Shown: positions 1 to 49,537 of the stretch, one piece after another
Position numbering within the stretch: position 1 is the stretch's first letter
Layout: each line of letters starts with the position of its first letter
Origin: an uncultured Candidatus Saccharibacteria bacterium
GTDB taxonomy: Bacteria; Patescibacteriota; Saccharimonadia; JAGOAT01; CAYZIP01
Reading direction: 5' to 3'
Length of the DNA stretch: 49,537 nt
Assembly: GCA_964478695.1 (NCBI GenBank)
Contig: CAYZIP010000006.1
Location: 1 to 49,537 of the forward strand
Notes under the pieces: model-generated
The model's input: the letters and a program-made list of their open reading frames with translations, nothing else
What the model was told of the DNA's origin: nothing
Database searches by the model: none
Made by a program: the position numbers and the translations under genes

Positions 1-29
1 TATATAGTCAACTCAAAACAAAATCAACA
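1..29. repeat. IS630 terminal inverted repeat (transposase 3' side)
   Basis: tatatagtcaactcaaaacaaaatcaaca versus the reverse complement of 1141-1169, tatatagccagttaaaaacaaaaccaaca. Confidence 0.75.
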
Positions 30-40
30 GTTTTGAGTTG
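9..40 (-). terminator. Hairpin downstream of the transposase, overlapping the TIR
   Basis: Perfect 11-bp inverted repeat caactcaaaac (9-19) / gttttgagttg (30-40) with a 10-nt loop, 11 nt past the stop codon. No clear U-tract. Confidence 0.45.
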
Positions 41-51
41 GGTAGATTTGC

Positions 52-1101
52 CTAGATCCTGTACTCAAATATCCTAGACTTTAGTAGACTATTGAATTCA
101 TCTTTTAATACTATCCAGTCTCCACTATCACGATTAGCTAGTTTGGACTTAGCCCACTGCCAGACATGTTCTATTGGGTTGGTGTCAGGTGCATAGGGAG
201 CAAAATTAATTAGATGTATTCTGCTTAATTCACCATCACTCGAAAGTGCTTCTCTAAGTAGCTTACCTTTATGCCACCTGGCATTATCCCAAATAATACA
301 GATAGGCTGGTTATCTTTGTGCTTACTTACAAACTGAGTTAAAGCTTTGATTGTTTCAATCTGGTTACCCCTATCTATTTCATAGTTAAATAGCTCACCA
401 GTATCGTTATTTAGGAATCCTAGGTAGTTCTGATGTAGTTTACTTCTTTCAGTTCTAACTATAGTTTTCTCACCTGTTTTGAGCCAAGCTCTCCTTATCT
501 CTGAGCTATACTGAAGTCTAGTCTCATCAGATGAATAGAAAACCATATTTGGATATTTTTCTTTAAGGCTGGTAATCTCACTACGAATTTCTTGTAGCCT
601 ATTTTTTATCTCAGCTTCATCTGACCGTCTAGGGCTAAGTTTATCTGGATACTTGAAACTAAAACCTGAAAACTTTAGTAGGAAGTGATATGACTGTTTA
701 CTTTCATATTCAATTCCAAACTTGGCTTTAGTGTACTCCTTAAGAGTAGGCACATCCCAGAAGTCAGTAGGGAGACCTTCAGCTGAGGGTGGCAACTTAA
801 GTGTAAGGGCAATCTGTTTCTTTTGTTCGATTGTTAGGTCTGCTGCATTTTGGTTACCTCTGTGGCCCGAGAAGATACTGGCCATTCTTCTATTAGACCA
901 GTCAACAAGCCAGTTATGTACGGTTCTTGGTTTGCGATCAATAACATCTGAAATTACATCTGATGAAACTCCATTTGATGAATACAAAACAGCTTGAGAT
1001 TTAAACCTAATTAGTTTAAGTGGGGATGTCTTCGCATAGGCTTGCAGTAAAGTCTTTTCATCCTCAGTTATTTTTATTTTTAGCATAAGCTTTAATTGCA
1101 A
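52..1101 (-). CDS. IS630-family transposase (HTH + winged HTH + DDE); real start may be the ATG at 1086
   Basis: N-terminal HTH (RTVHNWLVDW), WDVPTLKEY winged HTH, catalytic motifs SSDETR, IIWDNARWH, PYAPDTNPIEHVW. No frameshift. Confidence 0.92.
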   Translation of the reverse strand: MQLKLMLKIKITEDEKTLLQAYAKTSPLKLIRFKSQAVLYSSNGVSSDVISDVIDRKPRTVHNWLVDWSNRRMASIFSGHRGNQNAADLTIEQKKQIALTLKLPPSAEGLPTDFWDVPTLKEYTKAKFGIEYESKQSYHFLLKFSGFSFKYPDKLSPRRSDEAEIKNRLQEIRSEITSLKEKYPNMVFYSSDETRLQYSSEIRRAWLKTGEKTIVRTERSKLHQNYLGFLNNDTGELFNYEIDRGNQIETIKALTQFVSKHKDNQPICIIWDNARWHKGKLLREALSSDGELSRIHLINFAPYAPDTNPIEHVWQWAKSKLANRDSGDWIVLKDEFNSLLKSRIFEYRI

Positions 1102-1140
1102 GCTTAGCAGACAGAAATGCTAAATTCAACAGACAGAAGG

Positions 1141-1169
1141 TGTTGGTTTTGTTTTTAACTGGCTATATA
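1141..1169. repeat. IS630 terminal inverted repeat (transposase 5' side)
   Basis: Partner of the 1-29 repeat. Confidence 0.75.
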
Positions 1170-1212
1170 TAACTAATATAGAAATAGGTTTTCTTTTAAT
1201 AAAGAAGAATGC

Positions 1213-2361
1213 TTAGTAAATATAAGCGTAGCTATTAGCAGGGATCCATCTAGTGGTGGCCCTTCCCCAGTTACCATTAAAGTTCATTTCAGATATAAGA
1301 ACCTGATTGCCATTAACCTGTTCAACGATAGCAACATGGCCATAGTACCCTATGCCAGTCCAAGCGATAGCTCCAACTACCGGGGTTGATCCAACAGAAA
1401 AGCCGGAGGCTTGAGCTCTAGAGTACCAAGTATTAGCATTCCCCCAGGTATTGGGAATATTTCTTCTGCTGGCTGCATACCAAGTACATTGACCATAAGA
1501 ATATGTATTGGCTCTAGGGCTATAATTAGTTAAAGCCGTGCCAGCAACACCAGAGCTAACGCTAGCAACGGGTCTGTTGGCTGTATTGTTATTAACAACA
1601 ACTTTAGGCTTCTCTTCTATTATTCCATCAGGGATAATAAGCTTGGTCCCTACTTTAGGTATGTTACCGTCCAGAACACCATTATAGCTAATAATCATTT
1701 CTTTAGTGCTCTTATATTTTGCAGCAAGAGAATCAAAATTATCTTGATCCGTTATAGTGTGCAATACTCCATTAGTGGGTAGAATGGTAATATTTTGTCC
1801 TTCTTTAATTTCTCCACCTAGGTCTACTCCATTATTCCATCTAATGGTTTGAGTAGTGATATTGAATTTACTAGCTACAGAAGATAAATTTTCTCCTTTA
1901 GCTACTATATAGCTAGCAATCTTACCCTGAGGGGTACCACTAGTAATTAAAGGTGTGCTTTTAGTAAGAGCATCATCTGTAGTAGTACCTAGTTTAGTCT
2001 GAATATATTCAGACTTTTGATTACTCTGTCCGCTATTTTCTAAAACAGTATTAGCAGATTTATAAATAACAGTTGAAGACGAAATCATTTCAGACTGTAT
2101 AGAAACAGCTGTTTGAACATCGGTGTATATATTAGAAGCATTACTGCTTTTATCAGTACTTTTTTTAACAATTGAGTTAGATTCAAATTGATCAACATAT
2201 CCCATACACAAAACAAATAATAGGGATAGGATTATAAAATTTTTAGAAACTAATTTAACATTTATTAAGCCTTTGGACTTAATATTACTGTCCTTCTTAA
2301 GCAGAAGAACTTTATTAAATGATTTTAAAATATTTTCCTTCCATTTTGCTATATAAGGCAC
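1213..2361 (-). CDS. LysM-repeat / CHAP-domain peptidoglycan hydrolase
   Basis: N-terminal TM segment, two LysM repeats (YIVAKGENLSSVASKF; HTITDQDNFDSLAAKY), C-terminal CHAP (YGQCTWY...WGNA...YGHVAIVE...SEMN). Confidence 0.9.
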   Translation of the reverse strand: MPYIAKWKENILKSFNKVLLLKKDSNIKSKGLINVKLVSKNFIILSLLFVLCMGYVDQFESNSIVKKSTDKSSNASNIYTDVQTAVSIQSEMISSSTVIYKSANTVLENSGQSNQKSEYIQTKLGTTTDDALTKSTPLITSGTPQGKIASYIVAKGENLSSVASKFNITTQTIRWNNGVDLGGEIKEGQNITILPTNGVLHTITDQDNFDSLAAKYKSTKEMIISYNGVLDGNIPKVGTKLIIPDGIIEEKPKVVVNNNTANRPVASVSSGVAGTALTNYSPRANTYSYGQCTWYAASRRNIPNTWGNANTWYSRAQASGFSVGSTPVVGAIAWTGIGYYGHVAIVEQVNGNQVLISEMNFNGNWGRATTRWIPANSYAYIY

Positions 2362-2616
2362 ACTATTAAGCCCAAGTAGAGCTTATGTCCTTAAATATTG
2401 ATGCAAAATATTAATAGAAATAGTTAGCAATAAGACTATAAGGTTTTAAGGATTAAATTTTAGTATCTTAGTCCAAGACAGAACAACCTTTAAACCCTTG
2501 ACAATTAAAGTACTAACTGTGATAAATATTATACTAAAAAGGCTCATTCTATGTCAATCTTTAACCATATATATGTTACTGTCCGGAAGTTCTAAATATA
2601 CTTTTTATTATATTTT

Positions 2617-3615
2617 TTAATGATTTAAATATAATTCAATATTACTATTATGCTGCTCTAGGGTTTTACTATAATGCACTACCCCATTTTTATCAGCTAA
2701 AAAGAAAATATAATCATTAGGAATGGGTTTAAGGACGGCTTCTATTGCTTCCAGGCCAATATTACAAATAGGAGTGGGGGTTAAGCCTTTATTTTTATAA
2801 GTATTATAAGGAGAATCTATATCGATATCCTCTGGAGTAGTAACTTGATGCCCAGTAATATAGTCAATAGTTACATCGCTTTGCAGGGGCATATTAATGT
2901 CTAGTCTATTTAAAAATACTTGAGCCACCATCTTTCTGTCCTTAATAGTCATAGCTTCTTTTTCTACTATAGAAGCTAGAGTTAGAGCTTGATTAAAACT
3001 CAAAGATGAGCCATTAAAATCTAAGCTAGAAAATTTGTTTTGTGTATTTTGATAAATCTTTCCTACTATATCTTGATAGCTAGATCCAACATTAAAGCTA
3101 TAGGTATCTGGGAAAATATAGCCTTCTATACTATTTTTGTTAGCTCTTTCGTTCACTATAGCACTGGTACTATTATGCAAAAACTCTTCCTTTAATTTAG
3201 CTTGATCTACCTTAGTGGCTACAGCCAATTGTTTAATCAGATCATCAGACCTCTTCCCTTCTAATAAAGTAATCTTAATCTTACTGGTTTTGCCATTACT
3301 AGTAAGATCTATAATATCGCTTAATTGCATATTGCCAGATAATGAATAGCTACCTTCTATCAGCCCTTGCCTATCTTTAATATAATAAAGTAGCTTAAAG
3401 GCAATATCAGAACGGATCAGTTTCTCTTCTTTTAAGTTTTTAGCTATAACAGAAACACTTTGTCCGCTAGTTATATTAAATATTTTAGGACTAGAGTTAC
3501 TAGAAATAGGCTGTGTAAGGTAGTATAAATATGCAAGGATTAAATTTATAATAATAATTACTGCCAAAAATAGTCTTAATAAATACTTTGTTTTACTGCC
3601 TTTGCTACGAGTCAT
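2617..3615 (-). CDS. mltG: Endolytic transglycosylase MltG (YceG family)
   Basis: N-terminal TM, EGYIFPDTY, LASIVEKEA (catalytic Glu), LQSDVT, SPYNTYKNKGLTPTPICN. Confidence 0.93.
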   Translation of the reverse strand: MTRSKGSKTKYLLRLFLAVIIIINLILAYLYYLTQPISSNSSPKIFNITSGQSVSVIAKNLKEEKLIRSDIAFKLLYYIKDRQGLIEGSYSLSGNMQLSDIIDLTSNGKTSKIKITLLEGKRSDDLIKQLAVATKVDQAKLKEEFLHNSTSAIVNERANKNSIEGYIFPDTYSFNVGSSYQDIVGKIYQNTQNKFSSLDFNGSSLSFNQALTLASIVEKEAMTIKDRKMVAQVFLNRLDINMPLQSDVTIDYITGHQVTTPEDIDIDSPYNTYKNKGLTPTPICNIGLEAIEAVLKPIPNDYIFFLADKNGVVHYSKTLEQHNSNIELYLNH

Positions 3616-3627
3616 ATTTTATATATA

Positions 3628-4032
3628 TTATACCAATGAATGGATATAATCCCCCAAGATGATTTTGGCCGATATTTGATGTACCAGACCAGGGTCTAAT
3701 TTTGCTATTTTAATAAGCTTGATAGCAGCTTCAGATGAACCAAATTCATCTTGGGGGATAATTTTAATATTTGTTTTCCCATTTAAAAGTAAAATAAAAT
3801 CATCTACCAGGCCAGTAATTCTAGTATGTTTGCCATACATATCTAAAGGATATCCAATAACAATAAGTTCTATATTTAGATCTACTAATATTTCTAAAAT
3901 TTTATCTATGACCTCAATATTGTCTAGTGTTTTGTAGTCACTAACTATATAGTTATTAGACTCTAAGCTATGGGACAGCCCAACCCAGCGTACCCCAAAG
4001 TCTATCCCTAAACTATTTTTTAAGTTCGGCAT
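3628..4032 (-). CDS. ruvX: YqgF/RuvX-family nuclease
   Basis: LGIDFGVRWVGLS, IVIGYPL, QDEFGSS motifs; 134 aa. Confidence 0.85.
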   Translation of the reverse strand: MPNLKNSLGIDFGVRWVGLSHSLESNNYIVSDYKTLDNIEVIDKILEILVDLNIELIVIGYPLDMYGKHTRITGLVDDFILLLNGKTNIKIIPQDEFGSSEAAIKLIKIAKLDPGLVHQISAKIILGDYIHSLV

Positions 4033-5674
4033 TCACTTTTATTCTATTAGTCAAAATAGGTAATTTAGGCCAAAATCTAGGACTAGAGTTGATACTAAAA
4101 CCATCCATTTCTTTAACACTAGCTCTTAAAATACCTTCTACATCTTTGACTGATTTAAAACGTAATTTTCTAGAAAGTTCTTGTCTGGCAATAATGGCTC
4201 CAGACCACACTGTTGTATCTAAATCTAACATATATTGACCATCTCCAATATCTTTAACTGTGTTAAATTTAATAGATGCAAAGTCAAAGTCATATATCTT
4301 AGACCCAGCTTCTACTTTTTTATTAGCATTAGCCTTAATAATATCTTCTATTTCTGAGCTCTTGACGGCAGTTATGGAGTATTTTAAACTAAGTTTTAAA
4401 ATTCCTTCTTTATTCTCACTGCCTACAGGAGCACTAAGCTCTTCTTTTTCTATAGTTTGTACTAAAGTTTCTGGGATCAAGACACTATCACTTGGTAATT
4501 TTTTGCTTAAATCGGCAATAATCTTATCTCTATTATATTCTCTTAATTTATTTTTTAAATTATCAACATCACTAGAACTAACTATTTCTATAAATTTCTC
4601 TTGTCCGCCAGTAGTGGTTCCTACGCCACCGATTAGATCTGGCATTCCTTCTATAGTGAAGAATGTATCACTTAAATTAGAAGACTCTCCATTATTAATG
4701 GCTTGTACTTTGAGTTCTACTGAACTAGATTTACAAACAGACCCTCCTCCACTAAACACTCCGGCTGGAACCTCTACACTATTGTTGGCTATAAATTCTT
4801 TTCCTTTAGATAATACCTTGGCCCCACTGCTAATAGTATGCCCACTGGTATCATCACAATTTTTTATCATTACAGACCCACTAGCCTTGGTCCCAATATC
4901 TTTTTTACCACTAGCCTGATAATGCTCTTCCACATACTGAGATTTGTCTAAATAATTAGCACTTAAAACATTGTTTGCTAAATCACTCTTAATACTATTG
5001 GTGTCTAGGGTAATGTTAGTATTAATCTTAACTGCTGCAGCTTTAATATAAACAATAATATTAGCGCTAGGAACTATCACCATTAATGCTATTAGCCCTA
5101 AAAGCAGCACTAACACCATAGCGGCTTTATTAAGCCTAGATTTTAATAAATCAAAATTGGGGACACTGGGCTGGCTATACCCAACCACATTGTCGATTGG
5201 CTCAGACTGATGATGGGTTTTTTTTGAGTCAACCCCACTTGCTTGAACATATGCTAAATTAGCATCTTCTATATCACCATATTCTTCAATAGTATCTATG
5301 TCTTTAGCTTGCTCCTCTGGGATATTCTCACTGAGCCTAGAGCTGCTATTGTCATGAATCTTAATATCTTTTATATCAGCCTTAGTACTGTTTATTTTTT
5401 CTAAACCATCATCATGAATACTATTTAAATATGCTATATCATATCTGGACAATACTTTATGCAGACTAGTATCGCTAGTGATAATTACAATACTTTTACC
5501 CATTTTCTTGACACTACTATCTAAAAGCTTTAGATTAATACTACTTTTGGCCAAAACAGAGCGGCCAGGAAGCACTAACTTAATACTACTACTATGATGT
5601 TTCTTTATTAAATCTATAGCCTCAGTAATATCGGCATCATTTTCCAAATATAAAATAGCGCTTTTATTATTCAT
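4013..5674 (-). CDS. Single-pass membrane protein with a baseplate-J-like beta-rich extracellular region (conserved CPR-type hypothetical)
   Basis: Cytoplasmic N-domain (DADITEAID...KLVLPGRSVLAKSSINLKLL), acidic linker, one TM, then G.KASGSVMIKN and G..YN-like segments typical of this family. The stop overlaps the ruvX start. Confidence 0.65.
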   Translation of the reverse strand: MNNKSAILYLENDADITEAIDLIKKHHSSSIKLVLPGRSVLAKSSINLKLLDSSVKKMGKSIVIITSDTSLHKVLSRYDIAYLNSIHDDGLEKINSTKADIKDIKIHDNSSSRLSENIPEEQAKDIDTIEEYGDIEDANLAYVQASGVDSKKTHHQSEPIDNVVGYSQPSVPNFDLLKSRLNKAAMVLVLLLGLIALMVIVPSANIIVYIKAAAVKINTNITLDTNSIKSDLANNVLSANYLDKSQYVEEHYQASGKKDIGTKASGSVMIKNCDDTSGHTISSGAKVLSKGKEFIANNSVEVPAGVFSGGGSVCKSSSVELKVQAINNGESSNLSDTFFTIEGMPDLIGGVGTTTGGQEKFIEIVSSSDVDNLKNKLREYNRDKIIADLSKKLPSDSVLIPETLVQTIEKEELSAPVGSENKEGILKLSLKYSITAVKSSEIEDIIKANANKKVEAGSKIYDFDFASIKFNTVKDIGDGQYMLDLDTTVWSGAIIARQELSRKLRFKSVKDVEGILRASVKEMDGFSINSSPRFWPKLPILTNRIKVNAELKK

Positions 5675-5696
5675 TCTTAACCCTTATTTTTTCTTT

Positions 5697-7193
5697 TTAA
5701 ATACGCAATGATTTACTTAATTTATCTAGAACACTATCTTTATGACTATCTGTACCGATAAAATCATATCCAACCGAAACTAGCCCTAGGGCAGTTACGT
5801 CTTGAATATCCATATCATCAACAGCAACGATTTCTACTTGTTCTTGACCACTAAGTCTAGTCTCATCCGAGCTTAACCTATAAATATCATCTGGACACAA
5901 TAGCCCTATAGTAGGCCTACGGCCAAAACCAGCTTCCTTGTACCAATTATCATCTGCTAATAATACCTCTCTAATTTCTGGCAATAAACTTCCACCGCCA
6001 CACAACAATATCTTATTAGGGAGTTGGTCAATATTATCAAACTCACTTAATGCTATCTCTACTCCACCACGCCAAACCAAGGCATCGTCAAGCATAGTTC
6101 TTTTTAAAATATCCATTTTTTTGCCTTTTAATGATTTAGAGCAGTGTTCTAGTTTAGCAATTTCAGCTCTAGCAAAATCTAAATCCAAAATTTGAGTTAT
6201 TTTTTTAGTAAAAGACCTACCACCAATAGCAAACATTTTAGTCCCCATAATCCCACCATTATTAATAATAGCTATATCGGTGGTTCCTCCTCCGATATCA
6301 ATAACAATAGCACTAAATTCACTGTCTTCAGATATGCCTTTAGCTACAGCAAATGGTTCAGCAGTTAGGGTTAATAGCCTTAAATCCAAACGGTTAGCAA
6401 TAGTTTTAATGGCTCCAATGTGCACTAAAGGTGCAAAGGCATTATATATATCTAAAGTAACATCTTTACCCTGAAACCCAATGGGATTGGTGACCCTATA
6501 TCCATCTATGTAGACATCGATGACAGCGGCATTGATTAGTTCTATTTCAGGATCTTCTTGCCCAGTATTCCAAGACAAGGCCTCTTTGCTTTTTTGCATG
6601 GCCTTTTTTTCAATATCCCCACTAACATCAAATAGCTCATTCAGCTCAATAGGCACTTCTGGCTGCAAACGTCGATAAGCAGTAGAAGTTACCTTGCCTT
6701 GTATTAACTCGCCAGCCAACCCAATCACCACGTCTCTAATGGTGATATTAGACATTTGCTCAGCCATGCTTAAGGCATTATCACAATTATCTACAACGGA
6801 AGCTATATCCATAACCGCCCCTGACTGCATATCGGTTAGTTTTTGTTTTGAACGCCCCAATCCCACCACCTTAAGTTGTTCATTCTCAACAATACACTGT
6901 ACTACTTTTACATATTCAGTACCAATATCTAGCCCAGTAATAGTGTATGAATTATCTCCTTCTTTACCTCCTCTAAAATTAGTCAGTAGCGGAGAAGCTT
7001 TATCTTTTAGGGTTTTGGCAATGGTATTTAATAGGTTCTTATTAATATGTTTATTTAAGCTAATAGTTTTGGTCTTAGTGGCCACTTTGAAGCTACTAAT
7101 TTTTTTGCTAGTTTTAGATGCTAGCCCATCGACACTGTTTTCTGTATCATGTGGTGTAGAAGGGCGAGATAAATTTAATTTAACTTTTCTCAT
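5697..7193 (-). CDS. ftsA: FtsA-like actin-fold ATPase with ~80-aa basic N-terminal extension
   Basis: GLDIGTEYVK phosphate-1, VIDIGGGTTD phosphate-2, LCGGGS adenosine motif, AEPFAVA, C-terminal amphipathic SVLDKLSKSLRI. Confidence 0.85.
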   Translation of the reverse strand: MRKVKLNLSRPSTPHDTENSVDGLASKTSKKISSFKVATKTKTISLNKHINKNLLNTIAKTLKDKASPLLTNFRGGKEGDNSYTITGLDIGTEYVKVVQCIVENEQLKVVGLGRSKQKLTDMQSGAVMDIASVVDNCDNALSMAEQMSNITIRDVVIGLAGELIQGKVTSTAYRRLQPEVPIELNELFDVSGDIEKKAMQKSKEALSWNTGQEDPEIELINAAVIDVYIDGYRVTNPIGFQGKDVTLDIYNAFAPLVHIGAIKTIANRLDLRLLTLTAEPFAVAKGISEDSEFSAIVIDIGGGTTDIAIINNGGIMGTKMFAIGGRSFTKKITQILDLDFARAEIAKLEHCSKSLKGKKMDILKRTMLDDALVWRGGVEIALSEFDNIDQLPNKILLCGGGSLLPEIREVLLADDNWYKEAGFGRRPTIGLLCPDDIYRLSSDETRLSGQEQVEIVAVDDMDIQDVTALGLVSVGYDFIGTDSHKDSVLDKLSKSLRI

Positions 7194-7294
7194 AGTATAA
7201 TTGTAATGTTTTTAAGTAACTAAAAGCAAAACAAGTTTAAGTTTTAATCATAGTCATTAATTATAGTAATGCCAATACTTTAATGGCTATATAG

Positions 7295-9088
7295 TTAATT
7301 AATAATAGCCTTAATACGTCTTACGCCAGACGAACTAGACTCTTCTTTGGTAATTTTAAAATTGCCAATCAATCCAGTTCGAGATACATGTGGACCACCG
7401 CATATTTCTTTGGAGAAATAATTATCATCAGATCCAACCGTATAGACTTTAACAATATCAGCATATTTCTCACCAAATGCTCCTAGAGCTCCTTGGGAAA
7501 AAGCCTCTTCTTTAGGCATCTGCTGATAAGTTATAGGTAAATCTTGAGTAATTACATCATTTACTATTTTCTCTATCTTGGTAATCTCATCGGCCGAAAC
7601 TTTTTGAGGATGAGAAAAATCAAATCTCATTCTTTCAGTCGTTATATTAGATCCCCTCTGTATGACATGGCTGCCTAATACTTGACGCAAAGCTTGATAC
7701 ATTAAATGAGTAGCACTGTGATAACGAATAGACATTTTGGAATCATCCGCCAATCCTCCTTTAAATGCTCCCTTGGCAAATGATTGTGATCTTTGTCTTT
7801 GCTCCAACATTAAACCATCAAAAATTTGGTCTAAATCAGGCGCTAAATCAATATTCATGAGTCCTGCCTGTTCTTTGGTCAAATCCAAAGGAAATCCATA
7901 AGTATCAAAAAGCTTAAAGGCAATGCTACCAGTGATTACTTGTTGTTTATTGTGTAGCATTTTTTGAAATTCTTTTAGCCCCTTAGAAAGAGTTAGGCTA
8001 AATAACTGCTCTTCCGTAGCAATAATAGAGATAATATTTTTACTATCAGACAATTCTTCATAGTGATCTTTATATAAGTGAGTCAGGACTGGTACTAGCT
8101 CTAGGGCCAAAGGTTGTTTTATGTCTAATTCTTTTGCTCTGCTTATAGCCCTACGAAGTAATCTACGCATAATATAACCCCGACCTATATTACTAGGCTC
8201 TATACCGTCAGCAGCCATAAATACAGCACTACGGTAATGGTCAGCTATAATATGATAAGCTGCTTGACTATTAACATCATAAGCCTTGCTGCTAATGGCA
8301 GAAATGGCTTTTATGATTTCAAGAAAATTATTAGTTTGGTAAACACTATCAACTCCCTGCTTAACCATAGCAAGACGCTCTAATCCTCCTCCAAAATCTA
8401 CATTTTTACTGTCAAGTTCTTTGTACAAACCCTCATTTTTTTGATAAGACATAAAAACACTATTACATATTTCAATAAACTCAGGGCTATCACTATCAAA
8501 GTCAGGATTATCATCTTTACCTAAATAATAAAATATCTCTGAATCTGGTCCCGCTGGAGAATTATTAGCACCAGCTATTTCCCACCAATTATCGTTTCTG
8601 CCTAATTTTACCCACCTTTTTCCTTCTGTAAAATCTATATTAGATCTCTTAAAGATGCCTCTCCATATCTCGATAGATTCTTCATCTGGAGGAATGGTGC
8701 TATCTCCTTCATATACCGTAACATATAGCTTATTTTGATCTAATCCTAGATAGTTAACCCCTGTCAGCCACTCCCATATCCATTCCAAAGCTTCTTTTTT
8801 ATAATAATCACCCAAAGACCAGTGTCCCAACATTTCCAACATAGTTAAATGTGAGTTATCTCCCACCTCTTCTATGTCTGTTGTTCTAACACATTTTTGA
8901 GCATTGGCTAGTCTTGTCCCCATGGGATGTTTCTCTCCTAATAAATAGGGTACCAAGGGCTGCATGCCAGCAGTATTAAATAGTACCGTAGGGTCATTCT
9001 CTGGTATCAGACTAGCACTAGGGATAATGACACATCCCTTTGACTTAAAAAAATCCAAAAAGCTTTGACGAATTTGACTAGTATTCAT
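7295..9088 (-). CDS. alaS: Alanine--tRNA ligase (short form, no C-Ala domain)
   Basis: LFNTAGMQPL, DFGGGLERL, DHYRSAVF, GRGYIMRRLLRRA, editing HSATH...CGGPH; ends at SGVRRIKA. Confidence 0.96.
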   Translation of the reverse strand: MNTSQIRQSFLDFFKSKGCVIIPSASLIPENDPTVLFNTAGMQPLVPYLLGEKHPMGTRLANAQKCVRTTDIEEVGDNSHLTMLEMLGHWSLGDYYKKEALEWIWEWLTGVNYLGLDQNKLYVTVYEGDSTIPPDEESIEIWRGIFKRSNIDFTEGKRWVKLGRNDNWWEIAGANNSPAGPDSEIFYYLGKDDNPDFDSDSPEFIEICNSVFMSYQKNEGLYKELDSKNVDFGGGLERLAMVKQGVDSVYQTNNFLEIIKAISAISSKAYDVNSQAAYHIIADHYRSAVFMAADGIEPSNIGRGYIMRRLLRRAISRAKELDIKQPLALELVPVLTHLYKDHYEELSDSKNIISIIATEEQLFSLTLSKGLKEFQKMLHNKQQVITGSIAFKLFDTYGFPLDLTKEQAGLMNIDLAPDLDQIFDGLMLEQRQRSQSFAKGAFKGGLADDSKMSIRYHSATHLMYQALRQVLGSHVIQRGSNITTERMRFDFSHPQKVSADEITKIEKIVNDVITQDLPITYQQMPKEEAFSQGALGAFGEKYADIVKVYTVGSDDNYFSKEICGGPHVSRTGLIGNFKITKEESSSSGVRRIKAIIN

Positions 9089-9115
9089 ATTAGTATAATC
9101 ATATCATTAATAGAA

Positions 9116-10174
9116 CTATATTATGATAGCTGAAGCAGCCAGTATGTCTTGATAATAAAAGCAAGCAAATTGGCCTGGGGTAATGGCCCTGGTGGAGGTA
9201 CTTAAAATAACATTATCTCCATTGAGACTATACTCAATGGGCTTAGATTGATAGCGCAGCACCACATGGCTGGCATGATTAAAGAGATCTTGGTCAAATA
9301 TCATTAAATCTTTAATACTAAAATTATCTTTTTGCAATCTAGCTTTATGATTTTTATCTATAACATAGACTATATTATTATCAACATCTATACTATGGAC
9401 ATAATACGGCCCTTGCCCACCTCCTATACCCAAACCTGTTCTTTGGCCAATTGTATAATAGTATGCTCCATGATGTGAACCAACCACATTACCATCTTGA
9501 TCTATAATGTCTCCATTTTTTGGGGGCAAGTACTCTGCCAAAAATGTAGGTAAATTAATATTTCCTACAAAGCACAACCCTTGCGAATCTGCACGGTTAT
9601 AATTACTAAGCCCTACTTTTTTGGCTAATAAGCGCATATCTTGCTTGGATGTAATGGTGGCTAGAGGGAATATTACTTTACTTAAGACCTCTTGATTGAT
9701 ACGAGACAAAAAATAGCTTTGGTCTTTTTCTCTATTATAAGCCCGTGCTAATAAATATTTATTATTTAAATGTACTATCTTGGCCCAATGTCCAGTGGCA
9801 ATCATATCTGCTCCTTGGTCAAAACAATAATTAGAAAATAATTTAAATTTAATTTCTTGATTACAGATAATATCTGGGTTGGGAGTAAGCCCCAGAGCAT
9901 AATTCTCAATCATATAGCCCAAAACCTGCTTTTGATAATCTTGCTCCAGATCTAACACTTCTAATGGTATTCCTAAATCATAACTAACATTAGTAGCCGA
10001 ACGTAAGTCTTGTTCCCAAGGACAGTTATTCCCAGCCGAAGAAGTACTCCAGTTTTTCATAAATATAGCCTTAAGCTTAAATTGGCTTTCCTGAGATAAT
10101 AAATAAGCGCTATAAGCGCTATCCACTCCTCCACTTAAGCCAATGTATATTGTTGTATCTTGTTTTAAGTCCAT
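9116..10174 (-). CDS. mnmA: tRNA-specific 2-thiouridylase MnmA
   Basis: SGGVDS PP-loop, TPNPDIICN, ATGHW, KDQSYFL, DSQGLCF, TIGQR. Confidence 0.95.
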   Translation of the reverse strand: MDLKQDTTIYIGLSGGVDSAYSAYLLSQESQFKLKAIFMKNWSTSSAGNNCPWEQDLRSATNVSYDLGIPLEVLDLEQDYQKQVLGYMIENYALGLTPNPDIICNQEIKFKLFSNYCFDQGADMIATGHWAKIVHLNNKYLLARAYNREKDQSYFLSRINQEVLSKVIFPLATITSKQDMRLLAKKVGLSNYNRADSQGLCFVGNINLPTFLAEYLPPKNGDIIDQDGNVVGSHHGAYYYTIGQRTGLGIGGGQGPYYVHSIDVDNNIVYVIDKNHKARLQKDNFSIKDLMIFDQDLFNHASHVVLRYQSKPIEYSLNGDNVILSTSTRAITPGQFACFYYQDILAASAIII

Positions 10175-10193
10175 AAATAAGCCTTGATAGTCT

Positions 10194-10787
10194 TTAAGAC
10201 AACCTATCAGTTAAACGAATAGCAATAATTTTAAAGTATTCTGATAATGTGATCTGCCATCCGAACCTACCAAAAGGCCATTTATACTTAGACCAATGAT
10301 GGCTCTTGGCAGGATGATTAATAATCTCAATGTTATCTCCTAATACTTTATGGAATGTTATATAAGCCCGCCGCTGATGATAATCTGAAGTAACTAAAAT
10401 AATGGACTTAAAGTGAAAATTCTTAAATATATTTAAGCTATTTTGAGCATTTTCCAAAGTATTAATAGCAAAGCTATCTGTGATAATTGCTGCTTCTGGT
10501 ATGCCCATATCAATAGCTATTTTTTTCATACTAACAGCATTAGACTGACCTCCATCAATAGCTGCTCCCGAGAATATCAAGTAACGAGCCAAACCCTCAT
10601 TGTATAGTTTTACCCCTTCCTCTGTTCTACCTCTAGTGTCTCCACCTGATACTACCACAATAACATCACTCTTGCTCAAAGAATCATCTATCACTAAATA
10701 TTGGCCAGCAGCCACTGCCAATAAGTACAATATAATGCCAAAGATGATGGCTATTATAATTTTTTTTTGTAATAAAAACTTAATCAT
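10194..10787 (-). CDS. YdcF/DUF218 (ElyC/SanA-like) family protein
   Basis: N-terminal TM, DVIVVVSGG, IFSGA, NTLENA, LVTSDYHQRRA. Confidence 0.88.
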   Translation of the reverse strand: MIKFLLQKKIIIAIIFGIILYLLAVAAGQYLVIDDSLSKSDVIVVVSGGDTRGRTEEGVKLYNEGLARYLIFSGAAIDGGQSNAVSMKKIAIDMGIPEAAIITDSFAINTLENAQNSLNIFKNFHFKSIILVTSDYHQRRAYITFHKVLGDNIEIINHPAKSHHWSKYKWPFGRFGWQITLSEYFKIIAIRLTDRLS

Positions 10788-10795
10788 AAAAATCC

Positions 10796-11881
10796 TTAAA
10801 GTAAAGCCATTAAGTTCTGGCTTAAATAAGATACATCTGATTGTGTATTCTCATAACCAAATGTTACTCTTAATGTATTATTATACTTACTACGACTGTC
10901 TGGCAACAAATTAGCCTTGCAGGCTATATCTGCTCCAATCATAATATTTTTTTTTGACAGTTGGTAAATAATATAATCACTTTTGTTTTGTGATAGATTC
11001 AGAAAAGAGTAATTAGCCAATCTTGGTACTTTTTGACCAATGATCTTAATGCCTTCTTGGCCAAATAAACTATCCTCAAATTTATCTCTAAGTATAGCTA
11101 AGTGGTCTCCATGGGCATAATGAGTAGTCATTTCGGCCACTGCTTGCCTAAAAGAATAAATTAAGCTATAGCTTGGTGTCCCAGCAAAATTATTACTACT
11201 CTTGATAAGGCTATAATGAATTCCATTAGTAATAAGAGCTGCTATATCTAATCCATAAATCTTTTTGGCTGATAAAGTAATGTGGGAGGGACCAAAATTG
11301 CCAAGATTGTCTAGTCTATTATAGACTAGACTACTGATATCACAATGCCATAATACATTACTACCTTTTAAGATATTTTTTAACCGATTTGTATCATTTA
11401 ATATTCCGCTGCCAGACATATTGGCAGATACAATTACTGCTCCAATATTATCTAAGTTGTGCTCTAAAGTATCAAAATTAAGCTGTTCATTTTTAAGAGG
11501 TATTTCTATTAATACCACCTTCATGGATTTGGCCCAAAAAAATAAAGGTTCAATAATAGAAGGATGCTCTAGTGGACTATAGTAGATACTCTTATTACCA
11601 TCATGAAACACTCTGTTGACAATATCAAATATGGCTGTATTATTGCAGATGGTAGCAGAGGGGAAAAAATTAATATATTCTGCTCTAACAGATAATAAGC
11701 TAGCTAGCTGTTTTTTTTGATCATCAATCTTTGATGTTAGTGCTAGGCCTAAGCCATGAGCACTATTGGTATTAGTCCACCATTTTTCTTGGTTTAAAGC
11801 AAAAGAATTTAAAATACTAGCAGAGGGTGGAGTGGCGCTAGCATAGTCAAAATAATATAGTTTGTCAGTATCTGCAAACAT
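10796..11881 (-). CDS. Cysteine desulfurase-like class V aminotransferase (divergent IscS/NifS)
   Basis: YFDYASATP, LEHPS, SAKKIYG (PLP Lys), GTP, GADIAC (catalytic Cys loop), LRVTFG. Confidence 0.82.
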   Translation of the reverse strand: MFADTDKLYYFDYASATPPSASILNSFALNQEKWWTNTNSAHGLGLALTSKIDDQKKQLASLLSVRAEYINFFPSATICNNTAIFDIVNRVFHDGNKSIYYSPLEHPSIIEPLFFWAKSMKVVLIEIPLKNEQLNFDTLEHNLDNIGAVIVSANMSGSGILNDTNRLKNILKGSNVLWHCDISSLVYNRLDNLGNFGPSHITLSAKKIYGLDIAALITNGIHYSLIKSSNNFAGTPSYSLIYSFRQAVAEMTTHYAHGDHLAILRDKFEDSLFGQEGIKIIGQKVPRLANYSFLNLSQNKSDYIIYQLSKKNIMIGADIACKANLLPDSRSKYNNTLRVTFGYENTQSDVSYLSQNLMALL

Positions 11882-11886
11882 ATTAT

Positions 11887-12729
11887 TTAAATCTTTCTGT
11901 TTAAACTTAAAGGTCCATTAATATCTAGATTAAACAGACGACAAACATTATCAAAAGTATTAGTAGATATATCTTCAATTGTCACTTGCATCAATTCAGC
12001 CATATATCTTGCTATATATGTGACCAAATATGGATTATTTTTCTTTCCGCGAAATGGAGATGGGGTCAAATAAGGACTATCTGTTTCTAGCAATAATCTA
12101 TTAATTGGGATATTTTTAAATGCCATAAGCTGGTCTTGTTCTTTTGTAAAAGTAGCGATACCACCAACTCCTATCATGAGACCACTACTGGCAATTAAGG
12201 TATTCAGGACTGAGTAATCAGCACTGAAGCTATGAATAACTCCTCGAACTTGATGATATAGAATAATCTCTAAAAAATCATCCCAAGCATCACGACAATG
12301 CATAATGATAGGCAAATTCATTTCTTGGGCAATTTCTATTTGCCTAATAAAAGACTGCTTCTGAGCTTTAGCATCAAAGGGTTGATAGTGATAATCTAGT
12401 CCACATTCTCCAATAGCCACAATTGGAGCAGAATAAAAATTGTCTTTAATCAATAAAGATAATTCTTCTATATCTCCTGGGGCTGGAATATGGTGAGGGT
12501 GAATGCCTAAAGATATGAAAACCGGCAGAGATAGTGCTTGTTGTAAATGGCTAAAATAATTAATACATTCTATACTTTGATTTAAATCACAAGCAACATT
12601 GATAATTGCTGCCAAATCATCGTTTTGCATGGACTTAATATTATCCCAATCTTGCTGATCATAGTACTGTTTTAATAGATGAGCATGAGTGTCTATGAGG
12701 GATAGATTTTTTATGTTGGTAGCAGACAT
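11887..12729 (-). CDS. tatD: TatD-family nuclease
   Basis: IDTHAH, GIHPH, IGECGLDY, HCRDA, HSF, LETDSPYL. Confidence 0.93.
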   Translation of the reverse strand: MSATNIKNLSLIDTHAHLLKQYYDQQDWDNIKSMQNDDLAAIINVACDLNQSIECINYFSHLQQALSLPVFISLGIHPHHIPAPGDIEELSLLIKDNFYSAPIVAIGECGLDYHYQPFDAKAQKQSFIRQIEIAQEMNLPIIMHCRDAWDDFLEIILYHQVRGVIHSFSADYSVLNTLIASSGLMIGVGGIATFTKEQDQLMAFKNIPINRLLLETDSPYLTPSPFRGKKNNPYLVTYIARYMAELMQVTIEDISTNTFDNVCRLFNLDINGPLSLNRKI

Positions 12730-14972
12730 TAAAGCTTTCTTTTGATATTGCCACTGCTTTTAAAAGTAGTTTTGGAGGGAACTATAATCCCTTGTTCTTC
12801 TGGCATTACGCTCACTACGTCTATTGATTCGTCGTTACGGTTAGTGTTTCCCCAATTGTCGCTATTTGAAATAATAGCTTCATTAGAAATTATAGATGAC
12901 GAGTCATCGATGGCAGATCTATCATTCAAAACATTATCAATATGAAATTCTTTTTCAGATAATTCATCACTAACTTTGTTCATGGATAAATCCGTATTTA
13001 ATTCAGGACCCATATCTTGTTCCCAAGCGCTGATTGTATCAGTAGTCGTATTAGGCTCTGGAGGACGCAAAGCCTTAGTTTTTCGTTTGCTAATTGCAGT
13101 AATTTTAGAAGCAATATTTTTTCTAAAAGAGATAGCAAAAATGCCTATAAATAAAAGTCCCAGACCAGCTATTAGCCCAGAATAATCTAAGCTAGATTTA
13201 ACCTTGAGTAATTCTACATCTTTTTTGTCTTTAGTACGACCCAGTAGCATGGTGTCACTAGCCCAAGACTGTTTGCCAAATATAAATTTAGATATTTTTA
13301 CTTCTTGTAAAGGAGCTAAAGACCCTAAAGTAGTTTTTTTATTGCTCAGTTTTCCAAAGGAAACAAAAAAATTATCCGCTGACTCACTACTAGAAGCTAA
13401 AACTGTTACTTTCTGCCAAGAAATACCAGGGAATATTAATTTCTTGACATAGGATCCATTAGCCCTAGAATCACTAATACGTACTTTATCTGTTAAAGTA
13501 ATGGTGGTATTTTCATACTGATAATTTAAATCTATGTTTTTATCCATAATAGCCGTAGGGAGACTGTCATTTTTTCCCCATAAGGCGAATGTAAGGTGGT
13601 CTAAATCCGAGTGACCAAAATTATCAAATTTCTCAGCCCAAGTTGGATCCAAATTAACCCATCCCAGATTTGGCATATATACCTCAACCCAACTATGTAA
13701 AGAATCAGCTACAGAATTAGAAGATTTAAGATTATTGCTATAAGCATAGCCCACCGGCATTCTGGCCGGTAACCCTATGGCTCTTAATAGAGATATGGTC
13801 AAGTCTGAATATTCTAAACAAACCGCATTATTAGGATTAGCCAAGGCGGCTTTACCCCCTTGCCTAATATTATATTTAATTTTTTCTAAATTATAGCTTA
13901 GGTGAGAAACACTAAACTGCTGTATTAATTGCACTTGCTTAACAATAGATTTTTCATTGCCTATTATTTTTTTAGCTTGATTTTTAATATTAACATCATC
14001 ACTATTCCAGTATTTAGTAGGCTTGGTATACAAATCAAAGATTTTAGAGGGGATATCTTTAGTGGTGCCAACTTTAGAAAAGTCATATTCAATATAATTA
14101 ATTAAAGCCACTAATTTTGCCTCTACATTTAGACTAGTCCCTTTTTTAACTCTATATTCAGCTAGAATATTACCTTCTTCATCTAAGCGTGTAGAGATAG
14201 GCTGAGGGTTAAGTGAACTAATATATACTTTCTGGCTTGATGAATCTGGAGGTAAGGTAATAGTAAGTGTAGTGTCAAATAAGCCATCATTTTTCAAGGG
14301 ATAATTAATAGTAAATTGATATATGGTACTATCGCCAAAAACTACACCTATAGAATTATTGGCCAAATCAACTGAATTAAAATAATAGCTCTTACTGCTA
14401 TTTTTTTTATTGATATCACTAAGCTCTTCGGCCACAGGCTTAATCCCAAAAGCATGGGGGTTACCAAAACTATCTGGAACTGTTAGGCGGACTTTTTGTT
14501 GACCAGATTGACTATCCCCAGATACAGCAGGTATATATACTACCTTAGCTTGGCCACGAGACTCTATCAGATCCTCGGTCTGATATTTCAGCTCAAAATT
14601 CCAGCTCTGATCTAATCCCACTATGACTTTAGGAAACTCTAGATCTATAACAGCTATACTATAATCTATGCCTTTACTAGAGACATCTTTGCTAGATACA
14701 CTATGATTAATCTTCTCCCCATCATCATAATTGGCAGAAATATGATGTGGCCGAGGAACCGGAGTAGCTATTTTAATACCTTCTAGGTACTGTAGATTAG
14801 TTTTATTGGTCACCTTGATACGTTCTATGACGGTCATGGTGGGGCTATCACTAGCAACATATTCAACACTTCTTTCCATACTAAAGCCCTCTATGGCCAT
14901 GGCTTTATGAGCATTAATAATGCTAGTACTAATAAACACAAAAAAGATAGCAAGAATATATAAACGCTTCAT
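12729..14972 (-). CDS. Secreted, membrane-anchored transglutaminase-like protein
   Basis: Signal peptide; Cys-His-Asp triad motifs VCLEYS, HSWVE, LDPTW; C-terminal TM and acidic tail. The stop overlaps the tatD start (TAATG). Confidence 0.85.
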   Translation of the reverse strand: MKRLYILAIFFVFISTSIINAHKAMAIEGFSMERSVEYVASDSPTMTVIERIKVTNKTNLQYLEGIKIATPVPRPHHISANYDDGEKINHSVSSKDVSSKGIDYSIAVIDLEFPKVIVGLDQSWNFELKYQTEDLIESRGQAKVVYIPAVSGDSQSGQQKVRLTVPDSFGNPHAFGIKPVAEELSDINKKNSSKSYYFNSVDLANNSIGVVFGDSTIYQFTINYPLKNDGLFDTTLTITLPPDSSSQKVYISSLNPQPISTRLDEEGNILAEYRVKKGTSLNVEAKLVALINYIEYDFSKVGTTKDIPSKIFDLYTKPTKYWNSDDVNIKNQAKKIIGNEKSIVKQVQLIQQFSVSHLSYNLEKIKYNIRQGGKAALANPNNAVCLEYSDLTISLLRAIGLPARMPVGYAYSNNLKSSNSVADSLHSWVEVYMPNLGWVNLDPTWAEKFDNFGHSDLDHLTFALWGKNDSLPTAIMDKNIDLNYQYENTTITLTDKVRISDSRANGSYVKKLIFPGISWQKVTVLASSSESADNFFVSFGKLSNKKTTLGSLAPLQEVKISKFIFGKQSWASDTMLLGRTKDKKDVELLKVKSSLDYSGLIAGLGLLFIGIFAISFRKNIASKITAISKRKTKALRPPEPNTTTDTISAWEQDMGPELNTDLSMNKVSDELSEKEFHIDNVLNDRSAIDDSSSIISNEAIISNSDNWGNTNRNDESIDVVSVMPEEQGIIVPSKTTFKSSGNIKRKL

Positions 14973-14993
14973 ATAATATATTATATGTATAGA

Positions 14994-15797
14994 TTAGCGT
15001 TTTAGTCTAGCTGATAAAGCCAGCCATTGATCCAAGTTAACATCTTCTGGCCTAACATTATCATCGAGTCCTAGATCAAGGCATATAGCTGACCACGAAT
15101 TATCTCCTAAAATTGGTTTTAAATTATTACCAAGCTTTTTACGCGGAGCATTAAAGGCTATTTTAATTAAATTAAAAAGATCTTTTTGTTCATCATTACG
15201 AGGATATTTATGATGAGAAATAATCTCTACGATAGCTGAATCTACTTTAGGCTGGGGATAAAAGTAGCGCTTATGCACTAAGAACTTTAATTTAGCTGTT
15301 CCATAATAAGCTATTCCTAAAGATAATTTCGATGCTTTTGGACTTACTATACGCATGGCTACTTCTTTTTGTAACATCACAATTAGTCTGGCTGGAGGGT
15401 TGGGAGAGGATAATAAGGTTCTAATGATAGCCGTACTTATATTATATGGCAGATTACCCACAACAGTTTGTCCGGCATAAATCATACTATCTACATCTAG
15501 GATATCTTGATGTATTAAATTTACATTAGGATAGTTTTTGGATATAAACTCTGACCAAAAGTCATCTTTCTCAATCGCTGTTAACTGTTTGTTTTGTGAT
15601 AAATAATATGTTAAAGCACCTGACCCAGGACCAATCTCTACCACTCTAGACTCATCTTTAGCCAAAGAGACTATTCTCTGTACTATAGAGTTACTGCACA
15701 AAAAATTCTGAGATAATGATTTCTTTGGACTAACCCCTAAGATGGCACACAGCTGCTTGGCCTTATTAGGCTCTAGCAGCTCTAACGGCACTCCCAT
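14994..15797 (-). CDS. rsmA: 16S rRNA m6(2)A1518/1519 dimethyltransferase
   Basis: KKSLSQNFL, VEIGPGSG, GNLPYNI, MLQKEVA, PQPKVDS. Confidence 0.95.
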   Translation of the reverse strand: MGVPLELLEPNKAKQLCAILGVSPKKSLSQNFLCSNSIVQRIVSLAKDESRVVEIGPGSGALTYYLSQNKQLTAIEKDDFWSEFISKNYPNVNLIHQDILDVDSMIYAGQTVVGNLPYNISTAIIRTLLSSPNPPARLIVMLQKEVAMRIVSPKASKLSLGIAYYGTAKLKFLVHKRYFYPQPKVDSAIVEIISHHKYPRNDEQKDLFNLIKIAFNAPRKKLGNNLKPILGDNSWSAICLDLGLDDNVRPEDVNLDQWLALSARLKR

Positions 15798-16996
15798 TGC
15801 CTTGCTTGTCCATTAGCAAATAAGCGAGCTGCTTTTTCGATTTGCTCAACACCATTCCATATATCTCCCCCACCATTACCTCGCCAAGTTGATGGTAGAA
15901 ATTGAAATAATCCTATTGCTCTGTTTTGAGCCATGGCTTGTGCCGCAGTCAATCCAGCGCTACGTCCATTATAATTACTAGCATCTCCTCCACTTTCGCA
16001 AGCCATAACGCGCATTAATTGTTCTACATTAGCTCCGTAGCGATTGGCGGCAGAAACTACATATGGTCTCCAGTATTCTACTGAACCAGAAAAATTACTT
16101 TTAGCTCCCCTAGATATTGTCGCTTTAACTGGACTTACCAAAATATTAGACGAAATCTCTTCTCTGGAAGATTCAACTCCGTCTTTACTGATCACTTTAT
16201 ATGTAATAAGTTTTTGTCCAAATTGACCTGGAACCAATACAGTTTCTTGTCCCACTGGTTTACTATAATCAAGCTGAATATCAGTCTCAAATGGTATATT
16301 AACTGTTTCTGTTTTAGTATTCTCTGAAATACGATAAATCGCAATTTCCATACCAGATTCTAACTTAGTAGCAAGAGGCTGGCTGATTTCATCACTAGGC
16401 CCCAAGGTGATATTTTTTTCTTTTAACAAATCGGCCACAGTATTCTGAAAAGATCTAATCAAAAAATTATTGCCATCAACTTTAAGTTTTAACATTAAGG
16501 AACGTTTTATAGTTATCTTTTGACCCACCATAACTTGATCCACAAAATCATTTACTAGCTCGCTACTTACTTTATCTTCTTCATATAAAGTAATACCAGC
16601 ACTAGCAACAACTTGTCTAGGGTCAATATAGCCAGATGTAGCCATGATGGTTTTGTCTCCATCCACAATCATAGATACAATTGCTCTACGTACATTGACA
16701 ACTACTTCTTTATTATTTTTTATAGAAGTACCTAGTCCTGGCTCAACAGTATCACCACTACCTAGCTCAATATTATTTTGTATTAGAACATCGCCAATCA
16801 CATCGGCATTAGTGGTAGTAATTTTGCTACTACCATCAACATTTATTTGAACTATTTTTTTACTTCCCACAAATCTGGGTTTGTTACTGATAAAAAAGGA
16901 TGGTAAAGAAATATATACTAAGAATAGTAATACTAATAAGCTCTTGATATTGACTAAATGAGAGTTCGTAGCAATGCTACGTAAATTAATTTGCAT
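15782..16996 (-). CDS. DUF348 (x3) + G5 + C-terminal lysozyme-like domain protein (RpfB/YabE-like)
   Basis: Repeated ubiquitin-like DUF348 blocks, G5 (VPGQFGQKLITY), C-terminal ACESGG...GLFQFLPSTW. The stop overlaps the rsmA start. Confidence 0.85.
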   Translation of the reverse strand: MQINLRSIATNSHLVNIKSLLVLLFLVYISLPSFFISNKPRFVGSKKIVQINVDGSSKITTTNADVIGDVLIQNNIELGSGDTVEPGLGTSIKNNKEVVVNVRRAIVSMIVDGDKTIMATSGYIDPRQVVASAGITLYEEDKVSSELVNDFVDQVMVGQKITIKRSLMLKLKVDGNNFLIRSFQNTVADLLKEKNITLGPSDEISQPLATKLESGMEIAIYRISENTKTETVNIPFETDIQLDYSKPVGQETVLVPGQFGQKLITYKVISKDGVESSREEISSNILVSPVKATISRGAKSNFSGSVEYWRPYVVSAANRYGANVEQLMRVMACESGGDASNYNGRSAGLTAAQAMAQNRAIGLFQFLPSTWRGNGGGDIWNGVEQIEKAARLFANGQARQWECR

Positions 16997-17087
16997 CAGA
17001 ATAGTTAATCCTTGTTCGGATATTGTTTATTATACCGCAATAGTCTTACTAAAACAAAACAGTTACCTGAGTAAAAATAAATAATTA

Positions 17088-18998
17088 TTACATGCTTTCT
17101 AGTAGATTCTGAGGTATATCGGACAAAAAACGAGAAATACTGCTAATAGTAATATTGCCATATAGCATTCTTTTCTGAGCAAAACTTAAAATTAAACGCT
17201 TGCGAGCCCTAGTCATTCCTACATATAACAGCCTTCTCTCTTCTTCAATTTGTTCTTGGTCTAGCAAAGAGTTATTATGTGGCAGAATACCCTCTTCAAG
17301 CCCAACAATAAAAACCATATCATACTCCAAGCCCTTAGCTGCATGCATAGTGAGCAAACTTAAAGCTCCCATATCTGGGTTGATCTTATCCAAATCGCTA
17401 GACAGACTTAAATCCAACAAAAAATCTGATAGTTTTTTATCCCCTGCATTAGCAGCAACAGAAATAAATTCTTCCATATTCTCTACCCTACCAGGACCAA
17501 ATTCTTTCTCTTGTTGATAATAATGAATGAGTCCAGAAGCATTTAATATATCCCTAATCAGTAACACTAAATTGCCTACTTCTTGGGCTCTTGGTAGAAA
17601 TCTCTCTATAAAATTAGCTAGTTCCACTACGGCCTTTTTGGCTCTAGGATTTAAATTACTACTATCTATGGCACTACTAGCTTCTAGTAGATCATAATCA
17701 TGGCTATTCATAAAATCTTTTAGAGCCTGCAAAGACTTATCTCCCAAACCCTTGGGAGGGGTTCCGGCAACCCTGATAATGCTTTGAAAGTCTCTGGGAT
17801 TAATAATAATTTTCAGATAAGCTATTAGGTCTTTGATCTCAGCTCTGTCATAGAACCTTAAACCTCCCACTATTTTATAAGCAATATTATTACTTAATAA
17901 GTACTCTTCTATAATACGTGACTGGGAATTTGTTCTATAAAGAATAGCAATATCAGATAATTTGTATCGATCAATGGTGGCATTATCAATCATTCTAATT
18001 ATCCTTTGTATCTCATCAATATCACTCACTGCATTGATTAGACCCACCCGTACTCCACTACCAGCATCTGTCCACAGTTTTTTATCAGATCTATTATCGC
18101 TTTTAGCCATAACTGCTTGAGCTGAATCTAAAATGTTTTGACTACTACGATAATTCTGTTCTAGTTTAACGGTTAAAGTATCTGGATAATCTTTTTCGAA
18201 ATTGAGAATATTACGAAAATTAGCCCCTCGCCAAGAATAGATACTTTGCCAATCATCACCGACAACGCATATATTTGGGATGGCTAGTTTCTTGATAAGA
18301 TCATACTGAACTTGATTAGTATCTTGATACTCATCTACAAAACAATACTTCCATAGATTTCTATATTTTTCTAAAATATCTTCATGTTGATCCAAGAGAG
18401 ATAAACTATAAAATAATAAATCATCAAAATCTAAGGCCATAGATTTCTTAAGTTCTTGTTGATAACGAACATACACTTGAGCTGCCATTTTCTGCATTGG
18501 TCCATATGACAACTGAGCATAAGCGCTAGGGCTCAGATATTCATTCTTAGCAGCTGAAATCAAGCTCTTAATTGCGCTGGGATTATATTCCTTATCACTA
18601 TAACCCATTTCTCTTAATATAGATTTAATAACAGAGACACTATCTCTCTCGTCGTATACGCTAAAGTCACTCTTTAGGCCCATGACAGAAGCTTCTCTGC
18701 GGAGTAGCTTTAAGCAAATAGCATGAAATGTCCCCAACCAAATCAATGGACTACTATGCTCGGACCAATTCAATAAATTAGCTAATCTATATTTCATCTC
18801 ATTAGCTGCTTTATTAGTAAAAGTAACGGCCAAAATTTGATATGGTAGAGTAAGTTTTTGGTCTATTAAATAGGCTATTTTATGAGTAATGGTTTTTGTT
18901 TTACCGCTACCTGCCCCAGCTAATATTAATACCGGGCCAGTAGTTTTTAAGACAGCCTCTTTTTGAGCAGCATTTAATCCTGATAGATAATCTTGCAA
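17088..18998 (-). CDS. pcrA: ATP-dependent DNA helicase PcrA/UvrD
   Basis: AGAGSGKT, TFTNKAA, VDEYQDTN, VGDDWQSIYSWRGA, QNYRS, TMHAAKGLEY, EERRLLYVGMTRA. TTG start with strong SD GGAGAGGTG. Confidence 0.95.
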   Translation of the reverse strand: MQDYLSGLNAAQKEAVLKTTGPVLILAGAGSGKTKTITHKIAYLIDQKLTLPYQILAVTFTNKAANEMKYRLANLLNWSEHSSPLIWLGTFHAICLKLLRREASVMGLKSDFSVYDERDSVSVIKSILREMGYSDKEYNPSAIKSLISAAKNEYLSPSAYAQLSYGPMQKMAAQVYVRYQQELKKSMALDFDDLLFYSLSLLDQHEDILEKYRNLWKYCFVDEYQDTNQVQYDLIKKLAIPNICVVGDDWQSIYSWRGANFRNILNFEKDYPDTLTVKLEQNYRSSQNILDSAQAVMAKSDNRSDKKLWTDAGSGVRVGLINAVSDIDEIQRIIRMIDNATIDRYKLSDIAILYRTNSQSRIIEEYLLSNNIAYKIVGGLRFYDRAEIKDLIAYLKIIINPRDFQSIIRVAGTPPKGLGDKSLQALKDFMNSHDYDLLEASSAIDSSNLNPRAKKAVVELANFIERFLPRAQEVGNLVLLIRDILNASGLIHYYQQEKEFGPGRVENMEEFISVAANAGDKKLSDFLLDLSLSSDLDKINPDMGALSLLTMHAAKGLEYDMVFIVGLEEGILPHNNSLLDQEQIEEERRLLYVGMTRARKRLILSFAQKRMLYGNITISSISRFLSDIPQNLLESM

Positions 18999-19022
18999 CA
19001 GAAATCACCTCTCCTTTTTATT

Positions 19023-19565
19023 TTATTTTACAGCCCTAGATGCTTCAGCTGCGATAGCGTTATTAATAACCCTGTAAGCCTCTTGCCTATCCCCCCAACC
19101 ATTAATTTGCACTGAGTCAGTCCCTTTACGTAAATCTTTATAATGCAAAAAAGTATATTCTAATTCTCTGATGAGATGAGCTGGTATATCAGAGAACTCT
19201 TGTAAGGCATCATAATACTTATCGCTATCAATAACAGCGATGATTTTATGATCATTCTCTCCATCATCAACCATATTCATCACCCCTAATACCCTGACCT
19301 CTGCCGTTATACCAACATGCAGGGGATATCGGCTCATAATCAGCACATCTAAATGATCTCCATCTTCAGAACGGGTTTGGGGGATAAAACCATAATCAAC
19401 TCCGATAGAATTACTAAGCATATTTTGCTCTACTCTATCTAAAAATATAGTGTCATATTCCTCATAATATTCATATTTATTGCCCATTTGCCCTTTTGGC
19501 ATTTCTACAACAGCATATACTTTGGCTGGAGCATCGCTGCCTACTGGTATATCTTTATAACTCAT
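19023..19565 (-). CDS. ppa: Inorganic pyrophosphatase (family I); start moved to the ATG at 19565 (SD GGAG)
   Basis: YGFIPQT, DGDHLDV (DxDxxD), DHKIIAV. Confidence 0.92.
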   Translation of the reverse strand: MSYKDIPVGSDAPAKVYAVVEMPKGQMGNKYEYYEEYDTIFLDRVEQNMLSNSIGVDYGFIPQTRSEDGDHLDVLIMSRYPLHVGITAEVRVLGVMNMVDDGENDHKIIAVIDSDKYYDALQEFSDIPAHLIRELEYTFLHYKDLRKGTDSVQINGWGDRQEAYRVINNAIAAEASRAVK

Positions 19566-19702
19566 AATCACTCCTTTATATTTTAAAGCTAACAATAAAT
19601 ATTATATAGTAACCTTGAGGCTACATTATCTTAAATTTAAGATAATACCCATTAGACATATTTTATATAAAATTTATTTTTAACTATAAGAAAGATAAAG
19701 AT

Positions 19703-20506
19703 ATGAAAACAAATTATTTCACATCACACAAAAACTTAATAGAGCCAAATAAAGCTCTTGGCAAAAAACAGCTAGCCACTGCATTAAGACAAGACGGTTT
19801 GTCTGGTGTAATGTCAGATAAAGAGATAGCTGCACTATATAACAGTGGTGATATTATTATTCATCCTCTTGCCACTGGTGATATATCTCGCATCAAAGGA
19901 TCTTCCATCGATCTTCGTTTAGGAAAATTCTACTTTAGGGTTGGTCAAAACTATCACGAAAAATATTTGAATGCTTTTGATAAAAAATCTATTAATGATT
20001 ATTTTGGACCATATCAAAGTGCAATTCCTCATGATTTATGGTGTCAACAAAATAAGGCTAAACCTTTTAAAGGGATTTCTAAAGACAGTCTGATCATAGT
20101 GCTTGCTCCTGGGGAGCGTATATTGGGGCACACTCATGAATTTGTAGGTATTTCATCCGGAATAGGTACATCGTCAATGTATGCCCGATCTAGTAGTGGC
20201 AGACTGGGGCTTGCTGTTTGTGGTGATTCTGGATGGGGTGATCCTGGATACATTAATCGTTGGGCACTTGAGATAAGCAATAATAACCCATATCATACGC
20301 CTTTAGTTGTTGGGGCAAGATATATGCAGATAGTATTTTATTGGACAGGTATAGTGGAGCAAGATTATGGTAAAATTGGCAATTATCAAAGCTCTATATC
20401 TTTGCAAGAATTAATTGATAATTGGCACCCCAACAAACTACTACCTAATATACTGCAAACTGAAGGGGATATGCTAGAACCTTTAGATATAGATAATAAA
20501 TTCTAG
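19703..20506 (+). CDS. dcd: dCTP deaminase family protein
   Basis: SSIDLRLG, LAPGERILGHTHE, ARSSSGRLG, GDPGY, LEISN, MQIVF. Confidence 0.88.
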   Translation: MKTNYFTSHKNLIEPNKALGKKQLATALRQDGLSGVMSDKEIAALYNSGDIIIHPLATGDISRIKGSSIDLRLGKFYFRVGQNYHEKYLNAFDKKSINDYFGPYQSAIPHDLWCQQNKAKPFKGISKDSLIIVLAPGERILGHTHEFVGISSGIGTSSMYARSSSGRLGLAVCGDSGWGDPGYINRWALEISNNNPYHTPLVVGARYMQIVFYWTGIVEQDYGKIGNYQSSISLQELIDNWHPNKLLPNILQTEGDMLEPLDIDNKF

Positions 20507-20538
20507 TTTAATCTTACTACTTTAAAAAAGCACTATAG

Positions 20539-21321
20539 CTATTTAGATGATTGAATTACAAAATCAATCATCTTACTAAACCCATCTGCCCTCAAGCTGG
20601 CTCCCCCCACTAGGTAACCGCTGCAATCATCAATATCAATATATTGCTCAATATTATCCATAGAGACAGATCCACCATATAGCAATGGAATATGCTCCCC
20701 TGGCTCTTTAAAAGAATTAACTAATATCTGACGAATGTGAGTATTCATCTTATTGATTTCCTCCAGACTAGCATCAATGGCATGTTCAGATGTAGATATA
20801 GACCATATGGGCTCATAGGCTATGCTAATAGAACGCAATTCTTCTAGGCTAACATTAGATAAATCGGCCAAGACTTGATCGGCTACTACTACATAGCTGA
20901 GTCCATCCATGCGTTGCTGATAATTTTCTCCCACACATAGCACCACCTTGAGATTGGCTCGCAAAGCTTGAGCTATTTTTTCAGAAATATTTTGATCACT
21001 TTGATTTAAATACATTCTTGATTCAGAATGACCAATGATAGTATAACTAGCAAAACTACCAATATCATCAGCACAGACCTGAGAAGTAAAGGCTCCATAG
21101 CTATGAACTGAAACATCTTGAGCTGATAATGACACCTTGCTTCTAGGATGGTGCTGCTTTAAGCACTGTTGTAGTATGGGCAATGATAAATATGAACTAG
21201 CTATAATAAGATTGCATTTGGCAAGCTCTTTGGGCATAACTCTGGATAAAATAGATTCTAGCAATACCTCGGCTTCTTTGACCGATAAATTGTTTTTCCA
21301 ATTAGCAATGATGGTTTTCAT
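20539..21321 (-). CDS. tpiA: Triosephosphate isomerase
   Basis: ANWKNN, IIGHSESR, AYEPIW, YGGSV, LVGGASL. Confidence 0.93.
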   Translation of the reverse strand: MKTIIANWKNNLSVKEAEVLLESILSRVMPKELAKCNLIIASSYLSLPILQQCLKQHHPRSKVSLSAQDVSVHSYGAFTSQVCADDIGSFASYTIIGHSESRMYLNQSDQNISEKIAQALRANLKVVLCVGENYQQRMDGLSYVVVADQVLADLSNVSLEELRSISIAYEPIWSISTSEHAIDASLEEINKMNTHIRQILVNSFKEPGEHIPLLYGGSVSMDNIEQYIDIDDCSGYLVGGASLRADGFSKMIDFVIQSSK

Positions 21322-21435
21322 TAATTACTCTTTTTTAAAGCCTTAATATTAAATATATTAGCATAAGCAGCTTTGTAGGCATTTGACATGAACCAGTGGT
21401 TAACAATAATATAGACTTATATTAAAATAAAAGTT

Positions 21436-22458
21436 ATGAATAAAAAAACAGGGGTAAAAACAAAAACAAATATATTGCGTAAGTGGCTGATAGCACATAA
21501 ACACAATAACCATAGACCACATCTTACTAGGAGTAAATCTTTATTAGTAATAATGTTTTTGGTGCTGAGTCTACAAGTATTTAGCAATGTGTTAATAGCA
21601 AAAAAACCTTCTGTATTAGGTTATGCTACAGATATTAATGCTAGCACAATTATATCTTTAACAAATTCCTATAGAAGTGGAGGGGGATTGTCGTCTTTAA
21701 GCTATAATCAGGCCCTAACTAATGCCGCAGCCGCCAAGGCTAATGATATGCTTAGTAGTCAATATTGGGCCCATGATAATCCTAACGGCACCACCCCTTG
21801 GTATTTTTTTAATGCGGCTGGATATAGCTATAGTTATGCAGGAGAGAATTTAGCTAAAGACTTTAATACTAGTGCCGGAGTACTAAGTGGATGGATGAAT
21901 AGTCCTGGCCATAAGGCCAATATTATGAATGGTAATTATACCAATATAGGCGTAGCTGTAATAAATGGTACATTGCTAGGATCTCAAACAACTTTAGTGG
22001 TAGCCTTATACGGGACTCCAGCTGGGGTTAACCCTACCCCTACCCCAGCTGCTAAGCAAAATACCCAAACCAGCAATACTCAACCTTCTGCAGAGAAACA
22101 GCCAGATAATACTCCTAGTGCCAATCAAGGAAGTCAGCTTAATAAAGATTTGAATTTAGTAAAAGAATTTAACAAAGACACAGGAGGATTTGTCACCGTC
22201 TCAACACCAAAAGAAAATATAAATTATAAGAGACAATTACCTAATGTCAACCTACTTCTTAGTTCTAGTAGCTGGCCTACCAAAATTGCTATTTTACTGC
22301 TGATTACTTTAGCCCTAGTGATGCTAGGAGAAGTATTGGTCAGAATTAGAGATCAAATACATCACGATAGACACTTTACTCAGCCTCTAGCTCAAGCATC
22401 TTTGATAATTATTGCCATTATTATGCTAAGCTATAGTTTTATTGGGAATGTATTGTAG
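21436..22458 (+). CDS. CAP/SCP-domain membrane protein
   Basis: HNNHRPH N-terminus, TM, CAP motifs (AAAAKANDM, YWAH, AGENLA, WMNSPGHKANI), linker, two C-terminal TMs. Confidence 0.88.
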   Translation: MNKKTGVKTKTNILRKWLIAHKHNNHRPHLTRSKSLLVIMFLVLSLQVFSNVLIAKKPSVLGYATDINASTIISLTNSYRSGGGLSSLSYNQALTNAAAAKANDMLSSQYWAHDNPNGTTPWYFFNAAGYSYSYAGENLAKDFNTSAGVLSGWMNSPGHKANIMNGNYTNIGVAVINGTLLGSQTTLVVALYGTPAGVNPTPTPAAKQNTQTSNTQPSAEKQPDNTPSANQGSQLNKDLNLVKEFNKDTGGFVTVSTPKENINYKRQLPNVNLLLSSSSWPTKIAILLLITLALVMLGEVLVRIRDQIHHDRHFTQPLAQASLIIIAIIMLSYSFIGNVL

Positions 22459-22469
22459 GGTGAAAAATT

Positions 22470-22760
22470 ATGGCTAGAAAAAAAGTTATTAGTAAAAAAA
22501 GTTCAACCAAAAATTTGATCCTTTCTAGGGAAAGTAGTCAGCACTGGATCATGTTAATTGTGATCAATATTGGACTAGTCACCATACTAGCACTATTTAG
22601 AAATGGCATAGAAAAGCTATTACTAGCCATAATAGTACTAATATATGTATTATGGCATAGCTGGAATCACTATAAAAAGAATAACCTAAAACTCGAAATA
22701 ATGTTTGAGTATTTTTTAGTCGCTTTAATCACCTGGATTATTTATAGTTCTATTCATTAA
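22470..22760 (+). CDS. Small three-TM hypothetical membrane protein
   Basis: 96 aa, three hydrophobic segments, YVLWHSWNHY...EY motif; 11 nt after the CAP gene. Confidence 0.7.
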   Translation: MARKKVISKKSSTKNLILSRESSQHWIMLIVINIGLVTILALFRNGIEKLLLAIIVLIYVLWHSWNHYKKNNLKLEIMFEYFLVALITWIIYSSIH

Positions 22761-22842
22761 TTTTAGATATAAAAGTTTTTACAATTGTTTAGATTAGGTT
22801 TTATCTTAAAAAGATATAGTATAGGCTATATAAAGAACAATG

Positions 22843-22988
22843 TTGTTACTATCGTCTGTTCATAGTAGTATATATGCATACCTCATCTTGTAGGGATTTT
22901 CCTAAAAGCATAATTCCCAAACAGACTTTTACGTCAAAGCAACCAGGCTTTTGATGAGGGCTAGAGCTACTCTAGGAGGTACAGAAGA
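22843..22988 (+). promoter_or_regulatory. Putative sigma70 promoter plus ~110-nt structured 5' leader
   Basis: TTGTTA(22843)-N17-TAGTAT(22866); cctcatc/gatgagg pairing; hairpin CTAGAG-cta-CTCTAG overlapping the SD AGGAGGT. Confidence 0.45.
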
Positions 22989-23363
22989 ATGTTGGTTAAA
23001 CATCCTCTTTGTGAGGAACGTGTAGAAGAGGTTCTGGCTATGTGTTTATACAACAGAGCAGGTGACCACCCAACAGCTAGAATCGTTACTGTTGGCATAT
23101 ACAGGCCATACGAACTGCACGCCGGAAGGCTTCGGTCTTTCGGTCAAGAAATCACCAGAATGTTGGGCGAACTACCAGAGTGCTTCCGTGACGAAAGTGG
23201 TGGAAGCTTTAGCCAGATCAGGGATGATAGATATGGAAGGCAGTGGGCTGATCAATACCGCACTGCAAGCCGTTTGATCATCCTGGGCATGGCCACAGGA
23301 CAGATTGAATACAGACCATCCCCTTGTGGCTATCCAGCCATAAGATTGGTTTGTGGTGCTTAA
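22989..23363 (+). CDS. Hypothetical protein, GC-rich, likely horizontally acquired
   Basis: Strong SD AGGAGGT; ~48% GC over three sampled lines versus ~33% in the neighbouring gene; motif LPECF...GGSFSQIRDDRYGRQW...LIILGMATG. Confidence 0.75.
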   Translation: MLVKHPLCEERVEEVLAMCLYNRAGDHPTARIVTVGIYRPYELHAGRLRSFGQEITRMLGELPECFRDESGGSFSQIRDDRYGRQWADQYRTASRLIILGMATGQIEYRPSPCGYPAIRLVCGA

Positions 23364-23391
23364 AGCATACCCCTCTCGTCCCATTTCTATC

Positions 23392-23430
23392 GAGCTCCCT
23401 AGAACCAAACTTTTTGGTTCTAGGGAGCTC
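23392..23430. repeat. Perfect 18-bp inverted repeat (terminator-like hairpin)
   Basis: gagctccctagaaccaaa-ctt-tttggttctagggagctc, 28 nt after the stop, between convergent genes. Confidence 0.85.
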
Positions 23431-23586
23431 TTCTACTGATTATTTAATAAAATTTAACTTTAATATTCCGTAATAATTGATTTATTTTTCATTAGATTTA
23501 GATATAGTAAAGTTATATTTATATATAAAAAATATTGATATGTAATACGAACACCCTGATGATCAGAGACTTGAATATGAAGCTCT

Positions 23587-24222
23587 CTATTGAGCTAATA
23601 ATTTTATTGAACCATTTGGGTTCTTTATCCCATCTGGATGAGCGTCGTCATAGCAGGTGGGCACAAACTCTTCATATATTTTACCGCCATTTTTACTAAT
23701 ACAAACCGGGCCATTTAAAGTTTCTCGATCCCAGGTTCCCGCTGGTGTCATAGCCCAAACTGCACCTGCTCCACCTGGGTAACCGTTACCATTTTCATCT
23801 GTGTCTACTTGAGCACCCTCAATGTTAACTTGGCTAATTTTACTAATTTTCCATGTTAGAGCAACAATATTCTCTCCAAAATAATGTGGCTTATTGTAGC
23901 GTAACTGTTCTGCAAGATAACTCCTAAAAGTGGTTGGGGTATAATCTGGCAACTTAGCTAAATCTGCCTCGGATTTCAGTGAAATATTAACATCATAGAC
24001 TGTAGTATCTATCTTTTTTGGGGCTACTTCTTGTTGTGTTGGTGTTGTTTCTTGTTGTTCTGGGACCACTGCTTGTTGTTTTTGTGTTGTTTGTGAAGTA
24101 TTATCAATAGCTGATTTTTTGTTCTTATACTTCAATACATACCAGCTAGCACCACCGATTAGGCCAATAGCCAAGATCATAATAATTGTAATGTCCATAA
24201 AACCTTTTTTATTAGATTTCAT
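23587..24222 (-). CDS. Exported hypothetical protein with a prepilin-like N-terminus
   Basis: MKSNKKGF followed by a hydrophobic helix, Q/T-rich linker, C-terminal Cys pair. SD AAGGAG. Confidence 0.7.
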   Translation of the reverse strand: MKSNKKGFMDITIIMILAIGLIGGASWYVLKYKNKKSAIDNTSQTTQKQQAVVPEQQETTPTQQEVAPKKIDTTVYDVNISLKSEADLAKLPDYTPTTFRSYLAEQLRYNKPHYFGENIVALTWKISKISQVNIEGAQVDTDENGNGYPGGAGAVWAMTPAGTWDRETLNGPVCISKNGGKIYEEFVPTCYDDAHPDGIKNPNGSIKLLAQ

Positions 24223-24401
24223 GCTATTCTCCTTATGTTAATAACTTACTATTATATAGTACTTTAACTTAAAAAAAATAATCTTCCTAGGTGGAGTAAT
24301 ACTCAACTACCAAGCCCTAACTTTTGGGGTCACAGAAATTAGTCCACTTTACAGATACGCACCAATCAAAAAAGACCCATCCTTGACGAAAGAATCTCTT
24401 G

Positions 24402-24477
24402 TGGTGATCCCGAGGGGATTCGAACCCCTGATCTTCAGGATGAGAACCTGATGTCCTAACCGCTAGACGACGGGACC
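24402..24477 (-). tRNA. tRNA-Glu (CUC)
   Basis: GGTCCCG...TCAGG-TTCTCAT-CCTGA...GGTTCGAATCC...CGGGATCACCA; CCA encoded. Confidence 0.95.
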
Positions 24478-24515
24478 AATAATATATAATTATAAAAAAA
24501 TATTTTATGCAAAAT

Positions 24516-24591
24516 TGGTGATCCCGAGGGGATTCGAACCCCTGATCTTCAGGATGAAAACCTGATGTCCTAACCGCTAGACGACGGGACC
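24516..24591 (-). tRNA. tRNA-Glu (UUC)
   Basis: Same sequence as the 24402-24477 copy except for anticodon TTC; CCA encoded. Confidence 0.95.
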
Positions 24592-24685
24592 AAGAAGTTA
24601 TCAGCAATGCTATTGATAACTTACTTGTATTAGTATAATATATAAAACCCTTATAAGGCTATACAGATGGAACTTTTACTGCGCT

Positions 24686-25870
24686 TTATGATAAAGCACT
24701 GATGCCAGGCAAATCCAGCCCAGACAATAAATCAAGACTAGCTCCGCCACCAGTAGAAACAAAATTATAAACCTCTAATTTTCCTATCTGATCCAAGAAA
24801 GCAGCAGTGTCTCCACCCCCCACCACCACCTCACTACCATGCTCTTGAGCTAAAATTAAATAATCCGATAACTTAATACTAGCCAAGGCAAATGGTTTTC
24901 TTTCTGAAAAACCTACAGTGCCATTCCAAAATATGGTTTTACTTTTCTCTATATAAGGCCGCCAACTCTCTATAGTTTTCGACCCTAGATCTAAAATCAT
25001 ATCATCACCAGAAACTTCGGATAATTCTTTGGCCACAACCTTAATATCATCAATAGAATTGCCCACTATAACATCTATTGGTAGTAGAACTTTTACTCCA
25101 TGCTGGTTACATAAATCATAAACATCCTTAACCTGATCATTCATATCTCTCTCGGCCACAGAAGCACCTATATCCACTTTCTGATAATATAGAAATGTAT
25201 TAGCCATAGCCCCACCTATTAGTAGATAATCGATATTGGCTACAAGATTCTTCAATACTGGCAACTTATCACTAATCTTAGCTCCCCCCATGATGGCAGT
25301 ATATGGCTTGACAGGGTTAGTAATCAACATGCTTAGCTTTTGTACCTCTCTCTCTAATAAAAAACCAGCCGCTTTATGCTGAATATCAAAAAAAGTAGCC
25401 ACGGCCGATATAGAACTATGGGCTCTATGTACGCAGCCAAAAGCATCATCTACATAAACATCCGCTAGTTTGGACAGTTCTTTTCCTAGCCCTAAATCAT
25501 TTTTCTCTTCTCCTGGCAAAAAACGAATATTCTCTAAAACTAAAATATCTTTTGGTAATAATTTATGAGCTTGATCACTAGCCTTATCTCCTATCGTCTC
25601 AGAACAAAAAGAAACATCTTGCCCCAACAAAGACGATAATCGCTTAGCAATAGGCTCTAGGCTATATTCTTTTTTAATTTGCCCATCAGGACGACCAAAA
25701 TGAGACACTATAATGATAGCTGCCCCTTGATCTAATAAATACTTAATAGTAGGCAAACTAGCTCTGATTCGATAATCATTTACTATTTCGCCTTTATCTA
25801 CTTTAATGTTATAGTCCGTTCTTAGTAGAACTTTTTTATTAGAGACATTAATATCTTTTAAATTAACCAT
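24686..25870 (-). CDS. pgk: Phosphoglycerate kinase
   Basis: LRTDYN, SHFGRP, LENIRF, DAFGCVHRAH, GGAKISDK, GGGDT, STGGGASL. Confidence 0.96.
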   Translation of the reverse strand: MVNLKDINVSNKKVLLRTDYNIKVDKGEIVNDYRIRASLPTIKYLLDQGAAIIIVSHFGRPDGQIKKEYSLEPIAKRLSSLLGQDVSFCSETIGDKASDQAHKLLPKDILVLENIRFLPGEEKNDLGLGKELSKLADVYVDDAFGCVHRAHSSISAVATFFDIQHKAAGFLLEREVQKLSMLITNPVKPYTAIMGGAKISDKLPVLKNLVANIDYLLIGGAMANTFLYYQKVDIGASVAERDMNDQVKDVYDLCNQHGVKVLLPIDVIVGNSIDDIKVVAKELSEVSGDDMILDLGSKTIESWRPYIEKSKTIFWNGTVGFSERKPFALASIKLSDYLILAQEHGSEVVVGGGDTAAFLDQIGKLEVYNFVSTGGGASLDLLSGLDLPGISALS

Positions 25871-25895
25871 CTTCTTTATACCCTCTCTTTATGAA

Positions 25896-28448
25896 TTAAA
25901 AACTTTTTAATAAATCTAGCTCTGTCTTTATCTTTTCTAGTTGATCTTTACTATCTTCTATTAATTCTACTGGAGCTTTGTCTATATAATCCTGACTACT
26001 TAAACGCTGTTCTATATGCATCCTTCTTTGTTCTAATTCTTTTATTATGGTCAGCCTTGCTTCTTCTAAGTCTTTATGCCACTGTTCACTTAAGGCAATA
26101 CTAATGCCACTATTAGCACTTAATGGTCTTAAGTACTGGCTGGTATTTTCTGTCACAACCGAACCAGAACTCTTTAATAAGAAATCTTTTTCAAACTTAC
26201 TCCAATCACTACCCAGTACCACCATTGGTTTGGCTTTAATAGCTTTAGATATGAAACGCAATCTTTTAATAGAAACAATCAAATCAGCAAAGTTCTCACT
26301 AGCAGTAGCATCTACATAAGCAATGCTACTAGGATATTTCTCTTGTGCCATCAAACCTCTTTGGGGATAAAAATATTGCCATAAATACTCACTCATAAAA
26401 GGAGCTATAGGGTGCAATGCTTTTAATACTCCAAAATATATATGCCTTAGCAAGGCAGCATTAAGATTTACTTTAGAATATTCTACATAATAGTCGGCTA
26501 AATCATCCCACACAAAACGCTGTAAACTATTTAGCACCATGGCAAAATCATCATTGTGATAATAATGTAAAATACTAGTTAGCATATTGTTATATTGGCT
26601 ACTAATCCAATGGTCAGCCATACTGCTGAGCTCTAATTGTTCCCCGTCTTTACTATCAGTCATAGCCACATTCTCTATAAATCTAGCTATATTCCATAGT
26701 TTTGTCAGAAAATTACGTTCAGATGCAACAATCTCTTCGCTAAAAGACTGTTTTTTGCCAGCCTTGGCTCTACTAATAATCCCCAAACGAAAAGCATCTG
26801 CACCATATTCATTGGTAATAACAATAGGATTAATCCCATTGTTTTTAGATTTACTCATTTTATTACCTTGTTTATCAGCCACAAGTCCATGGAAATATAC
26901 CTTTTTAAAGGGAACATCTTTGGTTAAATACAACCCAAACAATATCATTCTAGCTACCCAAAAAAATACAATATCTGCTGCTGTGTCCAGCCACTGTGTG
27001 GGATAAAAATCTTGCATATCCTTAGAATCTGGATATGACAAAACCGTCAATGGCCATTGTCCAGAGCTAAACCAAGTATCAAAAACATCTGTTTCTTCTA
27101 TAAAACCATTCTGGCCATAAGCCTTGATGGCCTCATCTCTAGTCCCTACTATAAAATCATCCTCATCATCTTTATTGTAAAAAACAGGGATATTAATACC
27201 CCACACTATTTGTCTAGAAAGATTCCAATCTTGAATATTTTCTAGCCAGTGCTCTAAGGTCTTGCGCTCTGATTCTGGTGATATAGTAATTTCTTGGTCT
27301 CTTAATACCTTCATAATACTACCAGCAAAATGCTCCATGCGCAGTAGCCACTGTTTTTTAACTATAGGCTCAATAATATCTTCTTTATCTTTATAGTTAC
27401 AGGCTACTTGATGCTTATAACTTACTATATCTGCTATTAGATTAGAAGCCTCAAGTTCTTTTACTACCGCTTCTCTGGCTACCAGTACACTCTTCCCTTC
27501 AAAATGTAGTCCATTTTTATTTAAAGTACCATCAGGATTTAATATATTTATAATAGGCAGATTATGTCTTTTAGCAATGGCAAAATCTGTTTCAGAGTGA
27601 CCAGGAGTAACTTTAACAGCTCCAGAACCAAAATCTGGATCAATCACATTGTCGGCAATAATAGGAATGTCTTTGTTTACTATTGGTAGTCTGGCTATTT
27701 TTCCTATTAAATGTTTATAGCGCCCATCCTCTGGATGCACAACAATAGCCTCATCTGCCAGCATGGTCTCGGGCCTAACTGTGGCTACGGGAACAAATTC
27801 TGGACTAACATTACCATTCTTATCTAAAAGGGGGTACTTTATATAATATAAACTATCTTCTTTTTCTATATGTTTAATTTCAAGATTCGAAAAAGTGGTT
27901 TGATACTTGGGGGAATAATTTACTATTCTCTCATCTCGATAAATTAACCCTTCCTTAAACATTTTAATAAAAGTATTTTGAGTGGTATCTATAGAATGCT
28001 TATCTAATGTGAAAGTTAGCCTACTCCAATCACAACTTATGCCCAATTTACGAATTTGCGTAATAATTAAATTCTTATTACTTTCTACATAGTCATAAAT
28101 ATCTTGATACAGTTGTTCTCTACTAAAGCTAAAACGACTTTTTCCTTCTATAGACAATTTATTCTCAAAAACAAATTGAGTTTCAAAACCAGCATGGTCT
28201 AATCCTGGAATATATAAAACATTCTTACCCATTTGTCTTTGAAAGCGAGCCTGAATATCTTGCAAAGCCAAAGAAAGTCCGTGTCCGGCATGGAGGCTTT
28301 CATTAGCATTAGGTGGAGGCATAATAATACAAAAGTTTTGCTCTTTGTTTTGTCCTTCTGTGGGAGTAAATAAGCCTAGATCTTCCCATTGCTGATATAT
28401 ATGCTCTTCATTGGCTATAAAATCAAAATATTTATCCAAACTATTCAT
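25896..28448 (-). CDS. valS: Valine--tRNA ligase; start moved to the ATG at 28448
   Basis: PPPNANESLHAGH (HIGH), ATVRPET, GSGAVKVTPGH, DTWFSSG, KMSKS. The ORF-track start at 28478 overlaps the upstream gene, whereas the 28448 ATG follows TGtTATAAT-N6. Confidence 0.95.
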   Translation of the reverse strand: MNSLDKYFDFIANEEHIYQQWEDLGLFTPTEGQNKEQNFCIIMPPPNANESLHAGHGLSLALQDIQARFQRQMGKNVLYIPGLDHAGFETQFVFENKLSIEGKSRFSFSREQLYQDIYDYVESNKNLIITQIRKLGISCDWSRLTFTLDKHSIDTTQNTFIKMFKEGLIYRDERIVNYSPKYQTTFSNLEIKHIEKEDSLYYIKYPLLDKNGNVSPEFVPVATVRPETMLADEAIVVHPEDGRYKHLIGKIARLPIVNKDIPIIADNVIDPDFGSGAVKVTPGHSETDFAIAKRHNLPIINILNPDGTLNKNGLHFEGKSVLVAREAVVKELEASNLIADIVSYKHQVACNYKDKEDIIEPIVKKQWLLRMEHFAGSIMKVLRDQEITISPESERKTLEHWLENIQDWNLSRQIVWGINIPVFYNKDDEDDFIVGTRDEAIKAYGQNGFIEETDVFDTWFSSGQWPLTVLSYPDSKDMQDFYPTQWLDTAADIVFFWVARMILFGLYLTKDVPFKKVYFHGLVADKQGNKMSKSKNNGINPIVITNEYGADAFRLGIISRAKAGKKQSFSEEIVASERNFLTKLWNIARFIENVAMTDSKDGEQLELSSMADHWISSQYNNMLTSILHYYHNDDFAMVLNSLQRFVWDDLADYYVEYSKVNLNAALLRHIYFGVLKALHPIAPFMSEYLWQYFYPQRGLMAQEKYPSSIAYVDATASENFADLIVSIKRLRFISKAIKAKPMVVLGSDWSKFEKDFLLKSSGSVVTENTSQYLRPLSANSGISIALSEQWHKDLEEARLTIIKELEQRRMHIEQRLSSQDYIDKAPVELIEDSKDQLEKIKTELDLLKSF

Positions 28449-28455
28449 ATAAATA

Positions 28456-28800
28456 TTATAACAATCCAATGCTATCATTAATAATTTTAGCTATAGACGA
28501 CATATTGTCATTATCAGCTAAGCGGCACATAAACTGATGCTGACATTTCTGACAAACTTGCAACACTTTTTGTTTCTTATTTTTGGTCACAATGGCTATT
28601 GGTTTCATAATTCCCCCACAATCTGCCCTACGATCTCCTGGGAAAAGATCTACATGCAAACTATACAGACAATTGCTGCAATGATTAGTATATCCATTAC
28701 CTTGATTAAATTTATGGCAATGTTGACAAATAAAATCTTCTTTATGGCGCTTAAACTTAGGAGTACCGACATGCTCATTATGGTCTAGCATTTTAATCAA
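28456..28800 (-). CDS. RNHCP-domain protein
   Basis: FICQHC...YTNHCSNCLYSLHVD..PGDR.ADCGGIMKP...CQKC. SD AGGAG. Confidence 0.88.
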   Translation of the reverse strand: MIKMLDHNEHVGTPKFKRHKEDFICQHCHKFNQGNGYTNHCSNCLYSLHVDLFPGDRRADCGGIMKPIAIVTKNKKQKVLQVCQKCQHQFMCRLADNDNMSSIAKIINDSIGLL

Positions 28801-28811
28801 TACTCCTATAA

Positions 28812-30104
28812 TTAGACAGAAAAATATTTTTTTAATACTGCTTGTAAAGAAGCAGTATCTTTTTTATCTTTTAAGGCCATTCCAATAACATAATTCTTAT
28901 AAAAATATTTATTAATAGCAGACAGGATATCGCTTCTATTAATAGCATTAATCATATCTAGCTGTTCTTTTATACTAATTGAGGGCAAATCTTCTAGATA
29001 TCTATTGGCATAAAAAGACATAATACCAGAGGCACTATCTAATCTAGATTTAATAGAGGCTAATATTTGTTGTTTAGCTCTATCTATTTCGCTTTGCTCA
29101 AAACCACCTTTGCCAAAATCTTGGACGGTAGATAGAATAAGGTCTAGTAGTTTAGGCATATCGGCTGATTTAGTTTGATCATTAATAGAAAATTCAGCTA
29201 AAGAAGTACTCCAGTCAAAGCTACTGCTAGTGCCATAAGTCAGACCACTTCTACGTACTTTTTGAAAAAAGCTACTACCAGTGCCGTCGCTAAGCATGGT
29301 AGAAATTAGCCCCATGATGGCCCTTTCTTTCAAATCATCTTGATTCCAATAAAAATTAATACTCACAGCGGCCTGGTTAGGCCTAATTGCATCTAGATAA
29401 AAAACTTTATTAAATTTATTAGTATCAAAATCAAATACTATCTTTTCTTGTTGTTTTTTCTTATCGGCTGGAATTAATTTTAAAATTAATTCTTCTATTA
29501 AAGCTTGTTTTTTAGGATTAATATTACCACTTAGCATAACCCTAGTATTATTGGCATAATGACTTTTTTTATAATGATTTAATATCTGTTCCCTACTGAT
29601 AATTGAGACGGTTTTAAGTCTGTCTTCTATATCAGGATATAGATCAGGTTCTAACAAAGTATTGATATTGGCATGTAGGCGAAAAAAATCATTGTCCATT
29701 TTACTTTCTAGCTCTCTTAAGACCACTAGTTTTTCTTGAGTAATACTATTTTCTGTAAATATGGGTTTACTAAATTGCTGCAAAGCCAGCTTGGCTACAA
29801 AAACTATATTAGTATATGGAGCTTCATAAAAATAACCAATTTTATCTGTTGCAGTGTAGGCATTTTGATAAGCACCCAAGGATTCTATTTTATTCGCCAG
29901 AACTGCTGAATCAGGAACATATTCATTACCCTCAAAAGCCAAATGCTCCAGCAGGTGAGGTAATTCAAAAATATCTTTTTTAGAATAGCCAAAGCCGTCC
30001 CTAACTGTAATGGATAGCTTAGCCATCTCTGTACTGGGAGTGTGGACAATAAACAACCCCACCCCGTTGGATAGAACCTTATTTACAATACTGTGCTTAA
30101 TCAT
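28812..30104 (-). CDS. M16-family (pitrilysin-like) zinc peptidase
   Basis: HLLEH inverted zincin motif, NAYT, EKLVVLRE, VRRSGLTY. Confidence 0.9.
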   Translation of the reverse strand: MIKHSIVNKVLSNGVGLFIVHTPSTEMAKLSITVRDGFGYSKKDIFELPHLLEHLAFEGNEYVPDSAVLANKIESLGAYQNAYTATDKIGYFYEAPYTNIVFVAKLALQQFSKPIFTENSITQEKLVVLRELESKMDNDFFRLHANINTLLEPDLYPDIEDRLKTVSIISREQILNHYKKSHYANNTRVMLSGNINPKKQALIEELILKLIPADKKKQQEKIVFDFDTNKFNKVFYLDAIRPNQAAVSINFYWNQDDLKERAIMGLISTMLSDGTGSSFFQKVRRSGLTYGTSSSFDWSTSLAEFSINDQTKSADMPKLLDLILSTVQDFGKGGFEQSEIDRAKQQILASIKSRLDSASGIMSFYANRYLEDLPSISIKEQLDMINAINRSDILSAINKYFYKNYVIGMALKDKKDTASLQAVLKKYFSV

Positions 30105-30129
30105 AATATATTTCTCCTCAAAAGCCTCT

Positions 30130-31878
30130 CTACATTTCTTCTAGTATATCTATACCTAACAAATCTAACCCTTTTTCCATTACATATTCTAGCATTAAGA
30201 CTACCCTTAGCCTAGCAGAAGACAGCTCAGAGTTGCTATCCAAAACAGTTGTGTTTTCATAATAACTAGAGAATGTGGTGGCTAGTTCAAATAGATATTT
30301 TGCTATATGATGTGCTTCCAATAGACTTGCAGCAAAGCTTAAAATATCAGGGAATTTAGATAAATGAAGCAAAATAGCTTTTTCACTATTATAGTCGTAG
30401 CTATCATTTTCTTTTAAATTATTAACTGTCAAATTATTTGATATTTTTGATTTTCTTAAAATGGATTTTATCCTAACTAATGAATACTGTAAGTAGGGGC
30501 TACTATATCCATGCAGACGCAAACTATCATCAGCACTAAAAAGCATATTACTTCTTTTATTATTCATAATATCAGAGAATTTAATAGCTCCAATGGCTAT
30601 ACTAGTAGCAATTTTATTCTTTTTTCTATCATCTATATCTCTATCTTTTACTATCTCCAGAGCTTTAGATGTGGTGGTGCTGATTAAATCTTCTAATAAA
30701 ACCACTCCTTTACGTGAAGACATTTTTTCTCTTTTCTTATCTTCATTAAGAATCTCTATGGCCCCATGCATGCTATGTATTAAATTAGTTGAAATCCCTA
30801 GATCTTTGGCTAGAGCAAAAAGTTGTTTGAAATGAAATTCTTGCTGATAATCTACACAATAAACTATTAGACTAGGTTTCCACCTATTTTGTCTATATAA
30901 TATTGTGGCAATATCACTGGTGGTGTATAAATATCCCCCATCACTTTTTTGGATTAGCATAGGAGTATCAAATTTGTGATGGCTTAAATCTACTATTACT
31001 GCTCCTGAATGCTCTCGTTTAGCTATACCCTTGCGGATTAAATCCTCCACCACTATGGGCATCTGATCAGCATAAAAAGATTCTCCTAACTGTTCGTCTA
31101 CTTCTACTTTTAAAAGTTTTAGAACCTGATTACAATGCTCTATAGAAATATCTGTAAACCATCGCCAATATCGCATGGCCTCCTCATCTTTATTCTGTAG
31201 TTTTAAAAACCATTTCTTTGCAGCTTCTAAGGAAGAAGATACCCCACCGTCTTCTTGTTCTTTTTTGACCATATCTCTAAAGATCTTATACAAACGGCTG
31301 AGCTCATATACATTATCTTGATTAACCTTATCTTCACTCCCATACAATTCATATGCAACCATCCACATACCAAAAGAAGTCCCCCAATCACCTAGATGAT
31401 TGTCACGCACAACAGTATATCCTTGACTCCTAAGCATACCACTCACTACTTGTCCTTGCACCGTAGGCCTTAAATGTCCAACAGAGAAAGGTTTGGCAAG
31501 ATTTAGCCCCACCATATCCACAATAGCTGTTTGTCCTTTAAATGTATCTTTAAATCCATATATATGATTCAGTTCAAAGTCGCTGCATAATTGCTGATGA
31601 ATATAGCTTGATGATAAGCTAATGTTCAAATATGGTCCTATATTATGAGCGTGAGTAATCACATAGCCCAACTCTGACAACACTATTTCTTTGAGGGCAA
31701 TTGCTAGCTCTGAAGCTGTTTTGTCTAAATTTTTAGCCAAGATAAAACAATTAAGAGCAAAATCTCCCTCGGTATTTTCTGGCACAGCATCTAATTTAAT
31801 ATTAACTTCAGATAGTAAAAAATGCTTCTTGGCTATATCAGATATAGCCTCTCTCATCCTATCTAAAAAATAACTCAT
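30130..31878 (-). CDS. argS: Arginine--tRNA ligase
   Basis: GDFA, GPYLN, SVGHLR (HIGH), NHLGDWG, KSDGGYLYTTSD, KMSSRKG, PYLQYS. Confidence 0.96.
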   Translation of the reverse strand: MSYFLDRMREAISDIAKKHFLLSEVNIKLDAVPENTEGDFALNCFILAKNLDKTASELAIALKEIVLSELGYVITHAHNIGPYLNISLSSSYIHQQLCSDFELNHIYGFKDTFKGQTAIVDMVGLNLAKPFSVGHLRPTVQGQVVSGMLRSQGYTVVRDNHLGDWGTSFGMWMVAYELYGSEDKVNQDNVYELSRLYKIFRDMVKKEQEDGGVSSSLEAAKKWFLKLQNKDEEAMRYWRWFTDISIEHCNQVLKLLKVEVDEQLGESFYADQMPIVVEDLIRKGIAKREHSGAVIVDLSHHKFDTPMLIQKSDGGYLYTTSDIATILYRQNRWKPSLIVYCVDYQQEFHFKQLFALAKDLGISTNLIHSMHGAIEILNEDKKREKMSSRKGVVLLEDLISTTTSKALEIVKDRDIDDRKKNKIATSIAIGAIKFSDIMNNKRSNMLFSADDSLRLHGYSSPYLQYSLVRIKSILRKSKISNNLTVNNLKENDSYDYNSEKAILLHLSKFPDILSFAASLLEAHHIAKYLFELATTFSSYYENTTVLDSNSELSSARLRVVLMLEYVMEKGLDLLGIDILEEM

Positions 31879-31924
31879 ATGAATATTATATATTAAGAGG
31901 GTCAGAGATATTTAGGCTTAATCT

Positions 31925-32725
31925 TTATTTTGGGATAAAGAGAGAATTGCATCTAATACCACCACCTCCTTTGTGCCATTGATCAATATTGATGGGAATT
32001 ATTTCTAGTCCATGATCTTGGATATAATAAGCCAGCTGATCTGATATTCTATCAGATATTAAGACTTTGCCCCCTACCATAGTAAAATTACAAGCAAAGG
32101 CTTGATTGTCTTGGTCATTAGTTACATAAATACTATCAAAATTCTTTTCTATTATGGTAAAGTCCGTATCTTTAAAGGCATTTCTATTCACAACAACGGT
32201 CTTGTCGCTTAAGGGACCAAAGGACATATCTAGATGATAAAAATAATCATCAATATTCTCTAAAGCTATAATTTCATGCTCCACAATATCTTCTAAAAAA
32301 TTAATTGCCTCCAAACTAGTACGCTTGCCATAGCCACAGAAATATTTTTCTCCTACTTGAAACATCTCCCCTTGCCCTTCAAAATAACAAGATTCTGGTA
32401 GGTGGTACATAGTTAATCCTGGAATTTTTTCTAGTAAAAAATCTTTTAATAAAGCCGACTCTCCTCGCCTCTGTGTATAACGATAATTAGCTAGAATAAA
32501 TTTCTGTCCATCAGACCAGCCACTATTGGCCATATATACTTGATCGGGATAATCAGGGCTTGGATCAATCTCTAGCACTGTTAAGCCCGACTGCTGATAG
32601 GTTAACTTTAATTTTTGATAAGAAGCATTGACTTCGTCTTGATCAATAATAAAAGACTTATCCATCCAGGGATTTATAATATAGTCTATTCTATAATACT
32701 TTGGTGGACATAATACTACTTGCAT
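31925..32725 (-). CDS. Amidinotransferase/pentein family protein (DDAH or arginine-dihydrolase-like)
   Basis: INPWM, PDQVYMAN, FEGQGE, FYHLD, GGGGIRC (catalytic Cys). The start overlaps the hisS stop. Confidence 0.88.
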   Translation of the reverse strand: MQVVLCPPKYYRIDYIINPWMDKSFIIDQDEVNASYQKLKLTYQQSGLTVLEIDPSPDYPDQVYMANSGWSDGQKFILANYRYTQRRGESALLKDFLLEKIPGLTMYHLPESCYFEGQGEMFQVGEKYFCGYGKRTSLEAINFLEDIVEHEIIALENIDDYFYHLDMSFGPLSDKTVVVNRNAFKDTDFTIIEKNFDSIYVTNDQDNQAFACNFTMVGGKVLISDRISDQLAYYIQDHGLEIIPINIDQWHKGGGGIRCNSLFIPK

Positions 32726-34041
32726 AGTACTTCCGCAACTTGATCTATAGTAACTTCTTGTTGATGGCCAGAACGCATATCCTTTAAGACCAAATTTGAA
32801 CTCTCTTCTGAGTATATCAAGACATTACCAACTCCAATTTTTTGAGCATAACGTAGCTGACTAGACAGATCGCTATTTTCAAGACTAAAGCTAGCTTTAA
32901 GCCCCATCTTATGTAAGCTAGAAGCAATACTATAAACTTTACCCAAAGGCTGATCTGGCCTATAGACAATAAATACATCTAATGAATGTGGCAAAATAAA
33001 ATAATTAACAGGGCCATCGTGGTTAACGTGTTTTTCCAGAATATATTCAAATAGTCTAGTAAGGCCTATGCTACCACCTACGGCTGGCATCAAACGAGGA
33101 GAGAAATATTCTAACAATCTATTATAGCGTCCCCCAGAAGCAATACTTCCAAAAGCCTTGTCCTGATCAAAGAAAGTTTCAAAAACAACACCGCTGTAAT
33201 AATCCAGGCCTCGTACAATAGAAGGATTAAAAGTAATATTATTTGCGGGTATATTAAAGGCCAAAAGACTCTCAAAAAGAACTCTAATGTCATCAACAGC
33301 AGAGGCAAATTCAGATCCAAGGCCAGGCAAGGAATTTAGAGCATCTATAGAGCTCACAATATCCTTGGGGTCAGCTTTTAGTAAAATGTTTAGTAGTTTT
33401 TGATCTCTATTGGAAATACCAATTTTGTCTAGCTCAGAGCTAAAAACATCCTGTTGAAGTTTATCTCTTTTATCTACTAAATGCATCAAACCTATCTTAT
33501 CTTGATCAGATAGATCCAAGAATCCAGCCCATAGCCCTCTATGCCCTATATTGATACAGAATGCATTTATATTAAGGCTAGACAAAGCTTGGTACAATAC
33601 ACTAATGATTAAAGCATCGGCATTTATATTCTCTACTCCGAATATATCTATGTCAGCTTGATAAAATTCTCTAGCCCTACCCCTTTGTGTATTTTCGGCC
33701 CTATACCTTTTTTGAATTTGATATCTATAAAAAGGAAAAATAATACTACCACTATGCTCACTAATATATCTAGCAGTGGGAATAGTTAAATCGTAAGGCA
33801 TGCAATAATCTGTTTTGCCTTTAGTGAATCTATAGACTTCTTTTTCTGTTTCTCCTCCACCTTTGGCTAGCATAATATCACTTAACTCTAGGTCTGGGGT
33901 TACAATGTGAGAGAACCCATAAGAAGCAAATACTTCTTCTATAGATCTATAAATACTATCAAATAAGGCCTGTTCTTGAGGTAAATACTCTCTAAACCCC
34001 TTAGGCCTCCTAGCCTCTAAGTATTTCTTATCACTATTCAT
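32716..34041 (-). CDS. hisS: Histidine--tRNA ligase
   Basis: PKGFRE, PYDLT, YRAENTQRGRAREFYQADID, VRGLDYYSG, ASGGRY, GGSIGLTRL, QLRYA. Confidence 0.95.
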   Translation of the reverse strand: MNSDKKYLEARRPKGFREYLPQEQALFDSIYRSIEEVFASYGFSHIVTPDLELSDIMLAKGGGETEKEVYRFTKGKTDYCMPYDLTIPTARYISEHSGSIIFPFYRYQIQKRYRAENTQRGRAREFYQADIDIFGVENINADALIISVLYQALSSLNINAFCINIGHRGLWAGFLDLSDQDKIGLMHLVDKRDKLQQDVFSSELDKIGISNRDQKLLNILLKADPKDIVSSIDALNSLPGLGSEFASAVDDIRVLFESLLAFNIPANNITFNPSIVRGLDYYSGVVFETFFDQDKAFGSIASGGRYNRLLEYFSPRLMPAVGGSIGLTRLFEYILEKHVNHDGPVNYFILPHSLDVFIVYRPDQPLGKVYSIASSLHKMGLKASFSLENSDLSSQLRYAQKIGVGNVLIYSEESSNLVLKDMRSGHQQEVTIDQVAEVLCK

Positions 34042-34126
34042 ATTCTTTAATTATTATAAGACAATACTTGCTGGCTTAAAACCTTAATGCCAATAAAGTA
34101 TATAAAACTAGCCTAAAAGAATTAAG

Positions 34127-36496
34127 TTATACTAATTCTTTCTTTAAGAAAAAGACTACCAATATACTGGATAGTCCAGCTAGAATCTTAACTATAAAAG
34201 ATAGCTCTCCGGTACTAGGCAAAGCATTAGTGGTATCTGTATTATCAACAACAGGGGTATTGTCTATGTTAAACGTAACATCCATGTCCCCTAAAACCTC
34301 TGCCGTATCTGCTCCCTTGGCACTAGCAGTAGCCACATTGGTCAATTTATTTGATACTTTAGCTCCATTGAATTTTACGGTTAATCGTAAAGTGGCTTCA
34401 TGGCCTATTAATAAATTACTACTACCAGCATTAAGCATGTTAATGTCCGAAGATCCGTTATAGTTAGTATTAATGACAAGACTAGATCCAGAAGATGGAG
34501 TAGTGGGTATTGTTAAATTCTCTACTGTATAGTTGCCAGCACCAAAGATATTATCAAGATCATCACTAACATTCACATTATCAAGATCATAATCTCCACT
34601 GTTCTTTATATTAAACAAGAATGACGCTTGATGATAGTTGCCACCCAAGCTAACTATGTCTCCGTCCACTGTTTTAACGGCAGATATGGCATTTTTCGGT
34701 AGACCAAATTCTTCTTCAAAGTCTCCAACCAAAACAGCAGGAACATTATAAGCTGTAGCCGAGACATTTACTTTGTTAGTTACAGGGAATACAGTAGTGC
34801 TTTTTTTAAATCTTACATCAATAGAAAATTCTAATTTATGGCCTATTAATAAATTATTTGGAAGCACTAAAAGCTCTTGATCACTATCACCATTATAGGT
34901 GCTATTAAGGTTTACACTTGAACCACTGGCGGGAGCAGTTATTACTGCAGGAGTACTCACGCTAACTATATTAGAAGCCCCCAAAATAGTGGCCAAGTCG
35001 TCTATGGCACTAATATCTGTCAGATCAACATTACCATTATTCTCTAAAGAGAACTTAAATGTAGCTCCATATTCGTCGGAGCCATAGTCTTTTATTATGC
35101 CTATTCTAGACTTTTCTACAGTCAGCTTAGAGCTACAATTACCAGTTTGATCATAAGCCACAACCGATTGATCATAATTTCCCGACCATCCACCCCATTC
35201 AGCAGTAGCATTAGTTCCCATGTTACCAGTAAATAAATTGGCTCCTGTTATGGTGTCCTTAATAGTAAATTGATCTACTGATCCTATGCTACCATTTAAA
35301 GCAACATACTGCCCCGTAGGAGAAATGGATGTGTTAAGAGCATTAACATCCATACTGGGTGGCCCTGGTACCCAGCTAGAATCTATGACTGGGCTACTAG
35401 GATTTAGCAAATTCACTTTATAGGCCCCATTATTGGTAGACAGTATAGCAAAATCTCCGGCATTACTAAGGTCTAATGAAGTGATATTAACTCCACTAGG
35501 CATAGGTAGTGATCCTGTCAGAACAGGGCCATTGGGATTAGCAACATTATATATCATAAGTGTGGTTCTAGCGCTGTCTGGGGCTATTACCATAGAAACA
35601 TCAGCCGAATAACCAATATCTGTACCAGCCACATGACTAGCCTTGACTCCTGTAATAGTAGCGCGGAAAGTAAATGTATTGGTAGTTCTGTCAAAGCTAT
35701 ATATATGAATATCATTATAAGCAGAATCGGTACCCACCAAGAGATCTACGGTTGGAGAAAATGACCCTACCTGGCCGGCAACAAAAAAAGTAACTGCTGG
35801 AGAAGGACCTGAAGATAAAAGAACAGGAGCTACCGCTAATGCAGTGGTAGATATATCATAGGCAAGTAAATTGGAAGATGTGCTGACATAAAGTACTTTA
35901 CCGTCAGAGCTAGTATAAACATGCCTACCAGGGATAGTTCCAACTACTGTGGGAACAGCAGGCTGAGTATCTACTATTTGTATTCCTATTCCAGAGGATG
36001 GAGCGGTGGGAATATATGCATAACGATCAGAACTATCAAAACCTATGCTATTACTGCCATATGTAGCAGGATAAGATCCACTACCTCCGCCAAGATATTG
36101 AATGCTAGGAGTAGGAGACGATAGGTCTGTATAATTAATATTTGCTCCCTGATAAACACCAGTAAAATATTTTAAGCTATCATTAGTGATAGCACTAACT
36201 TTTTTGCCACAAGAAATGCCTAGTGTGGCTACCTGAGCCGCAGACAAGGTATAGCTAAAAACACCACTGCTATTAGCAGTAACAGTACCTAAAGGAAGTC
36301 CAGTCACAGACAAAGAAACAAGCTGGCTAGGATTTGCCGTACCAGTAATGGTGTTTGTGGGAGCATTATAATTAACGCTTAAGGCAAAGGCATTATTCTG
36401 TTTTAAGAAAGAAGCTGCCAATAATACAAGCACCATTAATAGCAAAGATTTTATTTTTGAATTAGCAATACCAAACACCACGCCATTTATTTTCAT
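34127..36496 (-). CDS. Large surface protein: signal peptide, Ig-like domain, beta-propeller-like repeats, two DUF11-like domains, LPSTG sorting signal
   Basis: Signal peptide; repeated beta-strand blocks; F.F.L/I.N.G..DL....DDL modules twice; C-terminal LPSTG + TM + KK tail. Confidence 0.75.
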   Translation of the reverse strand: MKINGVVFGIANSKIKSLLLMVLVLLAASFLKQNNAFALSVNYNAPTNTITGTANPSQLVSLSVTGLPLGTVTANSSGVFSYTLSAAQVATLGISCGKKVSAITNDSLKYFTGVYQGANINYTDLSSPTPSIQYLGGGSGSYPATYGSNSIGFDSSDRYAYIPTAPSSGIGIQIVDTQPAVPTVVGTIPGRHVYTSSDGKVLYVSTSSNLLAYDISTTALAVAPVLLSSGPSPAVTFFVAGQVGSFSPTVDLLVGTDSAYNDIHIYSFDRTTNTFTFRATITGVKASHVAGTDIGYSADVSMVIAPDSARTTLMIYNVANPNGPVLTGSLPMPSGVNITSLDLSNAGDFAILSTNNGAYKVNLLNPSSPVIDSSWVPGPPSMDVNALNTSISPTGQYVALNGSIGSVDQFTIKDTITGANLFTGNMGTNATAEWGGWSGNYDQSVVAYDQTGNCSSKLTVEKSRIGIIKDYGSDEYGATFKFSLENNGNVDLTDISAIDDLATILGASNIVSVSTPAVITAPASGSSVNLNSTYNGDSDQELLVLPNNLLIGHKLEFSIDVRFKKSTTVFPVTNKVNVSATAYNVPAVLVGDFEEEFGLPKNAISAVKTVDGDIVSLGGNYHQASFLFNIKNSGDYDLDNVNVSDDLDNIFGAGNYTVENLTIPTTPSSGSSLVINTNYNGSSDINMLNAGSSNLLIGHEATLRLTVKFNGAKVSNKLTNVATASAKGADTAEVLGDMDVTFNIDNTPVVDNTDTTNALPSTGELSFIVKILAGLSSILVVFFLKKELV

Positions 36497-36647
36497 TTTG
36501 TTCTTCCTTTATATGTATATTTTATAGCCTTTAGGCTAGACACAAGCTAGCACCAACCAAAGCGTACTTCCATAAAAGCTTATGTTTATATAATAGAACT
36601 ATATCATATTTAATGTCAAATAATTATTAAGTTTTTTATTTATCTAT

Positions 36648-37007
36648 TTACTCAGAAGTCTTGTCGCTTGTAGATATATCTTGCAAGAAAGACTTAAAAA
36701 TTGGGAGATCTTTTTTGTATGTATTCCATAATATACTAGCTGGAACCCTAAAATACTCATGGGTAAGATAGTTGCGCATAGAAACTATCTGCCTCCAAGG
36801 CACATTAGGATATTGACGCTGTACATAATATGGCAAATATTTCATGGCTTCAGTTATAATTTGTAGATTCCTGGTGATAGCAGCTTGCAATTTTTCATCT
36901 CTTAATAAAGATGGCTCATCTACATTTGTCATAAAATCATCTATTTCCCCTATCTTATCGGTAATATCCAATATTAAGTGCTCTATACTACGATCATTAA
37001 AATACAT
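36648..37007 (-). CDS. HepT-like HEPN ribonuclease toxin (DUF86)
   Basis: LQIITEA, VPWRQIVSMRNYLTHEY (R-X4-H), ILWNT. Overlaps the upstream MNT gene by 11 nt. Confidence 0.92.
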   Translation of the reverse strand: MYFNDRSIEHLILDITDKIGEIDDFMTNVDEPSLLRDEKLQAAITRNLQIITEAMKYLPYYVQRQYPNVPWRQIVSMRNYLTHEYFRVPASILWNTYKKDLPIFKSFLQDISTSDKTSE

Positions 37008-37293
37008 ATATTTTTTCTTTGCTTACATTTTTATCAATGGCATTATTAAAAGATTCTGGGACGGTAATATCTATTATTCTATGAGTTAAGTCTTCTAAAA
37101 AATTTCTAATATGCATTAGCTCTAGCATAGATAAGCCAAGATCGCTCTCGACAATAATATCTATGTCATCTCTGGGCTCTATAGAGCCTCTAGCCAGAGA
37201 TCCAAATATAGCTAGTCTATTAACCCCAAAGACAGTCATCAGTTCTTCTTTTTTAGAGAGTATTAAAGCCTGATACTTGTCAAAATCGCTCAT
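36997..37293 (-). CDS. Minimal nucleotidyltransferase (MntA-like antitoxin)
   Basis: FGSLARG...DDIDIIV (GSX10DXD); 98 aa; directly upstream of the HEPN gene. Confidence 0.9.
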   Translation of the reverse strand: MSDFDKYQALILSKKEELMTVFGVNRLAIFGSLARGSIEPRDDIDIIVESDLGLSMLELMHIRNFLEDLTHRIIDITVPESFNNAIDKNVSKEKIYVF

Positions 37294-37343
37294 GCTAAAT
37301 ATTATATACCATACCCCTCTGTCACAAGAGGTTAATGGCTTGT

Positions 37344-39368
37344 TTAAATAGTACTTTTAAAACGTACTAAAAACAATGTAGCTAGCGTTATAAATAATGC
37401 TAATACCGAGTAGATTGCTAATGCCAAGCCAGTGGTAGGAAGTACTGTATTAGTTGTAGTAGTTCCAGATCCAGTACCGCCAGTTGTGGTGGTAACTTTA
37501 GTGTACTTTAAAACAACCGGAGTGGGATCATTATTATCATAAGAGCTACCATCTTCATTGCTATCAGACAGTATGCCATCCTGTGAAGCATCTTTTAAAT
37601 TTTCTCCTCCGGCCGAAGTTGCCATAAAAGTAACCTGATTGGTTGTATCTATATCTTGATCTATAGTTACTTCAACGTCTAAATAAACCATCTTAGAATC
37701 ATTTGCCTTAATCGTCTGTCCCATGTCTAGTAATTCCAAGTCACTAATACCGTCAAAATCAGGGTTAATGTCTAAATCACCCCCCATATCTACAATTGAC
37801 CAGCTAGCAGCATTTGCCAATAATGTAGATAGATCTTCCTTCATACTAAGGTCTGTAACAACTACATCCCCTTTATTGTCCAAATTAAAGACAAAGCTGC
37901 AGATAAATATATTAGGATTATCTTCACTCTTCTGTAAACATTTTTGCAATCTTTTGGCTACTCCTATAGCTGGAGCTTCTTTAAAGCTAACCGGAGTAGG
38001 ATCATCTTCACCACCTTCATTTGACATTCCATTATTGTTAGCATCAACAATAGCACCATCATCAGATTTATCATTATAGGTAGTTTTGCCATATTCCCCG
38101 GAAACAGTAGCTTGATTATCAAATTGATCCCAGTTACCAACTGGTGTTACCTCTACAATGATAGTAACCTCAAAAGAGTCATTACTGTCCAAAAAAGATC
38201 CATTGGCTAGTAGATTCCAATCACCAGCACTACCATAAGATGGATTAATCGTAATATTAGAGTTTATGGAAGCTGTAGGAGTAGATATATCATATGACAC
38301 TACAGAGTGTGCGGCAGAGCCAATAGAATTTGTAAAAGTTGTATCCAAATCATCTATTAGCATTAAATCATTCATTCTGTTTTTTTCTAGGCTATTATTA
38401 GCTACTTTTAGCCTATATGTAACTGTATAAGTTCCATTGCCATTGTTAACATTATTAGTTAACTCTTTAGCCACCCCTAGTTCTGGCACAGTAGCTAGAG
38501 TGGGCCCCATAAAGCTAATTCTTTCACTATAGCCATTATTGTCATTGCCTCCACCAGCATTAAGATCATCGTCCCCTACCACCACCAGCATTTTAGACAC
38601 TAATTGATTCCTTTCTGCTATAAATCCTATCCATCTAGTCATATCATTCCCGCACCCATTAAAGTCATTGCTAGTAGGAATTTCACCAGCTGGAGCACCG
38701 TTACCTAAACTACATTGACTTTGATCGGCAGTACTGGTCAATAGATTATCGTCACTAATCAATACTCCAGAACTGTCATAGAGTCTAATGACGGCTGGTG
38801 TGCCACTTATATTTCTAGTCTCTAAATCACCAAACCAAGCTCCAAAAGCCCTGACGGGAGTACTAAATTCGAATAGAATCCCATTCCTGCCCCCAGTTCC
38901 TGCACTAGATTGAGTAAAAAATCCATTAGTACTTGATACCAGACTCGCTGGTCTAGGAGAATCATCCTGCATGCCATTGCCGCTGGCACTAGCATAGGCC
39001 CCATTATTAACCACTGATCCAGTCAAGGTGTTATTTGTAAGATCTACATTAGTCCAGCTAGATACATTAACAGCTGCTCCCCATGAAGATGTAAACACAC
39101 TGCTCCCATTTATATGAGTGCCACTATTAGGCATCAACCCTTGCTCTATACAGCCACCAACACATGCTCCTATAGAGCTTAGCTGTGACCTCCAAGCATC
39201 ATCCTGAGTGTCTACAATGGCTCGATTGGCAGCAGAATTTTGACCAGCCTCTGTGGATATAACCAGTAGCGGAGCAGCATATGTTACTCTAGAGAATAAC
39301 TGTATAATTACAAAAACATATAACGAAACTGCAAACAACACCTTGAATTTATTCTTCAACACCATCAC
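37344..39368 (-). CDS. Surface protein with two DUF11-like domains and an LPTTG sorting signal
   Basis: Signal peptide; LGVAK/IGVAK...N modules; acidic DxNxDG...DPTP repeats; Thr/Gly linker; LPTTG + TM + RFK tail. Confidence 0.78.
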   Translation of the reverse strand: MMVLKNKFKVLFAVSLYVFVIIQLFSRVTYAAPLLVISTEAGQNSAANRAIVDTQDDAWRSQLSSIGACVGGCIEQGLMPNSGTHINGSSVFTSSWGAAVNVSSWTNVDLTNNTLTGSVVNNGAYASASGNGMQDDSPRPASLVSSTNGFFTQSSAGTGGRNGILFEFSTPVRAFGAWFGDLETRNISGTPAVIRLYDSSGVLISDDNLLTSTADQSQCSLGNGAPAGEIPTSNDFNGCGNDMTRWIGFIAERNQLVSKMLVVVGDDDLNAGGGNDNNGYSERISFMGPTLATVPELGVAKELTNNVNNGNGTYTVTYRLKVANNSLEKNRMNDLMLIDDLDTTFTNSIGSAAHSVVSYDISTPTASINSNITINPSYGSAGDWNLLANGSFLDSNDSFEVTIIVEVTPVGNWDQFDNQATVSGEYGKTTYNDKSDDGAIVDANNNGMSNEGGEDDPTPVSFKEAPAIGVAKRLQKCLQKSEDNPNIFICSFVFNLDNKGDVVVTDLSMKEDLSTLLANAASWSIVDMGGDLDINPDFDGISDLELLDMGQTIKANDSKMVYLDVEVTIDQDIDTTNQVTFMATSAGGENLKDASQDGILSDSNEDGSSYDNNDPTPVVLKYTKVTTTTGGTGSGTTTTNTVLPTTGLALAIYSVLALFITLATLFLVRFKSTI

Positions 39369-39589
39369 CTCCTTTTATAGACATTTAATATTTTATTTTA
39401 TTAGTTTAATACTAAAAATTATAAAGCATGAGCATATTAAGCGTAAATAGAATAATTTATATATTCCAAGGTTTTGTTATTGAATTATTTTTAATATGAT
39501 TCCATGAAAGTTAAGGTCTATAGTCAACAAAAAAACAATTCATTAGATGTTAAAATAAAAATGATATTAAATTTAAGAAGGAATATAAA

Positions 39590-39973
39590 ATGGCAAAATA
39601 TGTAGATGGCTTTGTATTAGTGATACCAAAGGGAAAAGAAGTAGAATATGAAGAAATGGCAAAGATGGGAAGAGATTCTTGGATGAAGCATGGTGCTCTA
39701 CAATATTTTGAATGTAAGGGTGACGATCTAAAGCAACAAGAAATGAGTACTCAAAAATCACGCTCATACACTGAGATGACCAAGGCTAGTGGCGAAGAGA
39801 ATGTATGGTTTTCATTCATAGTTTTCAATTCCAAAGAACATCGTGATGAAGTAAACAAAAAAGTAATGGATGAGCTAGAAGCTACTTATGGTGGTACGAC
39901 AGCCGATTTTGAAATGCCCAACGATATGACCAAAATGGCCTATGGCGGGTTCACTGCTGTAGTTGAAGGCTAG
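39590..39973 (+). CDS. DUF1428 family protein
   Basis: KYVDGFVLVIP...YEEMA...WMKHGALQYFEC..DDL...VWFSFIVF.S.EHRDEVN..VM...MAYGGF. SD AAGAAGGA. Confidence 0.9.
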   Translation: MAKYVDGFVLVIPKGKEVEYEEMAKMGRDSWMKHGALQYFECKGDDLKQQEMSTQKSRSYTEMTKASGEENVWFSFIVFNSKEHRDEVNKKVMDELEATYGGTTADFEMPNDMTKMAYGGFTAVVEG

Positions 39974-39983
39974 GTATTAAATC

Positions 39984-40193
39984 ATGAAAATATAATTATA
40001 TAATACGATTGAGAGTACAGGTATTGCCCGGATAATACATTTACTATTTTAGAGCAAAATCGACACTGATCATGTTTTTGTCAATCAAACCAACTGGCAT
40101 TGCGGCTGCTACCTTTTCAATGGACGTAATGGTTTTGAAGATAATGCAGGTGAATGTTCTCATATTCAGGCAATAAAGCTGAAAGGATTTTAG
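39984..40193 (+). pseudogene. SWIM-type zinc-finger protein remnant with two in-frame stops
   Basis: Hand translation MKI*LYNTIESTGIARIIHLLF*SKIDTDHVFVNQTNWHCGCYLFNGRNGFEDNAGECSHIQAIKLKGF* contains the CxC-x15-CxH SWIM signature. Confidence 0.6.
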
Positions 40194-40414
40194 TCAGTTT
40201 CGGCCAACTAGAGAGTTACTACCTCTGGTAGAATATAAAGAACAAATGAATGTGAACAGAAGAAAATATTAAAGTTGCCTCTACTAGATCTTGCCAACAG
40301 CAAAAAGTTTGAGAACGTAGTACTTTAAAGATCTGAGTGGTGCTTAAGTATATCAGAATCTAGAAGAACTAAAAATAGCTTGATAACAAAAAATATAAAA
40401 TCTACAATAGTCTT

Positions 40415-40927
40415 ATGAATTACAAACAACAGAGTAACCAAGGCTGTCTCGTCGTAGATTTAATGTACTTATTTGGCATTGAGCCGACTAGAGACAAAGA
40501 GCAGAACATTTTAAGCGACGGCTTGTTTCGATTACGTGAGAACTATACGCTAGGCTGCTTACTCGCTTTTCTTGACCGCTACACAGATAAGTCAGCAACC
40601 CTGTATGTAGATAACAAATACTACCTAGATATTTTGAAGCAATGGGTTAAGCATCCACGTATTGAGATGGTGTACAAGAAAAACGATGCAAAGTTGCTAG
40701 ATACACTCGATGCCCCTTTTATCGTCTACGTTGATAACAACATTACTGACGGCTGGACACACCTGCCTCACTATATGATGATTACAAGTGCTACAAATAA
40801 GTTTTACAACGTCTTCGACCCTTGGGATGGTAAGATAATTAAACTATCTAAGGATAAGGTACTGAGTGGAATTGAGCTGTTGCGTAGTCATGTTAAAGTT
40901 TGCCCGTTCATTATTCAGGCAAGTTAA
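40415..40927 (+). CDS. C39-like cysteine peptidase
   Basis: QQSNQGCL (Q...C), PHYMMIT (His), VFDPWDG (Asp). Confidence 0.7.
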   Translation: MNYKQQSNQGCLVVDLMYLFGIEPTRDKEQNILSDGLFRLRENYTLGCLLAFLDRYTDKSATLYVDNKYYLDILKQWVKHPRIEMVYKKNDAKLLDTLDAPFIVYVDNNITDGWTHLPHYMMITSATNKFYNVFDPWDGKIIKLSKDKVLSGIELLRSHVKVCPFIIQAS

Positions 40928-41231
40928 GCCCCCTTCATCTATAAGCCGTGCCATTTTAGAAAGTCAGTAAACGCACCCCTCTTTGTAGGCTATAAATAAC
41001 ATTAACATCAAAAAATGATTTGTTTTAACCATTTCACTCAACGATTGCTCACAGAGGTAGACACTAAAGAATCGCCCAATAATGCTCGTCAATGTTGAGC
41101 ATTCACAATATTATCAAGAATTGCCTGGAAGCAGAAAATATCCATACTAACTGAGTACTTCTTAATAGAGTCATGTAATTCATCTATAACTATTTCTACT
41201 ATTTCACCCCAAGTATTTAGTGGTATTAATC

Positions 41232-41471
41232 TTATAGTCTATCCTTATCACCAAAAATAGCTATGACAATTCTGGATGCAACTGAAACCTTCCTGCTAAA
41301 TGTGATATGATCGGAAAAAAGTTGTACAAAGTAACTGTGCAACTTGCTATTTCTGCTTTTAATCTCGCTTAATATCTGTTTTGGGGCTGGTCGCCATTTT
41401 TTAATCGTGTCAAAATAAACTTCAATAAGAGCAGTTATCTTAATAGATAGTATTAGGTTTGCTGTCGCCAT
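41232..41471 (-). pseudogene. C-terminal remnant resembling nucleotidyltransferase-associated helical domains
   Basis: The frame extends upstream without a start (IAIHGDMATANLILSI...KWRPAPKQILSEI) and is flanked by non-coding or broken frames. The family call is from recall only. Confidence 0.35.
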
Positions 41472-41874
41472 ATCTCCATGTATGGCTATAAGTGGAAATT
41501 TATTATGGTAGAAACAAAAGTCATGATAGAAATGAATAAAATATACTAGACACCATTAACTATGTCCTACTTTTATTTAAAGCACTTTCGTCGTGGACTT
41601 TCCCTGTGCTCTTTAGCACTACCATCACTTACTCAACACCCTTATGATGATGTCAATCAAAGGCTTGTCCCGGCAAATAGTTAATTGCTGGTCATTACCT
41701 CAAAATATTGATTTGAAAGGTGTTCAGGGCTAGCATAGTCACTACTACTATGAGCTTCTTCTTTTATAGGATATCCGACTAAGTATGTTTTATGGTACTA
41801 CGTTATTACTATCCATGCTATTCACATTATGCCTTACCAAAAAGTTCAGTGATTTTTTTGTATACTAATAAGTA

Positions 41875-42618
41875 ATGCCTAGAAGTATAAAAATTAACAT
41901 AAATAGCACAAATAATATTAAGGCTTTGGCGGACTTTCTTAAGCAACGTAGAAGCAAAACACGCCCAGAGTTGTCCTCTGTTAAAAAGTCCTTAATTCCG
42001 TCGATATATAATCAATTTATACTCCCAATGTTGAACTTATGGAGTAATCCTAAATCCAAAATAACAGAGTCTGACCTAATAGATTTTATGGGTGAAGTTT
42101 TTGCTCTATCAATATATTCTATATATAATACTGTATCTAATTGGGAAAAAGATCCAAAGTTGTCAAATAACCTGACACCCGATTTTTTAATTAATAACAG
42201 TGACTATGTTGAGATATATTCTCCAGAGATTGATTTTTGGAAGAATGTTAGCTCTACTGCTGGATTTCAGCCTGCGGCAGAATTGTTGACACAGAATACC
42301 GTCGTGAAGACCGTAGAGACTAAATCTAACAAGTATAGTGGATGCTCTATGGTTATCTTGGTGATAGTTTATAACTACCCATTTCCAAATGATTTGTCAA
42401 AAATATATGAACATATAAAGCACCGACCTGAACATAGAATTGTTGGTATGTATGGTAGTGCCATAGTCTACGATTCGTCTGGAGAAACTAAGACACGCAA
42501 GAAGCAAGTGCTTGTGCCTCTTAGTGATAAGTACCCGAAACAAGCTGAAAAAGTAGTAGCCAAAAAATACTTACTAAAGAAAAGGGACGCTACATACCCT
42601 ACACGAGCTACTGAATGA
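41875..42618 (+). CDS. Hypothetical protein with a PD-(D/E)xK-like nuclease motif
   Basis: TPDFLINNSDYVEIYSP followed by K..KY and a hydrophobic strand (KSNKYSGCSMVILVIV). Confidence 0.6.
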   Translation: MPRSIKININSTNNIKALADFLKQRRSKTRPELSSVKKSLIPSIYNQFILPMLNLWSNPKSKITESDLIDFMGEVFALSIYSIYNTVSNWEKDPKLSNNLTPDFLINNSDYVEIYSPEIDFWKNVSSTAGFQPAAELLTQNTVVKTVETKSNKYSGCSMVILVIVYNYPFPNDLSKIYEHIKHRPEHRIVGMYGSAIVYDSSGETKTRKKQVLVPLSDKYPKQAEKVVAKKYLLKKRDATYPTRATE

Positions 42619-42738
42619 GCTTTTAGAACACTCAGAAGAAACTATGGGTATTCTAAATGAAATTGAGGAAAGCATGTAGTCCTAGCAATGGCCTTGCTAA
42701 ACCCAGGCTTGTAAGTGGTGCTCTAGCGCCTACCTGAG

Positions 42739-43806
42739 CTATTGCTTTGGTCTTAGCAGATCCAATAGGCCAATATTTGCAAAGAATAAGTATTTTCCCA
42801 CTTTAACAGATTGCATTACGCCAATCCTTTCCAGGCTCTTAAGATGACTTGAACCAGTCTGATAAGTTACTTTTAGCATTTCTCCATATCTTGTCGGTGT
42901 GATGAAAGGTTGATTAAAGATTGCGTCCACTAAGTCACGAGAGTAGATTTTCGGTAATTCTTTCCTTATTTTTCGCTTAACTTCTTCATGCAAGTCTTTT
43001 ATTTTAAGAAGAATATCAGTACTTTCGATAGCCTGTTCTTTGAATGCATTCAACATATAGTTTATGTAGCCCTGCCAATCACCCTCATCGGTAACTTTTC
43101 TAATAGCCTCGTAATACTCGCTCTTGTGATTGTTAATGTACCCACTAATAAATAGAACAGGTAGGTCAAGCAAACCAAAATGAGTAAGACACAGAACCAT
43201 TAGTATTCTCCCAGTTCTACCATTACCGTCACCAAACGGGTGTATGGCCTCAAACTGATAGTGAGTAATTATTGTTATGAGAATAGGGTCTATGCCTATA
43301 GGGTTTTTATGTATGAATGTTTCAATGTCCGATATTAAGTCAGGTATTGAACTAGCGGCAGGTGGTGTGTAGATTACTTGCTTGGTCTTATCGTTGATAA
43401 GTGCGTTTTGGGTTTGCCTGAAGCCCTTTTCGTATGGCACAAGCATGTCATGCACTTCCTGGATTAATCTTGAGCCAATCAGTACTATATTTAGCATCTT
43501 CAACCCATGAGAAAGAGCGTGATTATACCTCAAAACTTCTTTATCTGCTGTCTGTTGCTCAGCTTCAGAGAATAACTGTGCCTGAAGTACATCTGCAAAT
43601 GTAGTGATTATATTTTCAATCTCAGAACTCGCAAGTGCTTCCCTTAAGACGGTTGGAGACAATAGAAGTTGGGGATTAGGCAAGCCATAACAGGCACCCT
43701 TAAGAATACCAATTTGCTTATGAACGTCAATCAGTTGCTTATTAAACTCATCAAAGTTGATTTCCTTTAGTACACTTAGTTTCTTTAGCTGATGTGGGTC
43801 ATTCAT
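42739..43806 (-). CDS. Fic-family protein (class II: N-terminal inhibitory helix, Fic core, C-terminal wHTH)
   Basis: HPFGDGNGRTGR canonical motif; ASSEIEN matches (S/T)xxxE(G/N); C-terminal HTH. SD GAAAGGAAG. Confidence 0.93.
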   Translation of the reverse strand: MNDPHQLKKLSVLKEINFDEFNKQLIDVHKQIGILKGACYGLPNPQLLLSPTVLREALASSEIENIITTFADVLQAQLFSEAEQQTADKEVLRYNHALSHGLKMLNIVLIGSRLIQEVHDMLVPYEKGFRQTQNALINDKTKQVIYTPPAASSIPDLISDIETFIHKNPIGIDPILITIITHYQFEAIHPFGDGNGRTGRILMVLCLTHFGLLDLPVLFISGYINNHKSEYYEAIRKVTDEGDWQGYINYMLNAFKEQAIESTDILLKIKDLHEEVKRKIRKELPKIYSRDLVDAIFNQPFITPTRYGEMLKVTYQTGSSHLKSLERIGVMQSVKVGKYLFFANIGLLDLLRPKQ

Positions 43807-43827
43807 AAACTTCCTTTCATTTAATAC

Positions 43828-43872
43828 ATATTACGTCATATATTAAAAAAAGTCAATTTCTTTAATATATGA
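43828..43872 (-). promoter_or_regulatory. fic promoter with a palindromic operator-like site
   Basis: TTGACT(43856-43851)-N17-TAATAT(43833-43828); 12-bp perfect inverted repeat tcatatattaaa (43836-43847) / tttaatatatga (43861-43872) straddling the -35 box. Confidence 0.6.
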
Positions 43873-43892
43873 TAGCCTATATATACAATCGC

Positions 43893-43982
43893 TTAATACG
43901 TGCTAAGTTCCATATTAATAAAAGAGAATTTGCTTAATATACTACAGGCAGTTAGTATTTTGTAAGTTTTGCAGTCTTTCAC
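43893..43982 (-). CDS. 29-codon small ORF (MKDCKTYKILTACSILSKFSFINMELSTY); leader peptide or truncated gene
   Basis: GTG start 7 nt after the strong SD AGAAAGGAG; sits just downstream of the 44028-44056 terminator. Confidence 0.4.
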   Translation of the reverse strand: MKDCKTYKILTACSILSKFSFINMELSTY

Positions 43983-44027
43983 TTAGACGCTCCTTTCTAG
44001 TTAGCTATAACCGCAGGAAAGTGCCTT

Positions 44028-44056
44028 AAATAAAAAGGGACACCGCCAACGGTGTC
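44028..44056 (-). terminator. Intrinsic terminator
   Basis: Minus strand GACACCG-UUGG-CGGUGUC followed by CCUUUUUAUUU. Confidence 0.75.
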
Positions 44057-44175
44057 TAAACTGTTTTTTCCACAATAAGCTTTCACCTACTGTTTCGGGC
44101 GATGCCCCTTTCTAAGGTGAACAAGCCGAGCGGAAAAACCGACGGTTTCTTATTGCGTATTTAACAGTTTAGACA
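44028..44175 (-). ncRNA. Candidate structured leader RNA / sRNA (unclassified)
   Basis: Perfect 13-bp closing stem (44053-44065 / 44163-44175), a 9-bp inner stem with a G-U pair only on the minus strand, two further hairpins, a promoter immediately upstream and a terminator immediately downstream. Confidence 0.62.
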
Positions 44176-44181
44176 AGACTT

Positions 44182-44190
44182 ATTATAGCA
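44182..44190 (-). promoter_or_regulatory. Extended -10 promoter TGcTATAAT
   Basis: Perfect consensus; predicted start about 44175, the first base of the 13-bp stem. Confidence 0.65.
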
Positions 44191-44207
44191 TCCCGTCATC
44201 TAGCGGA

Positions 44208-44804
44208 CTATTTCTCGAAGACTTTGTACTCACCCTCTTCTTGGGCGTAAATAGGTAGCGACTCATCGCCGTATTCTTCAAGTTCACGTTTTGCTTGCTC
44301 CCAGTCGATACTACCCCTCGGGTCATCTGCACCAAATGCTGAGTTATAGTGGGGTATAAACTTGATAGGCAATACACCGAAGCCATCACCACACTGCCTC
44401 CAGTCGCAAGTCCAATAGTGAGCAACAAGTAGGTTGGAGCTTGCTGAGTTAGTAGCAATAACCTTGTCTTTGAATAGTTCCGCTAAATCAAACTTACGCA
44501 TCCAGTACTGTACTAGGTGGTCATCTCCGCCGTGAAAGTAAATTATGTCAGCATCATTGCATTGCTCAGCGAAAGTATCGGGCATAGCTAAAGCAAATGA
44601 TGGACTTACAGTATCTGGCAAGTCTTCTGATATGGCGTCGGAGTAGCCTTGAAACTTCTCCTCCCAATACTCTCTACCTTGAGCAAAGTTGCACAGCAAG
44701 AACTTGGGATTATCGCTTAAACCTTTTACAAGCTCTTGATGGAACTCTCTTTTAAGCATTGGTGCGTTTTTAATACCCCCCGAGTTGAGAACGTACTTTG
44801 TCAT
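44208..44804 (-). CDS. Peptidase E (S51) / type 1 glutamine amidotransferase-like protein
   Basis: IIYFHGGD, TNSASS nucleophile elbow, FIPHY. Confidence 0.8.
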   Translation of the reverse strand: MTKYVLNSGGIKNAPMLKREFHQELVKGLSDNPKFLLCNFAQGREYWEEKFQGYSDAISEDLPDTVSPSFALAMPDTFAEQCNDADIIYFHGGDDHLVQYWMRKFDLAELFKDKVIATNSASSNLLVAHYWTCDWRQCGDGFGVLPIKFIPHYNSAFGADDPRGSIDWEQAKRELEEYGDESLPIYAQEEGEYKVFEK

Positions 44805-45289
44805 TTCAAGCCGTCCCTAAGATTTTCAAGAGAAAGGTCTACTCTGTAGTCTCGAATAAACACACCCTCTTCAATCTCTGCGTCGTTCATCCAGACTTTC
44901 TCAGGAGTTGCTTTGTACATATAGCGGACTGATTCACCGAGAAGACTGTCAGGCGATTGCTCAAAGTCAGAACCCTTTTTGATTCGTCTTACTTTTAAAA
45001 TTTCATCTGGGTCAGTAACTTGCTCTACGCTAGCTTGGATATAAACTCCCTCGCCATCGCCTTCTGGTACGGTTGAGTCGTAGATGACAATAAAGACCCT
45101 GCTATTGTTGGTGACGTTTTTAGAGTGCTGCCCCTCTTTGTCTGACACCCAGTAAACATTGAGGTCGCTATCGTATTCGTGTGCAACTGGGCTATTCCAA
45201 GGCAAACCGTCAGGAGTGACTGTAGCTAGGGTTGCATATCTGATTTGTTTTATAATTTCTACCGCACGTTTTTCGTGATGCTCGCTCAT
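44801..45289 (-). CDS. Pyridoxamine 5'-phosphate oxidase-like FMN-binding protein
   Basis: YATLATVTPDGLPWNSPV, YWVS...QHSKN, GVYIQA. ATGA overlap with the downstream gene. Confidence 0.88.
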   Translation of the reverse strand: MSEHHEKRAVEIIKQIRYATLATVTPDGLPWNSPVAHEYDSDLNVYWVSDKEGQHSKNVTNNSRVFIVIYDSTVPEGDGEGVYIQASVEQVTDPDEILKVRRIKKGSDFEQSPDSLLGESVRYMYKATPEKVWMNDAEIEEGVFIRDYRVDLSLENLRDGLK

Positions 45290-45345
45290 AGTTTCATTAT
45301 ATACCAGATAACTGTTGAACCTAGATTACAAGCTATAATGATGGT

Positions 45346-47205
45346 ATGGCTGGAGAGAGACGAAAACGCAAACCTATTGAAAGAGTTACCCTAACGCCCG
45401 AGCAAGTTAAGGAAGCTGAGGGCGTAATTGAAGATGCACTGAAAGATAATCCAAACGTTTACGACTTACCCGAGAGTAAATACAACCTAGATACACTTGC
45501 CAAGTTCTTTGTAGAGAGCAACAATGACAGCCAACTTATATTGCCTACTGAGAAGAGGCGTTATGTAGTGTATCTACGCAAGTCTACCGATAGCGAAGAC
45601 CGCCAAGTACGTTCTATAACCGACCAAAAAGCAGAGTGTTTATTGCTTGCAAGAACGCTTGGTATAACAGTACGAGAACAGGATATTCTTGAAGAAAGTG
45701 CCTCAGCTAAGAAGTCAGGTCGTAAAGAACGACCAATCTTCAACACGATGCTGGACGGTTTTAGAGCTAGTAAGTATCACGGTCTAATAGTTTGGTCTCC
45801 CGACCGCCTTTCACGCAATATGAAAGATGCTGGTGAGATTATTGAAATGATTGACCTAGAAAAGATACAAGACTTGCATTTCAAGACGTATCAGTTTGAG
45901 AACAACCCTAACGGCAAGATGCTACTTGGTATCCTGTTTGCCACCTCCAAGCAATATTCCGACAAGCTTTCGACTGACGTTAAACGTGGCACTGATGGCA
46001 ACGCCAATGAGGGTAAATACAATGGGGCTGTCAAAAAGGGCTACTTTGTTGATATGGAAAGTAAACACTTTTTGCCAGACGGACATAATTGGCAACTACT
46101 ACGCCAAGCAGTACTTATGAGGCTCAGGGACAAGAAGACCAATCAAGATGTTGCTGACTTCTTGAACGACAGCAACTTTAGCCAACGCAAAACTCAGTAC
46201 GACGAATATCAAAAGGTTAAAATGACCAAGCAAATGGTCAGCGATATGTTTAGCGACTCGTTCTACTGTGGCATTTACCAGTATGGTGGTAACGTTGCCA
46301 ATATTGTTGACCTGTATGGCTTTTTGCCTGTCTTTACAGCCGAGGAGTTCATACAGCTTAGCCGTAAGATGTCCGATAACTTCGACGAGGAGTTTAAGGG
46401 TCGGGGCTCTAACGCACAACGGCTCGATTTTGGAGTACTTAGAGAAAAAGTTATCTGTGATTATTGTGATAGACCGATGGGCTTCCAGCGAACTAAGATA
46501 CCAAGAGGAAAAAACCAAGGTCGCTATATGATTAGTTTCTACTGCCGTGATAATGGTCAGAATTGTCTACGCCACAATAACGAGGAAGCTATAAAACAAT
46601 ACGGTAAAAAGCTTAGCAAAAGTGTCAGACTCAAGGATATAACGCCACACATCGCTTGGACGATACAGAACTGTACTAAAGACAGCAAGAAAGCATACGA
46701 CTACTATATCGAACGTCTAAAAAGTGAAGTTGCTGTCAAACGTGAGACAGCTAAACGCAAGCTGGCTGATGCTAGAAAAGAAGTTGCTAAGCAAGAAGAG
46801 ATGCTAGCCCAGTATCAGAACTTTCAAGTACAGCACCCTGAAGATTATCAGAAGTACCACAAAAATAAGCTAGAGGAGCATCAACAGCTCCTTGATGTAC
46901 ATAGTGTAAGTGTCTCTAAACTAGAGAAAGAACTCGAAAAACTCAAGCAAGATTTACCAACCCGCAAAGAGTTTGCTGAACTCGTCCAATCGTATCTGTT
47001 AATACTACGTACAACCCGTGATTTGGTGGAAGAGGACGAAGTGTACAAAGAGATGGTGTTGAACCTACGTGTTAGGGACGACTCCGCCCCTGTTATAAAA
47101 TTAAATCCACCATACAATTTGATGGTGGATTTAAGTAAAATCGTTTCTGGTCGGGGTGAAAGGACTCGAACCTTCGACCTCATGCTCCCAAAGCACGCGC
47201 GCTAG
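45346..47205 (+). CDS. Large serine recombinase (resolvase + recombinase + Zn ribbon + coiled coil)
   Basis: YLRKSTDSEDRQ..S...Q catalytic Ser, ESASAK...RPIF, DRLSRN, CDYC...YC...C. The last 19 codons lie antisense on tRNA-Pro. Confidence 0.93.
   Translation: MAGERRKRKPIERVTLTPEQVKEAEGVIEDALKDNPNVYDLPESKYNLDTLAKFFVESNNDSQLILPTEKRRYVVYLRKSTDSEDRQVRSITDQKAECLLLARTLGITVREQDILEESASAKKSGRKERPIFNTMLDGFRASKYHGLIVWSPDRLSRNMKDAGEIIEMIDLEKIQDLHFKTYQFENNPNGKMLLGILFATSKQYSDKLSTDVKRGTDGNANEGKYNGAVKKGYFVDMESKHFLPDGHNWQLLRQAVLMRLRDKKTNQDVADFLNDSNFSQRKTQYDEYQKVKMTKQMVSDMFSDSFYCGIYQYGGNVANIVDLYGFLPVFTAEEFIQLSRKMSDNFDEEFKGRGSNAQRLDFGVLREKVICDYCDRPMGFQRTKIPRGKNQGRYMISFYCRDNGQNCLRHNNEEAIKQYGKKLSKSVRLKDITPHIAWTIQNCTKDSKKAYDYYIERLKSEVAVKRETAKRKLADARKEVAKQEEMLAQYQNFQVQHPEDYQKYHKNKLEEHQQLLDVHSVSVSKLEKELEKLKQDLPTRKEFAELVQSYLLILRTTRDLVEEDEVYKEMVLNLRVRDDSAPVIKLNPPYNLMVDLSKIVSGRGERTRTFDLMLPKHAR
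47101..47134 (-). terminator. Terminator hairpin for tRNA-Pro, embedded in the recombinase CDS
   Basis: 13-bp perfect inverted repeat ttaaatccaccat / atggtggatttaa with an 8-nt loop, 13 nt beyond the tRNA CCA, followed by UUUU on the minus strand. Confidence 0.65.
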
Positions 47206-47224
47206 CCAACTGCGCCACACCCCG
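47148..47224 (-). tRNA. tRNA-Pro (UGG)
   Basis: CGGGGTG TGGCGCAGTTGGCTAGCGC GCGTGCT TTGGGAG CATG...GGTTCGAGTCC...CACCCCGACCA. Confidence 0.95.
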
Positions 47225-47284
47225 TAATATATTTATTATATCCTTACCTAAACAAAATGGCTATAGCTTCGATATAGAAAGTGA

Positions 47285-48031
47285 TTAGCGCTTACCTACT
47301 TTTCTAACAGCCTCTTCTACTGTAGATATGAAATCAGATGGAAATATAATAGTAGAATTCTTTTCTACTGCAATTTCAGAGAGAACCTGTAGATTACGCA
47401 ATTGCAAGGCTACTGGATGCGCGGCTATCTGGTCTGCGGCCTTAGCTAAGTTGTCTATAGACAGCATTTCCCCTTCAGCTGCAATAATTTTAGCTCTCTT
47501 TTCTCTATCAGCTTCGGCTTCTTTGGCCATAGCTCTCTGCATACTTTCCGGCAATTGAATATCTTTAATCTCCACAATGGTTACCAAAACTCCCCAAGCC
47601 TCTGTCTGTGTGTCTATAATATCTCTAATCTTAGCATTAATCTTTTCTGTATTGCTCAGTATTTCATCCAAACTAAACTGTCCGGCAATATTTCGTACTG
47701 TAGTTTGAGCTATTTGATCCACCGCCCTAGCAGCATTATCTATAGCTACTAAAGATTTGGTAGCATCAACTATATGAAAATAAGATACGGCGGCCACATC
47801 AATAGAAACATTATCTCTAGTAATGATCTTTTGTGACGGAATAGGCATAGTAATAGTGCGCATATCCACTCGACGCAATTGATCTATGATAGGAATAATC
47901 CAATTCAGTCCAGGGCCTTTTTCTCCAACCACACGACCCAGACGAAAAACAACACCTCTCTCGTATTGCCATACTATACGTAATCCAGATAATAAAATTA
48001 TAAATATAATTAATAGTAATACAGGAAGCAT
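47285..48031 (-). CDS. SPFH/band-7 (stomatin/slipin) protein
   Basis: [59 protein letters not shown]. Confidence 0.93.
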
Positions 48032-48055
48032 CGATTTCTCCTTATTTTAAAAATA

Positions 48056-48131
48056 TGGTGGGTCATGAGGGATTTGAACCCACGACCATTTGCTTAAGAG
48101 GCAACTGCTCTACCAACTGAGCTAATGACCC
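48056..48131 (-). tRNA. tRNA-Lys (CUU)
   Basis: GGGTCAT TAGCTCAGTTGGTAGAGC AGTTGC CTCTTAA GCAAATGGTCGTGGGTTCAAATCCC TCATGACCCACCA. Confidence 0.95.
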
Positions 48132-48387
48132 ATATTGTATACATTATACAATATATTTCTATGGGGCATTATATCCCTCTGATAGAAATCATATACAGTA
48201 CTGATGATTATATTGTTATATTTAAGTCAAACGCGTTAAATTTCATAACCTAAAGCAAGCTTAGGGGTTTAAGGTTTAACTCATATCATTAGTAATTTTA
48301 AAAATATGTCAAAAATTGTTAGTTAGTCTATTAATAAATTATTAGAAGCTAATGTAATAGATAGATTTTGCTGGATAATCTTACTAA

Positions 48388-48660
48388 CTACTCATCCAGC
48401 AAAGAAATAATCTGATAGCCATATTGATCTATTTGTTCTTGAGTCCAAAAATCAAAGTCTTTTGTTTTGCCCACCCAGCCAACCTTACGTTCCAGACTTC
48501 GGCCAGTAGGTATTTTAGTATTTAGGTCAATTTCTACCAAAACAAGTGTATCGCCTTCATTACACTCCCAGTCTGCTAGTCGCAATTCAAAAGTCTTTTC
48601 GCCACGCTTAATTTTTTCAAAGTATTCAGGTAGTATTTTCTTCTCAATTCTATTTGCCAT
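48388..48660 (-). CDS. DUF3850 / ASCH-PUA-like domain protein
   Basis: KILPEYFEKIKRGEKTFELR.......GDTLVL.E. Confidence 0.85.
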   Translation of the reverse strand: MANRIEKKILPEYFEKIKRGEKTFELRLADWECNEGDTLVLVEIDLNTKIPTGRSLERKVGWVGKTKDFDFWTQEQIDQYGYQIISLLDE

Positions 48661-48745
48661 AATATGTATATATTATCACTAAAATAGCTAGTAACTATGA
48701 CAAAATTCCTGTCATCAAACCATCACCCATTAACCGCTAACTGTC

Positions 48746-49267
48746 TTAGACATCATGTATACCAAGCTTATTCTCAAGATAAATCACAGTTGGTAAATTT
48801 AGGAGGTGGAACTTTATCGAAAGTCCATCAAGCCGCAAACCAATTTCGGGATTTATCCCTCTATCTGCCGCATTCATTTCAAAAGGCTTTCCTTCATACT
48901 TTCCAAGAAAAGTTGGAATATCGTCATAAAGAACAAATTCGACATGTTCAAGCCCTTCCTGATACTCATTGCCTTTTTTGGGAGCAGGTAGTTCTATTGC
49001 GTCAATTCGCCAAGTAGCATGACGAACGGGTGTATTCAAGCGGAAAGTTGAAATTGGGCGATCATTGACCATAGTTTCGCCCAGCAACTTTGCAACTGAC
49101 GCTAGTTCTATTTTTTTGCTATGGTAATTTTCTAAAGAAATCGTCCTATAGCACATGTGGTCTATCTGAATAAAGTCAGACAAATCAAACCCTTCGGCAA
49201 TCACACGACCAAGAATATCGTCTAGAAAACTAGGATAATCTCCGATAATTTGTGCAAGCTCGCTCAT
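48746..49267 (-). CDS. YecM-like VOC (glyoxalase superfamily) protein; start moved to the ATG at 49267
   Basis: IDHMCYRT, VNDRPI, IELPAPK, GLEHVEFV, IKFH. The ATG follows TATACT-N6. Confidence 0.85.
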   Translation of the reverse strand: MSELAQIIGDYPSFLDDILGRVIAEGFDLSDFIQIDHMCYRTISLENYHSKKIELASVAKLLGETMVNDRPISTFRLNTPVRHATWRIDAIELPAPKKGNEYQEGLEHVEFVLYDDIPTFLGKYEGKPFEMNAADRGINPEIGLRLDGLSIKFHLLNLPTVIYLENKLGIHDV

Positions 49268-49462
49268 ATTATGAGTATAAATGTAGGTAAGCAAAACATC
49301 AAGCAGGACTCTAGCCCATTCTAAAGAGCTAAGCAGGGCAATATAAAAAGATATTTGTAAAAGAATATTTCAATCTCTATTTGTAATTTAACTATGGTAC
49401 ACGTTAGTCAAGAAAGTCAAAAAATCTGTAATGAATACGGGTCTTGCTTTTCAATATAATTT

Positions 49463-49517
49463 TTCGCTTTCGCCGTCTCACGGCTCATCAGCATGACTAT
49501 GGAGTTCATGGAGCGAA
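49463..49517 (-). ncRNA. Hammerhead ribozyme, type III topology
   Basis: Minus strand UUCGC-UC^-CAUGA-acuccauag-UCAUG-CUGAUGA-GCCG-ugaga-CGGC-GAAA-GCGAA: intact core and three Watson-Crick stems. Predicted cleavage between 49511 and 49510. Confidence 0.9.
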
Positions 49518-49537
49518 TATGACAAGCAGACATGGGG

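Follow-up and report, generated by a model that had tools for sequence, protein, structure and literature searches.

The window examined here is the whole stretch of 49,537 bp analysed from an uncultured Candidatus Saccharibacteria bacterium (contig CAYZIP010000006.1), the genome of which has a G+C content of ~35%. On its minus strand, between positions 44190 and 43893, a promoter-like box, a series of stems, a terminator and a short ORF follow one another, and a large serine recombinase (45346–47205, plus strand; Pfam Resolvase and Recombinase) is divergent from them. Is this a functional RNA and, if so, of which kind, and which gene would it control? Patescibacteria have tiny genomes in which very few regulatory RNAs are recognised, and to our knowledge the control of cargo genes by their mobile elements is almost unexplored. 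An earlier note, made from the sequence alone, had read the region as an undescribed attenuator or riboswitch-like regulatory RNA. Our analysis leads to a related answer: the RNA is probably a cis-acting, riboswitch-like attenuator leader of Saccharibacteria islands, of an undescribed type, which would work as a four-segment relay under a putative effector.

The leader in the window and its homologs

All elements that the earlier note had listed were recovered on the minus strand, at the same coordinates, when the sequence was re-read. The leader starts with an extended −10 promoter, TGcTATAAT (TGCTATAAT, 44190–44182), with a transcription start predicted at ~44178–44174; a TGnTAtAAT-type box at an equal distance 5′ of the first helix is present in nearly all homologs displayed. 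That helix, P1, is a perfect one of 13 bp between UGUCUAAACUGUU (44175–44163) and AACAGUUUAGACA (44065–44053), and the last 4 nt of its 3′ strand (GACA) are common to the 5′ arm of the terminator. P2 has 9 bp, including one G-U pair, between CGCAAUAAG (44157–44149) and CUUAUUGUG (44079–44071). Two further helices follow in the leader: the P3 hairpin CCG-U-CGG-UUUUU-CCG-CU-CGG (44145–44126), with an internal loop and a U-rich apical loop, and P4, in which UUCACCU (44121–44115) pairs with AGGUGAA (44088–44082). The terminal loop of P4 (26 nt, 44114–44089) consists of A-rich flanks around an 11-nt segment, GGGGCAUCGCC (44108–44098), referred to here as segment A.

Downstream of P1, the terminator hairpin GACACCG-UUGG-CGGUGUC (44056–44039), which the terminator scan listed, is followed by CCUUUUUAUUU. 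Its 5′ arm, GACACCG (44056–44050), is referred to as T5, whereas its loop and 3′ arm form T3ext (GGCGGUGUCCC, 44047–44037; T3 below), the hub of the leader, with segment A, T5 or a downstream anti-Shine-Dalgarno (anti-SD) element as its partners. The U-tract UUUUUAUUU (44036–44028) is kept in nearly every aligned sequence. In this arrangement, a G+C-rich hairpin (44056–44039) stands directly before a U-run (CCUUUUUAUU), as in an intrinsic (Rho-independent) terminator.

The 149-nt stretch has a minimum free energy of −51.5 kcal/mol (z = −4.96 against dinucleotide shuffles, with none of 200 shuffles as good). The opposite strand folds too (z = −4.5), because any long inverted repeat folds on both strands. 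A covariance model of the family, built from 29 leaders and limited to P1–P4, scored 172.3 bits on the minus strand of the window against 26.4 bits on the plus strand, and the RNA is therefore assigned to the minus strand.

The earlier note did not recognise the RNA as a known Rfam class, and the Rfam check agrees with it. When the window and 14 homologous loci were compared with Rfam 15 (4227 models), only tRNAs were found at the gathering threshold, four of them in the window, and when the region was scanned permissively, Phe_leader came out best over the leader on the minus strand, at 14.8 bits where its gathering score is 55. A search of the literature for this RNA yielded no description. 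Several candidates were rejected: SRP, 6S, Y RNA, tmRNA, T-box and ribozymes for want of an Rfam match or partner gene, a retron msr-msd as no RT is nearby, and an IS110-type bridge RNA as the recombinase is of the serine and not the DEDD type. A guide-RNA role for the recombinase is unlikely, as similar A/T3 sequences occur with different tRNA sites and different A/T3 sequences at the same tRNA-Pro site.

Homologs were sought in two ways. A DNA pattern made from the invariant block of the P4 loop detected 10 loci in genome assemblies, mostly labelled Saccharibacteria, Saccharimonadia or Patescibacteria; all 10 share the −10 box, the helices and the hairpin with its U-run, and ~45 nt further on a Shine-Dalgarno (SD) sequence and an ORF of 75 codons. 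A protein-anchored scan of metagenomes added 79 further loci. Full-length matches to the covariance model were obtained in ~70 loci, always 5′ of the 75-aa gene and in its orientation, and in loci that at first seemed leaderless the RNA was located ~190 nt before an ORF of 150–200 aa that precedes this gene. Altogether, the ~70 homologous loci contain 58 distinct sequences, mostly from metagenome-assembled genomes (MAGs) labelled Saccharibacteria or Patescibacteria, and wastewater metatranscriptome contigs hold the exact leader sequence as well as variants with 85–90% identity in other flanks. No real match to the RNA was found by BLASTN in phage and plasmid collections, and the pattern scan of viral contigs for the leader found nothing. 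The leader in the window is a copy of a previously uncatalogued and strongly conserved RNA family of ~150 nt, a structured 5′ leader that occurs almost only in Saccharibacteria/Patescibacteria assemblies. Its position in the 5′ untranslated region is constant and the set of genes behind it coherent, as in riboswitches: the tally of downstream genes that the earlier note had suggested returned the same 75-aa gene, alone or in a two-gene operon, in ~70 loci.

Covariation and the alternative partners of the terminator arm

Helices were counted in an alignment of 59 sequences (58 distinct), in which homologs with compensatory changes, the check put forward in the earlier note, were found. In P1, 13 of 13 pairs have changed on both sides, with 95.7% of the cells paired; in P2, compensation was seen in 9/9 pairs (94.4% paired), and in P4 in 5/7 (97.3% paired). 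The inner stem of P3 is compensated in all three of its pairs (92% paired), while its outer pairs are poorly aligned (64%). None of 500 shuffles reached the observed pairing values, controls with slid partners were 36–48% paired, and RNAalifold, run independently on the same alignment, recovered P1, P2 and P4, with compensation in 25 of 27 pairs. The conserved structured domain with covariation that characterises riboswitches is thus found here. Two hairpins of the earlier note did not hold up in the alignment: AAACC-GUC-GGUUU is not the conserved P3, which is formed by 44145–44126, and GGGC-AUC-GCCC is not conserved, being 81% paired with one pair broken in 27 of the 58 sequences.

A further pairing is a long-range one. 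Segment A (44108–44098) pairs with T3 (44047–44037) in 98.4% of the cells, with 5 of 11 pairs compensated and 3 more varying compatibly, a result that none of 500 shuffles attained; the swaps include G-C replaced by A-U (18 sequences), C-G replaced by U-A (17 sequences) and C-G replaced by G-C (17 sequences). The model by which the alignment was made contained no A:T3 pairs, and the alignment was therefore not fitted to them. The helix stops exactly at the U-run and, in one large subgroup, takes in the first U. The A:T3 pseudoknot and the local terminator hairpin are mutually exclusive. In the latter (T5:T3), 90.3% of the cells are paired and no pair has changed on both sides, as is expected of a segment answering to two partners. 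The flanks of the P4 loop (..AAA.., ..AA(A/G)CA..) reach at least 90% conservation among the 59 sequences and belong to none of the proposed helices.

The duplex energy is −20.6 kcal/mol for A:T3 against −10.5 for T5:T3, and the nested states differ by only ~2.6 kcal/mol, which makes a pseudoknotted ground state plausible. P1 with its 13 bp, P2 with its 9 bp and the pseudoknot with its 11 bp are all stabler than the helices that ligands usually gate. The 4-nt overlap between P1 and the terminator, which the earlier note had taken as the basis of mutually exclusive structures, is real, but as the main switch it gives way to the P4-loop segment (44108–44098), the chief competitor of the terminator.

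A second layer of pairing follows the U-run. In most homologs, a hairpin is formed there by an anti-SD element and the SD with its flank, for example GGCACUCC with GGAGUGUC, GACACCCC with GGGGUGUC, or GCACUCC with GGAGUGC. In 40 of 53 spacers, no more than 1 nt of the SD is left unpaired; the z score has a median of −2.9. In the window, this spacer hairpin (44026–43985) contains an element D, GGCAC (44025–44021), the anti-SD UUCCU (44019–44015) and the SD AGGAG (43994–43990), and is weakened (z = −0.7). The sequence G-R-Y-A-Y, which forms the 5′ part of the anti-SD element in 43 of the 53 spacers, is complementary to T3. The median energy of the T3:D duplex is −7.4 kcal/mol, compared with −4.9 when D is shuffled, and one clade is compensated (L083, L089 and L074, where T3 ends in ..GUCG and both A, with CG.., and D, with CGAC.., are altered to match), which together give the T3:D pairing modest support. 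Mutually exclusive pairings, the hallmark of an expression platform, therefore occur twice, as A:T3 versus T5:T3 and as D:SD versus T3:D, each with a functional direction that we infer.

The same spacer bears on the claim that the leader is an antisense-controlled attenuator of the pT181/pIP501 type, in which a counter-transcript from a plus-strand promoter at 43984–44011 would force the terminator. The leader does resemble the rep attenuators of these plasmids in having exclusive terminator and pre-emptor pairings in the leader of a mobile element, with alternative pairings around the terminator, and its reverse strand folds well. However, the counter-promoter is absent from the listing of the promoter scan, and its candidate −10 box, TATAAC, departs from the consensus TATAAT at its last base and is situated inside the conserved spacer, the conservation of which the sense-strand hairpin offers to explain. 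In addition, the homologs have no convincing plus-strand terminator, the overall fold is another one, and the downstream gene is not a rep gene, as it encodes a 75-aa TM2-like protein instead of a replication initiator. Neither the antisense promoter nor the pT181-like details proposed earlier gain support from this, and we regard an antisense attenuator as highly improbable.

The downstream operon and its genomic setting

The product of the conserved 75-codon gene (MKDRKTYKILT...YMDKTFDEAMAKRGFxNTxIRN) falls into ~100 clusters in a large protein collection, nearly all unnamed and one labelled TM2-domain protein. No Pfam match was above threshold, the TM2 family matching 9 of 32 members, all sub-threshold, and the AlphaFold model (pLDDT 64.7) was too weak for a fold search. 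The cluster look-up gave only the name 'hypothetical protein', from Saccharibacteria and Nomurabacteria MAGs and from no cultured strain. Relatives with 51–57% identity are encoded by three viral contigs and by the early region of Oenococcus phages, all without the leader. The optional first ORF of the operon combines a common N-terminal membrane anchor (..FKKWWFW..) with at least three unrelated extracellular domains.

In the window, the homology to all intact loci runs from ~44190 to 43941 and ends within codon 14–15 of the 75-aa gene, the missing 3′ part of which was searched for across the window and not found. The ORF of 29 codons is therefore made of 14 real codons, starting with a GTG at 43982 (43982–43941), and of an unrelated read-on (43940–43893) that is outside the RNA and gene family. 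The suspicion voiced in the earlier note, that the downstream gene may be truncated, was correct: it is cut after codon 14. The window leader is thus an orphaned copy, intact as RNA, with no intact gene left to regulate. The fic gene that follows (Pfam Fic_N, Fic and SoFic-like_C) comes with a promoter-like site of its own and is outside the leader unit. An inverted-repeat search also detected a decayed second fragment of the leader 3′ end, in the opposite orientation (TAGACACC...TGTCC..TTTTATTTAAAGCACTTTC, 41547–41595, plus strand). Natural lesions are found elsewhere in the family too: the 5′ part of the leader is missing in L013–L015, and in L065 and L067 the 3′ half with the terminator is deleted, so that the promoter and 5′ half are fused straight to the operon. 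These two fusions show the operon to be driven by the promoter of the leader.

In ~30 loci, a large serine recombinase gene is divergent from the leader at 45 nt to ~4 kb upstream, separated from it by variable cargo, and the 75-aa gene is closely followed by a convergent gene in most of the loci for which the gene order was mapped. Where positions were compared, the recombinase gene runs at its 3′ end into a tRNA gene or right up to one, and this tRNA differs among loci, being Pro (the window, at 47148–47224 on the minus strand and overlapped by the recombinase, and many others), Val, Leu, Ile, Gln or Gly. This recurring layout indicates that the cassette moves together with the recombinase and delimits the variable region on the side away from it. 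In one subgroup, the order is PMT_2, tRNA-Pro, and then the leader with its operon, and there is no recombinase. Islands that are associated with a tRNA gene and encode a large serine recombinase are the typical location of the leader family, and the attribution to CPR integrative elements in the earlier note is borne out by the recombinase-flanked loci in Saccharibacteria/Patescibacteria.

Such a neighbourhood could suggest that the inverted repeats are a recombinase attachment or binding site, acting as DNA and not as RNA. They do adjoin a serine recombinase, GACACCG-TTGG-CGGTGTC is a near-perfect palindrome, and the leaders are broken near this palindrome in several loci. Against this, the G-U pairs are valid on one strand only, as reflected in the 172 versus 26 bits, and the compensatory changes keep the pairing but not the sequence. 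Moreover, promoter, U-tract and orientation to the gene are all conserved, and the same RNA is found with recombinases beside six different tRNAs. There is hence very little to recommend a DNA-level element, and we give it almost no weight.

RNA runs also contain the leader. In one metatranscriptome, the contig identical to the window and several variant contigs end at 44027–44029, that is, at the U-tract, and one contig spans P4 through the U-tract to the start codon. These look-ups concern assembled contigs without strand or true depth that may include DNA, and X49 is probably a DNA or amplicon run; leader-only and read-through contigs fit partial termination but are not decisive for it. Even the orphaned window leader is still detectable in the RNA runs, the contigs of which may include DNA.

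Leader-only contigs would also be expected if the RNA were a discrete and stable sRNA, locked at its 5′ end by P1 and at its 3′ end by the pseudoknot and present in excess over a rare read-through mRNA. It would then act as RNA antitoxin or regulator of the small protein, in an addiction or exclusion module, type III- or type I-like, that stabilises the island. The order of promoter, RNA, terminator and small gene at the edge of a mobile island agrees with this, as do the repression of the small gene at two levels, the position of each T3 helix against the U-tract and a small, helical, TM2-like protein. As in the type III system ToxIN, one promoter precedes a structured RNA, a terminator limiting read-through and a protein gene; unlike ToxIN, the locus has no tandem repeats (none of the ToxI kind in 43700–44400), and its 75-aa protein contains no ribonuclease domain and is outside the endoribonuclease families. 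Of the features of type I toxin-antitoxin systems, the TM2 similarity is sub-threshold in 9 of 32 members, the structure model has low confidence, and no partner sRNA, antisense or divergent, was identified. The read-through mRNA carries the leader in cis, so that a role in trans is not needed, and relatives of the protein in phage early regions do without the leader. We regard an sRNA or antitoxin as an unlikely reading, albeit one to be kept in mind.

Proposed mechanism and comparison with known leaders

The preferred reading, a cis-acting attenuator, can be put as a relay of four segments. The leader is transcribed from its extended −10 promoter, and the stack of P1 and P2 closes a three-way junction with P3 and P4, such that the P4 loop displays segment A. 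T3 is able to pair either with A, in the long-range pseudoknot, or with T5, 4 nt of which are borrowed from P1, and each of these helices abuts the U-tract; ~45 nt beyond, element D of the anti-SD masks the ribosome-binding site of the operon and is complementary to T3 as well. In the OFF state, A or T5 would hold T3, leading to termination, and D would hold the SD, so that translation is blocked. In the ON state, a putative effector would sit in the conserved P4 loop, T3 would escape and RNA polymerase would read through; T3 would next pair with D, by which the SD would be freed. Such a relay would give each conserved element a role and make the transcriptional and translational layers coherent, as we infer from the pairings.

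Since A:T3 and T5:T3 both abut the U-tract, the direction of the switch cannot be read from the sequence. With the opposite polarity, A:T3 would be an antiterminator and the read-through RNA would be translationally masked, which we rank below the relay; constitutive partial termination is another possibility. As regards the effector, conserved unpaired purines combined with a pseudoknot are typical of riboswitch aptamers, long helices less so, although the G+C content of this genome is ~35%. Perhaps the leader is a ligand-sensing riboswitch of a new class, the first that is specific to CPR/Patescibacteria, with the A-rich P4 loop and the pseudoknot as its pocket, turning on the surface- or TM2-protein operon of serine-recombinase islands upon a signal such as host contact or the state of the element. 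We put this forward tentatively, as it goes considerably further than the attenuator itself. Of what the earlier note had suggested, the attenuator- or riboswitch-like regulatory RNA is accordingly supported by covariation and alternative pairings, and ligand sensing is putative.

Comparison with known leaders places the relay among familiar designs. Like the fluoride/crcB, ZTP/pfl and preQ1 riboswitches, it is a structured 5′ leader with a pseudoknot strand overlapping the terminator, conserved unpaired nucleotides and one gene family behind it. Unlike them, the leader has no match in Rfam by sequence or structure, its helices are much longer, and its pseudoknot takes the 3′ arm and loop of the terminator, so that the alternative helix abuts the U-tract. 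In the trp leader, pairings 1:2 and 3:4 alternate with 2:3, and in the ermC leader 3:4 masks the SD. The present leader resembles both attenuators in its four serially complementary segments (A/T5, T3, D and the SD flank), in a middle pairing that would free the ribosome-binding site, and in a terminator within the leader; it differs from them in having no conserved leader peptide and in showing segment 1 in the loop of a covarying three-way-junction domain, which makes a stalled ribosome an unlikely trigger.

The HMP-PP (thiS) riboswitch is described as using a 'terminator-embedded aptamer' (PMC6478431). There, as here, sensor and terminator share nucleotides and are not separate modules, but the leader RNA described in the present work is much larger and has a different fold.

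The leader is thus a new RNA family of a known kind, terminator-based and riboswitch-like cis-regulation, on an unusual platform, in which the loop of a three-way junction captures the 3′ arm of the terminator itself and a mask of the ribosome-binding site follows. For the Patescibacteria, the family provides a concrete and testable handle on regulation, and it points to a conserved small protein, common to phages, that is tightly controlled. Should the leader have a ligand, a new riboswitch class would be defined, with a hint at the function of the 75-aa protein; if there is none, the locus may be a new RNA-protein module for the maintenance of integrative islands.

Genes downstream of the leader and their phage relatives

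At the homologous loci L021, L032, L036, L040, L043–L062, L072, L073, L077 and L083–L089, an optional first ORF was present between the leader RNA and the conserved 75-aa gene. The N-terminal membrane anchor of this ORF (..IFKKWWFWVIVVV..) was near-identical across loci, while at least three unrelated extracellular domains were attached to it, one of which matched DUF4352 weakly, below threshold. Relatives of the 75-aa protein, 51–57% identical to it and annotated as hypothetical, were also detected among the small genes of phage early regions, namely in Oenococcus phage vB_OeS_unk162 (MF939898.1, 31468–31689) and in the IMG/VR loci L090–L092; the leader RNA was absent beside the relatives in vB_OeS_unk162 and L090–L092.

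Natural leader deletions and paired cassettes

Natural deletions of the leader were identified in L065 and L067 and in L013–L015. In case of L065 and L067, the promoter and the 5′ half of the leader, through the P4-loop segment, were joined straight onto the ribosome-binding site of the operon, leaving a fused leader with no terminator some 560 nt ahead of the 75-aa gene; in L013–L015, the leader was reduced to its final 60-odd nucleotides. Two leader-operon cassettes, differing in subtype, can also occur in a single genome: L021 had cassettes at 2484–2633 and 4812–4958, separated by 2.3 kb, and the L063 and L076 cassettes were on one 848-kb contig.

The recombinase island and the fic region

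The G+C content at 44001–47500 of the window, which contains the recombinase, the leader and two cargo genes (one PNPOx-like and encoding 162 aa, the other encoding 198 aa), was 0.41–0.44 versus 0.29–0.41 (mostly 0.33–0.38) in the rest of the window. The 3′ end of the large serine recombinase falls within or directly beside an opposite-strand tRNA gene in the window (45346–47224), as in L001, L006, L007, L012, L026, L027, L029, L035, L040, L058, L063, L074, L077, L083 and L089. This tRNA varied by locus (Pro, Val, Leu, Ile, Gln or Gly), as would be the case if the recombinases were related but each used a tRNA gene of its own as target.

The Fic protein gene (42739–43806, minus strand) is immediately preceded upstream by a 33-nt imperfect inverted repeat (43819–43889). 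Its translation contained HPFGDGNGRTGR and, towards the N-terminus, the stretch SSEIEN (S-x-x-x-E-N). Going by Fic classes, the protein is presumably an enzymatically active Fic that carries its own inhibitory helix. A decayed, 5′-truncated second leader copy, of which the terminator and spacer region are left, was identified at 41547–41595 (plus strand), inverted relative to the main copy. Between the two copies lie fic and an ORF of 247 aa, an arrangement suggesting that this spot was rearranged more than once.

Follow-up and report, generated by a model that had tools for sequence, protein, structure and literature searches.

A putative type III hammerhead ribozyme closing exchangeable single-gene cassettes in Candidatus Saccharibacteria

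The hammerhead motif at the window edge

The window, which here means the whole analysed stretch of 49,537 nt, ends in a group of minus-strand features that comprises, in reading order, a conserved 13-nt leader or 3' clamp (GUCUGCUUGUCAU, 49519..49531) lying directly 5' of stem III of a type III hammerhead ribozyme motif (49463..49517), an attR-like direct repeat (GTGTACCATAGTTAAATTAC..GAAATAT, 49365..49402) located 60 nt downstream of the ribozyme and representing a second copy of the tRNA-Arg(tcg) 3' end with its downstream sequence, and a yecM-like host gene (48746..49267; Pfam YecM, E 4.7e-30), which stands outside the cassette described below. The hammerhead assignment draws on sequence reading, the Rfam family RF00008, a family covariance model and covariation among relatives. 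The distance of about 195 nt to the yecM-like gene that an earlier note had given was reproduced, its ATG (49267) lying 195 nt downstream of the hammerhead, and the separate promoter proposed for this gene has a counterpart in a promoter-like site at 9966-9994 of contig L001, a close relative of the window.

Read along the minus strand, the segment has the order GUCUGCUUGUCAU A UUCGC U C / cut / CAUGA ACUCCAUAG UCAUG CUGAUGA GCCG UGAGA CGGC GAAA GCGAA. Stem III pairs UUCGC (49517-49513) with GCGAA (49467-49463), U16.1 and C17 occupy 49512 and 49511, and stem I (span 49510-49492) pairs CAUGA (49510-49506) with UCAUG (49496-49492) beneath a 9-nt loop; the core segment CUGAUGA (49491-49485) leads into stem II, in which GCCG (49484-49481) pairs with CGGC (49475-49472) around the 5-nt loop UGAGA, followed by the core segment GAAA (49471-49468), and the cut is predicted after C17, between 49511 and 49510. 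The catalytic core is complete in this copy (C3-U4-G5-A6-N7-G8-A9 and G12-A13-A14), the junction pairs G10.1-C11.1, C1.1-G2.1 and A15.1-U16.1 are all intact, and the topology is that of type III, with loops closing stems I and II and both RNA ends exiting via stem III. Every element and position that the earlier note had assigned to a complete type III hammerhead was found on the minus strand, and covariation across relatives agrees with it. The cleavage triplet C-U-C (49513-49511) obeys the NUH rule, C16.2 pairing with G15.2 (49467); the same note had interpreted CUC/GAAAG as a compensatory replacement, and this interpretation holds, C16.2-G15.2 being the usual pair in the subfamily, while one relative (L014) carries the canonical GUC/GAAAC, so that the pair behind the cleavage triplet covaries. 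Shuffled sequence gives an expectation of 0.01 for the core pattern CTGATGAG-N7-20-CGAAA, of which the window has a single occurrence. By itself the window offers a textbook motif, for which the relatives described below supply the decisive evidence; it is very probably a genuine hammerhead RNA that cuts itself.

A default Rfam scan of the whole window at gathering thresholds returned four tRNAs only and no hammerhead, because the score of the window copy, 31.6 bits, is lower than the RF00008 gathering score of 48.5. The cmscan check with Hammerhead_3 that had been suggested for this locus therefore gave a divided outcome: relaxed thresholds, applied to the final 238 nt, produced a match at 49462-49518 (31.6 bits, E=3.1e-5), and this match remains below the gathering score. 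The relatives tested against RF00008 behave alike, every one of them scoring 29-41 bits and thus under 48.5, and the sub-threshold score reflects the seed model and not a structural defect; the Rfam hammerhead threshold misses a whole lineage, which amounts to an annotation gap. With a covariance model built from the family itself (R1), the window copy reaches 74.3 bits (E ~3e-16). Further hammerhead copies, which the earlier note had suggested looking for, did not appear in the family-model search of the whole 49.5-kb window, which found one. When the 91-nt segment was folded alone the hammerhead stems formed, with a z-score of only -1.8. The imperfect helix that had been proposed to extend stem III (GUCUGCUU with AAGCAAGAC, 49449-49441) is present in the window and, with one U.G pair, in L001; it is missing from the other ~38 members, and as a feature of the family it does not stand.

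The cassette past the window edge and its relatives

The yecM-like protein is encoded identically on the 224-kb metagenomic contig L001, which shares 97% identity with the window across 49537-46957 and 40145-32573. Looking past position 49537 for an upstream unit, as had been advised, was rewarded in this contig, where a gene cassette occupies the corresponding place; the cassette body is thus described from L001, a different, 97%-identical contig, and the window holds leader and ribozyme only. The order of the L001 cassette is promoter, 5' hairpin, 5' clamp, RAGATH-10, the 138-aa ORF2, a terminator-like hairpin, leader and hammerhead. The sigma-70-like promoter TTGACA-17-TATGAT (9021-9049) is the best promoter match of the region, the 5' clamp UUGACAAGCAGAC lies at about 9115-9127, past the window edge, RAGATH-10 (RF03147) at 9167-9245 scores 43.8 bits against a gathering score of 41.2 and stands directly before ORF2, and the terminator-like hairpin with UGUUUUUCC (9703-9718) is placed between the ORF2 stop codon and the leader, the stop codon being 71 nt upstream of the leader and ribozyme. 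The L001 hammerhead (9751-9807) differs from that of the window by two substitutions, one producing a G.U pair in stem I and one falling in loop II, and its fold is kept. One of the functions put forward earlier, 3'-end processing of a transcript begun past the window edge, fits this arrangement of a same-strand 138-aa gene with its own promoter.

In L001, tRNA-Arg(tcg) and yecM enclose a stretch of 2.0 kb with the hammerhead at its right end. The direct repeat, consisting of the last 8 nt of tRNA-Arg and ~30 nt beyond it, is present there in two copies (7838-7868 and 9866-9896), which bracket 2.0 kb with two GC-rich ORFs and the hammerhead; these ORFs have 55-67% GC against ~35% GC for the host, and the other one, ORF1, encodes 170 aa with a weak PGDYG match. 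The neighbours downstream of the hammerhead vary by locus and are frequently convergent, such as transaldolase, uvrA and a 96-aa ORF.

Bacterial hammerheads are known in thousands; the ribozyme itself belongs to a known class, and a bacterial hammerhead alone is unremarkable. The locus opens a well-populated subfamily of at least 40 copies in which the ribozyme closes single-gene cassettes with interchangeable cargo. A scan of public metagenomes for a 16-base leader pattern yielded at least 120 loci, and a complete hammerhead follows the leader in at least 38 loci among the matches listed, about two-thirds of the matches to this pattern being chance occurrences of 25 bits or less. The R1 model, constructed from 32 distinct sequences, separated the loci bimodally into 40 members scoring 60-95 bits and leader-only chance matches at 25 bits or below, with a single hammerhead per locus. 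In the 32-sequence alignment, 97% of stem cells are paired against 29-46% when the partners are slid, compensatory changes are observed in 11 of the 16 stem pairs, and all six pairs of stem I covary. The catalytic core, U16.1-A15.1 and C17 never vary in the 32 relatives, with the exception of N7, which is U or C. The cleavage triplet is generally CUC with G15.2, apart from GUC with C15.2 in L014 and probably UUA in L009. Stem III is near-fixed as UUCGC/GCGAA, and most relatives share loop I UGYGYR and loop II AAAA or GAAA, from which the window copy differs with ACUCCAUAG and UGAGA; its stem I is also one pair shorter than that of most relatives. Homology among the loci stops at the last base of stem III, which forms the right boundary.

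A same-strand ORF ends closely upstream of the hammerhead in all 40 related loci, and the suggestion that the element might mark a small RNA gained no support. The distance from the end of the cargo ORF to the leader is 27-130 nt in most loci and at most 400 nt in all loci yielding an ORF. At least 14 unrelated protein clusters are represented among the cargo, including a 245-aa membrane protein (17 loci), the ORF2 family (11 loci) and a 109-aa protein (5 loci). Searches of Pfam, PHROG and PADLOC gave no match for most cargo ORFs; one cargo matches phrog_301 'secreted protein' (1.4e-16) and another is weakly Tad4-like, below threshold. ORF2 itself has 25 relatives among 5.8 billion clustered proteins, none of them named, and no match in Pfam, PHROGs or PADLOC; its AlphaFold model is confident (pLDDT 90) and showed no match below E = 0.04 in PDB and BFVD. 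In a one-genome-per-species collection ORF2 was detected on three contigs, all from Candidatus Saccharibacteria MAGs, and the description of the host as 'CPR-like', made from the window alone, is borne out by these relatives. Housekeeping genes held in common, by which the metagenomic loci could be given a taxon, were looked for and none was found. The hammerhead follows the ORF2-family gene in nine of 11 distinct loci, the other two (L004 and L016) having the 5' module and no detectable hammerhead, and the settings of the family are unrelated, being between trpF and transaldolase, abutting uvrA, or near priA. The ORF2 family had no matches in IMG/VR and the JGI metagenome collection, and the leader pattern had nine matches in IMG/VR, none with a hammerhead after the leader; a phage origin is therefore not supported.

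The cargo GC content remains at ~50-57% irrespective of that of the host, which makes the cargo conspicuous in low-GC hosts. Exchange is visible at one genomic site that holds three cargos in different samples (L136, L058 and L128): L136 and L058 diverge from ~10 nt upstream of the -35 box to the leader and have almost identical hammerheads, and L128 is alike only from the leader onward. The cassettes often adjoin tRNA genes with duplicated tRNA 3' ends, and no consistently adjoining recombinase gene was found across the loci with listed genes. Very probably the hammerhead delimits, on the 3' side, a small exchangeable gene cassette of Saccharibacteria, which points to cassette-type gene exchange in a group whose genomes are very small.

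Leader, 5' clamp and predicted folding

The leader is near-invariant across the 40 hammerhead loci, all copies having (U)CUGCUUGUCAU(A/G)UUCGCUC directly before the cut, and it is the reverse complement of the clamp UUGACAAGCAGAC, a 5'-UTR motif. No 5' partner of the leader was found within the window. Among relatives whose sequence extends far enough 5' of the cargo, nearly every cassette has the clamp there, and the distance from clamp to leader tracks cargo length, ranging from 440 to 1110 nt. A 5' hairpin with the conserved base GCUUUUG-UU-GA...UC-CGAAAGC lies between a near-consensus promoter and the clamp; the position of the clamp downstream of both places it inside the transcript. The pairing of this hairpin was counted on a hand-drawn structure, RNAalifold having given no pairs since MAFFT misaligned the variable loop, and on this basis 91% of cells are paired against 34-55% when slid, with compensatory changes in four pairs.

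For the clamp-leader helix, 88% of cells are paired against 27-50% when slid, the former value being inflated by the location of the 5' arms by pattern. Compensatory changes were observed in L002 (A-U to G-C) and L014 (G-C to U-A), U.G wobbles occur, among them one in L001, and mismatches in the core are of the G.U type in eight cases and of the A.C type in one. The extensions of the helix past the clamp core vary between cassettes and keep their complementarity, with bulges. The 10-bp core is almost sequence-invariant, whereas stem I of the hammerhead drifts, and since this constancy is more than pairing alone needs, it could indicate that the sequence is recognised by a protein, or as DNA. 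RAGATH-10 was also detected in cassettes with unrelated cargo, namely L058, L082 and L063 (84.8, 69 and 43.4 bits; gathering score 41.2), and below threshold in L003 and L004 (28-33 bits). It is positioned between the clamp and the start codon, overlapping the ribosome-binding site, and ACACAAGAUGAG, a segment complementary to its 5' arm, comes before it. The motif is optional, being missing where the cargo is the 245-aa membrane protein or the 109-aa protein.

Folding was predicted for 23 cassettes by minimum free energy (MFE) and partition function, calculations that are unreliable for long RNAs and in which a few probabilities above 1 are numerical artefacts; with this reservation, the leader pairs with the distal clamp in 14 of the 23 full-length unconstrained MFE structures, and stem III is predicted in 10 of these 14 and in none of the nine in which the leader pairs locally. 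When the 3' region was folded alone, stem III appeared in one of 23 cassettes. When the clamp was replaced in silico by its complement, P(stem III) fell by a factor of more than two in 10 of 23 cassettes, and in none did it rise to that extent. In the L001 cassette, which represents the window type, both the leader and the stem III strand are predicted to be taken up by a local arm that begins at the stop codon, and because of this sequestration the equilibrium prediction is 'off' (P = 0.01); the hammerhead of ORF2-family cassettes is likewise predicted OFF at equilibrium (P 0.03 or less). In L001, P(stem III) rose from 0.01 to 0.75 once a ribosome footprint at the stop codon was masked, and the effect was observed in five of 12 cassettes (L001 and four of 11 others).

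Interpretation and comparison with known systems

The element is probably a module that forms the 3' end of a small, horizontally exchanged expression cassette by self-cleavage and insulates that cassette, the cassette body being placed past the window edge; this reading is drawn from comparative sequence evidence and held with rather more confidence than doubt. Transcripts reaching the ribozyme would be cut after C17, between 49511 and 49510, which would free a cassette mRNA ending, a few nucleotides past the leader, in a 2',3'-cyclic phosphate and leave the ribozyme body on a 5'-OH downstream fragment; the ribozyme staying on that fragment, we propose that the cassette would thereby be uncoupled from the host gene yecM. 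The leader on the released mRNA could base-pair with the 5' UTR of the same mRNA. Cleavage may stabilise the upstream mRNA and expose the downstream RNA to degradation, and by analogy with glmS products the downstream fragment would be expected to be degraded after the cut. Before cleavage, capture of the leader by the 5' clamp may free the stem III strand and so license ribozyme folding, a step suggested by the structure predictions and advanced tentatively, with more doubt than conviction; in the window-type cassette, the local arm would hold the ribozyme off until it is opened, possibly by a terminating ribosome.

The constancy of the 10-bp core despite unrelated cargo invites another explanation, namely that leader and clamp act mainly as DNA, the inverted repeats around the cargo serving as recombinase sites for exchange, excision or inversion of the cassette, with the hammerhead as a passenger or secondary feature. 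A structural helix could be expected to drift as stem I does, the strain differences in cargo at the site shared by L136, L058 and L128 end exactly at the leader, cassettes often lie beside tRNA genes with duplicated 3' ends, and the cargo GC is unlike that of low-GC hosts, all of which such sites would accommodate. The repeats are internal, however, with the promoter and 5' hairpin outside the left repeat and the hammerhead outside the right one, and on the left the swapped unit begins upstream of the promoter and not at the clamp. The preference of mismatches for G.U (8 vs 1) is what RNA pairing predicts, the extensions outside the core remain complementary, bulges included, while varying by cassette, no recombinase gene is consistently close by, and ORF orientation is constant wherever an upstream ORF was found, with no sign of inversion; recombinase sites as the main function are accordingly considered improbable. 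An inverton was rejected for the same constancy of orientation, no inverted cargo having been observed in any locus with an upstream ORF. That the hammerhead instead serves yecM, trimming or regulating the 5' end of its mRNA, is suggested by the common strand, by the 195-nt distance and by the ribozyme body, which would remain on the downstream fragment; against this very improbable function, the upstream cassette is constant and the downstream neighbour variable and often convergent, homology ceases at the end of stem III, yecM has a promoter-like site of its own, and a tRNA-end direct repeat intervenes between ribozyme and gene.

Membership in a retro-type or circular-RNA element of the retrozyme or viroid kind, from which hammerheads cut out unit-length RNA, would agree with the type III class, which is typical of viroid-like RNAs and retrozymes (PMC5680766, PMC7761336), with 5'-3' pairing that could join the RNA ends in space, and with the many cargo-protein relatives on ~1-kb contigs, although contigs of this size are common throughout the collection. 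The earlier note had raised a retro-type mobile element, and this did not survive comparison: no reverse transcriptase is present in loci with listed genes, one hammerhead is found per locus and in the whole 49.5-kb window, and the units are protein-coding and lie in chromosomal contigs of 224-420 kb. The upstream cleavage product, moreover, would be without ribozyme, and the 5' triphosphate of primary transcripts is unsuited to RtcB-type ligation, so that a retrozyme- or viroid-like element was rejected as highly unlikely. Likeness to those circular RNAs is confined to the type III hammerhead, since the paired or tandem hammerheads, the non-coding unit-length circles and the eukaryotic hosts of retrozymes and viroids were not seen here. 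A chance or decayed, inactive motif could be argued from the score under the Rfam gathering score, the local fold z-score of only -1.8 and the stem I that is one pair short compared with most relatives; the intact core, G10.1-C11.1, A15.1-U16.1 and C17, the preservation of the fold by both L001 substitutions, the expectation of 0.01 core patterns per window and the strong family covariation, which excludes this explanation for practical purposes, reduce its probability to almost nothing.

The reading as a self-cleaving 3'-end and insulator module can be extended, speculatively and with the extension itself thought rather unlikely, to a two-part RNA device in which a 5' module and the leader-hammerhead 3' module would communicate by a long-range helix, ribozyme folding and with it 3'-end formation being permitted only once the 5' UTR of the mRNA has captured the leader. 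The 5' module would consist of the terminal hairpin and the clamp UUGACAAGCAGAC, frequently then RAGATH-10, and in window-type cassettes folding would take place only after a terminating ribosome opens the competing local hairpin. If true, translation would be coupled to 3' processing by a natural hammerhead under allosteric gating, and this would explain why bacterial hammerheads and RAGATH motifs accompany changing accessory genes.

Bacterial hammerheads have been described flanking genes in prophage-like regions, near integrases, with transcript processing proposed as a role (PMC3088659, Perreault et al. 2011), and a 2019 review called their roles in bacteria 'largely elusive' and said of the cause of their linkage to certain genes that it 'has not yet been determined' (PMC6765202). 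The present element resembles bacterial type III hammerheads (RF00008, PMC3088659) in its core, three stems, NUH triplet and accessory-gene neighbours. Unlike the hammerheads of PMC3088659, several copies of which flank genes, it is present as a single copy 3' of one gene, and it departs from known RF00008 hammerheads in its near-fixed stem III, its CUC triplet and its conserved 13-nt leader, which is complementary to the 5' UTR of its own mRNA. The literature search, incomplete in coverage, found no paper tying hammerheads to Saccharibacteria or Patescibacteria and none on a leader complementary to a 5' UTR; the cassette architecture with its 5'-3' clamp is, as far as can be told, a new variant. 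The complementarity between leader and 5' UTR, placed beside the cleavage site, makes a vague gene association experimentally testable.

Comparable logic is found in engineered bacterial reporters with twister ribozymes in their 3' UTRs (Felletti et al. 2017, as summarised in PMC6765202), in which, so far as that summary describes them, a self-cleaving RNA past the coding region sets the mRNA 3' end and can alter expression, as would be the case here; in contrast to those engineered reporters, the present element is natural, conserved and coupled to a 5'-UTR partner sequence. Cleavage of glmS leaves a 5'-OH fragment that is then degraded by cellular RNases (PMC6765202), and glmS serves as a model for the fate of the 5'-OH downstream fragment expected here, although the glmS site is in the 5' UTR, depends on a metabolite cofactor and leads to destruction of the coding part, whereas in the cassettes the coding part is upstream and no ligand is implied. 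With integron cassettes the units share a variable ORF followed by a conserved structured 3' boundary element, and the exchange of cargo at a fixed site, while they differ in having a promoter each, in forming no arrays and in a 3' element that is a ribozyme with RNA-level covariation; assignment to integron cassettes was rejected, no integrase gene adjoining the cassettes, which are single units each with its own promoter. RAGATH motifs were named for their association with ribozyme-associated genes (PMC11061315), and RAGATH-10, which immediately precedes the cargo ORF both in L001 and where the cargo is unrelated, fits that naming, by which an orphan Rfam motif gains a context.

Hammerhead detection and cassettes in which no typical ribozyme was detected

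The hammerheads of the subfamily were examined against the Rfam model Hammerhead_3, and all tested members, such as those at 49462-49518 in the window, 9751-9807 in L001 (the 224-kb metagenomic contig that is 97% identical to the window), 911-968 in contig L002 and 941-995 in contig L082, scored 29-41 bits, under the gathering score of 48.5, so that the ribozymes of this subfamily go unreported in standard annotation. Some cassettes carrying ORF2-family cargo genes depart from the typical arrangement. A hammerhead was not detected downstream of the cassette at 7909-8375 in contig L004, nor within about 450 nt downstream of that at about 4900-5327 in contig L016, and the 5' hairpin, the clamp and the RAGATH-10-like leader are all present in both; a divergent hammerhead with enlarged loops, whose apparent cleavage triplet is UUA, lies about 390 nt downstream in L009.

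Cargo genes and their exchange at one site

Different samples carry different cargo genes at one chromosomal site with identical flanks, as observed at about 1380-2335 in contig L136 versus about 6140-6840 in contig L058, and also in contig L128. When L136 is aligned with L058, the replaced unit starts a short way upstream of the promoter and ends at the hammerhead leader. L128 aligns at the shared site from the leader onward only.

The ORF2 family (alignment A1), represented in L001 by the cargo gene at 9253-9669, is very rare, with 25 clusters among 5.8 billion proteins. Its AlphaFold model is confident (pLDDT 90) and mostly beta, and no significant match was obtained when the PDB and viral predicted structures were searched; the protein may represent a new fold. 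Among the cargo ORFs of the L082 and L063/L107 loci, one matched the phage family phrog_301, annotated as 'secreted protein', with an E-value of 1.4e-16, and another weakly resembled Tad4, an anti-Thoeris protein, with an E-value (2e-4) that falls short of Pfam's cut-off; these are hints which suggest that some cassette cargos are phage-type accessory genes.

tRNA ends and neighbouring segments

A tRNA gene lies directly upstream of several cassettes, namely those in L001, L004, L016, L035 and L107. In L035 and L016, the adjacent tRNA has its 3' end repeated 150-176 nt further downstream, shortly before the cassette (616-632 and 792-808 in L035; 4478-4502 and 4628-4652 in L016). In L001, the tRNA-Arg 3' end and its downstream sequence occur as a direct repeat at 7838-7868 and 9866-9896 (the latter copy at 49365-49402 in the window), enclosing 2.0 kb that comprise two GC-rich ORFs and the hammerhead, with no integrase within this stretch; the repeat pair may be an att-like trace left by an integrated element that no longer has an integrase. 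ORF1 of L001 encodes a PGDYG-like protein of 170 aa (65% GC), and directly 3' of it lies a strong GC-rich hairpin (8677-8728), which has no match in Rfam; the 121 nt that include it (8640-8760) fold at -48.5 kcal/mol (z-score -4.07).

A 6.8-kb segment of the window (40145-46957) is missing from L001, and its GC content is 41-44% as against about 35% elsewhere. It adjoins a minus-strand tRNA-Pro (47148-47224) and carries a plus-strand gene for a large serine recombinase of 619 aa (45346-47205), the 3' end of which overlaps the tRNA-Pro; the segment looks like a strain-specific integrated element.
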